DNA of 64,000 nt, from positions 3,168,001-3,232,000 of the forward strand of contig CBDBGH010000003.1 of NCBI GenBank assembly GCA_965205265.1, written 5' to 3'. This DNA is from Alphaproteobacteria bacterium. GTDB lineage: Bacteria > Pseudomonadota > Alphaproteobacteria > Bin95. The position numbers and the translations under genes are program-made. Shown here one piece after another: positions 1-64,000 of the stretch (positions are counted from its first letter, which is position 1; each line of letters begins with the position of its first letter). The notes below the pieces were generated by a model, which did no database searches, was not told the DNA's origin, and was given only the letters and a program-made list of their open reading frames with translations.

Positions 1-1524
1 GATATAGGTCCACATCGCCCGGTAGGACTCGTCGAAGGCGAAGGCGTCGCCCAGGCTCTCGCGCTGCGTGTCCATCCAGATGTCGCCGATATCGCCCACT
101 GTCAGCTCGCTCCCGGCGCGCGCCTCGTGGAGCCGGCGCTCGAACTCGTAGAAGGCGATCTGGCGCACCACCGTGTTCAGCATGTCCTCGACCTTGCCGG
201 CGAGCAGCGCGCGGCGGCCCTCGGGCGGGGCCGTCTTCAGCATCGCCTGGAAGGTCAGCATCTCGCCGAAGACGGACGCCGTCTCGGCAAGGGTGAGCGG
301 CGTGGCGGCCAGGAAATGGCCCTGCCCCGCCGCCAGCGACTGGTGCACGCCGTGGCCGAGCTCATGCGCGAGCGTCGCCACGTCCCGCGTCCGGCCCTGG
401 TAGTTGAGCAGCACATAGGGGTGCGCGCCCGGCACCGTCGGATGCGAGAACGCGCCGGGCGCCTTTCCCGGCCGCGGCGGCGCGTCGATCCAGGCATTGT
501 CGAAGAAGTGCTGCGCGACCTCCGCCATGCGCGGCGAGAAGGCGGCGTAGGAGTCCAGCACGAGGCGCTTCGCCTCGGCCCAGGAATAGTCGCGCCGGTC
601 CGCCTCCGGCAGCGGCGCATTGCGGTCCCACCAGGCGAGCCTTTCCACGCCCAGCCACCCGGCCTTCAGGCGGTAATAGCGGTGGGAGAGCGCGGGATAG
701 GCCCGCTTGACCGCGCCGACCAGCGCATCGACCACCTCGTCCTCGACCCGGTTCTGCAGGTTGCGCGCGGAGACGGAGCGGGAGAAGCCGCGCCAGCGGT
801 CGTCGATCTCCTTGTCCTTGAGGAGCGTGTTGAGGATATGCGCGAAGAGCCGCTCGTTTTCCCCGAGCACCGTGGAGAGCGACGAGGCCGCCGCCCTGCG
901 CACGCCCGCATCGGCATGCGCGAGGCGGTCGAGCGCCTCCTCCATGGTGAGCCGGCGGTCGCGGAACGGGAAGCGCAGCGCGGCCAGCGTCTCGTCGAAA
1001 AGCCGCGTCCAGGCCGACGAGCCGGCCGTTTCGCGGTCGAGCAGCAGGCGCTCCATGTCCTCGGCAAGCTGGTGGGGGCGGAAGGACCGGCTCTGCTCCA
1101 GCCAGGGGCGGTAGCGGGCCAGCCGCCCGCTCTCCTCCAGCCGGCGCGCGAGAATGTCGTCGTCGATCTCGTTGAGTTCGAGCTGGAAGAAGACCGTGTG
1201 CGCGGCAATCTCCGCAAAGCGCTCCTGGATGGACTGGTGGAAGCGCCCGGTCTCCGGGCACGCCATGTCGCCCGCGCGCAGCAGGCCCGCATAGCTGAGC
1301 AGCCGGGCTAGGCGCTCATGGAGCCGCTCATAGGCCTCGACCGCCTCCGCCAGCTCTTCGCCGTCGATCTCCGCGAGCCGGCCCTTCCAGCGCTCCTCTA
1401 TGGCGCGGGCCTCGGCATGGGCGGTTTCGAGGTCGCGGGCGACATCGGGTCCGTCGGGCGCGCTGTAGAGGTCGGTCAGGTCCCAGACCGGCAGCGTGGC
1501 GCTCTCGCGCTCGGTATCGGGCAT
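1..1524 (-). CDS. pepF: Oligoendopeptidase F (M3B family), runs off the left edge
   Basis: Manual translation from ATG 1524: MPDTERESATLPVWDLTDLY..., later GAFSHPTVP and TLAHELGHGVHQ (HExxH) and LTLAETASVFGE. Not in the ORF track because it is truncated by the window edge. Confidence 0.9.
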   Translation of the reverse strand, partial: MPDTERESATLPVWDLTDLYSAPDGPDVARDLETAHAEARAIEERWKGRLAEIDGEELAEAVEAYERLHERLARLLSYAGLLRAGDMACPETGRFHQSIQERFAEIAAHTVFFQLELNEIDDDILARRLEESGRLARYRPWLEQSRSFRPHQLAEDMERLLLDRETAGSSAWTRLFDETLAALRFPFRDRRLTMEEALDRLAHADAGVRRAAASSLSTVLGENERLFAHILNTLLKDKEIDDRWRGFSRSVSARNLQNRVEDEVVDALVGAVKRAYPALSHRYYRLKAGWLGVERLAWWDRNAPLPEADRRDYSWAEAKRLVLDSYAAFSPRMAEVAQHFFDNAWIDAPPRPGKAPGAFSHPTVPGAHPYVLLNYQGRTRDVATLAHELGHGVHQSLAAGQGHFLAATPLTLAETASVFGEMLTFQAMLKTAPPEGRRALLAGKVEDMLNTVVRQIAFYEFERRLHEARAGSELTVGDIGDIWMDTQRESLGDAFAFDESYRAMWTYI

Positions 1525-1595
1525 TGCTAAACCTTGTCCCACGGGCGGTTCATCATACAGGGGCTCGGCATGAATGCGGATAGCGGGTCCGGCGG

Positions 1596-2474
1596 ATGAC
1601 GCCCGTCCGGCGGGGATACCTGTTCGCGGTCGCGTCCTCGCTCGGCCTCGGGCTCGCGATCGCGGCCTCGCGCGCGGCCTATGAGGGGGGTGCCACGCCC
1701 ATCGCGATCTCACCCGTGCGCGCCGTGCTGCTGGCGTCGATGCTCTGGCTCATCTGCCTCGCCACCCGGCGCAGCCTGCTGCTGCCGCGGCGCGACATGC
1801 TCTCCTGCCTCGGCCTCGGCGTGCTGGCGGCCCACATGTTCTACGGCAATATCGCGGCGGTGGAGACGATCCCGGTCGGCCTCGCCGCCCTCTGTTTCTT
1901 CGTCTATCCGCCGCTGGTGGGCGCGTTCTCCGCCGCGCTCGACCGGCGCTGGCCGAGCGCGGCGGTCATGGGCGCGCTGGCGCTCGCCTTCGCGGGCGTC
2001 GGGCTCGCGCTCGGCGTCGGCTTCGACGGCCTCGACCCGTTCGGCGTGTTCCTCGGGGTCTCGGCCGGCGTCGCCTGCTCGGTCAGCGTGCTCTGGCTCG
2101 CGCGCGGCATGGCGCATGCCGACCCGCTGCCGGTGATGTTCTGGTTCTCGGCGGTGGCGGCGGCGATCCTGGTGCCGATCGCGCTCTTCTCCGGGGAGGC
2201 GCGGCTGCCGGTGACCGCGGCGGGCTGGGCCGGGTGCCTCGCCGTGATCGTCTGCCAGGTCTCCTCGATCCCGCTCTACTACGCCGCCGTGCGCCTTGCC
2301 GGGGCCGAGAACACCTCCATGCTGAACAACCTCCAGCCGCTCACCAGCATCTTCGCCGCCTGGGCGCTCTACGGCGAGCGGCTCGGCCCCTGGCAATGGC
2401 TGGGCACCCTCATGGTGCTGGGCGGCATCCTCTGGATGCAGACGGCGCTGCGCCGCCGCTCTGAGGACAATTGA
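1596..2474 (+). CDS. DMT/EamA family transporter
   Basis: 292 aa, about 10 hydrophobic segments in two EamA-like halves, ending GERLGPWQWLG..LVLGG. Confidence 0.85.
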   Translation: MTPVRRGYLFAVASSLGLGLAIAASRAAYEGGATPIAISPVRAVLLASMLWLICLATRRSLLLPRRDMLSCLGLGVLAAHMFYGNIAAVETIPVGLAALCFFVYPPLVGAFSAALDRRWPSAAVMGALALAFAGVGLALGVGFDGLDPFGVFLGVSAGVACSVSVLWLARGMAHADPLPVMFWFSAVAAAILVPIALFSGEARLPVTAAGWAGCLAVIVCQVSSIPLYYAAVRLAGAENTSMLNNLQPLTSIFAAWALYGERLGPWQWLGTLMVLGGILWMQTALRRRSEDN

Positions 2475-2481
2475 GACGGGA

Positions 2482-2883
2482 TCAGATCGGGTTCGCGTCA
2501 GGAAGAACCGCAAAGCCGAGTTCCTCCGCAACGGAGCCTTGCCGGCCATCGAGCGTCGCGAAGGAAAGAGCGGATGGCTGTGGAAACACATAGAGGGCCG
2601 TCGCGACGTGCCAGAGGTCCGCGCCCCTGAGGCGGCCCGTCCCGAGGATCTTTGCGAACTCGGGCGCAAGCGGCCTGTCGGGTAGAATCCACTCGATCCC
2701 CGCAGTCGTGCTCTCCTGAAAGACCAGGTTCTCGCGCGCGAAGGCCGCCCTGAGCTCGGCTTCAAGCAGGTTGGACGAGATCAGGCGGTCGAATTCATCC
2801 AGCCGCCGGGCGCATGCCGCCGCGCCCGGTTCATCGAAAGCAATAGCCGCCAATACCGAGGTATCGACGTAAGCGATGCTCAT
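2482..2883 (-). CDS. PIN-domain VapC-type toxin
   Basis: AYVDTSVL start, LRGADLWHVATA, FATLD motifs; overlaps the antitoxin by 4 nt. Confidence 0.85.
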   Translation of the reverse strand: MSIAYVDTSVLAAIAFDEPGAAACARRLDEFDRLISSNLLEAELRAAFARENLVFQESTTAGIEWILPDRPLAPEFAKILGTGRLRGADLWHVATALYVFPQPSALSFATLDGRQGSVAEELGFAVLPDANPI

Positions 2884-3152
2884 TCCTCACGCTCGGCCAA
2901 GAACCTCGACAGGGCGCCCGGCCGCCGCTCCACCGGTCGGAGCGTCTGTCTCGGGACGGACGAACGAACGAGGGAACCGCTGCGTTCAAGGTCCGAAAGC
3001 CGCTCATCCAGCGTCGGTGTCCGCTCTATCGACCGGATTTCGGCCACCGGCTGACCCCGATAGGAGACGGTGACGACACGACCGTCCCGCACCTGCCTGA
3101 TGACCTCGGAAAACCGGGCCTTGGCCTCGTAGATCGAATAGTTGAGCGCCAT
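2880..3152 (-). CDS. Phd/YefM family antitoxin
   Basis: SIYEAKARFSEVIRQV...VTVSYRGQPVAEI. Confidence 0.88.
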   Translation of the reverse strand: MALNYSIYEAKARFSEVIRQVRDGRVVTVSYRGQPVAEIRSIERTPTLDERLSDLERSGSLVRSSVPRQTLRPVERRPGALSRFLAEREE

Positions 3153-3235
3153 GCATCGATATTATCTAGTCAGACTGGTTATGTCAACTGCCCATGCCCG
3201 GAAATCCGTCAGAGGCAGTAGATGCTGCCGAACGA

Positions 3236-4192
3236 CTATCCGCTTACCAGCGGCATGACCTCCTCGGCGAAGCGGGAGAGGCGCTCTTCGGTGCGCTCGA
3301 CGGAGCGGGCGGCGAAGTTCAGGAAGACGCAGCCGACGCCGAGCTCGCCGAGCGCGCGGAGGTCGCCGGCGCGCTCCTCCGCGCTGCCGGTGAGGAAGCG
3401 CCGGCCGCCCCCGCCGTCCTCCGCGGCCTCCTCGAAATGCCAGGGGGCGGAATAGGCGAGCCCGATCGAGGCGGGGTCGCGCCCGGCTTCTTCGGCGATC
3501 CGGAACAACAGGTCGCGCCGGTCCCGGTAGCGCTCCAGGCTGTCGAGCATGGCGCGCGGATTGTTGCCGATGGGATACCAGGCGTCGCCGAGGGCCGCGA
3601 CGCGGCGGAGCGCCGGCCGGCTCTCGCCGCCGATCCAGAGCGGCGGATGCGGCTTCTGCACCGGATGCGGCAGGGTCGAGACATTGGAGAAACCCGCATA
3701 GTCCCCGGCGAAGCTTGCGGGGTCCTCTGTCCAGACCGCCTTGAAGACGCGGAGATATTCGTCCGCGACCCGGCCGCGCTCGTCGAAGGGCGGCAGCCCC
3801 ACCGCCTCGAACTCCTCGCGCATCCACCCCACCCCGCAGCCGACCGTGACGCGCCCGCCGCTCAGCAGGTCGGCCGTCGCAAGCTGCTTCGCCGCCAGCA
3901 CCGGATTGCGGTGGGGCAGCACCATGACGGAGGTGATGAGCCGCGCCTTCTCCGTGACGCCGCAGAGGAAGGCGAGCAGCGCGATCATCTCCAGCGCCTC
4001 GCCAGACCGGCTGCCGGGGAAGTCGCCCGTCTCCGAATAGGGGTATTTCGACCCGATGTCGCGCGGGATCACGATGTGGTCCGAAACCGTGAGCGCCGCA
4101 TAGCCGAGCCGCTCGCCGGTCTGCGCGAGCCGCTTCTGGTCCGCCGGATTGGCGAGTGGGCCCCTGTGCGGAATGCTGAAACCGAAATCCAT
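3236..4192 (-). CDS. LLM-class (luciferase-like, putatively F420-dependent) oxidoreductase
   Basis: MDFGFSIP, VSDHIVIP, LSGGRVTVGCGVGWMREEF, PPLWIGG. Confidence 0.85.
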   Translation of the reverse strand: MDFGFSIPHRGPLANPADQKRLAQTGERLGYAALTVSDHIVIPRDIGSKYPYSETGDFPGSRSGEALEMIALLAFLCGVTEKARLITSVMVLPHRNPVLAAKQLATADLLSGGRVTVGCGVGWMREEFEAVGLPPFDERGRVADEYLRVFKAVWTEDPASFAGDYAGFSNVSTLPHPVQKPHPPLWIGGESRPALRRVAALGDAWYPIGNNPRAMLDSLERYRDRRDLLFRIAEEAGRDPASIGLAYSAPWHFEEAAEDGGGGRRFLTGSAEERAGDLRALGELGVGCVFLNFAARSVERTEERLSRFAEEVMPLVSG

Positions 4193-4353
4193 CCTGTCCC
4201 CCCTCGGGCCTCCGGGTCCGGCGCCGCGCCGGAAATCGGCCGCCAGCATAGCTCATCCGTTTCGCTGTGCATTTCCCCCGCGCATCGCCATTGGCGAAAC
4301 GGGCGGGATGCGGAATGCTGGCGGCCTCTTTGCCGGAAGACCGCCGAGCGCCG

Positions 4354-6945
4354 ATGAAAGCCGCCCGACCCGCCAGCAGCACGCCGATGATGGCGCAGTA
4401 TCTCGCCATTCGCGAGGCGCATCCGGGCTATCTCCTGTTCTACCGGATGGGGGATTTCTACGAGCTGTTCTTCGAGGACGCGGTGGCGGCCGCGGCCGCG
4501 CTCGACATCGCGCTCACAAAGCGCGGGCGCCATGACGGCGACGACATCCCGATGGCGGGCGTGCCGGTCCGCGCGCATGAGGCCTATCTGGAGCGGCTGA
4601 TTCGCAAGGGCTTCAAGGTCGCCATCTGCGAGCAGACGGAGGACCCGGCCGAGACCCGCAAGCGCGGCGGCGGCGCGGTGGTGGCGCGCGAGGTCGTCCG
4701 GCTCGTCACGCCGGGCACGCTCACCGAAGACTCGCTGCTGGACGCGCGCCGGCACAACTATCTGGCCGTGCTGGCCGAAGCGGGCGGCGGGGCGGCGCTC
4801 GCCTGGGCCGACATGTCCACCGGCGAATTCCGGGTCGAGAGCGTGACGCAGGAAAGCCTGCCGGCGCTGCTCGCACGCATCGAACCCTCCGAACTGGTCC
4901 TGCCCGAGAGGCTGCTGGACGCGACCGCCTTCGACGGCGCGGCGACGCCGCTGCCGGCCGCACGCTTCGACAGCGAGAATGCGCGCCGCCGCCTGCTGGA
5001 GGCGTTCGGGGTGGCGACGCTTGAGGGTTTCGGGCGCTTCGGGCGCGCCGAGACCGCCGCCTGCGGGGTGCTGGTGGACTATCTGGAACTGACGCAGAAG
5101 GGCCGCCTGCCGCGCCTGGAGCCGCCCCGGCCCGCGGGCCCCGGACAGGTGCTGGAGATCGACCCCGCGACCCGGCGGAACCTGGAGCTGACCGCAACGC
5201 TCGCCGGCGAGCGCCGGGGCAGCCTGCTCGCAACCATCGACCGGACACGGAGCGCGGCCGGCGGGCGCCTGCTGGCGGCGTGGCTCGCGGCGCCGCTGAC
5301 CGACCCGGCCGCCATCGCCGCGCGCCACGATGCCGTGGACCGGCTCTGCCGCGAGGACCGCCTCCGCCGGGAGCTTGCCGGCCGGCTCGCGCGCGCCCCG
5401 GACATCGAGCGCGCCCTCTCGCGGCTCGGGCTCGGGCGCGGCGGCCCGCGCGACCTTGCGGCCATTCGCGACGCGCTCGTTCTGGCGGGCGAGATCGCGG
5501 ACCTGTTCGACGCCCCGCCGCCGCTGCTGGCGGAGGCCTGCACGGCGCTCCGGGGCCACGGGGAGACGGCGGCGGCGCTGGCGGCGGCGCTCGGCCCCGA
5601 CCTTCCCCTCGCCGCGCGCGACGGCGGATTCGTGGCCGCCGGCCATGACGGCGAACTCGACCGGCTGCGCACGCTCCGCGACGACAGCCGCAAGACGGTG
5701 GCCGGTCTGCAGGCGCGCTATGCGGCCGAGACGGGCGCGGCCTCGCTCAAGATCCGCCACAACAACATCCTGGGATATTTCGTCGAGGTGACGCAGGCCG
5801 CCTCCGAGCGCCTCGTGGCCGACGACGCCTTCATCCACCGCCAGACCATGGCCAACTCCATGCGCTTCACCACGGTCGAGCTCGGCCGGCTGGAAGCGCA
5901 GATCGCGGGCGCTGCCGACCGGGCGCTGGCGGCTGAGCTCGCCATATTCGAGCGCCTGGCGGCCGAAGTGCTGGAACGGGGCGGCGGGATTGCGGCGGCC
6001 GCAGCCGCGCTCGCCCTGCTGGACACGGCCGCAGGACTGGCGGCGCTCGCCGTCGAATGCAACTGGAGCCGCCCGCTGGTGGACGACAGCCTCGCCTTCG
6101 AAATCGAGGGCGGGCGCCATCCGGTCGTCGAGGCGGCGCTGGACGAGCCCTTCGTCGCGAACGGTTGCGACCTCTCGCCGGGGCAGCGGCTCTGGCTCGT
6201 GACGGGGCCGAACATGGCCGGCAAGAGCACCTTCCTGCGCCAGAACGCGCTCATCGCCATCCTGGCCCAGATGGGCGGGTTCGTGCCGGCGGACCGCGCG
6301 CATATCGGGGCGGTGGACCGGCTGTTCAGCCGCGTCGGCGCCTCGGACGACCTCGCGCGCGGGCGGTCCACCTTCATGGTCGAGATGGTCGAGACGGCGG
6401 CGATCCTGAACCGGGCGGGCGAACGCTCGCTGGTGATCCTCGACGAGATCGGGCGCGGCACGGCGACCTTCGACGGCCTCTCCATCGCCTGGGCGGTGGT
6501 GGAGCAGCTTCACGAAGCCTGCCGCTGCCGGGCGCTGTTCGCCACGCACTACCACGAACTCACCCTGCTCGCCGGCAAGCTGGAGCGGCTCGCGCTGCGC
6601 ACCATGCGGGTCAAGGAATGGCAGGGCTCCGTCGTGTTCCTGCACGAGGTCGCGCCCGGCGCGGCGGACCGCTCCTACGGCATCCATGTGGCGCGGCTCG
6701 CCGGCCTGCCGCGCGCCGTGGTCGAGCGGGCCGAAGAGGTATTGCGCCTCCTGGAGACCGGCGAACAGGGAAGCGCCATCGCGCGGCTCGCCGAAGACCT
6801 GCCGCTCTTCGCCGCCGCCCGCAATCCCGGGGCCGCGCCGGAGCCGTCCGAAGCCGAAAAGGCCCTCGCCGCCCTCGACCCCGACGCCCTCACCCCGAGG
6901 GACGCGCTGGACCGGCTCTACGAACTGAAGCGGCTGCTGGGCTAG
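4354..6945 (+). CDS. mutS: DNA mismatch repair protein MutS
   Basis: [54 protein letters not shown]; start uncertain (4315 or 4354). Confidence 0.97.
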
Positions 6946-7538
6946 ACGGCGGCCCACCGCCTGCCCTCGCGAAAGCGGGGGTCGCCCCGGCCGGAGCGAA
7001 GCGCCTGCCCCGGACCCCGGTTCGCGGCGAACATTACAGAATGTTCATATGTTCAGGAAAATTTCTCTGATATACTTGATTTTTCATAAATTCGTGCGAA
7101 TATGAAACCGGACGGCGGAAGCGGCGTTCGCAGAGCCGCTTCGTTTCGCCGTTCGCGCCGGCGCGAAAAAAGCCCCCGATTCGGCCAACAGGTGGGGTGC
7201 GCTCTGCGCTTGGCTCGCGCGCGCAAGCGCAGGCGGGCAATCAGGCGCGCGAACCGCGCCGGCGCGAAACGCCCGCCCGCGGGCGCGGGCGCCGGCGCGC
7301 ATGACGCGCGAATCAGGGTCCCGCCGCCCGGACGAACCGGCGGCGGGGAGAACGGAACGAAGATGGGTCGAAAGGAGAGATACATGCCGAAGACCGAAGC
7401 CGGGAAACCGGATGGAAACCCCGGAGCGTCCGTCCGAAACGGCGGCGTCATGCCTGAAACGGCTATCGCATATGCACTCACAGCATGCAAAACATGACAT
7501 TTCATGACGCGCCGCCGGGTCCCGCCGGCTCCGGACCG

Positions 7539-7568
7539 TTGACAGGCCGGCCGGCGCTCGCCTATAAG
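7539..7568 (+). promoter_or_regulatory. Sigma70-like promoter upstream of the leuA leader
   Basis: TTGACA (7539-7544), 18-nt spacer, TATAAG (7563-7568). Confidence 0.6.
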
Positions 7569-7575
7569 CCGGGCC

Positions 7576-7632
7576 ATGTTCGAACGCAGCGGCATTCTGC
7601 TTCTCGGCCTTACCGGCGCTCGCCGGGCCTGA
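7576..7632 (+). CDS. Putative leucine-responsive leader peptide of leuA (MFERSGILLLGLTGARRA)
   Basis: 18-codon ORF with CTG CTT CTC and a fourth Leu codon, 121 nt before leuA. Confidence 0.7.
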   Translation: MFERSGILLLGLTGARRA

Positions 7633-7753
7633 ACGGCTGCCCGGCGGGTGTAGCCCCTACCGCCGTCGAACTATCCCGACATCGCCAGAATTCTAAGCCG
7701 CGCCGCCTGTCCGATTCGGGCCCCGCGCGGAAACCGAGGACCGCTCAGCAGCC

Positions 7754-9439
7754 ATGCCCAGCACCGATCCGACCGACAAATACATCCCCTTCCAGCCCGT
7801 CGACCTGCCCGACCGCAGCTGGCCGGGCGCCGTCATCACCCGTCCGCCCGTCTGGTGCTCCGTCGATCTGCGCGACGGCAACCAGGCGCTCGTGGAGCCG
7901 ATGGGCCTCCGCCGGAAGCTGCGCATGTTCGAGGAGCTCGTGCGCCTCGGCTTCAAGGAGATCGAGGTTGGCTTCCCCTCCGCCAGCCAGACCGATTTCG
8001 ACTTCTGCCGCCATATCATCGACGAGGGCCTGGTCCCGGACGACGTCACCATCCAGGTGCTCACCCAGTCGCGCGACGAGCTGATCCGGCGCACCTTTGA
8101 GGCCATCGCCGGGTCGCGCCGGGCCATCGTCCATCTCTACAACTCGACCTCGACGCTGCAGCGCCGCGTCGTCTTCGGCCAGGACCGGGCCGGCATCACC
8201 AAGATCGCCGTGGACGGCGCGACGCTGATCCGCGAGCTCACGCCGACCGTGCCGGAGACGGAGGTCATCTACCAGTATTCGCCGGAGAGCTTCACCGGCA
8301 CCGAGCTCGACTACGCCAAGGAAATCTGCGACGCGGTCTCGGAGGTCTGGCAGCCGACGCCGGAGCGCAGGATGATCGTCAACCTGCCGGCCACGGTGGA
8401 GATGGCGACGCCCAATATCTACGCCGACCAGATCGAGTGGATGCACCGCAACCTCGCCCGGCGCGACAGCATCGTGCTGAGCCTGCACCCGCACAACGAC
8501 CGGGGCACGGGCGTGGCCGCCGCCGAGCTCGCCTTCATGGCGGGCGCCGAGCGCATCGAGGGCACGCTGTTCGGCAATGGCGAGCGCACCGGCAATGTCG
8601 ATATCGTGACGCTCGCGATCAACATGTACACCCAGGGCGTCGATCCCGGTCTCGACTTCTCCGACATCAACCGCACCATCGAGGTGGCGGAGCACTGCAA
8701 CCGGCTGCCGGTCCATCCCCGCCATCCCTGGGCGGGCGAGCTGGTCTATACCGCCTTCTCGGGCTCCCACCAGGACGCGATCAAGAAGGGCTTCACGGCG
8801 CTGGAGCAGGCGAACAGCCCGGTCTGGGAGGTTCCCTACCTGCCTATCGACCCGGCCGACCTCGGCCGCACCTACGAGACGGTCGTCAGGATCAACAGCC
8901 AGTCCGGCAAGGGCGGCATCGCCTATATCCTGGAGCGTTCATTCGGCGTCTCGCTGCCGCGCTCGGTGCAGATCGAGTTCAGCCAGCAGGTGCAGCAGAT
9001 CGCCGACGAGACCGAGGAGGAGCTGGCCCCGGCGCGCATCTGGGAGGCATTCGAGAAGGCGTATCTGAAGGCCAGTTCGCCGCTGGAGTTCGTCTCGGAC
9101 GCAACCCGCCCGGACCCCCACGCCTCGGAAATGCGGATCATCACCGCCACCTTGCGCGAGAACGGCGTCGAGCGGTCGATCACGGGCCGCGGCAACGGGC
9201 CGATCGACGCCTATATGGACGCGCTGCGCACCGCCTACGGCCTCGACCTCACGCTGACCGACTTCCACGAGCATGCGGTCGGCAAGGGCGCCGGCGCGAC
9301 GGCGGCGGCCTTCGTGCAGATGACGCGGCCGGACGGCGGCACCGTCCACGGCGCCGGCATGGACCCGGACATCGTCTCCGCCTCCCTCAAAGCCGTCACC
9401 AGCGCCGTCAACCGCGCCGGCAGCCTCGTGCTTTCGTGA
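7754..9439 (+). CDS. leuA: 2-isopropylmalate synthase (type 2)
   Basis: WCSVDLRDGNQAL, SLHPHNDRGT, GNGERTGNVD, RINSQSGKGG, C-terminal regulatory domain. Confidence 0.97.
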   Translation: MPSTDPTDKYIPFQPVDLPDRSWPGAVITRPPVWCSVDLRDGNQALVEPMGLRRKLRMFEELVRLGFKEIEVGFPSASQTDFDFCRHIIDEGLVPDDVTIQVLTQSRDELIRRTFEAIAGSRRAIVHLYNSTSTLQRRVVFGQDRAGITKIAVDGATLIRELTPTVPETEVIYQYSPESFTGTELDYAKEICDAVSEVWQPTPERRMIVNLPATVEMATPNIYADQIEWMHRNLARRDSIVLSLHPHNDRGTGVAAAELAFMAGAERIEGTLFGNGERTGNVDIVTLAINMYTQGVDPGLDFSDINRTIEVAEHCNRLPVHPRHPWAGELVYTAFSGSHQDAIKKGFTALEQANSPVWEVPYLPIDPADLGRTYETVVRINSQSGKGGIAYILERSFGVSLPRSVQIEFSQQVQQIADETEEELAPARIWEAFEKAYLKASSPLEFVSDATRPDPHASEMRIITATLRENGVERSITGRGNGPIDAYMDALRTAYGLDLTLTDFHEHAVGKGAGATAAAFVQMTRPDGGTVHGAGMDPDIVSASLKAVTSAVNRAGSLVLS

Positions 9440-9513
9440 GGGCGGACGGAGAAGGCCGGAAGCCGCGCCGCCCGCTTTGCCATGCCTGACCGCTTTCGAC
9501 AGAATGGGCGCCC

Positions 9514-11028
9514 ATGAGCCGCAAACGCTTCGTCGCGGCGCTGATGCGCCACGAGACCAACACCTTCTCGCCCGTGCCGACCCCGGTGTCCGCCTTCGGG
9601 CGCGTCGGGCCGACGGACAGGCCGGCGCGGGACGGGGAGGCGGTGCGCGTCTATCGCGGCACCAACAATCCGCTCGCCGCCTATATCGACATCGCCGAGC
9701 GCGAAGGCGCGGCGCTGGCCGTGCCGATTGCGGCCAACGCGCATCCGAGCGCGCCGGCGCCGGACGCGATCCTCGACCTCGTCGCCGACGCCGTGCTGGA
9801 AGCGGTCGGGCAGGGCTGCGACGCGCTCTTCCTCGACCTGCACGGCGCGATGGTGACGGAGGGCTTCGACGACGGCGAGGGCGAGCTGCTGCGCCGCATC
9901 CGGGCCGCGGCGCCGGACCTGCCGGTTGCGGTCGCGCTCGATTTCCACACCAACCTGACGCGCGACCTGGCGCTGCTGCCGACGGTGCTCGCCGGCTACC
10001 GCACCTATCCGCATATCGACATGTACGAGACCGGCATGCGGGCGGGCGAGGCGCTGCTCAAGGCCATGAACGGCGCGGCCGCGGCGACCGCCTGGCATTC
10101 CCTGCCGCTGATGCCGCACATGAACGTGCATTCGCCCTCGCGCCCGCCCATGCAAGCGATCATGGACCGCGCCAGCGCGGCCGAAGACAGCGGCGAGGTG
10201 CTGCTGGCCTCGGTGTTCGGCTGCTTCCCGCTCGCCGATATCGAGCATGTCGGCATTTCCGCCGTGGTGCAGGGGCCGGCGGACAGGGCGGAGCGGCTGG
10301 TGCTCGACCTGATGGGCGAGGCCTGGGAGAAGCGCGCCGACTTCCTGTTCGAAATCGAGGACATGGCGGGGTCCATATCCCGCGCCGCTGCGATGAAGGA
10401 CGGAGCCGGGCCCGTGCTGCTGGTCGATCACGGCGACAATACCGGGTCCGGCGGCAACCAGGATGTGATGGCGGCGCTCCGGGAATGCCTCCGGCAGGGC
10501 CTGACCGGCATGGCGGCGGGACCGTTCGCCGACCCGGAGGCCGTGGCGGAGATGATCGCCGCCGGCGTCGGCGCGGAGGTCGAGGTCGAGATCGGCGGCA
10601 AGACCGACATGCCCGCCATGGGGCTCGAGGGCGAGCCGCTCCGGCTTCGCGGCCGGGTGCGCCGGATCACGGACGGCGAGTTCACCGTCACCGGGCCGAT
10701 GTTCACCGGCGTCAGGCTTTCCATCGGGCGCACCGCCGTGCTCGACACGGGCGCGGCCGAGGTCGTCGTCTCGGAAGAGCGCTACGAGCCCTTCGATACG
10801 GGCTGCTTCACCCATTGCGGCATCGACCCGGCCGCCAAGCGCTATGTCCTCATCAAGTCGCGCCAGCATTTCCGCGCCGGCTTCGAGCCGATCGCGCGCG
10901 AAATCGTGATGCTGGCCGGGCCGGGAACGACCACCTCCGACTACAGCCTCTTTCCCTGGAAGAAGCTGCGCCGGCCGATCTACCCGCTCGATCCCGACAT
11001 TCCCTCGAACCTGCCGAGCCAAGCCTGA
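9514..11028 (+). CDS. M81 (MlrC-like) metallopeptidase
   Basis: HETNTFSP, LDLHGAMV, LDFHTN, YRTYPHID, KSRQHFRAGF. Confidence 0.9.
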   Translation: MSRKRFVAALMRHETNTFSPVPTPVSAFGRVGPTDRPARDGEAVRVYRGTNNPLAAYIDIAEREGAALAVPIAANAHPSAPAPDAILDLVADAVLEAVGQGCDALFLDLHGAMVTEGFDDGEGELLRRIRAAAPDLPVAVALDFHTNLTRDLALLPTVLAGYRTYPHIDMYETGMRAGEALLKAMNGAAAATAWHSLPLMPHMNVHSPSRPPMQAIMDRASAAEDSGEVLLASVFGCFPLADIEHVGISAVVQGPADRAERLVLDLMGEAWEKRADFLFEIEDMAGSISRAAAMKDGAGPVLLVDHGDNTGSGGNQDVMAALRECLRQGLTGMAAGPFADPEAVAEMIAAGVGAEVEVEIGGKTDMPAMGLEGEPLRLRGRVRRITDGEFTVTGPMFTGVRLSIGRTAVLDTGAAEVVVSEERYEPFDTGCFTHCGIDPAAKRYVLIKSRQHFRAGFEPIAREIVMLAGPGTTTSDYSLFPWKKLRRPIYPLDPDIPSNLPSQA

Positions 11029-11042
11029 AGGAGGCAGCAGCC

Positions 11043-11414
11043 ATGACGCTCACCATGCTCCAGCACGTCAACATCATGACGGACAAGCTCGACGAGACCG
11101 TCGCCTTCTACGAGGACATTCTGGGTTTCGAGAACGGCGAGCGCCCGAATTTCGCCTTCCCCGGCGCCTGGCTCTATTGCGGCGAGGAGGCGGTCATCCA
11201 CCTGATCGGCGTGGACGAGCAGGACAAGTCCGGGTCGGGCTGCATCGACCATGTCGCCTTCGCGGCCGAAGGCTTCGAGCGCTACACCGCCTTTCTCGGC
11301 GACAAGGGCTATGAGCACGAGACCCGCGTGGTGCCGGGCGGCAGGCTCCGCCAGATCTTCGTCCGCGACCCCAACGACGTGCTGATCGAGCTGAACTTCC
11401 GCGCGGACGAGTAG
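11043..11414 (+). CDS. VOC/glyoxalase family protein
   Basis: LQHVNI, FYEDILG, IDHVAF, QIFVRDPNDVLIELNF. Confidence 0.88.
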   Translation: MTLTMLQHVNIMTDKLDETVAFYEDILGFENGERPNFAFPGAWLYCGEEAVIHLIGVDEQDKSGSGCIDHVAFAAEGFERYTAFLGDKGYEHETRVVPGGRLRQIFVRDPNDVLIELNFRADE

Positions 11415-11427
11415 CGCGGGCGCCCGC

Positions 11428-12294
11428 CTACCAGCGGAGCGCGGTCGTCGCCCAGGTCGGGCGGACGCCGAGTTCGGCGGAGCGTTGCGCGAGGCGCGCC
11501 GGGTCGGGCGGCGTGCCCACTTCCTCGGCATGGATGCCGCCGGAGAGGAAGAGCGTGTCGATGCCCCAGGCGTTGCCGCCGGCGATGTCGGTCCTGAGCC
11601 CGTCGCCGACCATCAGCGCGCGCGCCGGGTCGGGGCTGCCGAGGGCCTCCAGCGCACGCGCGAACACCGCGCCGTCCGGCTTGCCGTGCCAGGCGACATC
11701 GCCGCCGAGCTCGACATAGCGGACGGCCAGCGAGCCCGCGCAGAGCGAGAGCCTGTCGCCGATATGCACGACAAGGTCCGGATTGGCGCAGACCATCGGC
11801 AGGCCCCGCGCCGCGCCCGCCGCCAGCAGCGGCTCGTAGTCCGCAACCGTCTCGTCCCAGCCGTCGATGCCGGTGCAGAGGATGAAATCGGCGTCCTCCA
11901 CCCGCTCCACGATGTCGAGGCCGTTGCCCTCTCGCACATCGTTGTCGCGCTCCGGCCCGACATGCAGGCAGCGCCGCCCGAGCCGCGCATGCCAGGGATC
12001 GCTGCGGTGCCGGAGCGCGGCCCAGGCCGACTCGCCCGACGACATGACCGCGTCGTAGAGGCTCCGGGGCACGCCCATATCGTCGAGGCGGCGGATGAGC
12101 GAGGCGATCCGGCGCGGGCCGTTGGAGAGGAAGCAGACCCGCTTGCCGCCGCCCGCCCGGAGCCGCTCCAACGCATCCAGCGCCGCCGGGAAGGGCCGGA
12201 CGCCATCATGCAGGCAGCCCCAGAGATCGACGAGATAGGAGTCGTAACGATCCGCCAGCGGCGCAAGGCCGGGCACGATTCCGGTGGCGCTCAC
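11428..12294 (-). CDS. HAD-IIA family hydrolase
   Basis: DLWGCLHDG, CANPD, GKP, MVGDGLRTDIAGG. Confidence 0.9.
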   Translation of the reverse strand: MSATGIVPGLAPLADRYDSYLVDLWGCLHDGVRPFPAALDALERLRAGGGKRVCFLSNGPRRIASLIRRLDDMGVPRSLYDAVMSSGESAWAALRHRSDPWHARLGRRCLHVGPERDNDVREGNGLDIVERVEDADFILCTGIDGWDETVADYEPLLAAGAARGLPMVCANPDLVVHIGDRLSLCAGSLAVRYVELGGDVAWHGKPDGAVFARALEALGSPDPARALMVGDGLRTDIAGGNAWGIDTLFLSGGIHAEEVGTPPDPARLAQRSAELGVRPTWATTALRW

Positions 12295-12309
12295 AGCCTG
12301 CAGCCGATG

Positions 12310-13365
12310 CTATTGCGGCGCGGCGGAAGAGTAGGCCGGCACCGGCGCCCCGGCTTCCGGCCGGGCGCTGCGGGCGGGTTCCATGCTGCGGGCGAGATCG
12401 CGCGCCATGCGGTAGGGCAGCAGGCTTCCGCCGTAGATGAGCGCGGTGTTGAACTGCACCAGGGACGCGCCGGCCTCAAGCCTTTCGCGCGCGTCTTCCG
12501 CGTTCTCGATGCCGCCCACGCCGATCAGATCGACCTTGCCTTCGCTCGCGGCCCGGATATCGCGCAGGGCCTCGGTGGCAAGGGCCTTGATCGGCCGGCC
12601 GCTCAAGCCGCCCTGCTCGCCCCGCTCCGGCGAGCGCAGGCCGGCGGGCCGGGAAACGGTCGTGTTGGAGACCACCACGCCGTCCACCGGCATCGTCGCA
12701 AGGGCCCGGCCGAGCGCTGCCCGCTCCGCCTTGCCGAGATCGGGGCAGAGCTTGACCCAGAGCGCCGCGCCCGAAGGCGATACGCTGCGCACGCGCTCCA
12801 CGATCCGGCGAAGCTCGCCTTCCGTCTGCAGCGCGCGCAGGCCCGGCGTGTTGGGAGACGACACATTGACGGTGACGAAATCCGCGAGGCCGGCGACCGA
12901 CCGTGCGACTGCCGCATAGTCGGCGGCGGCATCCTCGCTCGTCCTGTTCTTGGCGAGGTTGACGCCGACCGTGCCCCGTCCGCCCCAGTTGCGGTAGCGT
13001 TCCAGCCGCCGCGCAACGGCGTCCGCGCCGTGGCTGTAGAAGCCCATGCGGTTGATGACCGCCCGGTCGGCGGCAAGGCGGAACAGCCTCGGCTGCGGAT
13101 TGCCGGGCTGCGGCCTCGGCGTGACCCCGCCGATCTCGACAAAGCCGAATCCGAGGCCGAGCAGGCTGCGGACAACTTCTCCATGCCTGTCGAAGCCGGC
13201 TGCGAGGCCTACCGGATTATCCGCTTCGATTCCCGCCCTGCGCACGGGCAGCGCCGGAGGCCGCAGGCGGAGAGGAGAAAATTGGAGGAGCCGAAGCGCC
13301 ATATTGTGCGCTTTTTCAGGCGGCAGCAGATGAAGCACCCTGCTGGGCGGCCACAGATGGTACAC
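12310..13365 (-). CDS. pyrD: Quinone-dependent dihydroorotate dehydrogenase
   Basis: NPVGLAAGFD, GNPQPRLFRL, INRMGF, NVSSPNTPGLR, GGLSG. Confidence 0.95.
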   Translation of the reverse strand: MYHLWPPSRVLHLLPPEKAHNMALRLLQFSPLRLRPPALPVRRAGIEADNPVGLAAGFDRHGEVVRSLLGLGFGFVEIGGVTPRPQPGNPQPRLFRLAADRAVINRMGFYSHGADAVARRLERYRNWGGRGTVGVNLAKNRTSEDAAADYAAVARSVAGLADFVTVNVSSPNTPGLRALQTEGELRRIVERVRSVSPSGAALWVKLCPDLGKAERAALGRALATMPVDGVVVSNTTVSRPAGLRSPERGEQGGLSGRPIKALATEALRDIRAASEGKVDLIGVGGIENAEDARERLEAGASLVQFNTALIYGGSLLPYRMARDLARSMEPARSARPEAGAPVPAYSSAAPQ

Positions 13366-13517
13366 CGCGTTTCCACACTCCAGTCAGAAGCGCGTCAGGA
13401 CGCAAGGAACGTCAACCTGTAGCGCCCAACGCTTCGGCGTACACTATATGTAGCCAAGGCCCCAATGTAAACGAGATTGTCCCCAATCTCATCAAGCGGA
13501 TTGTCGCAAGCGCCTGC

Positions 13518-14327
13518 CTAAACCGCGGACAGGTCGAAGTCGGCGATGACGGGGGCGTGGTCGGAGGGGCGTTCCCAGCCGCGCGCGTCGCGCAGCACCT
13601 CCGCCCCGGCGAGCGCGCCCGACAGCGCGGGCGTCGCCCAGATATGGTCGAGCCGCCGCCCCCGGTCGGAGGCCGACCAGTCGCGCGCCCGGTAGCTCCA
13701 CCAGCTGTAGAGTTTCTGCTCCGGCGGGATGAAACGGCGCACGACATCGGTCCAGCCATGTGAGTCCTGCACCGCCGCCAGGTGCTCCACCTCGACGGGC
13801 GTGTGGCTCACCACCTTGAGGAGCTGGCGGTGCGACCAGACATCGGTTTCCAGCGGCGCGATATTGAGATCGCCGACCATCACCCGGCGCGCGCCGTCGT
13901 CCCGCCGGTCCCGCCACCAGCCGGTCATCTCCTGAAGGAACTGCAGCTTGTGCGCGAACTTGTCGTTGATGTCCGGGTCCGGCTCGTCGCCGCCCGCCGG
14001 CACGTAGAAATTGTGGATTTCGATGCCCGCGACGGTGGCGAAGGCGTGGCGCCCGTCCGAACGCCCGCACCAGTCGCGCGTGCCGCCGTTCTCGATGGGG
14101 AGCCGCGAAAACACCGCGACGCCGTGATAGCCCTTGATGCCGTAGAGCACCGAGTGGCGGTAGCCGAGCGCATGGAACGGCTCGACGGGGAAATGGCGGC
14201 TCTCGACCTTGACCTCCTGGAGGCAGAGCACATCGGGCGCGCGCTCCGCCGCCAGCCGCTCGACGCTGTCGATGCGCAGCCGGACCGAGTTCACATTCCA
14301 GCTGGCGATCCTGAGCCGGTCAGCCAT
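13518..14327 (-). CDS. xth: Exodeoxyribonuclease III
   Basis: SWNVNS, LQEVK, GDLNIAP, YSWWSYR, RLDHI, PSDHAPV. Confidence 0.95.
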   Translation of the reverse strand: MADRLRIASWNVNSVRLRIDSVERLAAERAPDVLCLQEVKVESRHFPVEPFHALGYRHSVLYGIKGYHGVAVFSRLPIENGGTRDWCGRSDGRHAFATVAGIEIHNFYVPAGGDEPDPDINDKFAHKLQFLQEMTGWWRDRRDDGARRVMVGDLNIAPLETDVWSHRQLLKVVSHTPVEVEHLAAVQDSHGWTDVVRRFIPPEQKLYSWWSYRARDWSASDRGRRLDHIWATPALSGALAGAEVLRDARGWERPSDHAPVIADFDLSAV

Positions 14328-15342
14328 TGAGCGCGGCCTTCTCCGCCTCGGTATAGAAGGCGTCGGCGTGGATGTCCTCGGGGCGCATGTCGCGGATTTC
14401 CAGCATTTCGGTCGCCGCCTCGACCATCACTGGCGGGCCGGCGAGATAGGCCTTGCAGCCGTCGAGATCGTCGAAATCGGCCGCCACGGCGTCATGCACG
14501 AAGCCCGTGCGCCGGTCCGTGCCGCCCTCCGGCTCCGACAGCACGATCTGGACGCTGAGCCGCTCGTGCTTCGACGCCAGGCCGGCGAGTTCCTCTTCGA
14601 GATAGACGTCGCATTCGCCGCGCACCCCGAAGTAGAAATAGATAGGCTGCGGCATGTCCTTTGCGAGCGCCGTTTCCACGATCGCCTTGATCGGCGCGAG
14701 GCCCGACCCGCCCGCTATGGCGAGGATCGGGCCGCGATGGGCGTCCCTCAGATAGGCGGCGCCGTACGGCCCCTCGACCGCGACGGCGTCGCCTTCCTTC
14801 ACCCCGCCCTGGACGAAGTTGGACACCTCCCCGTCGTCCATCGCGCGGATGTGGAATTCGAGCATGCCGCCGGGACCGGTCGCCATCGAATAATCGCGCG
14901 CCGGCCGGCCGGCGAAGCCGAGCGAGGCGTACTGGCCCGCCGTATAGGCGAACTCGACGCCTTCCGGCACGGCAAGGCGCAGGCGCACGATGTCATGCGT
15001 CATCTCGGTGCGCTCGGCCACCACCGCCTCGAAGCGGCGCAGCGGATGGGCGACCATCTCCTCGTCGTCATTGAGCCACGCGACCTCGAGGTTCTCCTGC
15101 GGGTGCGAGCGGCAGGCGAGCACGAAGCCGCTTTCCTTCTCCTCGTCCGTCAGCGCAAAGTCGGAATAGGGCTCCATCTCCACGCTGCCCGCATAGAGGC
15201 GGCTCTTGCAGGCGCCGCAATTGCCCGACCGGCAGCCATGCGGATAGGGCACGCCCAGTTCCAGCGCCGCTTCCAGCAGCGTCTGGTCCTCGTCCACCTC
15301 GACCGCCTCGCCCCACTGGGCAATCTTCACGACATGGGTCAT
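14320..15342 (-). CDS. 2Fe-2S ferredoxin / FAD-NAD(P)H reductase (oxygenase reductase type)
   Basis: CRSGNCGAC...LAC, RDYS, GPYG, AGGSGLAP, YLAGPP. Confidence 0.9.
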   Translation of the reverse strand: MTHVVKIAQWGEAVEVDEDQTLLEAALELGVPYPHGCRSGNCGACKSRLYAGSVEMEPYSDFALTDEEKESGFVLACRSHPQENLEVAWLNDDEEMVAHPLRRFEAVVAERTEMTHDIVRLRLAVPEGVEFAYTAGQYASLGFAGRPARDYSMATGPGGMLEFHIRAMDDGEVSNFVQGGVKEGDAVAVEGPYGAAYLRDAHRGPILAIAGGSGLAPIKAIVETALAKDMPQPIYFYFGVRGECDVYLEEELAGLASKHERLSVQIVLSEPEGGTDRRTGFVHDAVAADFDDLDGCKAYLAGPPVMVEAATEMLEIRDMRPEDIHADAFYTEAEKAALNG

Positions 15343-15356
15343 GGAATGCGCGCCCT

Positions 15357-16748
15357 CTATTCCAGGGACTTGATGATGCCTTCGCACATCGCCTTGGCGT
15401 CGCCGAACAGCATCATCGTATTCTCGTTGAAGAAAAGCGGGTTATCGACGCCGGCATAGCCGCTCGCCATCGACCGCTTGACGAACATGACCATCCGCGA
15501 CCGGTCCACCTCCAGCACCGGCATGCCGTAGATCGGGCTGGACGTATCGTTGCGCGCGGACGGGTTGGTGATGTCGTTGGCGCCGATCACGAAGGCGATG
15601 TCGGTGGAGGGGAAATCGCGGTTGATGGCCTCCATCTCGACCACCTTGTCGTAAGGCACGTTGGCCTCCGCCAGCAGCACATTCATGTGCCCCGGCATCC
15701 GCCCTGCGACCGGATGGATGGCGAAGCGCACCCGCACGCCCTCCCCTTCCAGCATGTCGACCATTTCGCGCAGCGCATGCTGGGCCTGGGCCACCGCCAT
15801 GCCGTAGCCCGGCACCACCACCACGGAGCCGGCATTGCGCAGCATGAAGGCCGCGTCGTCGGCATTGCCGGCCTTGACCGGCCCCCGGTCGGCAGCCTCT
15901 CCCGTCGGTCCCTCGGTCTCGCCGCCGAAGCCGCCCAGCAGCACATGGGCGAGCGAGCGGTTCATGCCCTTGCACATGATGTATGAGAGGATCGCCCCGG
16001 ACGCGCCGACCAGCGCCCCCGTGATAATCATCAGCGGGTTGTCGAGCGTGAAGCCGATGCCGCAGGAGGCCCAGCCCGAGGCCGAGTTCAGCACCGAGAT
16101 CACGACCGGCATGTCCGCCCCGCCGATGGGGATGACCACCAGCACGCCCCAGACCAGCGCCGCGAGCGCAAGCGCCCAGAACAGCCCCGCCGTGCCCCAG
16201 CCGGCGAAGGCGAGCGCGGCCATCAGCACGATGAGGCCGACGAAGGCGTTGACCGCACGCTGGCCGGTGAAGGTGATGGGCGCGCTTTGCATCAACCCGT
16301 GCAGCTTGGCGAAGGCAACGACCGAGCCGGTGAAGGTGACGGCGCCGATGGCGGTCGAGGCCATGATCTCGACCAGGCTGTGGGTCGCGAGCCCGCCTTC
16401 CAGCGGAATGCCGTAGAGGCTCGGGCTCTCCAGGGCGGCGGCGGCGATCAGCACCGCCGCGAGGCCGACCAGGCTGTTGAAGATCGCGACCAGCTGCGGC
16501 AGGTCCGTGATCTTGACCCTGAGCGCGATCACCGTGCCGATGGCGCCGCCGATGACAATGCCGCCCAGCACCAGCTCGAAGGTAACGATCTGCGGGCGGA
16601 GCAGCGTTGCGCCGATGGCGATCGCCATGCCGGCTATGGCGATCCAGTTCCCCCGGCGCGCGGTTTCCGGGGAGGCGAGGCCCCGGATTCCCAGGATGAA
16701 GCAGATGGCCGCCACAAGGTAGGCGAAGGATGCAATCGAGGCTTCCAT
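15357..16748 (-). CDS. pntB: NAD(P) transhydrogenase subunit beta
   Basis: IGGADMPVVIS, PGYGMAVAQAQH, HPVAGRMPGHMNVLLAEA. Confidence 0.96.
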   Translation of the reverse strand: MEASIASFAYLVAAICFILGIRGLASPETARRGNWIAIAGMAIAIGATLLRPQIVTFELVLGGIVIGGAIGTVIALRVKITDLPQLVAIFNSLVGLAAVLIAAAALESPSLYGIPLEGGLATHSLVEIMASTAIGAVTFTGSVVAFAKLHGLMQSAPITFTGQRAVNAFVGLIVLMAALAFAGWGTAGLFWALALAALVWGVLVVIPIGGADMPVVISVLNSASGWASCGIGFTLDNPLMIITGALVGASGAILSYIMCKGMNRSLAHVLLGGFGGETEGPTGEAADRGPVKAGNADDAAFMLRNAGSVVVVPGYGMAVAQAQHALREMVDMLEGEGVRVRFAIHPVAGRMPGHMNVLLAEANVPYDKVVEMEAINRDFPSTDIAFVIGANDITNPSARNDTSSPIYGMPVLEVDRSRMVMFVKRSMASGYAGVDNPLFFNENTMMLFGDAKAMCEGIIKSLE

Positions 16749-16752
16749 CCCC

Positions 16753-17169
16753 TCAGCCGCCCTTCTTGCGGTACATCTGGAGCATTCTCTGGGTGATGAT
16801 GAAGCCGCCGAAGATATTGACGGAGGCAACCACGACGGCGACGAAGCCCAGCAGCTTGGAGACGCCGAAAATGGCGGGTCCGGCGGCGATCATCGCCCCC
16901 AGCACGACCACGCCGGAAATCGCGTTGGCGACCGACATGAGGGGCGCATGCAGCGCCGGCGTCACCTTCCAGACCACGTAATAGCCGACGAAACAGGCAA
17001 GCGCGAAGACGGTGAGGCCGAACAGCACAGGGTCGGTTGCAGGCGCATCCGCCTGGGCGGCCCGGTGGGCGAGGTCGGCCGCCTCCGTTGCCAGCCGCTG
17101 CGCCTCGTCGGCGAGCTGGCTGGCGCGGTCGGCAATCGCCGCCGCATCCCGGTTCAGGGGTTCAGCCAT
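16753..17169 (-). CDS. pntAB: NAD(P) transhydrogenase subunit alpha, membrane part
   Basis: [29 protein letters not shown]. Confidence 0.93.
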
Positions 17170-18259
17170 CGGAAGCGTCCTTCGGGTTCAGCGCCGTCGC
17201 GGAAACGATCGGATCGTCGTAGTCGGGCGCGAGCGCGCCCCGCTCCTTGTCCACCAGCAGTTCCGCAAAATTGACGAGGTTGCGCGCATAGAGGGCGCTG
17301 GCGTCCTGCGCCACACGGGACGGCAGGTCGCTGTCGCCCACGATGAACACCCCCTGTTCCTCCACGATGCGGTCCGCGCGGCTCAGCTCGCAATTGCCGC
17401 CCTGGGCGACGGCGATATCGACGACCACGGAGCCGGGCGGCATGGCGCGCACCATGTCCGCCGAAAGCAGGCGCGGCGCGGGCCGGCCGGGAATCTGCGC
17501 GGTCGTGATGACGATATTCGTGCGCGCGAGCGTCTCGGCCAGCTTGTCGGCCTGCTCGCGCCTGTAGTCCTCGCCCATCTCCCGGGCGTAACCGCCTTCG
17601 TCCTCGGCGAGGCTGGGCTGCCTGTGGTCCACCTCGATGAAGCTGGCGCCGAGGCTCTCCACCTGCTCGCGCGCCGCCGGGCGCACATCCATCGCCGACA
17701 CGACGGCCCCGAGGCGCCGCGCCGTCGCGATCGCCTGGAGGCCGGCCACGCCGGCGCCCAGGATGAGAACCCGCGCCGGCGCGATGGTGCCGGCGGCCGT
17801 CACCATCATCGGGAAGGCGCGGCCGAAGAGGTCGGCGGCGCGGACCACCGCCGCATAGCCCGCGAGATTGGACTGGCTCGAAAGCGCATCCATGGCCTGC
17901 GCGCGGGTGATGCGCGGCATGAGTTCCATCGCGAACGCCTCGACGCCCGCCGCGGCCAGCGCGGCCGGGCCGCCGTCGTCGCCGAAGGGCGCAAGCAGGC
18001 CCGCCAGCATGGCCCCCCGCTTCAACCGCCCGACCGCCGGCATCTGCACCGCAAGCACGAGATCCGCCGCTTCAAGCGCCTCGGGATCCGTTGCCGCGCC
18101 GGCCTCTGCATAGGCGGCGTCCGTGTAGCCGGCGGCCGTCCCGGCATCGGGCTCCACGCGCACCTCGAAGCCCATCGCCAGCAGCCGCTTCACGCTGTCC
18201 GGCGTTGCAGCGACGCGGCGCTCGCGCGGCGCGGTTTCCTTCGGTATCCCAGCAAGCAT
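17162..18259 (-). CDS. pntAA: NAD(P) transhydrogenase subunit alpha, soluble part
   Basis: [39 protein letters not shown]. Confidence 0.95.
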
Positions 18260-18349
18260 GCCACCTCTCCGAGCGCGGGGTTGTTGCATTGCACAACGGG
18301 TTTGGCAAGCGCACGCATTGTCGCTAGGCTGACCCTTCGGAGGGGTCCA

Positions 18350-18661
18350 TTGTTTGTCTGTCGTCTCGTAGCCCTGCTGTTCGCGTGTGGCGCGATGATC
18401 GCGCTTGGCGGCGACATCTGGCAGGCGGCGGCCGAAGGGGAATGGCAACCGCAGGCGCTGGGCCAACTCTGGTTCGCGCTGGACAGCGGAAGCCTCAATC
18501 TCACGCAGGCCATCGTCCAGCGTTACCTGCATCCCTGGCTCTGGGACCCGGCCTTCGTGCAACTGCTGCTCTGGCCGGCCTGGGTGCTTCCGGGCGGCCT
18601 TGCGATCGTCCTGTTCCTGCTCTGCCGCCGCCGGCGCCGTGCGGCGGGAACGTTCGACTGA
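18350..18661 (+). CDS. Small membrane protein of unknown function
   Basis: TTG start after AGGGG; two hydrophobic ends around LGQLWFALDSGSLNLTQAIVQRY..PWLWDP. Confidence 0.6.
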   Translation: MFVCRLVALLFACGAMIALGGDIWQAAAEGEWQPQALGQLWFALDSGSLNLTQAIVQRYLHPWLWDPAFVQLLLWPAWVLPGGLAIVLFLLCRRRRRAAGTFD

Positions 18662-18740
18662 CGCCACCGGCACCCGTCCTTGCCATGCGCGGACCGGGCC
18701 TCCGTGCCATACTGGCGCGGCGGGAGCGGGAGGGAGAGCC

Positions 18741-19565
18741 ATGGACGGGCGTCTGGCGGGCAAGGCGGCGCTGGTTGCCGGGGCGGGGTCGATCGCCGAG
18801 GGCTGGTCCAACGGCAAGGCAAGCGCGGTGCTGATGGCGCGCGAGGGCGCGCGGGTTTTCTGTGTGGACCGGGACGCGGCCGCCGCCGAGGAAACCGCGG
18901 CGGAGATCCATGCCGAGGGCGGCGAGGCGCGGGCCTGGCAGGCCGACATGTCGGTCGCGGCCGAAGTCGAGGCGGCGGTGGCCTCCTGCCTCGACGCCTG
19001 GGGCCGGATCGACATCCTCTTCAACAATATCGGCCTCCAGGCCCTCGGCGGCCCGGTGGAGCTGGATGAGGCGGACTGGGACCGGCTGATGACGGTCAAC
19101 GTCAAACCGATGTTCCTCGCCTGCAAGCATGTGCTGCCGGTCATGGTCGAACAGGGGCGCGGCTCTATCGTCAACAACTCGTCGCTGGCGAGCCTGCGCT
19201 TCGCCTATCCCGCAGTTGCCTACTCGGCGTCCAAGGGCGCGGTCAACGAACTCACCCGCAACATCGCCGGGCAATACGCGCCGCAGGGCATACGCTGCAA
19301 TGCGGTGCTGCCGGGGATGATGGCGACGCCGCGCATTACCCGGCGGCTGAAGGAGGTCCACGGCGACGGTTTCGAGAGCGTGCTGGAGGAACGCGCCGGC
19401 ATCGTGCCGATGGGCCGCGCGGGTACGGCCTGGGATGTGGCCTATGCCGTGCTCTTCCTCGCTTCGGACGAGTCGGCCTACATTACCGGAATGGAACTGG
19501 TCGTCGATGGCGGCCTTGCCGCATCGGTGCGCGGCCGGCCCTGGTCCGGGGAGATGGGCGGATGA
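18741..19565 (+). CDS. SDR family oxidoreductase
   Basis: RLAGKAALVAGAG, NNIG, YSASK, VDGG. Confidence 0.92.
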   Translation: MDGRLAGKAALVAGAGSIAEGWSNGKASAVLMAREGARVFCVDRDAAAAEETAAEIHAEGGEARAWQADMSVAAEVEAAVASCLDAWGRIDILFNNIGLQALGGPVELDEADWDRLMTVNVKPMFLACKHVLPVMVEQGRGSIVNNSSLASLRFAYPAVAYSASKGAVNELTRNIAGQYAPQGIRCNAVLPGMMATPRITRRLKEVHGDGFESVLEERAGIVPMGRAGTAWDVAYAVLFLASDESAYITGMELVVDGGLAASVRGRPWSGEMGG

Positions 19566-21103
19566 CGGCCAGCCTTGCGGCGCTCACTTTCGATTTCGAC
19601 GGCATGTCCGGCTTCATCGCCCGGGGCAGAACCTCGCCGACCGTGCTTTCGCGCGGCGAGTTCGGGGCGGTCGGCGTCGAGCGTATATTGCGGCTTCTGG
19701 ACCGCTACGGCATCGCGGCATCCTTTTTCATTCCGGGCATCACCATCGGCACATGGCCGGACCATTGCCGGCGCATCCACGAGGCCGGCCACGAGATCGG
19801 CCATCACGGCTGGCGCCATATCCCGCCGGTGCAGCTCGCGCGCGAGGAAGAGGCGGACGAGCTCGACCTGGGCATCGCCGCCATAGAGGCGCTGACGGAC
19901 CGGCGGCCGCGCGGCTACCGCTCCCCCGCCTGGGACCTTTCGGAAAACACCGTCGAGCTGCTGCTGGAGCGCGGCTTCGTCTATGACAGCTCGATGATGG
20001 GGCACGACACGCAGCCCTACCGGGTGCGCCGGGGCGATGTCATACATGAGGACAAAGCCTCGACCTTCGGCGAGGAAACCGACCTGCTGGAGCTGCCGGT
20101 CTCCTGGAGCGCGGACGACTGGCCGCATTTCGAATTCATGCCGCCCGGCATGCCCGGCCTCAGAGGCACGAACTCGGTGCTGGAGAACTGGCTGGACGAT
20201 TTCCGCTACATGGTCCGCCATGAGGGAGGAGGGCTGATGACCTACACCTTCCAGGCAGCCCAACGCAGGAAATTCGATCTGGAAAATCCCCGGAACCAGC
20301 TCTTCACCAAGACCGATCTCGCCAAGTACCTGAATGTCTGGGAACAACGGCCGCAGGAAGTGAGCCTGGGTGCGCAGAAGAACTTCGCGGCGTTCGCGCG
20401 GCGCATCGGCCAAGCCTGGAGAAAATCTCGCGACGACTTCAACGAGGCCTGGTATCGTGCGGCGGTCGCGATGGCAATCGTCTTCAGGTCCAGCGAACGC
20501 GTCGTGTCCGCCCAACCCTGGTATCAGGGTGGGTATCGCGCGAACATCGTCGCCTGCACGATCGCGAAGCTTGCCCACGATGTCGCCGATCGGGACCGCG
20601 CGGTGGACCTCGAAGCCATCTGGCGGCGGCAGTCGGCGGGCGGCAACCTCGACGACGCCATTGCGACCGCTGCCGCGGAAGTCCACGCGGTCCTCGTTCA
20701 GCCGCCGGACGGCATCAGCAACGTAACCGAATGGGCAAAGAAGCAGGCATGCCGGGACCGTGTGCGAAACCTCCACATCGATTGGCCGGACGCATTCGTT
20801 CAGGAACTGATTTCATCCGGGGAACTGAGCGATGCGGCCCGGACGGCCCGGCGTGAACAACGCGAACTCGACGGGATCGAGGCGCAGATTGCGGTCGTCA
20901 ACGCCGGCGGTCGGTTCTGGTCGGACGCTCTCGCATGGGGAAAGGCCCGGCGGCTCCTCACGCCGGTCGAAACGGGAATCCTGGAGGTGGCGGCGCGTGT
21001 TCCCGAACGCACGCCGACGGAGAGGCAGTCGTCCAGGGCTGTCGAGGCGTTGCGCAAGCTGCAACGAGAGGGATACGCGGAGAAACTCCCCGAGACTTCC
21101 TGA
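19562..21103 (+). pseudogene. In-frame chimera of a truncated polysaccharide deacetylase (to about 20252) and the C-terminal part of an AIPR-like protein
   Basis: TFDFD, HEIGHHG, GYRSP, YDSS up to LMTYTF, then an abrupt switch to QRRKFDLENPRNQLFTKTDLAKY...GAQKNF...NVTEWAKKQAC. Confidence 0.75.
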
Positions 21104-21141
21104 GCATTCGTCATGGTCGAACAGGACGAACGCCTTCCCTG

Positions 21142-21513
21142 TCATGCGACCTCTTCATCTGCATCGCCGGGCAATTTCGGCGCGACCTCGGAGATGGCGC
21201 GTCTGATCTGCTCGATCTCCTCGTCGCGCCCGGCCTTCTCCATGTCGAGAGCGATGGCCTGGGCGGCGAACAGCGCGGAACGAAGGAGATGAATTTCGGC
21301 TGCCGTCCCGGGCCATCGGCGCCGGTCGAGGGCCTCGATGGCGAGTTCGACCACGAGTTGATTGGCCGAGACCTTGCGGTCTCCGACGGCTTCCTCGATG
21401 CGCGCCCACTCTTGCGGGGTGACCCGTATGTGCTTTTCCATCGTCTTTGCCATGGGCTTCTTCTCTTTTTCGTTTCGGTCCCGGAGCGTTGCGCTGTCGA
21501 AATTTCTATTGTG
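21142..21513 (-). CDS. Small hypothetical protein, possibly ribbon-helix-helix mobilisation accessory
   Basis: MAKTMEKHIRVTPQEWARIEEA...SANQLVVELAIEAL has a strand-helix-helix pattern. Confidence 0.5.
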   Translation of the reverse strand, partial: HNRNFDSATLRDRNEKEKKPMAKTMEKHIRVTPQEWARIEEAVGDRKVSANQLVVELAIEALDRRRWPGTAAEIHLLRSALFAAQAIALDMEKAGRDEEIEQIRRAISEVAPKLPGDADEEVA

Positions 21514-22203
21514 AATTTTGGAACGAAACAAGACCACCTGTGGCGGCAGCCGGTATGGAACACGCCGGCCCGTCGCGGGTGCTGGAGGAATCCATACGCC
21601 CGTCGTGGGCGTAAACCTGCCAATGCATTGAAAAACAACGATGATTCATGGGCTTGCAGTGGGCGTACTTTTCCCGGCGCGCCAGGGACGCGCAGGGCTG
21701 CGATGGATCGTGACGCAGCGCAGCCCATCGCGCGCCTTCGCAGCCTTTGCAAGGCTGCACCATCGGTGCGTTAGGTGTGTGGACCGAGACGGGCGCGGCC
21801 CGTCGGAGCACGATTTGCGATGCATGAGCGATGGGGGAATCGACGCCGGCGAGAGCGGCGGAGGGGAGCCGCCGCGGCGTGTGTGAGCGGCGGCGTCGGG
21901 CGCGGCGTCCGAGGCATTCATGCGCAGCATGATGCGAGGGCGCGCGACGGAAGCGCAGGCGGCGGTGCGCCGGGTTCGGCGCAGTGGCCGGTGCACTTAT
22001 GGGCGGCATGGTGCAGCGGCGCGTGACGCGGCAGCGGACCGCAGACGCGATCGGCGAGGGCAGCGAGCCCCCGGGTCGTGGTCCGGGGCAGGACGAAGCG
22101 CGCGCGAGGATGGCGTTGCCGCGCGAAGTGTGTGCGCAAGAGGAAACGGGCCGCGCCGCCGTCCCGCTGCCGGGATGACGACGCGGCCCGCGATGTGCTG
22201 CGG

Positions 22204-23139
22204 TCAGGCTGGGCAGCGCATGACCGGGATGCCGAGCTGCTTCGCCTTGTCGACGAGGTTCTCTGTGATGCCGGAGCCGGGGAAGGCGATGACGCCCCTG
22301 GGCAGGAGGTTGAGGAGTTCGTCGTTGCGGCGGAAGGGCGCGGCGCGTCCGTGGCGGTCCCAGTCGGGCTTGCAGACGATCTGGTGGACGCCGTTCCGCT
22401 CGGCCCAGCGTGCGGCGATCTTCTCGACGCCGGGGCCGCCGCCGTGCACGAGGACCATGTCGGCGTACTTGGTGCGGGCCTGGTCGAGGCGGGCGATGAC
22501 GGCGGCGGGGTCTGCGATGTCCCTGCCGCCTGCGATGGCGACGAGGGTGCCTTGCGGCAGGTGGGCCATGGTCTCGCGGTCCTTCCGTGCGCGGATGAAG
22601 TCGCGGGCCTCGATGGCGGCGGAGGTGAGCTTGCCGGTCCGGGATGCGTGCGAGCCGTGGCGCGGGCGCCAGACCTCTCCGGTTTCCTCGCGGTAGGCAT
22701 CGGCGCAGGCGTCGCGCATTTTCTCGAAGGCGTCGCGGCGGTCTCCGAGGTTCTGCGCGCGGTGGGTGGTCATCTCCAGCTCGAACGACCTGATCTCGGT
22801 TCCGTCCTGGTCGCGCTGGAGGTCTCGGAGTTCGGGGGTGAGCCTGTCGACGCTGCGGTCGATGCGCTGTGTCTGGGCGTGGAGCATGTTGACGAACCCC
22901 CAGAGCAGGTGTTCGCGCTCGTCGGCGAGCTGTGTGCCGTCGGGGCAGACGCCGTCGCTGAGAATGCGGAAGGCTTCCTCGACGGCGGTCAGCGCATCGT
23001 CCTTGTCCCAGACGACGCGGGGATCGAACTCGTCGCGCTCGGGTGTTGCGCCGAAGAGGGCGGCGTTGTCGCAGACGGTTGCGGTGACGGAGTGCTCGGT
23101 GCTCTCGACGGTGTCGATGTTCTCGATGATGGTGTTCAT
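22204..23139 (-). CDS. DUF2493/SLOG (YspA-like) domain protein typical of alphaproteobacterial ICEs and plasmids
   Basis: C-terminal VAIAGGRD, LVHGGGPGVEKIAARWA, PDWDRHGRAAPFRRN, FPGSGIT; RBS AAGGAG. Confidence 0.82.
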   Translation of the reverse strand: MNTIIENIDTVESTEHSVTATVCDNAALFGATPERDEFDPRVVWDKDDALTAVEEAFRILSDGVCPDGTQLADEREHLLWGFVNMLHAQTQRIDRSVDRLTPELRDLQRDQDGTEIRSFELEMTTHRAQNLGDRRDAFEKMRDACADAYREETGEVWRPRHGSHASRTGKLTSAAIEARDFIRARKDRETMAHLPQGTLVAIAGGRDIADPAAVIARLDQARTKYADMVLVHGGGPGVEKIAARWAERNGVHQIVCKPDWDRHGRAAPFRRNDELLNLLPRGVIAFPGSGITENLVDKAKQLGIPVMRCPA

Positions 23140-23576
23140 GACGATCTCCTTGACGATCGGGTTGCAGCTATCGGAGCGTTGCGCCCCGAAGTGATGTCCT
23201 GTTGGGTCACGCGCGCGCAGCGGAAGCACCGGGTCCGGAATGAATGGCCCGGCGGGATGCGCGAGTGGTGCGGGCGCACAAGCGAGCGGAGCGAGTGCGG
23301 AGCCACGGTCGCGCATTCCGCCGGGCCTAGGCGCTTCAGCGCCGTTTCATTCCGAGTCCCGGCCGGAACGGAGCGCGAGCGGAGTGGAGGACCCCGCCGC
23401 CGGCGGGGTTGGTGCAGTGAGCACGTGTGGCACAATGGGACAGCACGCACGCAGGCAAATTCTTTCCCCTTGCACGGACCCGATGGGCGCTGCCGCCCGG
23501 CACGGCCTTCGGGAGCATCCCCGGACCTGTCGGTCAGCCTTGCAAGCGGAGCGCGCAGCTTGACAGTCATGGCGGG

Positions 23577-23804
23577 TCACCCCCACAGCGGATGCGAGAG
23601 GATCCGCTGCCTGGCCACCTCGCGGATGCGGTTGCGGTCATGGACGCGGCAGGGACCGCGCGGATCCTCGTGGAGATGCACCACGAAATACCGCGCACCC
23701 TCGCGCAGCGGATCGTCGAGGGCACAGACGTCGCCGACATGGTCGCCGTCGCAGTAGATGCGGGACTGGTCCGGGGCGATGCGGCGGAAGGCGATGGCGC
23801 TCAT
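23577..23804 (-). CDS. Small hypothetical protein
   Basis: MSAIAFRRIAPDQSRIYC...HPLWG; ATGA overlap with the upstream gene. Confidence 0.55.
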   Translation of the reverse strand: MSAIAFRRIAPDQSRIYCDGDHVGDVCALDDPLREGARYFVVHLHEDPRGPCRVHDRNRIREVARQRILSHPLWG

Positions 23805-24157
23805 GACGCGCCCCCCTCCGCCTGGCGGGCGCTGCGTTCCGCCAGCACCTGCGCCGCCCAGGCCGCCGCGCGGGCCAGCACGTCGCCATGACACGGCTCC
23901 GGCTCGCACCAGCATGCAAGCCAGCAGCCGTCGAGCGCGGCGAGTTCTTGCAGTGACACCTCGCCCGCGCGGATGCGGCGCCAGAGATCGGCGCGGTAGC
24001 GGGCGACCGCCTGTTCCCTCGAACAGGCCGGTGCGATCCGGAACGGGTTTCCCCACTTCGTGCGGCGGTCGATCAGCACGGTGTTGTTGACTACCTGTGC
24101 ATGGTCGAACGCTTCCCGCAGTCTCGGTTCGGTCTTCAGATTGATGACGGCGTCCAT
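23801..24157 (-). CDS. DUF4326 domain protein
   Basis: IDRRTKWGNPF, LACWCEPEPCHGDVL. Confidence 0.88.
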   Translation of the reverse strand: MDAVINLKTEPRLREAFDHAQVVNNTVLIDRRTKWGNPFRIAPACSREQAVARYRADLWRRIRAGEVSLQELAALDGCWLACWCEPEPCHGDVLARAAAWAAQVLAERSARQAEGGAS

Positions 24158-24224
24158 CGGCTCCCTCCTCTCCCCGGGTCGGCTTGCCCGACCCTCGCTT
24201 TCCTCTTTCTCCTGCCACGCCGGG

Positions 24225-25223
24225 TCAGGCGCCGGGGCGGAACAGGGGCGCGAGGCGGGCGCGCAGCGCCGCCGCGCCGAGCGCGACCAGGTCGTCGTTG
24301 AAGTCGTTGCCCTGGGGCACGATCGCCGTGGCGGCGACGCCCGCCCGCGCGCAGCGCCGGGCGAGGCGTTCGGCGGCGCGTGCGCCGTCCTCGTCGTTGT
24401 CCCGCGCGATCACGAGGCGGGCGACGCCGGCAGGCGGAGAGAAGGCGCCGAGGCTGCCGGCCGAGAGCGCCGCCGCGGCGCGGATCTCGGGCAGGGCGGC
24501 GACCAGCGAGAGCACGGTCTCGATGCCCTCGCCGACGACCAGCGCAGCGCCGTCGCCGGGCTGGCCGAAGCGCACGGCGAGGCCATGGATGCGTCCGAGC
24601 GCCTTGCGCGGATGGGCGACATCCGCCTTGGCGGGCGAGCGGGGATCGAGCCAGGTGCGCTGGACGCCGAAGAGCCGGCCGCCTGCCCCGGACTGCGATC
24701 CGGAGTCGCCGCCGGTGACGGCGGCGACCAGCGCCGGGAGACGGCGCACCGAGGGGCCTTCGCGGTAGCGAAGCGCCGGGTGGAAGCGCAGCGCCGCGAA
24801 GCGGCAGCGCGCGAGCCCGCGGGCGTGGAGATAGCGCTCGGCATGGCTGCCGTCGAGGGCGCGGCAGCCGCGCCACAGGCGGCGCGCCGCCTCGGTGGCG
24901 TCATACCGCTCGCTGGATACAGGGACGGGGTCCGCCGGCACGGCGAGGAAACGCCGCGCCTCGTCGAGCGCCGCGCGCAGCGTCGGCGCGCGGGAGCGGT
25001 GGCGGATCAGGTCGAGCAGGTCGCCATGCTCGCCCGAGGCCGCGTCGGTGAACTTGCCGGGCGTTCCGGGGCCGGAGAGGCGGACGAAGAGGGAGCGGCC
25101 GCGGGCGCCGTCGATATCGCCGCAGATCCAGTAGCGGCCCTGCCGCCGTCCGTTGGGCAGGTAGTGGCGGCAGACTTCCTCGGCGCGCTCCGCGAGCGCG
25201 GCGGCGAGGGCGCCGGCATTCAT
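24225..25223 (-). CDS. Toprim-domain primase-like protein of mobile elements
   Basis: YLPNGRRQGRYWICGD, GEHGDLLDLI, VGEGIETVLS, IARDNDEDG, DFNDDL. Confidence 0.85.
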   Translation of the reverse strand: MNAGALAAALAERAEEVCRHYLPNGRRQGRYWICGDIDGARGRSLFVRLSGPGTPGKFTDAASGEHGDLLDLIRHRSRAPTLRAALDEARRFLAVPADPVPVSSERYDATEAARRLWRGCRALDGSHAERYLHARGLARCRFAALRFHPALRYREGPSVRRLPALVAAVTGGDSGSQSGAGGRLFGVQRTWLDPRSPAKADVAHPRKALGRIHGLAVRFGQPGDGAALVVGEGIETVLSLVAALPEIRAAAALSAGSLGAFSPPAGVARLVIARDNDEDGARAAERLARRCARAGVAATAIVPQGNDFNDDLVALGAAALRARLAPLFRPGA

Positions 25224-25463
25224 GGCCGGCCCCCGCCCGGGCAGGCGGGACGGCAATGGATTGCGGGACATGGCGGGACTCCTCCATCGGGACGGAACGC
25301 TCGATACCGGCCGGTCTCCGCCCCCGCCTGGCGCCGGAGAAGGCGCGCGCCGCGCGAAACGCGGACGCGCCATGGGGGCCGGGGACGCCTCCGGATCGGC
25401 AGCAAAAAAGAGGCCGGCGCCGAAGCGCCGGCCCGAGTTGGGAGGGAGGAAGCGTGATGCCGA

Positions 25464-25913
25464 TCAGAACGGAATCCGGTCGGCGTCCATGTCCGAGGGC
25501 GCCGGGGCGGGAGCCGTGCCGGCGTCGCCCGCCATGTCGGGGCCGGGCTGGCTCCGGGCGCCGTTGCCCTTGTCCAGGAACTGCACGCGCCCGCCCGGGA
25601 CCAGCAGGATCTCGGTCGAGAAGCGGTCGGAGTCCTCGCCCTCCTTCTTCCAGCGCCGGGTCTGGAGCTTGCCCGCGACATAGACCAGACGACCCTTCAC
25701 CGCGTTCTTGACCAGCATGTCGATGAGGCCGTCCTGGAAGGTCACGACCCGGTGCCACTCGGTGCGGTCGATCCGCTCGCCGTTCTTGTCGATATAGGAT
25801 TCGTCGGTGGCGATGCTCATGTTGGCGACGCGGCCGCCGCTCTGGAGGTGGTTGACGGTGACGTCGGCGCCGAGGCGGCCGATCAGTTCCGCGCGATTGA
25901 GACCGAATGCCAT
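25464..25913 (-). CDS. ssb: Single-stranded DNA-binding protein (mobile-element copy)
   Basis: LNRAELIGRLGAD, TEWHRVV, GKLQTRRW, acidic tail DRIPF. Confidence 0.93.
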   Translation of the reverse strand: MAFGLNRAELIGRLGADVTVNHLQSGGRVANMSIATDESYIDKNGERIDRTEWHRVVTFQDGLIDMLVKNAVKGRLVYVAGKLQTRRWKKEGEDSDRFSTEILLVPGGRVQFLDKGNGARSQPGPDMAGDAGTAPAPAPSDMDADRIPF

Positions 25914-26020
25914 GGAGAATCTCCTTGAATGGCTGGTTGCTGACGATGGGTTGCGAACGGGGGAAGCCGGGTCGATCCCTCTCCCCGGCCCCCTGCCGCT
26001 CACCTTCTTCCCGCTTTCCT

Positions 26021-26164
26021 TCACTCTGCGTCGCGGCCGGCGAGGACCTCGCGGATGGCCCGGCTGTCGAGACCGGCCTCGGCCAGCAGTTCGTCGCAGG
26101 CCGGCGCGTCGTGTTCGGTGCCGGTTGCCGCATCGGCGTCGTGGAAGAACTCGGACATGGGCAT
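26021..26164 (-). CDS. Very small acidic hypothetical protein
   Basis: MPMSEFFHDAD... preceded by GGGGAG. Confidence 0.35.
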   Translation of the reverse strand: MPMSEFFHDADAATGTEHDAPACDELLAEAGLDSRAIREVLAGRDAE

Positions 26165-26317
26165 CTCCCCTGGACGGCGCCCGGACATCCAGCGGAAGGG
26201 CCGCTCCCTTCCACCCCGCCGGGCGCTCGCCCCCGCCAAAGCCCTTCTCCAACTCCGGGACGACAGCCCGGCGGAAGCAGGACGGGCAGGCGAACGCCGA
26301 TCCGGGGCCGCGCCGGC

Positions 26318-27577
26318 TCACCAGGGTGGCGCCGTCAGCAAAGCCATGGGGCTGGCATCGCACAGCACCTCGACCTCGTCGCGCGAGAGCTTCTCGAAGA
26401 CGAGGCAGAGCGCGACATCGGCCTCGCTGTCGAACGGCCCGTGCTCGCGCCCGGTGGCGATCTCGATCACCGTATACTGCGGGTCCCAGAACGGGATGCC
26501 GCGGAACGCGCCCGAACTCTCGCGGTGCCTGCGCGAACAGGGCTCGCAACGCGCCACGCCCGGCGAGGGCGCGTTGCAGGCGACACAGCGGCCCCGGGCC
26601 CTCCGACCGGCATAGCGGTCGCGGCGGGCGGCGTGTTCGGCCTCGCGGTCGCGGCGCTCGGCCCTGACGACGGCGCAGGGCGCGCAGTAAGCGGCGCCAT
26701 CGAAGGTGGGTGCCTGACACTTGACGCAGACCCCGGCGGTTCTGCGGGCGTCGTAGCGGTCGCGGGCGGCGTCGCGACAGTCCTGGCACTCGGCCGCCCC
26801 GTTGGCCGGCTTGCCGCAACTGGTGCAATCGCCCCGGGCCTTGCGTTCGGCATAACGCCGGCGGTCGGCCTCCCGCTTCGCCTTCCGGTCCCGCCGCCGG
26901 CTCCGGGTCCCGGCGCAAGGCGGGCAATACGCCCTGCCGTCCGGCGCGGGCGCCGCGCACCGGACGCACAATCCGGCGGCGCGGCGATCATGATGGCGGG
27001 CGCGTTTCGCCTGCCGCCTGTCCGCGCGGCACGGCCCGCACATGGTCCGGCCCTCTTCGGGCGGGGTGTTGCCGCAGCGGGTGCAGAGGCCGGCGGCCTG
27101 GCGGGCCTCGCTGCGCCGGCGGCTGCGCTCCCGTCCGGCCCGGCGCCGGGCTTCCGGGTCGCGCCCGCCATAGGGTATCCCCTGGGCCCTGGCCCGGGCG
27201 TCACGCTTGCGGTCGCGCGCGCGATGCTTTTCCGCGCAAGGCCCGCAGGTCGTGCGGTCCGGGCGCGCCGGGGCCCGGCCGCACCTGGTGCAGATGCCGG
27301 CGGCCGCGCGCTCGGCATAGAGCTTGCGGTCGCGCTTGCGCCCCTGGCGCCTTGCCCGTTCGGGGTCGCGCCGGGGTTTCCTGCCGGCCCGCAGGCGGGC
27401 GTCCCGCGCCCGGCTCGCGCGGTTCCGTTTCTCGTTGCAGGGCGCGCACAGGCGGCGTTCCGGCACAGGGCCGGTCCGGCCGCATCCCGGGCACAGGCCG
27501 GCCTCGGTCCGTGCGGCGGTGCGTCTGGCGATGCGCGCGCGGTCGCGCTGACGGATCTCCGGATCGGCACAGGCCAT
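26318..27577 (-). CDS. Arg-rich protein with seven CxxC-x(9-11)-CxxC repeats
   Basis: GLCPGC..LCAPC, GICTRC..TCGPC, GLCTRC..MCGPC, GLCVRC..YCPPC, GDCTSC..ECQDC, GVCVKC..YCAPC, GRCVAC..RCEPC; RBS GAGGAGG. Confidence 0.8.
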   Translation of the reverse strand: MACADPEIRQRDRARIARRTAARTEAGLCPGCGRTGPVPERRLCAPCNEKRNRASRARDARLRAGRKPRRDPERARRQGRKRDRKLYAERAAAGICTRCGRAPARPDRTTCGPCAEKHRARDRKRDARARAQGIPYGGRDPEARRRAGRERSRRRSEARQAAGLCTRCGNTPPEEGRTMCGPCRADRRQAKRARHHDRRAAGLCVRCAAPAPDGRAYCPPCAGTRSRRRDRKAKREADRRRYAERKARGDCTSCGKPANGAAECQDCRDAARDRYDARRTAGVCVKCQAPTFDGAAYCAPCAVVRAERRDREAEHAARRDRYAGRRARGRCVACNAPSPGVARCEPCSRRHRESSGAFRGIPFWDPQYTVIEIATGREHGPFDSEADVALCLVFEKLSRDEVEVLCDASPMALLTAPPW

Positions 27578-27684
27578 GCCGTCCTCCTCGGTTCGTGGGG
27601 GAAAGGAAAGGCGGACGCCCCGCCGGCGGCCCCAGTCCCCGAGTCGGGGGCGGCGGGTCGGCAGGACGTCCGGGAAGGGGGCGA

Positions 27685-28008
27685 TCAGCCCTTCTGGCGG
27701 CGGTCGATACCGATGCCCATGGCGTAGGTGCCCCAGTACTGGACCCCGCCCCGGCTGCCGAGGCCGGTGCAGATGATGATCTCGTTGCGTTCGGGCCGCA
27801 TCTCCTTCACCGCCTTCAAGGTCGCGGTGGCATGGCCCGCCTTGCGTCGGCCCTTGCCGGACGCCGGGTCGGGGCAGCGGCGAATGTCGCCATTCACCAT
27901 CGCGCGGAAGCGCTCTACGGCGTAACGGTCGTCGGAAAGCCCGCTGCCGAAGAAATGGGTCAGGAAGGTGTTCGCTGTGTTGCCGGGCATCGCCATCGCT
28001 GCGCTCAT
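27685..28008 (-). CDS. Hypothetical protein
   Basis: MSAAMAMPGNTANTFL... after GAAGGAG, co-oriented with the ICE-type genes. Confidence 0.5.
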   Translation of the reverse strand: MSAAMAMPGNTANTFLTHFFGSGLSDDRYAVERFRAMVNGDIRRCPDPASGKGRRKAGHATATLKAVKEMRPERNEIIICTGLGSRGGVQYWGTYAMGIGIDRRQKG

Positions 28009-28373
28009 GGTGCCGTCTCCTTCGTGCCGATGAGGGGAAACGGACGAACGCCCTCTCCCGGACATCCGACCGCCGCCCTGCTCACGGCCAACGCTCCCCT
28101 CTTGATGGAGCGAGGCGCGGACACGGAGACGACGGCCGGCCGGCGGCGCGGCACGCGGGGGCCGGAAGGCCAACTCAGGGTGGTGAGAGAAGACCGGACG
28201 CGGGCACGAGCGGCCGACGAATACAGCGGGCCATGGCGCGCGTCGGACCCCGAGCGCGACTTGCGCGCATGCGGGTCGGGCTACTCGGACTGATGGACGC
28301 GGATATAGACGCGCTGTTCGGCCCGGCGCAATCGGGGTCCCCTGCCGACCCGCGAACGCGGTAGAGCAGTGCT

Positions 28374-28697
28374 GTGGAAATTCGGAACCACCCAGGGCCG
28401 GGGGGCTACGATCGGGACAAACTCTTCGACAAGCCCCGCGAGGACGTCTGGCTTCGACCTCTCCGGCTCCGGAACGAGTTCGTCGCCCGCTACCACTATC
28501 TCGGATACAAGACCCTGGTCGGCGCCCAGATGCGCTACGCCGTCCATGACCGCAACGGCTGGCCGCTCGCCATGCTCGGCTTCTCCACCGCCGCCTGGAA
28601 GCTCGCTCCGCGCGACAACTTCATCGGGTGGACGCCCGAGAAGCGCGAGAAGAACCTGCCGCTCGTGGTCGACAACCCGCGCTTCCTGATATTGCCC
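28374..28697 (+). pseudogene. DUF4338 (DruA-like) gene, 5' fragment
   Basis: NEFVARYHYLGYKTLVGAQMRY...AAWKLAPRDNFIGW...NPRFLILP, broken at 28697. Confidence 0.82.
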
Positions 28698-28711
28698 CCG
28701 CAACCACCTCA

Positions 28712-28753
28712 AGCCCCTGAAAACACTGGAGTTTTCGGGGGCTTTGTCGTTTC
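28712..28753 (+). terminator. Terminator-like hairpin after the tRNA 3'-end fragment
   Basis: AAGCCCCTGAAAAC-actgga-GTTTTCGGGGGCTT followed by TGTCGTTT. Confidence 0.6.
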
Positions 28754-29255
28754 CGGGAGGCGGCCAAATAGTCCTCCGTCAACACATGGTCAACACGGGC
28801 GCGCATCGTGACCGCGGACACGCCAAGATGCCGGCGGCATTTGTTCGGGCGGGCTGTGGAGCATCCGGGCAGATCAGGGACGATGAGTAGCGACAATCCC
28901 CGGATGCCGATTACCCAGAGATTCCGAGCTTGTCGCAGCCTGACTGTTCCATGGTTCTTCCGCACGCATACGGCCGTGTACGCCTCGACCGAAAGACCGA
29001 AATCGGCGGTTTGAGGCGTGTGCGCTGTCGGGGACGGGCTGATTTACAAGGCGTTCACGGAGGCGCGAGATTTTTGATACCCCGTGGTGGTCGTTGATAT
29101 CCGGGGTTTCAGTTTCGCTGCGGCGGTCGTTTTGGCGATTTTCACCCCACGCCGATGGTCGCGGCGTAAGCGTCCGACAAGGACCGCAGGGTATGTCGGT
29201 TTGAGTTTGTCTGCGGGGTGCTGTTGATCGGGACGGATCGGGCGGGCTTGTCTGG

Positions 29256-29477
29256 CTATGCGGCGTTATCGTGCCGCTGGCTGTCCTGCCGGTTCCATGG
29301 AAGGAGTTCGCCGAGCCGGCTCTGCGGCGTCTCCGCGATCCGGCGCAGGACATCGGCGAGCCAGGCCTGGGGATCGACGTTGTTGAGCTTGGCGGTTCCG
29401 ATGAGGGTATACATGGCCGCGGCGCGCCTGCCGCCGCGGTCGGAGCCGGCGAACAGCCAGGATTTGCGGCCGAGGGC
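29256..29477 (-). pseudogene. tnpC: IS66 tnpC 3' fragment
   Basis: ALGRKSWLFAGSDRGGRRAAAMYTLIGTAKLNNVDPQAWL...LLPWN. Confidence 0.9.
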
Positions 29478-29479
29478 GA

Positions 29480-29962
29480 TCGTGCATTCATTCTGCCCAT
29501 GTCGGGCAGGACTGCGTCATCCATTACCCGTGGCATGCCCATTTCGGCCGCCGTGTCCGCCTTGAAGTTATCGAACAGCGTGCCGACGGCCTCATGGCCT
29601 CTGTCGAGGTAGAGCCCGGGCTGGTCATCAAGATTCCCGCCTGGTCGCTCGATCCTGCGTCATGCGCCGGCATGGAGATCGGCGCGCCGCGTGTATCCCT
29701 GGCCGCTCTTGCCGCGCTTCACGAGGTTCTCGTCGGCCAGGGTTTTAGACGAAGCTCCTCCGCTGACGGGACGGTTAGTGAGGAGGAGCTCAATGAAGTC
29801 TTTGGCTGTACCGGCGAGGCCGCCGGGCGAGTTCCGACAGCTCAGCATGCTGTTGGACACACCGGCGCTGCGTGGCCTGAACCGGGAGGAACGCGACGCG
29901 GTCGTGGGCGCGCTGGCCGGGCTGCTTCTGGAAGCGGCGGATTTCGCGGTGAAGGAGGATGA
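29480..29962 (+). CDS. Accessory ORF of the recombinase element whose proposed start lies at the other end (32052)
   Basis: Open frame SCIHSAHVGQDCVIHYPWHAHFG...IPAWSLDPASCAGM from the att site; first internal ATG only at 29594. Confidence 0.6.
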   Translation, partial: SCIHSAHVGQDCVIHYPWHAHFGRRVRLEVIEQRADGLMASVEVEPGLVIKIPAWSLDPASCAGMEIGAPRVSLAALAALHEVLVGQGFRRSSSADGTVSEEELNEVFGCTGEAAGRVPTAQHAVGHTGAAWPEPGGTRRGRGRAGRAASGSGGFRGEGG

Positions 29963-29978
29963 CGATGAGCACCTCTGA
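29793..29978 (+). CDS. Small ORF (61 aa) overlapping the recombinase start
   Basis: MKSLAVP...RQLSMLLD...LAGLLLEAA after GAGGAGGAG. Confidence 0.6.
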   Translation: MKSLAVPARPPGEFRQLSMLLDTPALRGLNREERDAVVGALAGLLLEAADFAVKEDDDEHL

Positions 29979-32037
29979 TGCGTTGCCGCGATCGGTGTTG
30001 ACGCGCAAGGCCGTGGTTTATGTCCGTCAGTCCACGCCCCAGCAGATGCGGAACAATCTCGAGAGCCAGCGCCGCCAATACGATCTCGTCAACGTGGCGC
30101 GCGGGCACGGTTTCGCCCGGGTTGAGGTCATCGACGAAGATCTGGGCCTGTCGGCGAGTGGCGCCATCGCACGGCCGGGTTTCGAGCGTCTCGTCGCCTG
30201 GCTGTGTGCCGGGGACGTCGGAGCGGTACTTTGCTTCGAGGCGTCTCGCATCTCCCGCAACGGCCGGGACTGGCACCATCTGCTCGAGCTCTGCGGTCTC
30301 GTGGAGGCCCGCGTCATCGACCTGGATGGCATCTATGATCCTCGCCACCCAAACGACCGCTTGCTGCTCGGACTTAAGGGCCAGATCAGTGAGTTCGAAC
30401 TCGGCGTTCTCCGCGCACGGATGCTCGACGCCGCCCGATCCAAGGCAGCGCGCGGCGAGCTTCGCATCAGCGTCCCGATCGGTTACGTGTGGCATCCCCA
30501 AGGCGGGCTGGGGCTGGATCCTGACATTCGGGTTCAGGAAGCGATCCGTCAGATATTCGCCCGATTTCGCGAGCTGGGCAGCGCGCGGCAGGTCCTGTTG
30601 ACGCTGGTCGAGCAGCAGCATTGCTTCCCGCGCCCGTCAGATGGCAGGACAACGGTTAGCTTCGACTGGACGCCGATCCGCTATCGCAATGTGATTTCGG
30701 TATTGAAGAACCCCTTCTACGCTGGTGTCTATGCCTACGGCAAAAGCGAACAACGAACCGAGATCGTCGACGGGCGGGTGCACAAAAGCTATGGCCACCG
30801 GAGACCGATGGCGGAATGGGAGGTCATGCTGAAGGACCATCACGAGGGCTACATCGATTGGGCGGAGTTCGAGCGCAACCAGGCGCAACTCGCCGCCAAC
30901 GCCTTCGGCTGGTCCGGCGGCGCGAAGTCCGGGCGCGGCGGACGGGCGCTGCTGAGCGGACTTCTCAGCTGTGGGCGCTGCGGCCGCTCAATGTCAGTCG
31001 CCTATGCTGGGCAATCACCGGGCAATCCTGTTTATTTCTGCAACCGGCAACACCTCCAGCTCGGGCTCGATCGCTGTCTGAGGTTCGGCGGCGCGCGTGT
31101 GGATGCCGCCATTGCCGATGAGATCATCGGGGTCGTCGAGCCCTTGGCCGTGGAAGCCTCCTTGAAGGCCGAGCGGGTGAAGGTGGAGGGCCTGAGCGAA
31201 CAACAGCGAGTGGCCGAGCTGGACCTGCAGCAAGCCCGCTACGAAGCATCACTCGCCGAGCGGCGCTATGCCGCCTGCGATCCGGACAACCGGTTGATTG
31301 CCGCCGAGCTGGAGAAGAGTTGGGAGGCGGCGCTTCGCCGCGTCCAGGTGTGCGAAGCGCGGCTGGAGGCAATGCGGTCGCCGTCACCGCAGCCCTCGGG
31401 ACCGGATCTGGCCGGGCTTGCCGATGACCTGAAGGCAGCCTGGAACGCGCCGGGGGTGAGCATGCGTGCCCGCCAGCGGCTCGTACGCACCCTGATCGCC
31501 GGCATCGTCGCCGATGTCGACGAGGAAGCGCGCGAAGTCCTGCTGACGATCCACTGGGTCGGTGGCCGCCATTCCCGATTGCGGGTTCGAAAGCCCAGAA
31601 CCGGTGAACATGGCTGCCGAACGCCCGAGGAAGCGCTGGCGGTGATACGCAGCATGGCCGGGCGGTGGTCGGACGAACATATCGCTGCGTCTCTCAACCG
31701 GATGGGCATGCGGACCGGCCAGCACAAGAGCTGGACCGGCAAGCGGGTCGGATCGATCCGTCGCGTGAACGGGATCGACGGCTATCTCTCAGCGGACAAG
31801 CAGGGCGATTGGTACACCATGACCGAGGCGGCGAACGAGTTGGGCACCACCAGCCATACGCTCAGGCGCCTCATCGAGGATGGAACGCTACCCGCCACGC
31901 AGCTCGTTCCCCGAGCGCCTTGGCAGATCAGAGCCGCGGACCTCCATTCAGAGAGCGTTGCTCACGCCCTGGCACAAAGGAAAGGCCCGCGTCGCACTTC
32001 ATGCCGGGATCAGATGTCAATGTTTTCAGATAGTTGA
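29959..32037 (+). CDS. Large serine recombinase with zinc ribbon, coiled coil and C-terminal HTH
   Basis: AVVYVRQST, DEDLGLSASG, EASRISRN, LKNPFYAG, LLSCGRCG, terminal TMTEAANELG..TLRRLI. Confidence 0.95.
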   Translation: MTMSTSDALPRSVLTRKAVVYVRQSTPQQMRNNLESQRRQYDLVNVARGHGFARVEVIDEDLGLSASGAIARPGFERLVAWLCAGDVGAVLCFEASRISRNGRDWHHLLELCGLVEARVIDLDGIYDPRHPNDRLLLGLKGQISEFELGVLRARMLDAARSKAARGELRISVPIGYVWHPQGGLGLDPDIRVQEAIRQIFARFRELGSARQVLLTLVEQQHCFPRPSDGRTTVSFDWTPIRYRNVISVLKNPFYAGVYAYGKSEQRTEIVDGRVHKSYGHRRPMAEWEVMLKDHHEGYIDWAEFERNQAQLAANAFGWSGGAKSGRGGRALLSGLLSCGRCGRSMSVAYAGQSPGNPVYFCNRQHLQLGLDRCLRFGGARVDAAIADEIIGVVEPLAVEASLKAERVKVEGLSEQQRVAELDLQQARYEASLAERRYAACDPDNRLIAAELEKSWEAALRRVQVCEARLEAMRSPSPQPSGPDLAGLADDLKAAWNAPGVSMRARQRLVRTLIAGIVADVDEEAREVLLTIHWVGGRHSRLRVRKPRTGEHGCRTPEEALAVIRSMAGRWSDEHIAASLNRMGMRTGQHKSWTGKRVGSIRRVNGIDGYLSADKQGDWYTMTEAANELGTTSHTLRRLIEDGTLPATQLVPRAPWQIRAADLHSESVAHALAQRKGPRRTSCRDQMSMFSDS

Positions 32038-32065
32038 AGAGGGGGTGCAGAATGACTCCATCGTC

Positions 32066-33468
32066 GCAATACCGCGCAGACAGCGCTCGGCGGCATTGTT
32101 CGAGAGGCAGATGCGCCCGTCGTCGAGGAAGCGGGCGAAGCGGTCCCATCGTCTGAGCATGTAGTCCATGGCCTTGGCGACGGGGGCATGGCGGGAGAGC
32201 CTGGCGCGTTCGGTCTTCATCCAGGTCTTGAGATCGGCGACGAGCGGCGCGCTCAGCTCCTGGCGGACGGCATGGCGCCGCGCGACGGTCTTGCCGTTGA
32301 TGTCGCGCTTGATGTCGAACAGCAGGTCGATCCGCTTCACGGCTTCCATCGCCAGCGGCGAGATCGGCGGCGCGTTCCTGCGCCCCTTGCCGGCGGCAAT
32401 GTCGGCGCGTTCGAAGAATTTGCGTCGACCATGCGCCCAACAGGGAACTTCGGTGACAGGCCCGGGCAGCCGCGTGGCCGCGTAGAGGCGGTTGTAGCCG
32501 GCGAAACTGTCGGCCTGGAGGATGCCGGCGAAGCTCTCCAGGTGCTCGACCGGATGATCGCCGGACCGGTTCCGCGAGTAGCGGAACAGGGCCGCCGGCG
32601 GGTCCGGACCGCCGAACGGCCGGTCGTCGCGGACATAGACCCAGGCCCGGCCCTTGTCGGTCTTGCCCCTGGCCAGCACCGGCACCGGCGTGTCGTCGCC
32701 ATGCAGGCGTTCGGCCGCCATGACATGCGATGCGATCAGGTCGTGCAGCGGCCTCAGCGCCACCGTGCAGGCGCCGACCTGGTCGGCCAGGGTCGACAGG
32801 CTGAGGTCGACGCCTTCGCGCGCGAAGCGGTCGCGCTGGCGGTTCAGCGGCTGGTGCTGCCCATACTTCTCGAAGACGATCGTCGCGAGCAGGTTGGGGC
32901 CCGCCCAGCCGCGCGGCGTCGGGTGGAACGGCGCCGGCGGCTGGCTGATCTTCTCGCAATCGCGGCATGTGAACTTCTCGCGCACCGTCTGGATCACCTT
33001 CCACTGGCGCGGAATGACCTCCAGCGTCTCGGTGACGTCCTCGCCGATCTTGGAGAGCTTCTGCGAGCCGCAGCATGCGCAGGCGTCCGGCGGCGTCACC
33101 ACCACGCGCTCGCGCGGCAGATGCGCGGGGAACGGCTTGCGCCCGAACCGGCGGCGGCGGGTGAAGCCCTTGACCCGGGTCGCGCCGGCCGCCGCCTGTT
33201 CGGCCGCCAACTCGTCCTCGGTCGCGCTCGCCTCGAGCTCGTCTAGCTGGAGTTCCATCTGGTCGAGAAGCCGCTGCTTGCGCTCCGAACGCTGGCCGAA
33301 AAGCGCGCGGCGGAGCTTCTCGATCATCAGCTTCAGGGCGGCGATCTGCGCTTCGGCGTCGGATACCTGCGCCGCCGCGTTCGCGGCCCGCGCCTCGGCC
33401 TCGCTGGCCTTGGCTTCCGACGCCGCCAGCGCCGCCTTCAGCGCGTCGATCTCCGATCCGTCCGGCAT
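32066..33468 (-). pseudogene. tnpC: IS66 tnpC 5' part
   Basis: LFGQRSE, CACCGS, LHGDDTPV, LQADSFAGY, CWAHGRRKF, SNNAAERCLRGIA then break. Confidence 0.92.
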
Positions 33469-33539
33469 GAACGGAAGCGAATCACAACAGCCGCTGCGCC
33501 GCCATGCCAATCCTGTCCGGTGAGTCCATTTGCCGCCCG

Positions 33540-33887
33540 TCAGCCGGCCCGCGACGGACGCCAGGTCCGCACCGGGTTGCGCCAGTCGATCCCCTCAAGC
33601 AGGTAGCCGAGCTGCGCCGCGCTGATCGACACCGCCTCGCCCGAAGCCGAAGGCCAGGGGAACCGGCCGCGCTCCAGGCGCTTGGCGTAGAGCGACGTGC
33701 CGATCCCGTCGGTCCAGAGAATCTTCACGAGGTCGCCCTTGCGTCCGCGGAATATGAAGAGATCGCCCGCATGCGGGTCCCGCCCGAGACCCTGCTGGAC
33801 CTGCAGCGCCAGCGTGTTCATCCCGCGCCGCATGTCCGTCACGCCGGTCGCCAGCCACACCCGCGCTCCGCTCGGAACCGGGATCAT
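33540..33887 (-). CDS. tnpB: IS66 accessory protein TnpB
   Basis: TDMRRGMNTL, FIFRGRKGDLVKILW, YAKRLERGRF. Confidence 0.95.
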   Translation of the reverse strand: MIPVPSGARVWLATGVTDMRRGMNTLALQVQQGLGRDPHAGDLFIFRGRKGDLVKILWTDGIGTSLYAKRLERGRFPWPSASGEAVSISAAQLGYLLEGIDWRNPVRTWRPSRAG

Positions 33888-34297
33888 CGCCGCTCCAGAA
33901 CCCCGAGAACCCGCGACAGAGCCGCCGCGTCCACATCCCGGTCGACCGTCACACGCGAGCCGTCCGCCAGGGCAATCTCCATACGCCCGGAGGAAGACGC
34001 CTCGATAGCCGGCGGCGCCGGCAGCAGCTTCGCCGGGTCCGCCCCCTCCATCGAAGAGACGACTACCGGGACGAAGCCGCCCGCCATACGCGCCAGCTCC
34101 CGATACTGGCGGCGCCAGCTGAAGACCAGGTTCGCGTTCACGTCATGACGCCGCGCCACCACCGAAACCGAAATCCCCGGCTGGTAGCTCTCCGTCACGA
34201 CCTGCCGCTTGCGCGCCTCGCTCCAGCGACGGCGGCGGCGGCGAACCCGAACCTCGCCCCCGGCCCCCGAATGCTCCGCGTCGTCCGACATACGCAT
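33884..34297 (-). CDS. tnpA: IS66 TnpA (HTH)
   Basis: RRRWSEARKRQVV, SVVARRHDVNANLVFSWRRQY. Confidence 0.9.
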   Translation of the reverse strand: MRMSDDAEHSGAGGEVRVRRRRRRWSEARKRQVVTESYQPGISVSVVARRHDVNANLVFSWRRQYRELARMAGGFVPVVVSSMEGADPAKLLPAPPAIEASSSGRMEIALADGSRVTVDRDVDAAALSRVLGVLERR

Positions 34298-34401
34298 AGT
34301 GTCCACTTGTCCTTGATGGACACCCAAGCGCGCCCATCCCCGAGCGCGAACCCTCGCCGATCCACGACAAAGCCGACAGGCGGTCTACGACGTAGGCTTA
34401 C

Positions 34402-35557
34402 GGTAACGCGCCCGGCGCGGGTTCGTTCGACGGCGCCGAGCCACTGGAACTTCTCGCGGTTTCTGGGGCGTGTTGTGCAGCTTGAGGACGAGCAGGGGCT
34501 GGTGTCCGCCATGATCGAGAGCCTGCGGGCGGCGCTGTTCGCCGCGTTGCCGGACTTCGGGCGTCACCTCGGCTACGACGGCAAGGCGCTCGCGAGCCAC
34601 TCGACGGGCCGGGTCGGCAAGGACAAGGGCAAGACCTCGGACCCCGACGCCGACTGGGGCAAGCACGAGACGGGCGGGGTGGACGCCAGGACCGGCGCGG
34701 TGTGGAAGAAGGTGAAGTCGTGGTTCGGCTACGGGCTGCACCTGATCGCCGACACCGATTACGAGGTTCCGGTGGCCTTCGAGGTGACGCGCGCTTCGGC
34801 CTCGGAACCCAGGGTGCTGTCCGGGATGCTGGAGGAGCTGTTCGCAAGGGCGCCGGAGATCGCCGGGCGCTGCGCCGACTTCAGCGCCGACCGCGGTCTC
34901 GACGATGCCCGCCTGAAGGCGCGGCTGTGGGACCGGTGGACCGCCCGCCCGCAGATCGATACACGGCTGATGTGGCGGGTGGAGAAGCAGGAGCCGAGAT
35001 ACGATCCGGCGCAGCCGATCACGCGGCCGCTGTTCCCCGACCGCGCCGATGTCATCGTTCACGACGAGCGCGGCCGGGTGTCCTGCGTCTGTCCCGGGAC
35101 CGGCGAGGTCCGCGCCATGGCGTTTCAGGGGTTCGAGGCTGATCGAGGCCGCTGCGGCACGCTCAAATACCGCTGCCCGGCAGCCGCCTTCGGCTTCGCC
35201 TGCGCCGGCAGCCGGGCCTGCCACCGGGCCGGCGGGGTCAAGCCCGGAGACCATGGCCGCATCCTGCGCATCGACCTCGACAGCCACGACCGGCGCATCT
35301 TCACCCCCACGCCTTGGGGCAGTCCGTCATGGCGGCGCGGCTATAACCGCCGCTCGGCCATGGAGCGGATCAACAGCCGCCTCGACAACAGCTTCAACTT
35401 CGAGACCCACTACATCCGAGGCCGCGCCAGGATGAAGACCCGCCTCGCCCTCGCCCTGGCGGTGATGATGGCGATGGCTCTCGCCCAGGCCCGCGCCGGC
35501 CGCCCCGAGCGCATGCGTTCCCTGGTCGGCGCCGTGCCGTATCTCGACACCGGATGA
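34402..35557 (+). pseudogene. 5'-truncated DDE transposase (IS1182/IS5-like)
   Basis: YDGK, SDPDADWG, WFGYGLHLIAD, ADRGLD, YNRRSAMERINSRL; N-terminus replaced by the IS66 end. Confidence 0.75.
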
Positions 35558-35793
35558 CCGCTCATCCGCCTCCCGACAATCCTGCCCGACCCCGCCGCCC
35601 GACGGCAGAGGGGAAGACACGCCCGCACGCCAGACAATCTTCCGGTAATCGTACTTGTCAGGCCCCGGAAGCCCGTATCCTGCCCGGTGGGGAAGCGGGC
35701 CGGACGATATTCGACCGCCAAAATCGAACCGGCGACAGCCAAAAATCACCACAGCGCACATTTCTCGGTGGGTGCACGTCGCATTTGTGAGAT

Positions 35794-37137
35794 TCATGGT
35801 ATTGCGCCGGCTCGTCGTTCCCAGAAGTCGTCGAAGCGATTGCTCTCGACGGCGCAGCGCAGGGCGATGATGGCGTTGGCGCCGTTGACGGTCCAGCGCA
35901 TGCCTCCCTGCTTGAGGCGGGCGCCGACGATGTTCTTGCAGCCGCCCTCGACCACGCCGCTGGCCACGCACAAGCCCATCGCGCGGAACTTCGGGTAGTT
36001 CATGCGCTCGCGGTTGTTGGTGAAATACTCGGCGTTCTTGCGGGCGTTCTCGCAAGTTTCGGCATGGCCCTTGAGGGCGGCGATCACCTCGTCGACGCGG
36101 CCCTCGTCGAGTTCCTCGCGCCGCTTCCCGGCCCATCGCTCACCGATCTCGCTGCCGGTCCCGTAGATCGCCTTGGCTGCGTCGAACAGGTGGCCCTTGG
36201 CATGGAAGATGTCGACGATCTGGATGGCGTCGGGGAAGTGCTCATCGGCGAAGTTCCAGATCCACGGCGCGCCGTCGCCGAGGATGACCCGGCGCTCGGC
36301 CGTGTCGAAGCCGCGGCGTTCGGCCTCGCGGATGACACGCCGGGCGAAGGGCGCGGGCTCGGGGTCGAACTCGCGGGTGGCGATGGATTCGATGGCGGCG
36401 TTGTAGGTGGCGGAGCCGGGGTCGCGCACCGGACGCCCCTCCCTGTCGACGGTCTCCGCCGACCACACGACGGCGAGCTTGGCCTCGCGGGTGCTGGCGG
36501 AGCCGTCGGGCTGCTTGCCCGCGCGGCCCTCGACCTCGGTCTTGCGCGCCGGCACGCCGGTGCCGTCGAGGCCGAGATAGAGGGTGGGGGCGTCGGACGG
36601 CTCGGGTTCGATCACGCGGCATTCGTCGCCTGCGATCTCTCGCCCGAGCGCCTCGGCATGGCGTTCGACCGTCTTCGGCGCGACAGCCAGGCCTGCCAGT
36701 TCGCGCAACAGGGCGCTGGAGCCCTCGAAGCTGGTACGGGCAGCAGCAACGCCGATCATGCGCAGCGCCGCCGGTGAGAGGAAAGTATCTTGCATGCCGA
36801 GGGTTCGATCACGCGGGCTGAAGCCGCGGTGGCAACGGTCGCAGTGATACCAGGCGCGCTCCAGCGTCAGAGGGCCGAGAGCGGTGGTGAAGGTCTTGGG
36901 CCGGCGGCCGGCGAAGCGCGCCTCGCCGCCGCACGCACACGACAGCCACGGTCCCCGGTTGTCGGAACGGTCGGCATTGAGCCTGTGGGCGACGGCCTGC
37001 CCCATGATCTGCAACGCAACCCGCCGCGCTTCGATCTCGATCGCCTGGAAGTCATCGACGACGCCCGCGCCGATCAGCCACTCGACCTCGGCCTCGACCT
37101 CCTCCGCGATCGCTGCGTCGAGACCCCCCTTTTTCCC
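35794..37137 (-). CDS. ISKra4 transposase, probably reached by -1 frameshift
   Basis: LDGTG, LGDGAPWIW, DIFHAKGHL, SGVVEGGCK, RLKQGGMRW. Confidence 0.88.
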   Translation of the reverse strand, partial: GKKGGLDAAIAEEVEAEVEWLIGAGVVDDFQAIEIEARRVALQIMGQAVAHRLNADRSDNRGPWLSCACGGEARFAGRRPKTFTTALGPLTLERAWYHCDRCHRGFSPRDRTLGMQDTFLSPAALRMIGVAAARTSFEGSSALLRELAGLAVAPKTVERHAEALGREIAGDECRVIEPEPSDAPTLYLGLDGTGVPARKTEVEGRAGKQPDGSASTREAKLAVVWSAETVDREGRPVRDPGSATYNAAIESIATREFDPEPAPFARRVIREAERRGFDTAERRVILGDGAPWIWNFADEHFPDAIQIVDIFHAKGHLFDAAKAIYGTGSEIGERWAGKRREELDEGRVDEVIAALKGHAETCENARKNAEYFTNNRERMNYPKFRAMGLCVASGVVEGGCKNIVGARLKQGGMRWTVNGANAIIALRCAVESNRFDDFWERRAGAIP

Positions 37138-37505
37138 GGCGCGGCCGGCTTGTCCGCGTCCAGCCTGGCATCGCATATCCGGCCGCTGACCTCGACAAGC
37201 GCGCGCACCAGACCGCGAAGCCGCTGGTATTCCGCGATCTGCGCCCGCGTTCCCTCAATGGCGTCGGCGGGAACGGTGCGGCCGCGGGACTTCCCTGTCT
37301 CCCTGTCCGGCCAAGTCAACAACCAGTAGGGGCCATGCCCCTGCGCCCCCTCGACCGCGCAATGGCAGTTCGGTTTGCCGCACTTGCGGTACTGTGCCCT
37401 GAGCGAACCCTGACGGAGGTCGCCGATGCCCGCAATCTCCCGCAGCAGCTCGCCACGCTGTTCGACGAGGCCGTCGTGATCGGTCCTGGCCATGTCCGCC
37501 TCCAT
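37074..37505 (-). CDS. ISKra4 upstream ORF (DUF6788-like)
   Basis: GSLRAQYRKCGKPNCHCA...GHGPYW. Confidence 0.8.
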   Translation of the reverse strand: MEADMARTDHDGLVEQRGELLREIAGIGDLRQGSLRAQYRKCGKPNCHCAVEGAQGHGPYWLLTWPDRETGKSRGRTVPADAIEGTRAQIAEYQRLRGLVRALVEVSGRICDARLDADKPAAPGKRGVSTQRSRRRSRPRSSG

Positions 37506-37599
37506 CTGTCCCCAAATATAAGAAACAGATATCGTGGCGAAACCATGGCATTTCTCAACCTCGCAAAATCAGGACGTGCACCCTTTCTCGGTTTGGAAG

Positions 37600-37628
37600 T
37601 TGACTTGCATTCGGCTTCCGGTTATACT
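37600..37628 (+). promoter_or_regulatory. Near-consensus sigma70 promoter facing the RTX operon
   Basis: TTGACT, 17-nt spacer, TATACT. Confidence 0.6.
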
Positions 37629-37744
37629 ATGCAACAAGTCTGGACTGTTCGCTGGCCGTTGTGCGGTCGCAAACCGGTCCAGAATTGCGGAGGCCGAGGT
37701 CATGACGAATACTGCAAGCGTCATTGCGATGCGCGACCTTCGTA

Positions 37745-37759
37745 CCCCCCCCCCCCCCC
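37745..37759 (+). repeat. C15 homopolymer tract
   Basis: GTA-C15-GCAAG. Confidence 0.9.
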
Positions 37760-38142
37760 GCAAGGGAAGCACCTGCGCCTCTGTCCCTGAGCGGCGCCCA
37801 GCCGGACGCAAGCGTCCCGACGCCTTCCTGCCCGCTTCGCAGTGCCGACGGCGGGACGGTCGTGGCCGGCAAGGAGACATCGGCTGCGCGCGCCGTTTCG
37901 GAAGGCCCGCGGCGAGGAAATCGGCGGCAAGCCCGGTCCTGGCCGTCCACTCCGGCCTGGCTGTGGGTTGGCAGGTGTGCCGGGAGCGCAGGAAGCTGGC
38001 GAGACCCGCCATCTGCGAACCCGGCGGCGCCCTGCAGGAGGGCGAATTGATGCCAGCCGCCGGTCGCGCACGGCCACCATGCAGGACGCACGTTCCTGCA
38101 ACGGTCCCCAATCCTGAAAACTGACAAGGAGTCCATGACATC

Positions 38143-40440
38143 ATGAGCGCACGACAGGAATTCAAGGTCTCCGGCGAGGTCGTCGACCATTCGGGCCAGG
38201 GTGGAGACCGCAGCTACACGGTTGCGGAAGGTTACTCCGGACTGGCGAAAGTCATCGGCGGCGCCGGCAACAACTGGTTCACCGGGGGCCACAGGCCCGA
38301 CTGGTACCAGGGCGGCGCCAACCGCGACGGCGCCGACACGGCCAAGGGCGGCGCCGGCGACGACTTCCTCGCCGGCGGCAAGGGCGCGAACCTCCTCCGG
38401 GGCGAAGGGTGGGGCGACATCCTCGTCGGCAATCGCGACGATGCGTTCTTCGACCGGATGTACGGCGACAACGGCGACGACATGCTGGTCGCGGGCCGCG
38501 TGAAGGCGGCGAGCCGCACCGAAGAGGGGCCCAATGGCAACAGCGTGCGGGTCGGCCCGCAGCCCGACAACCCCGAGTGGTGGTCCCCGTCGCTGACGCG
38601 GGGCAACTTCATGACGGGCGGCGACGGCTTCGACCAGTTCGTGCTGGACCGCGAGAGCTACGTCCACATCACCGACTTCAGCCCCGACGAGGACATGATC
38701 GTCGTCTCGGGCCTGGGCGACCACACCCTGACGGAGTCCGTCCGGGTGGTGCACCACCCCGAGGGCTACTTCGGGAACACCCACTTCCGGATCGTCCTCG
38801 ACGGCAACATCGTGCTCGCGGAGATCGACGGCTACCGCTCCCTCGGGCGCTCCGCCGCCGACTTCGACCCCGATGACGCCAATCACGTCGCCCAGGCGAT
38901 CACCCGGATCTGGAGCGGGATCGAAGGCATGGACGGCGCGTTCCGGTTCGGGGGCACGGGGGCCGACGAGATGACGGGCACCGCCTTCGACGACCAGATG
39001 TGGGGCTGGGGCGGCGACGACGTCATCGACGCCGGCGCGGGCGACGACGAGGTCTGGGGTGGACACGGCAACGACACGATCCGCGGCGGCGCCGGCGAAG
39101 ACGAGATCTTCGGCGAGCACGGCAACGACACGCTCTGGGGCGGCGCCGGCCGGGACATCGTCGGCGGCGGGCAGGGCAACGACGTGCTCTACGGCGGCGG
39201 CGGCCAGGACCAACTCTCGGGCAACGGCGGCAACGACCGGCTCGATGGCGGCAAGGGCCGCGACTGGCTCCACGGCGGCGACGGTCGTGACATCTTCGTC
39301 ATCGACCCGAGCGGCGCGACGCCCGACGTCATCGTCGACTTCAACGTCGCCGAGGACTACGTGCGCCTTCCTCTCGGTCTCGCCCAGGCCGACGTGCAGT
39401 TCGAGCAGGTGGAGGGGGGGTTCACGAGAGATCGGGGCGACCGCTTCGGCTTCGACAATCCGGTGGCGGCGTACAGGCTCGTCACCGGAGAAGGGGACAG
39501 CAAGAAGACGCTCGCCATCTTCCTCAGCAAGGACGGACAGGACTTCTCGAACGTGGAGTTCATCTGGGACTTCGACCCGAACAAGGAGTATCCGCCGCCG
39601 CCCACGGGCAAGACCATCGACGGGACGGCAAAGAAGGACTTGCTGCTCGGCACCCGGGGTGACGACACCCTCAACGGCAAGGCCGGCAAGGACGACCTCT
39701 ACGGACGTGATGGCGACGACACGCTCAACGGCGATGAAGGCCATGACCGCCTCTACGGCGAGAACGGCAATGACACGCTCAACGGCGGCGACGGCAACGA
39801 CATCCTGGAGGGCGGCAAGGGCGACGACGAGCTCTACGGCAATGACGGCGATGACGTTCTCAGGGGCGGTTCCGGCAACGACACTCTCGAAGGCAACGAG
39901 GGGGACGACCGCCTCTTCGGCGGAGCCGGCAACGACACCATGTCCGGCGGCGACGGCAATGACCGGCTCTATGGCGGCAGCGGCGCCGACACGCTCGACG
40001 GGGATGACGGCGCCGACCGGCTCGAGGGCGGCGAGGGCAACGACATCCTCTCCGGCGGCAGGCACGACGACCGGCTCATCGGCGACGGCGGCAACGACCG
40101 GCTGGAAGGCGGCAAGGACGCCGACTACCTCACCGGAGGCGAGGGAGCCGACGAGTTCCTGTTCAGGAAGGGCGACGGCGTCGACGTCATCACCGACTTC
40201 GAGGACGGGACCGACACCATCGTGTTCCTCGCCGAGAAGGAGAAAAAGCTGGGGTCGAAGTTCATCGGGTTCGGTGACCTGGTCATCGAGGAAACCGACT
40301 ACGGCGTTCGCATCACGTCGAAGAAGTTCGCCGAAGGGCAGGAGATCCTCCTGCAGGGCGTGACCGCCGACCAGATCGACGAGGACGACTTCAACTTCGT
40401 CACCATTCAGGAGTACGAGGACCTGCTCATCAACGCCTGA
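38143..40440 (+). CDS. RTX (hemolysin-type Ca-binding repeat) secreted protein
   Basis: Three blocks of GGxGxDxLx nonapeptides; C-terminal DVITDFEDGTDTI...DDFNF T1SS-type signal; RBS AAGGAG. Confidence 0.93.
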   Translation: MSARQEFKVSGEVVDHSGQGGDRSYTVAEGYSGLAKVIGGAGNNWFTGGHRPDWYQGGANRDGADTAKGGAGDDFLAGGKGANLLRGEGWGDILVGNRDDAFFDRMYGDNGDDMLVAGRVKAASRTEEGPNGNSVRVGPQPDNPEWWSPSLTRGNFMTGGDGFDQFVLDRESYVHITDFSPDEDMIVVSGLGDHTLTESVRVVHHPEGYFGNTHFRIVLDGNIVLAEIDGYRSLGRSAADFDPDDANHVAQAITRIWSGIEGMDGAFRFGGTGADEMTGTAFDDQMWGWGGDDVIDAGAGDDEVWGGHGNDTIRGGAGEDEIFGEHGNDTLWGGAGRDIVGGGQGNDVLYGGGGQDQLSGNGGNDRLDGGKGRDWLHGGDGRDIFVIDPSGATPDVIVDFNVAEDYVRLPLGLAQADVQFEQVEGGFTRDRGDRFGFDNPVAAYRLVTGEGDSKKTLAIFLSKDGQDFSNVEFIWDFDPNKEYPPPPTGKTIDGTAKKDLLLGTRGDDTLNGKAGKDDLYGRDGDDTLNGDEGHDRLYGENGNDTLNGGDGNDILEGGKGDDELYGNDGDDVLRGGSGNDTLEGNEGDDRLFGGAGNDTMSGGDGNDRLYGGSGADTLDGDDGADRLEGGEGNDILSGGRHDDRLIGDGGNDRLEGGKDADYLTGGEGADEFLFRKGDGVDVITDFEDGTDTIVFLAEKEKKLGSKFIGFGDLVIEETDYGVRITSKKFAEGQEILLQGVTADQIDEDDFNFVTIQEYEDLLINA

Positions 40441-40603
40441 GCGCGACGCAACGGCAGAAGACACGAGGCAGGCGGCCGGGCGACCGGCCGCCTTGCCGTT
40501 TCCGGCGGCGGCTTGCAGGGCCGATCCGGCAGGGTGTTGCGTCCGGGACGGGGAGACGGGGTCATGACGACGGCCACGGGCAAGGCCGGGCTGCGGGACC
40601 GCC

Positions 40604-42382
40604 TTGCTGGCTGAGTCCTCTTCCTCCGGTGATCTGCACCCGCGCGCGGTCCTGGCCCGGCATCGCGGCGCGCTGATCGTGGTCGGCGCGCTGAGCGCGG
40701 CGGTGAACCTGCTGATGCTCGCCGGGCCGCTGTTCATGCTGCAGATCTACGACCGGGTGCTGACCAGCCGCTCGGAGGCGACGCTGGTCATGTTGTTAGC
40801 CATCGTGGTCTATCTCTACGGGCTGATGGGGCTGCTGGACGGCCTGCGCGGACGCATCCTGTCGCGGGTGGGCGCGGGGTTCCAGGACGCGCTGGACGAG
40901 CGGGTGTTCGACGCCGCCCACCGCGCCGGGCGGGATCCGTCGCGGCGCGGCAACCCGGGCCAGGCGTTGCAGAACCTGGAGTCGGTGCGCGGGTTTCTGG
41001 CCTCGCCGGCGCCGGGGGCGCTGCTGGACCTGCCCTGGACGCCGTTCTTCGTGGCGGTGATCTTCATCTTCCATCCGCTGCTGGGGTGGCTGGCGGTTGC
41101 GGGCGCCACGGTGCTGGTGGCGCTGGCGCTCGTCAACCGGTGGGCGACGCGCCGACCGCGGGAAGGGGCGGCGCGCCTGTCGGCCGAAGCCGCGATCCGG
41201 GCGGAAGATGTGCGCCGCGAGGCGGAGACGGTGACCGGCCTCGGCATGACGGGACCGCTGCGGGCGCGCTGGAAGTCGGTGCGCGAGGCGGCGCTGGAGC
41301 GGTCGATGCAGGCAGCGGACGCGGGCGGCGGCTATGCGTCGGCGAGCAAGGCGTTCCGTCTTCTTTTGCAGTCGGCGATGCTGGCGCTCGGGGCGTGGCT
41401 GGTGCTGGGGGGCGAACTGACGGCAGGGGCTATGATCGCGGCGTCGATCCTGCTGGGCCGGGCGTTGCAGCCGCTGGAGCAGACGGTCGCGCAGTCGGCG
41501 GCGATCCAGCGGGCGCGGTCGGGCTGGCTGGCGGTGTCGCGGCTGCTGGCGGAGATTCCTCCGGAGGTCCTGCCGATGGCGCTACCGCGTCCGGCGGCGC
41601 ATCTTCGGGTGCGCGACCTGACGGTGCTGTCGCCGGATCGCCGGGAGGTTCTGCTGCGGGGCGTGACGTTCGATGTTGCGCCGGGCGAGGCGGTTGCGGT
41701 GGTCGGTCCGAGCGGGGCCGGCAAGTCGACGCTGGCGAAGGCGCTGGCCGGGCTGTGGCTGGCGGCGCAGGGCGACATTCGCCTGGGCGGGGCGGAGCTG
41801 CCGGCCTGGGGCGAGGCGCTGTGGCGGGAGCATCTGGGCTACCTGCCGCAGGAGGTGGCGCTGCTGACGGGCAGCGTGGCGGAGAACATCGCCCGCTTTG
41901 ACGCGCAGGCGGACGAGGAGGCGGTGGTACGGGCGGCGACGGCTGCGGGTGCGCACGAGATGATCCTGTCGCTGCCGGCCGCCTACGACACGATGCTGGC
42001 GGGCGGCGGCGGGGTGTCGGGCGGGCAGCGCCAGCGCATCGGCCTGGCGCGGGCGCTCTACGGCGACCCGGCGCTGCTGGTTCTGGACGAGCCGGATGCG
42101 AGCCTCGACGATGCCGGGGTGGCGGCGCTGAACCGGGCGGTCGCGGGGGCGAAGGCGGCGGGCCGGGCGGTGGTGCTGATGGCGCACCGGCGGGCGATGC
42201 TGGCCGAATGCGCGCGGATCGCGGTGCTGGAGGGCGGGCGGCTGAAGATGTTCGGACCGGCCGGGGAGGTGCTGGCGCGGCTGCCGGGACCGCGCCCGCG
42301 GCTGACAACGGTGCGCCGGGACGGGGAACGCCGGGCGGCAGCGGACGCCGCCGGCCGTCAAGAGGCGGACGGCGATGGCTGA
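40604..42382 (+). CDS. Type I secretion ABC transporter (PrtD/AprD family)
   Basis: FMLQIYDRVLTSRS, DLPWTP, GPSGAGKST, SGGQRQRIGLARA, VLDEP. Confidence 0.93.
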   Translation: MLAESSSSGDLHPRAVLARHRGALIVVGALSAAVNLLMLAGPLFMLQIYDRVLTSRSEATLVMLLAIVVYLYGLMGLLDGLRGRILSRVGAGFQDALDERVFDAAHRAGRDPSRRGNPGQALQNLESVRGFLASPAPGALLDLPWTPFFVAVIFIFHPLLGWLAVAGATVLVALALVNRWATRRPREGAARLSAEAAIRAEDVRREAETVTGLGMTGPLRARWKSVREAALERSMQAADAGGGYASASKAFRLLLQSAMLALGAWLVLGGELTAGAMIAASILLGRALQPLEQTVAQSAAIQRARSGWLAVSRLLAEIPPEVLPMALPRPAAHLRVRDLTVLSPDRREVLLRGVTFDVAPGEAVAVVGPSGAGKSTLAKALAGLWLAAQGDIRLGGAELPAWGEALWREHLGYLPQEVALLTGSVAENIARFDAQADEEAVVRAATAAGAHEMILSLPAAYDTMLAGGGGVSGGQRQRIGLARALYGDPALLVLDEPDASLDDAGVAALNRAVAGAKAAGRAVVLMAHRRAMLAECARIAVLEGGRLKMFGPAGEVLARLPGPRPRLTTVRRDGERRAAADAAGRQEADGDG

Positions 42383-43676
42383 GCCGGCGCGCGGACGCTG
42401 GCCAACGGGCGGTCCGGTCCAGTTCGGACTGCTGGCGCTCGGCGTCGGGTTTGCCGGCGCGCTGGCCTGGGCCGCGACGGCGGAGATCCACGGCGCGGTG
42501 ATCGCGCCGGGCAGCGTGGAACTGGAGTCGCGGCGCCAGGCGATCCAGCATCCCGACGGCGGCGTCGTGGCGGCGCTGCCGGTGCGCGACGGGGCGCGGG
42601 TCGAGGCCGGCGCGGCGATCCTGGAGCTGGACGCCACCGAGCTTTCCGCCGAGAGGGCGCTGCTGGCGCGGCAGTTGCAGGAGGCGCGGGCGCGCATCGA
42701 CCGTCTGGCCGCCGAGGCCCGGTCCGGGGACAGTGTCGCGTTCCGCGATGCCGGCGCGGCGGCGGCCGACCCGGTGCTGGCGGCGCTGCTGGCGGCCGAA
42801 CGGGTTTTGTTCGAGACCGGGCGCGAGTTGCTGATGCAGACGGTGGCGCAGATCGGGGAGCGCAAGACGCAGACCGCGGCCTTCATCGAGGGGCTGCGGC
42901 TGCAGGGGAAGGCGATCGGCGACCAGCTGGCCCTGATCGGGGCGGAGGCCCGCGACAAGAAGGAACTGCTGGAGAAGGACCTGATCCCGAAGCCGCAGGT
43001 CGCGCGGCTGCTGCGGGAGGAGGCGCGGCTCACGGGCGAGCTCGGCCGGCTGGAGGCGGAGGCCGCGCGGGGCCGGAGCACGCTGGCGTCCTACGAGATC
43101 GAGCGGCTGCGCCTGCTGGCGGAACGGCGCGAGACGGCGCAGGCCGAAATGCGCACGCTGCAGCCGCGCGAGGCGGAACTCGCCGAGCGCCTGCGGGTGG
43201 TGGAGACCCGTCTCGCGCGGCGCGTGCTGCGCGCGCCGATGGCCGGCGTGGTCCACGGGCTGCAGGTGTTCACCGTCGGCGGGGTGATCCCGGCCGGCGC
43301 CGAGGTGGCGACCATCGTGCCCGAGGGCGTGCCGCTGGCGCCCCGGGTCCGGGTCGAGGCGGGCCAGATCGACGAGGTCCGGCCCGGCCAGGAGGTGACG
43401 GTCATGTTCCCCGCCTTCAACCTGCGCAGCGCGCCGGAGTTCACCGGCCGGGTGCGCACCGTCTCGGCCGATGCGCTGGTCGACGAAGCCACCGGCGCGC
43501 GCTACTACACCGCCGAGATCGCTTTGAGCGCGGAGTCCGAGACGCAGGCCCTGGCGCGCGGCATCGTCCCCGGCATGCCGGTCGAGGCCTTCATCCAGAC
43601 CCGCGCCCGCACCCCAATCGCCTTCCTGCTCGACCCCTTCACCGACTACATCCGCCACGCCTTCCGAGAGGAGTGA
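42375..43676 (+). CDS. HlyD family type I secretion adaptor
   Basis: IQHPDGGVV, RAPMAGVV, PGMPVEAFIQT. Confidence 0.93.
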   Translation: MAEPARGRWPTGGPVQFGLLALGVGFAGALAWAATAEIHGAVIAPGSVELESRRQAIQHPDGGVVAALPVRDGARVEAGAAILELDATELSAERALLARQLQEARARIDRLAAEARSGDSVAFRDAGAAAADPVLAALLAAERVLFETGRELLMQTVAQIGERKTQTAAFIEGLRLQGKAIGDQLALIGAEARDKKELLEKDLIPKPQVARLLREEARLTGELGRLEAEAARGRSTLASYEIERLRLLAERRETAQAEMRTLQPREAELAERLRVVETRLARRVLRAPMAGVVHGLQVFTVGGVIPAGAEVATIVPEGVPLAPRVRVEAGQIDEVRPGQEVTVMFPAFNLRSAPEFTGRVRTVSADALVDEATGARYYTAEIALSAESETQALARGIVPGMPVEAFIQTRARTPIAFLLDPFTDYIRHAFREE

Positions 43677-43925
43677 CGCCATCGGTCGGGTCCAGTCAGA
43701 GCGGAGAGACCGGAATAGGCCCGGACGGTCTTCTGCAAGGCGGTGCGGCGCGACAATCAGCTTGAGACGCTGGCGACAATCAGGATGAGACGGGGGAAGG
43801 CGGCGGCCCGGAACGGAGGGAGGGCGTAGCCCGACCGGAGTTCCGGGCCGCCGCCTCAAAAAATTTTTCCTGGACCTTCTGGCGGGGTCGGTCGGCTGGG
43901 CGAACGGTGACGTTTTTCCGAGTAG

Positions 43926-46273
<2,348 letters not shown>

Positions 46274-46627
46274 ACCGCTGCCGCCAGATCGGCCCAGCGG
46301 CCACAACACTCACGGCCCGCGGGAATCGCCTCCGCGGGCCGTCTCTTCTCCGACCCGACGGCCCCCCCGCGACAATCAAAACGCTCTCCGAAAACCCTGT
46401 TTGTCGCGCCGCGACAATCAAAATCCGAAACCGCTTGCAATCCGCGCCCCGCGCGACAATCATCAACTCGCCGATGCCGCCGGGGAATCTCATCCTGATT
46501 GACGCGCGGCTCTCACCCAGATTGTCGCGCTATAAGGCGGCCCGAACGCGCCGGATCGAAATGCGGTGCATGCCGGGTGCCGGGCTCAGATATCGACAAC
46601 AAGCAAGTGTCGGTCTCGGTGGTAGCG

Positions 46628-46918
46628 TGCCCTGGGTCCGGATCCCGAACCTCGGCTCGCACATCCTCGCCATCGTGCGCCGACGCCTGCCAGAGGACTG
46701 GACCGCGCGCTACAACATCACCCCCGTGCTCATCGAGACCTTCGTCGAGACCCCGCGCTACACCGGCACCGTCCACAAGGCGTCGGGCTGGACCCGCGTC
46801 GGCGCCACCCAGGGGGCGCGGGCGATACGACCGGCATACCAAACGAGCCCAGCCGAAAAAGGACATCTGGCTCCGATCCCTCCGAAAAGATTGGCGGCGC
46901 ACCCTCAATCGGTCGAAA
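46628..46918 (+). pseudogene. DUF4338 gene, 3' fragment with a frameshift near 46815
   Basis: PWVRIPNLGSHIL...LIETFVETPRYTGT..ASGW..VGATQG, then in another frame RGRYDR...KKDIWLR.LRKDWRRTLNR. Confidence 0.82.
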
Positions 46919-47130
46919 CGAGTCCGGGCGCGGTCGGACGGGTGTGCACATGCCAAGGGGCGGATAACTGTCTTCTCATCCCCCAGGATACGAAGGGTTA
47001 CCCGCTGTTTCTGCCGACAGCGCCGCGCCGGACTGCGCAGACATTCAATCCAATCCGCTTCCGGATCGCTTACGGATAAGGCAGTGAAAATAAAATTATG
47101 TTTCAATACAACAGGTTACATCGGTAGGAT

Positions 47131-47163
47131 TCAACAAAATACGTTTGTGTCGAGCACGAACAT
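47131..47163 (-). pseudogene. Stub of a PIN/FitB toxin
   Basis: MFVLDTNV then FC-stop, 12 nt downstream of the antitoxin. Confidence 0.65.
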
Positions 47164-47175
47164 CCGGTGTGCGGC

Positions 47176-47421
47176 CTACGCGAAGTCTGGAGGCTCGCGC
47201 ATGGGGCCGCGCGGCGGCAGTTCGAGTTCGACCCCGCCAAGGGGCGCAAAGCACTCGCGGGTGAACGCCGCCAGGTTCCGGGGGCCGGCCTCTCTCCGGT
47301 TCACAGCGTCGCGCAGGATGGTCCGCGCCTCCTCTTCCATGGAACGGCCACGCCCGGCGGCGCGCACGCGAAGGCGCGTCTTCACATCGTCATCGAGGTT
47401 GCGGATCGTGATGCTCGCCAT
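47176..47421 (-). CDS. FitA-like ribbon-helix-helix antitoxin
   Basis: MASITIRNLDDDVKTRLRVRAA..GRSMEEEARTIL. Confidence 0.9.
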   Translation of the reverse strand: MASITIRNLDDDVKTRLRVRAAGRGRSMEEEARTILRDAVNRREAGPRNLAAFTRECFAPLGGVELELPPRGPMREPPDFA

Positions 47422-47502
47422 GCCCGTCCCGGACCGTCTTCATGGAAGCGCCAGACTGCCGCACAATTGCGATGCCGGCAAGATTACCCCGCCCGGCCGC
47501 CG

Positions 47503-47907
47503 TCAACCGGGGGCGGCGGCCTTCCGGGCGGGCTTGCGGCGCCTGCGCCAGAGGCCGTAGCGCTTCAGGAAGCGGTACAGCGAGGTTGTGGTGACGACCG
47601 GGCCCTCGGCGGCGAGCGCCCGTTGCAGCGCGCCGACGGTGAGGTCCGGCCGTTGCTCCACAAGGCGGAAAATCCGCTCCCGCTCCGGCTCGGTGCTCGA
47701 CGGGCGGCCGCTCTTCGGGTCGTCGCGCATGTGGCCGCGCTCCAGGTAGCGCGCGATCCACCGCCGGACGCTCCTTTCGCTCACCTCGAACTGCCGGGCG
47801 GCGGCATTGCCGCTCATCCCCCTCTCCAGCACCGCAGCGACTACCCGGCGCCTGAGCTCCTCGCCGACGGGCCGGCCCCGTTTCCGCTCTGTCAATTCAT
47901 TCGTCAT
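47503..47907 (-). CDS. IS630-type HTH protein without a catalytic domain
   Basis: LRRRVVAAV, AARQFEVSERSVRRW, PDLTV, LYRFLKRYG. Confidence 0.7.
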   Translation of the reverse strand: MTNELTERKRGRPVGEELRRRVVAAVLERGMSGNAAARQFEVSERSVRRWIARYLERGHMRDDPKSGRPSSTEPERERIFRLVEQRPDLTVGALQRALAAEGPVVTTTSLYRFLKRYGLWRRRRKPARKAAAPG

Positions 47908-48224
47908 CCGCGCCCCCCGGCCGTCCCGGCCTTGCGTCCTGTTTTGCGTCTTCTCTAACGGAGGATTGCGTGCCGGCGCGCGCAGCTCCCCCGTCTGCCG
48001 CCCCCGGCGCTTTCAGCTCCCCACATCCCGTCGCATGGCCGCAATGCGGCGCGGTTCGTCAGGTCATTGTTCGCTCTTCATACCTGTATGGGCAGGGATT
48101 TAGGGCTTATTTTCCCGAATTGCAACCCATGGGGAGAAAAATATCCACAGGCGCGGAACGAAACCGCAGGACAGCGCCGCGCCGCCGACGCGCAACGACC
48201 GCCCCTCTCCGCCATTGCCCGAAC

Positions 48225-48575
48225 TCTCCGTCATGCCCGCCCCCCATATCGTCATGCCCGGACTTGTTCCGGGCATGACGGAAGAGCCTGTCGAAGGGGC
48301 GTTCAAGCATGATGGAAAGGGAGCGGACGGAGGGGCCGTGGGCACCGTTCGGCTTCGCCCGATGGCCAGGTTGCACGGGCCTTTGCCCCCTTCTCGTCGT
48401 CCCCGCGTCCCCGCCTGTCCCCGCGAAAGCGGAGGTCACCCCGGACTCGATCCGGGGTCCAGCCTCGGTTCTCGCGGCAGCCCCGGATCGCGGTCCGGGG
48501 CAGGCCCCGGCGGTCGATCCTGTTCTTCACCGGCTGCGGCGGCATCGGGAGTCATGGATGGACCCCGGCTTCCCC
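48225..48575. repeat. Cluster of REP-like palindromes
   Basis: GTCATGCCCGGACTTGTTCCGGGCATGAC (48251-48279), GTCACCCCGGACTCGATCCGGGGTCCA, GTCCCCGCGAAAGCGG. Confidence 0.7.
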
Positions 48576-48640
48576 GCTCGGGGGCGGGGACAGGCGGTTG
48601 GGGTAATGCAACGCCGCGCCCGCCGCGCCGGGTCTTCCCT

Positions 48641-49096
48641 CTACACCGTGCCCGTCGAGCCGAAGCCGCCTTCGCCGCGCTCGGTCGCGTCCAGTTCCGC
48701 GCATTCGCGCCAGGCGACGCGGGGAACGGGGTGGAGGACGAGCTGGGCGATCTTCATGCCGCGTTCTATGCGGATGGGCTCCGAGCCGGCGTTCAGCACG
48801 ATGATCTGGAGTTCGCCGCGATAGTCGGAATCGATGGTGCCGGGGCTGTTGGGCAGCATCAGCCCGCGGCGCAGCGCCAGGCCGGAGCGGGGCCGTATCT
48901 GCGCCTCCCAGCCCTCCGGCACGGCGAGGCGGAGCCCCGTCGGCACCAGCGCGCGCGCGCCGGGGGCAAGCTCCAGCGGCTCGTCCTCCGCCACCGCCGC
49001 CGCGATGTCGAGGCCGGCGCTGCCGGGCGTGGCGTATGCCGGCAGGCCCGGCGCATGGGGCAGGCGCTGGATGCGGACCTCGACCGGCTCCGTCAT
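48641..49096 (-). CDS. dut: dUTP diphosphatase
   Basis: AGLDI, RPRSGLA, PGTIDSDYRGE, RGEGGFGSTG. Confidence 0.97.
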   Translation of the reverse strand: MTEPVEVRIQRLPHAPGLPAYATPGSAGLDIAAAVAEDEPLELAPGARALVPTGLRLAVPEGWEAQIRPRSGLALRRGLMLPNSPGTIDSDYRGELQIIVLNAGSEPIRIERGMKIAQLVLHPVPRVAWRECAELDATERGEGGFGSTGTV

Positions 49097-50352
49097 GCGC
49101 CGGCGGCGCCAACGCCGCCAATCGTAACGTCCGCCGCGTCCGGCGCGGCGGCGAACCGGTCGGCAATGCGGAGCGCCAGGCGTTCGGCCACTTCGGTCTT
49201 GCTCGCCGGCGGCCAGTCCTCCACGCGATCCTCCTCGTCGATGAGGTGGATCGTGTTGCGCTCGCCGCCGAAAACGCCCGTGCCCGGCGACACGTCATTA
49301 GCGAGGATCCAGTCGCAGCCCTTGCGCCGGCGCTTGGCGCGGGCGTGCGCGACCGCATTCCCGGTCTCGGCGGCGAAGCCGACCACGAGCGGCGGGCGGC
49401 GGTTCTCCAGACGGGCGAGCCGGTGGAGGATGTCCGGATTCTCGGCGAGCGCCAGCGCGGGCAGGCCGCCGTTTTCCTTCTTGAGCTTCTCGCCGGCGGC
49501 CTCGCGCACCCGCCAGTCGGCGACCGCCGCCGCGCAGACCGCGATGTCCGCCGGCAGCGCCGCCATGCAGGCGTCCAGCATCTCCCGCGCCGTCTCGATC
49601 CGGCGGATTTGCACATGCGCGGGGTCGGGCTCGTGCGTCGGGCCGGTGACGAGCACCACTTCCGCGCCGTGGCGGGCGAGCGCGCCGGCGATCGCATGGC
49701 CCTGCTTGCCGGAGGAGCGGTTGGCGATGTAGCGCACCGGGTCTATCGGCTCCCAGGTGGGGCCGCTGGTGACCACCGCGCGCCTGCCCGCGAGCACGCC
49801 CGAGGCGCGGCCGGCCAGCGCGTTCTCTATGGCGGCGACGATCTCCTCGGGCTCCGCCATGCGTCCCGCGCCCGTCTCGCCGCAGGCGAGGTCGCCCGCC
49901 CCCGGCCCGACCCGCAGCACGCCGCGCCGCTCCAGCAGCGCCATGTTCGCCTGCGTCGCGGCATGGCTCCACATCTCGACATTCATCGCGGGCGCGACCA
50001 GCACCGGCTTGTCGGTGGCGAGCAGGGCGGTCGAGGCGAGGTCGTCGGCGAGCCCGGCCGCCATCTTCGCCATGAGGTCGGCGGTGGCCGGGGCGACCGC
50101 GACAAGGTCCGCCTCGCGCGAGAGCCGGATATGGCCCATCTCGCTCTCGTCGGTGAGCGAGAACAGGTCCCGGTACACCTTGTCCTCGGTGAGCGCGGCG
50201 AGCGAAAGGGGGGTGACGAACTCGGCCCCGCCGGCGGTCAGCACCGCGCGCACCGCCGCGCCCCGCTCGCGCAGCCGGCGCACGAGGATCAGGCTCTTGT
50301 AAGCGGCGACGCCGCCCGAGACGATCAGCAGAATGCGTTTGCCGTCCAGCAT
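49093..50352 (-). CDS. coaBC: Phosphopantothenoylcysteine decarboxylase/ligase
   Basis: GGVAAYKS, APATAD, APAMN, IDPVRYIANRSSGKQG, VGFAAET. Confidence 0.96.
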   Translation of the reverse strand: MLDGKRILLIVSGGVAAYKSLILVRRLRERGAAVRAVLTAGGAEFVTPLSLAALTEDKVYRDLFSLTDESEMGHIRLSREADLVAVAPATADLMAKMAAGLADDLASTALLATDKPVLVAPAMNVEMWSHAATQANMALLERRGVLRVGPGAGDLACGETGAGRMAEPEEIVAAIENALAGRASGVLAGRRAVVTSGPTWEPIDPVRYIANRSSGKQGHAIAGALARHGAEVVLVTGPTHEPDPAHVQIRRIETAREMLDACMAALPADIAVCAAAVADWRVREAAGEKLKKENGGLPALALAENPDILHRLARLENRRPPLVVGFAAETGNAVAHARAKRRRKGCDWILANDVSPGTGVFGGERNTIHLIDEEDRVEDWPPASKTEVAERLALRIADRFAAAPDAADVTIGGVGAAGA

Positions 50353-50459
50353 GGAACCCGGTTTTAGTCCTCTTGGGCGCGGGGGGGAAGCATTCGCGTC
50401 CCGGCCTGCATTCCGGTCGAAGCCGGAATTCGTCGCCCCGGACACCGCCCGGCCTCCAT

Positions 50460-64000: not shown

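What the first reader, a model, noticed from the sequence alone, without database searches (positions are those of the whole stretch)
29476..32067. Serine recombinase element whose accessory gene is assembled only on the excised circle
Seen in sequence: both junctions share a GC core (29476-77, 32066-67). Joining the ends gives attP GCAGAATGActccatcgtc-GC-gatcgtgcatTCATTCTGC, two 19-nt arms with 14/19 inverted symmetry. Just after the recombinase stop (32037) are an RBS (AGAGGGGG) and an ATG at 32052, which in the integrated state reads only into a short antisense-tnpC peptide. On the circle it reads ATG ACT CCA TCG TCG C|GA TCG TGC ATT CAT TCT GCC CAT, in frame with the start-less ORF at the left end, giving a 166-aa protein MTPSSRSCIHSAHVGQDCVIHYPWH... 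with no stop. Established: large serine recombinases cross over at a central dinucleotide in symmetric att sites. Inference: the element uses its own recombination state as a genetic switch, so the full protein (candidate directionality or circle-maintenance factor) is made only after excision. I am not aware of a description of this arrangement but could not search for one.
Basis: partly seen in the sequence, partly recalled or inferred. Interest (0 to 1): 0.85.

Follow-up and report, generated by a model that had tools for sequence, protein, structure and literature searches.

The report
Mobile element gene completed only when circular
A small jumping-gene element that inserts into other jumping genes carries a helper gene whose start signal sits at one end and whose body sits at the other, so the gene is whole only when the ends are joined, which may let the element sense whether it is inserted or free.

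Summary
Window 29478-32067 is a 2590-bp element bounded by a duplicated GC. It is inserted precisely into an IS66-family tnpC and is present in 5 identical copies in this genome. It encodes a start-less orfA, a 61-aa orfB and a 692-aa large serine recombinase (LSR). A Shine-Dalgarno-like block and an ATG follow the LSR stop. They lie 16 nt from the end of the crossover dinucleotide and are in frame with orfA across the joined ends.

This geometry holds in all 42 related elements where both ends could be read, and in three more distant clades. Codons 8-38 of orfA, upstream of the first internal Met, evolve like protein-coding sequence and form part of a confidently predicted SH3-like fold. 67 of 81 relatives have no canonical internal start before codon 25. 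OrfA is a distant DUF5372 relative and is predicted to bind the base of the LSR coiled-coil.

Caveats:
- The ATG lies inside the attP inverted repeat.
- No circle junction was seen in the contigs of this organism.
- 23 of 71 integrated copies get an in-frame ATG from the flank.
- Function is inferred.

I found no description in print. I rate it a new variant of circle-dependent expression in mobile elements.

The parts
29256..29475 (-). C-terminal part of the interrupted IS66-family tnpC (left flank; the element lies antisense to it)
   Evidence: Pfam PF13817 DDE_Tnp_IS66_C, E 7.4e-19. It continues the tnpC reading frame across the insertion.
29476..29477 (.). Left copy of the GC crossover dinucleotide (attL core)
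   Evidence: The empty paralogue has a single GC at this place. The same dinucleotide sits at both junctions in 34 of 42 related elements.
29478..29496 (+). P' half-site, the left-end arm of the inverted repeat. It also encodes orfA codons 1-6.
   Evidence: Codons 1-7 vary evenly and little at all three codon positions (0.145/0.194/0.206), which indicates constraint at the DNA level.
29480..29962 (+). Body of orfA (160 codons plus stop), with no start codon before 29594. Codons 8-95 form the conserved DUF5372-like domain. Codons 105-160 overlap orfB. The stop overlaps the annotated LSR ATG.
29793..29978 (+). orfB, 61 aa, acidic C-terminus, with its own Shine-Dalgarno sequence (GAGGAGGAG) and ATG
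   Evidence: GC at codon positions is 0.79/0.41/0.80. A conserved peptide is present in relatives with their own SD and start. No Pfam, NCBIfam or PHROG match.
29959..32037 (+). Large serine recombinase, 692 aa. Alignment with relatives suggests the real start is the ATG at 29965.
   Evidence: PF00239 E 8e-22, PF07508 E 4.5e-17, PF13408 E 2.8e-7, and a C-terminal HTH_17 at 618-663. Ser25 is invariant in 26 sequences. Conserved Met at the third residue.
32038..32045 (+). Shine-Dalgarno-like purine block 6 nt upstream of the junction ATG
   Evidence: An SD-like block is present in 46 of 46 right ends, and in 0 of 46 at the mirrored place of the other arm.
32052..32067 (+). Start codon and first 5 1/3 codons of orfA. 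They lie inside the P half-site (32047-32065) and run into the right copy of the GC core (32066-67).
32068..33510 (-). N-terminal part of the interrupted IS66-family tnpC (right flank)
   Evidence: PF03050 E 3.4e-80, PF13007 and PF13005.

Best explanation
**What it is.** This is an insertion-sequence-like element moved by a large serine recombinase (LSR). It crosses over at a dinucleotide, GC here, within a roughly palindromic site that occurs at the I-A|L-G codons of IS66-family tnpC genes.

**What is shown.** Its first gene, orfA, is cut by the element's own attachment site. The ribosome-binding site, the ATG and five codons lie at the right end, just after the recombinase stop. The rest of the gene lies at the left end. 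A complete orfA therefore exists only when the two ends are joined, in the excised circle or in any head-to-tail junction.

**What is inferred.**
- On the joined form, transcripts that run through the recombinase gene cross attP and allow translation of OrfA.
- OrfA is a small SH3-like protein distantly related to DUF5372. It binds the recombinase at the zinc-ribbon/coiled-coil base, the region where directionality factors of serine integrases act (recalled).
- OrfA thereby biases the enzyme or its expression in a state-specific way, most plausibly favouring re-integration of the non-replicating circle.
- The orfA frame is kept open across orfB and stops at the recombinase start. Ribosomes started at the junction ATG may therefore also override orfB and couple into recombinase translation.
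For: **Anatomy**
- Boundaries, five identical copies and an empty site are documented.

**Conserved geometry**
- In 42 of 42 elements with both ends readable, the ATG lies 14 nt before the core and in frame.
- The same dinucleotide sits at both junctions in 34 of 42, and 41 of 42 joined reading frames have no stop.
- The same holds, read by eye, in elements whose LSR is about 47-70% identical to this one and which sit in other target genes: L026, L029 and L030 and L146, L149, L150, L153 and L154. L029 uses GTG.
- In L066-68 and L110 the LSR stop overlaps the ATG, as in coupled operon genes.

**Start signal**
- An SD-like block occurs upstream of the ATG in 46 of 46 right ends, and in 0 of 46 at the mirrored position of the other arm. 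It is therefore not part of the repeat symmetry.

**The N-terminal region is coding but has no start**
- Codons 8-38 show a third-position excess (0.29/0.27/0.56). His15, Tyr16, His19 and Gly23 are invariant.
- There is no canonical in-element start before codon 25 in 67 of 81 relatives, and no flank start in 43 of 71.
- The AlphaFold2 model has mean pLDDT 82.9, with residues 11-60 at 94-96. Two of its four strands lie upstream of Met39.

**Predicted binding to the LSR**
- Score 0.66 against a best control of 0.00. That mark was reached by 58 of 80 solved complexes and 2 of 110 mismatched pairs.
- The three runs agree in at least 80% of contacts, and partner pLDDT is 70-72.
- The interface is LSR 337-344, 388-405, 481-517 and 530-540 with OrfA 18-21, 50-53 and 65-90.

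**The joined form exists in nature**
- A scan for the two arm motifs at the joined spacing found 2 metagenome contigs. In L133 the LSR 3' end, SD, ATG and orfA are contiguous and in frame.

**The frame stays open to the LSR start**
- The orfA frame is open to the LSR start in 66 of 69 loci. By chance this would happen about 0.36 of the time per independent sequence.
Against: - The ATG and its mirror, the His codon CAT, are both inside the attP inverted repeat. The distance to the core is part of the site architecture. Conservation of the start and of the frame could therefore be a by-product of recombination constraints.
- Stop codons are avoided in all three frames of the junction (0/251, 0/216 and 1/215 codons), so this is not frame-specific evidence.
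- No back-joint (circle) was seen in the contigs of four runs that hold the element. These were contigs only, which drop rare forms.
- The joined-arm pattern was absent from the 132 loci held at that point, from 5 multi-copy genomes and from viral contigs.
- 23 of 71 integrated copies have an in-frame ATG in the flank, and 12 of 81 have a GTG or ATG at codons 10-14. Non-canonical starts cannot be excluded.
- In a canonical DUF5372 element (L119) the left end lies about 197 nt upstream of the domain, with stops in every frame. The gene is not split there, yet an SD and ATG still follow its LSR stop.
- L133 carries an IS3-family insertion in orfA, so it is not a transient circle.
- No promoter-like site was found.
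- The binding result is a model score, not a measurement.
Confidence: 0.6

Rival explanations
1. The split is real at the sequence level but has no regulatory meaning. The ATG and purine block after the recombinase stop are simply parts of attP. OrfA is made in the integrated state as well, from flank-provided starts, from a GTG or ATG at codons 10-14, or from non-canonical initiation such as the ATC at codon 14 behind an AGGA.
For: - The ATG lies in the symmetric part of the repeat, and stop avoidance in the junction is not frame-specific.
- 23 of 71 flanks give an in-frame ATG, and 12 of 81 elements have a GTG or ATG at codons 10-14.
- Gene callers gave metagenome homologues (P0001-P0005) N-termini that I read as flank-encoded.
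- L119 keeps an SD and ATG after its LSR stop although its DUF5372 gene is not split.
Against: - 43 of 71 integrated copies have no in-frame start in the flank, and 67 of 81 have none in the element before codon 25. These include the five identical, presumably active, copies here.
- The SD-like block is asymmetric, present in 46 of 46 right ends against 0 of 46 mirrored positions.
- In some lineages the LSR stop overlaps the ATG in the ATGA/TAATG manner of coupled genes.
Confidence: 0.25
2. The real protein starts at Met 29594 (122 aa), or the region is not coding at all. On this view, conservation upstream of that Met reflects DNA signals such as attP, accessory binding sites or a promoter.
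For: - ORF listing and at least one public annotation start downstream. In a Sinorhizobium plasmid the annotated CDS starts about 44 codons into the match.
- Codons 1-7 do behave like a DNA motif.
Against: - Codons 8-38 show a clear third-position excess.
- Met39 is not conserved: relatives have I, V, L or F there.
- Invariant residues His15, Tyr16, His19 and Gly23 and two of the four predicted strands lie upstream of Met39, where pLDDT is 94-96.
- Residues 18-21 lie in the predicted interface.
Confidence: 0.06
3. The joined form that matters is not a free circle. It is a head-to-tail tandem or a permuted chromosomal insertion that keeps attP intact, and OrfA is made constitutively from it.
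For: Both metagenome contigs with an intact joined site look like stable DNA. L134 is a remnant with the LSR 3' end, intact attP and 17 orfA codons fused to an IS66 tnpC tail. L133 has an IS3-family element inside orfA.
Against: - No such junction occurs in the 132 loci held at that point, in 5 multi-copy genomes, or in the five own-genome copies, each of which was found as one 2590-nt unit with both junction flanks read.
- The integrated single copy is the overwhelming form.
Confidence: 0.07

Closest known systems
Tn4451/Tn4453 of Clostridium (LSR TnpX)
   Same: A transposable element moved by a large serine recombinase through a circular intermediate, in which joining the ends creates an expression signal. 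I saw only the title of Lyras & Rood 2000 in the reference list of PMC13023037. The rest is recalled.
   Different: There a promoter for the recombinase is assembled. Here a coding sequence is assembled: the SD, ATG and 5 1/3 codons are joined to the gene body of an accessory protein. This element has no cargo, is 2.6 kb long, and targets transposase genes.
SSV-type archaeal tyrosine integrases
   Same: The element's own attachment site lies inside one of its genes, so integration splits the gene and only the circular form carries it whole (start of the abstract of PMC7253208, in the search listing).
   Different: That system uses a tyrosine recombinase, and the split gene is the integrase itself, cut into two large parts. 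Here the recombinase stays intact and an accessory gene loses only its start and five codons.
Read-through or junction promoters of excised ICEs (Tn916, ICEclc Pcirc, ICEKp1 P3'end)
   Same: Expression depends on state, because transcription crosses attP only after circularisation (Discussion passage and reference titles in PMC13023037).
   Different: Those act at the level of transcription of intact genes. Here the open reading frame itself is discontinuous in the integrated state.
Recombination directionality factors of large serine integrases (for example Bxb1 gp47, phiC31 gp3, SPbeta SprB; recalled)
   Same: A small accessory protein encoded beside the LSR and predicted to contact the zinc-ribbon/coiled-coil base.
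   Different: There is no sequence or fold relationship. Known factors are made in the integrated state to allow excision, whereas OrfA would be made after excision, which suggests the opposite polarity. Activity is untested.
Pfam PF17342 (DUF5372)
   Same: The nearest language-model clusters all carry DUF5372 (score 0.93). 3 of 41 relatives match the HMM, best E 3.7e-5. DUF5372 genes found in other genomes also lie upstream of LSR genes.
   Different: The window's own OrfA gives no Pfam match at E 0.1. In the one canonical DUF5372 element whose ends I could map (L119), the gene is not split. A full-text search found no paper that mentions DUF5372.
IS607 family (serine-recombinase insertion sequences)
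   Same: A small multi-copy element moved by a serine recombinase without DDE chemistry.
   Different: IS607 transposases are small serine recombinases with an N-terminal DNA-binding domain (recalled). Here NF033518 scores only 18 bits against a cut-off of 110, and the enzyme has the Recombinase and zinc-ribbon domains of LSRs.

Membership tests
Large serine recombinase | N-terminal resolvase catalytic domain with the nucleophilic serine | tested here: met
   PF00239 at E 8.1e-22, residues 18-167. Ser25 in the R-Q-S motif is invariant in 26 aligned sequences.
Large serine recombinase | Recombinase domain plus a zinc-ribbon domain with an embedded coiled coil | tested here: met
   PF07508 at E 4.5e-17 and PF13408 at E 2.8e-7. 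Cys338, Cys341, Cys361 and Cys373 are invariant. The coiled coil itself was not tested.
Large serine recombinase | Crossover at a 2-bp core that is identical at both junctions | tested here: met
   GC at both junctions here, with a single GC in the empty paralogue. The dinucleotides are equal in 34 of 42 relatives. The 8 mismatches include pairs from one genome with swapped cores (L067/L068) and a chimeric contig (L036).
Insertion sequence (operational definition) | Short, multi-copy, defined ends, carrying only mobility genes | tested here: met
   2590 bp and 5 identical copies, in IS66 tnpC copies that differ in flank sequence and in one unrelated site. The only genes are orfA, orfB and the LSR. 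Movement itself was not observed.
DUF5372 (PF17342) | Match to the Pfam HMM above the gathering score | tested here: inconclusive
   The window's OrfA gives no hit at E 0.1. 3 of 41 relatives hit, best E 3.7e-5. The ESM Atlas neighbours are all DUF5372 at 0.93, a level that 4-10 in 100 shuffled proteins also reach.
Recombination directionality factor | Binds the LSR and switches substrate preference between attP x attB and attL x attR | not testable with these tools
   Only a predicted interface is available: score 0.66 against a best control of 0.00. The mark was reached by 58 of 80 solved complexes and 2 of 110 mismatched pairs. No activity data.
Circle-dependent (junction-assembled) expression | The expression signal is complete only when the element ends are joined | tested here: met
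   The sequence shows the SD and ATG at the right end and the start-less body at the left end. The arrangement is conserved.
Circle-dependent (junction-assembled) expression | A circular form exists, and the product is made from it and not from the integrated form | tested here: inconclusive
   No back-joint in the contigs of 4 runs. Joined sites were found in 2 metagenome contigs of relatives, both apparently stable DNA. No RNA or protein data.

The most novel reading that the evidence does not exclude
A widespread family of recombinase-only elements lives inside other insertion sequences, targeting conserved motifs of IS66 TnpC, IS21 IstB and IS110 transposase genes. There were 364 tblastn-confirmed stretches (loci, not genomes) in the species-representative genome collection and 199 plasmid records. 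The elements sense their own topology by translation. The start of orfA is physically separated from its body by the crossover site, so OrfA is made only from the circle. There it binds the coiled-coil base of the recombinase as an 'inverse' directionality factor that drives re-integration. The same ribosomes run over orfB and reinitiate at the recombinase start, which flips the OrfB/recombinase ratio.
Probability: 0.3. Interest if true: 0.85.

Novelty: new variant of a known kind. Interest (0 to 1): 0.68.

Why it matters
**Directionality control.** If the reading is right, this is a minimal, self-contained way for a mobile element to know whether it is integrated or free. It works at the level of an open reading frame rather than a promoter, and it acts on a large serine recombinase. 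How directionality is set without phage regulatory circuits is still an open question for these enzymes. That matters for understanding serine-recombinase transposition, and for engineering, because LSRs are used as genome-integration tools and a small protein that biases direction would be useful.

**Annotation.** It also explains why this conserved gene is mostly unannotated or mis-started in public records. Of the 25 best plasmid records listed, only 5 had a feature under the match; the other 20 showed either none or no annotation at all.

**Element family.** It also describes an apparently unreported family of elements that specifically disrupt other insertion sequences.

Tried and rejected
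- **Stop-codon avoidance as evidence of translation.** The junction has 0 stops in frame, against 5.6 expected from shuffles. The other two frames are equally free of stops, so the test does not discriminate.
- **Read evidence for the circle.** Only Logan contigs were available. The element appears as a 2593-nt unitig at about twice the flank depth. Empty-site joints were seen in run X7, but no back-joint. Contigs drop rare forms, so this says nothing either way.
- **Fold comparison of OrfA.** No PDB chain scored E below 0.1. The weak top hits were SH3-, Tudor-, KOW- or chromo-like barrels, which gives no function.
- **Sequence search of PDB with the OrfA profile.** Only chance-level hits, E above 1.
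- **Family libraries for orfA and orfB.** Pfam, NCBIfam and PHROGs gave nothing.
- **Promoter and terminator scan.** No promoter-like site and no terminator on the + strand. The consensus used may not fit this organism.
- **Generalising to all DUF5372-LSR elements.** This failed. In L119 the gene is not split. For L114 and L120-L122 I could not map the ends.
- **Literature (7 full-text searches).** I found nothing that describes this family, DUF5372, or an accessory gene assembled across attP of a serine-recombinase element. Subscription journals are largely outside the library. The supplements of the LSR survey (bioRxiv 10.1101/2021.11.05.467528, passages read) may list these recombinases, but supplements were closed.
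- **Hypothesis that P0001-P0005 represent circle forms.** Rejected. Their first residues match the translated antisense tnpC flank.

Full report
**What is there.** The window region 29476-32067 holds a 2590-bp insertion (29478-32067, counting one GC) in an IS66-family transposase gene that runs on the minus strand. The right flank encodes the tnpC N-terminal part: PF03050 at E 3.4e-80 (matched up to profile position 265 of 284), plus PF13007 and PF13005. The left flank encodes the tnpC C-terminal element, PF13817 at E 7.4e-19. The two halves meet at the codons I-A|L-G, with GC present at both junctions. An uninterrupted paralogue elsewhere in the same genome reads through the site with one GC.

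The genome holds five copies with no mismatch over 2590 nt. They lie in tnpC copies that differ in flank sequence, and one lies in an unrelated site that shares only the left half-site and the GC. So the boundaries and the 2-bp core are real, and the element has moved recently.

**Genes.**
- A 692-aa large serine recombinase (LSR) with Resolvase, Recombinase and zinc-ribbon domains, plus a C-terminal HTH_17/excisionase-type domain at residues 618-663.
- Upstream of it, a 61-aa orfB with a strong Shine-Dalgarno (SD) sequence and the GC pattern of a real gene (0.79/0.41/0.80 at codon positions).
- At the left end, orfA. Its frame is open from the junction to 29962 but has no ATG, GTG or TTG before 29594.

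After the LSR stop (32035-37) come a purine block (32038-45) and an ATG (32052). That ATG is 16 nt from the end of the core. Two further nucleotides follow the core at the left end before the first full orfA codon, so the ATG is in frame with orfA when the ends are joined.

**Is the arrangement conserved?** A profile scan of one genome per prokaryote species found 364 stretches encoding a relative of orfA; the best 80 loci were kept. Their record titles name mostly Alphaproteobacteria, including Mesorhizobium, Sinorhizobium/Ensifer, Paracoccus and Azospirillum. A tblastn of plasmid records found 199 records.

In the 42 elements where both ends could be read (41 loci plus the window):
- The ATG sits at the same place in all 42. 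It is usually 14 nt after the LSR stop. In L066-68 and L110 it overlaps the stop.
- The dinucleotide predicted to be the core is the same at both junctions in 34 of 42. It is GC, AC, TT, AG or GG.
- The joined reading frame has no stop in 41 of 42. The exception, L036, is a 2.8-kb contig whose two junctions have different cores and probably come from different copies.

More distant elements show the same 16-nt geometry in frame, read by eye. They are L026, L029 and L030 and L146, L149, L150, L153 and L154, and their LSRs are about 47-70% identical to this one. L029 uses GTG. These elements sit in other targets: an IstB_IS21 gene cut at its Walker A motif (PF01695, E 1.6e-44) and an IS110-family transposase gene (PF01548, E 2.2e-10).

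**Is the start-less region really coding?** Among 59 distinct orfA sequences, pairwise differences by codon position were:

| orfA codons | Position 1 | Position 2 | Position 3 | Reading |
|---|---|---|---|---|
| 1-7 | 0.145 | 0.194 | 0.206 | flat: a DNA motif, the P' arm |
| 8-38 | 0.29 | 0.27 | 0.56 | protein-coding |
| 39-60 and 61-90 (two bins) | 0.33-0.36 | 0.24-0.26 | 0.53-0.60 | protein-coding |

- His15, Tyr16, His19 and Gly23 are invariant in 41 sequences.
- The Met at 29594 is not conserved.
- The first in-frame ATG, GTG or TTG inside the element is at codon 25 or later in 67 of 81 loci. 12 have a GTG or ATG at codons 10-14.
- In the integrated state the flank supplies an in-frame ATG before a stop in 23 of 71 assessable loci, only GTG/TTG in 5, and nothing in 43. 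The window is among the 43.
- The AlphaFold2 model (mean pLDDT 82.9; residues 11-60 at 94-96) is a four-stranded SH3-like barrel followed by helices. Two of its strands lie upstream of Met39.

So the conserved N-terminal third of the domain cannot be made from a canonical start in most integrated copies.

**Is the right-end signal more than an attP motif?** The ATG is the mirror image of the His codon CAT in the other arm, and both lie in the symmetric part of the repeat. Conservation of the ATG and of its spacing is therefore expected from recombination alone. This is the main weakness of the case. Stop avoidance does not help, because all three frames of the junction lack stops.

Two things do help.
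- The SD-like block upstream of the ATG is present in 46 of 46 right ends (29 by the strict words GGAG, GAGG or AGGA). It is absent from the mirrored position of the left arm in all 46.
- In two lineages the LSR stop overlaps the ATG in the way coupled genes do.

**The tail of orfA.** Codons 105-160 overlap orfB. There the least variable position is orfA's third, which is orfB's second, so selection acts on OrfB. OrfB is a conserved acidic peptide of about 55-62 aa with its own SD and start.

Even so, the orfA frame stays open to within a few nucleotides of the LSR start in 66 of 69 loci. The three exceptions are degraded copies. The stop rate in the equivalent frame of the LSR gene predicts an open stretch of that length only about 0.36 of the time per independent sequence. 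In the window the orfA stop overlaps the annotated LSR ATG and lies 2 nt before the ATG that aligns with the starts of relatives. I read this as selection for ribosome passage rather than for a peptide. This is inference.

**What might OrfA do?**
- It has no Pfam match itself.
- Its nearest language-model clusters all carry DUF5372, and 3 of 41 relatives match PF17342, best E 3.7e-5.
- No paper in the library mentions DUF5372.
- A complex prediction with my own alignments supports binding to the LSR. The score was 0.66 against a best control of 0.00. That mark was reached by 58 of 80 solved complexes and 2 of 110 mismatched pairs. The runs agreed in at least 80% of contacts, and partner pLDDT was 70-72.
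- The predicted interface joins OrfA 18-21, 50-53 and 65-90 to LSR 337-344, 388-405, 481-517 and 530-540. That is the zinc ribbon and the two ends of the coiled coil.
- From memory, this is where directionality factors of serine integrases act.

A factor made only after excision would be expected to favour integration or to oppose an excision factor, with OrfB as a candidate. The polarity is untested.

**Direct evidence for the joined form.**
- The contigs of four public runs that hold the element show the integrated form and empty sites but no back-joint. Contigs cannot exclude rare circles.
- A pattern of the two arm motifs at the joined spacing was absent from the 132 loci held at that point, from five multi-copy genomes and from viral contigs.
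- The same pattern hit two metagenome contigs.
  - In L133 the 3' end of an LSR gene (55% identical over aa 579-674), an SD, an ATG, an intact joined site with an AC core and orfA are contiguous and in frame. An IS3-family element then interrupts orfA.
  - L134 is a remnant: the LSR 3' end, an intact joined site and 17 orfA codons, fused to the tail of an IS66 tnpC.

These contigs show that joined DNA exists in relatives. They do not show free circles.

**Limits of generality.** DUF5372 genes found with the Pfam model in other genomes also lie upstream of LSR genes. In the one case whose ends I could map from three copies (L119), the left end is about 197 nt upstream of the domain, with stops in all frames. 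The gene there probably starts at a TTG, yet an SD and ATG still follow its LSR stop. So the split is a property of the clades studied here, not of the whole family. The right-end ATG can also exist without it.

**Comparison with what is known.**
- Junction-dependent expression is established for mobile elements. Examples are a promoter formed on the Tn4451 circle (reference title seen), read-through across attP in Tn916 and ICEclc, and SSV-type integrase genes split by their own attP (start of abstract).
- What differs here is that an accessory gene of a serine-recombinase element is separated from its translation start by the crossover site. This occurs in a cargo-less, insertion-sequence-like element that targets transposase genes.
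- Seven full-text searches found no description.

**Verdict.** I classify this as a new variant of a known kind. I put the probability of the functional switch at about 0.6, and the interest at 0.68.

Noticed in passing
L031-L110 left flanks; window 29256-29475 and 32068-33510: The family is strongly target-specific for other insertion sequences. Of 80 related loci, 50 lie antisense and 8 sense in an IS66-family tnpC at the same codons, 12 gave no match by this test and 10 are at contig ends. The target is roughly palindromic, which fits insertion in both orientations.
   Followed up: partly
L029, L030, L146 (IstB-like gene); L149, L150, L153, L154 (IS110-family gene): More distant clades of the same element type sit in the Walker A motif of IS21 IstB (PF01695) and in a conserved motif of IS110-family transposases (PF01548), with other core dinucleotides (GG, GA, GT, AC). 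One genome, G614, has 9 matches.
   Followed up: partly
G000:C3:2326434-2332103 (L003, L004): Two copies lie in inverted orientation about 250 bp apart, with their left ends facing each other. The right flank of L004 belongs to a different IS66 variant. This suggests recombination or inversion between copies.
   Followed up: no
L067, L068 (one MAG): Two copies have reciprocal core mismatches (GC left with AC right, and AC left with GC right), as if ends had been exchanged between copies.
   Followed up: no
L031:4501-8630: In another MAG, a copy whose aligned orfA residues are 100% identical has about 1.9 kb inserted between orfA and orfB.
   Followed up: no
L134:230-1053: A remnant consisting of the LSR 3' end, an intact joined site and 17 orfA codons is fused in frame to the C-terminal part of an IS66-family TnpC. 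This could come from integration through a secondary site inside orfA.
   Followed up: partly
L119 (G214:C22), right flank: By eye, the reverse strand of the right flank of this canonical DUF5372-LSR element reads like the P-Y-Y-P-Q motif of an rve-type transposase. If so, this clade may also target a transposase gene. Its junction dinucleotides did not match under the geometry used for the main clade.
   Followed up: partly
window 29959-32037, LSR residues 618-663: The recombinase carries a C-terminal HTH_17/excisionase-type DNA-binding domain (PF12728 at E 1.9e-6; TIGR01764 at 29.1 bits against a cut-off of 28.8). It is conserved in relatives.
   Followed up: no
window 33540-37176: The neighbourhood is a nest of insertion sequences: IS66 tnpB (PF05717) and a putative tnpA next to the interrupted tnpC, a DDE_Tnp_1 transposase at 34145-35557, and a UPF0236-like ORF at 35794-37176.
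   Followed up: partly
plasmid records H1-H25; L112:3633-3971: Public annotation mostly misses orfA. Of the 25 best plasmid records, 17 show no feature under the match and 3 have no annotation at all. One annotated CDS starts about 44 codons into the conserved region, as expected for a gene without a start codon.
   Followed up: partly
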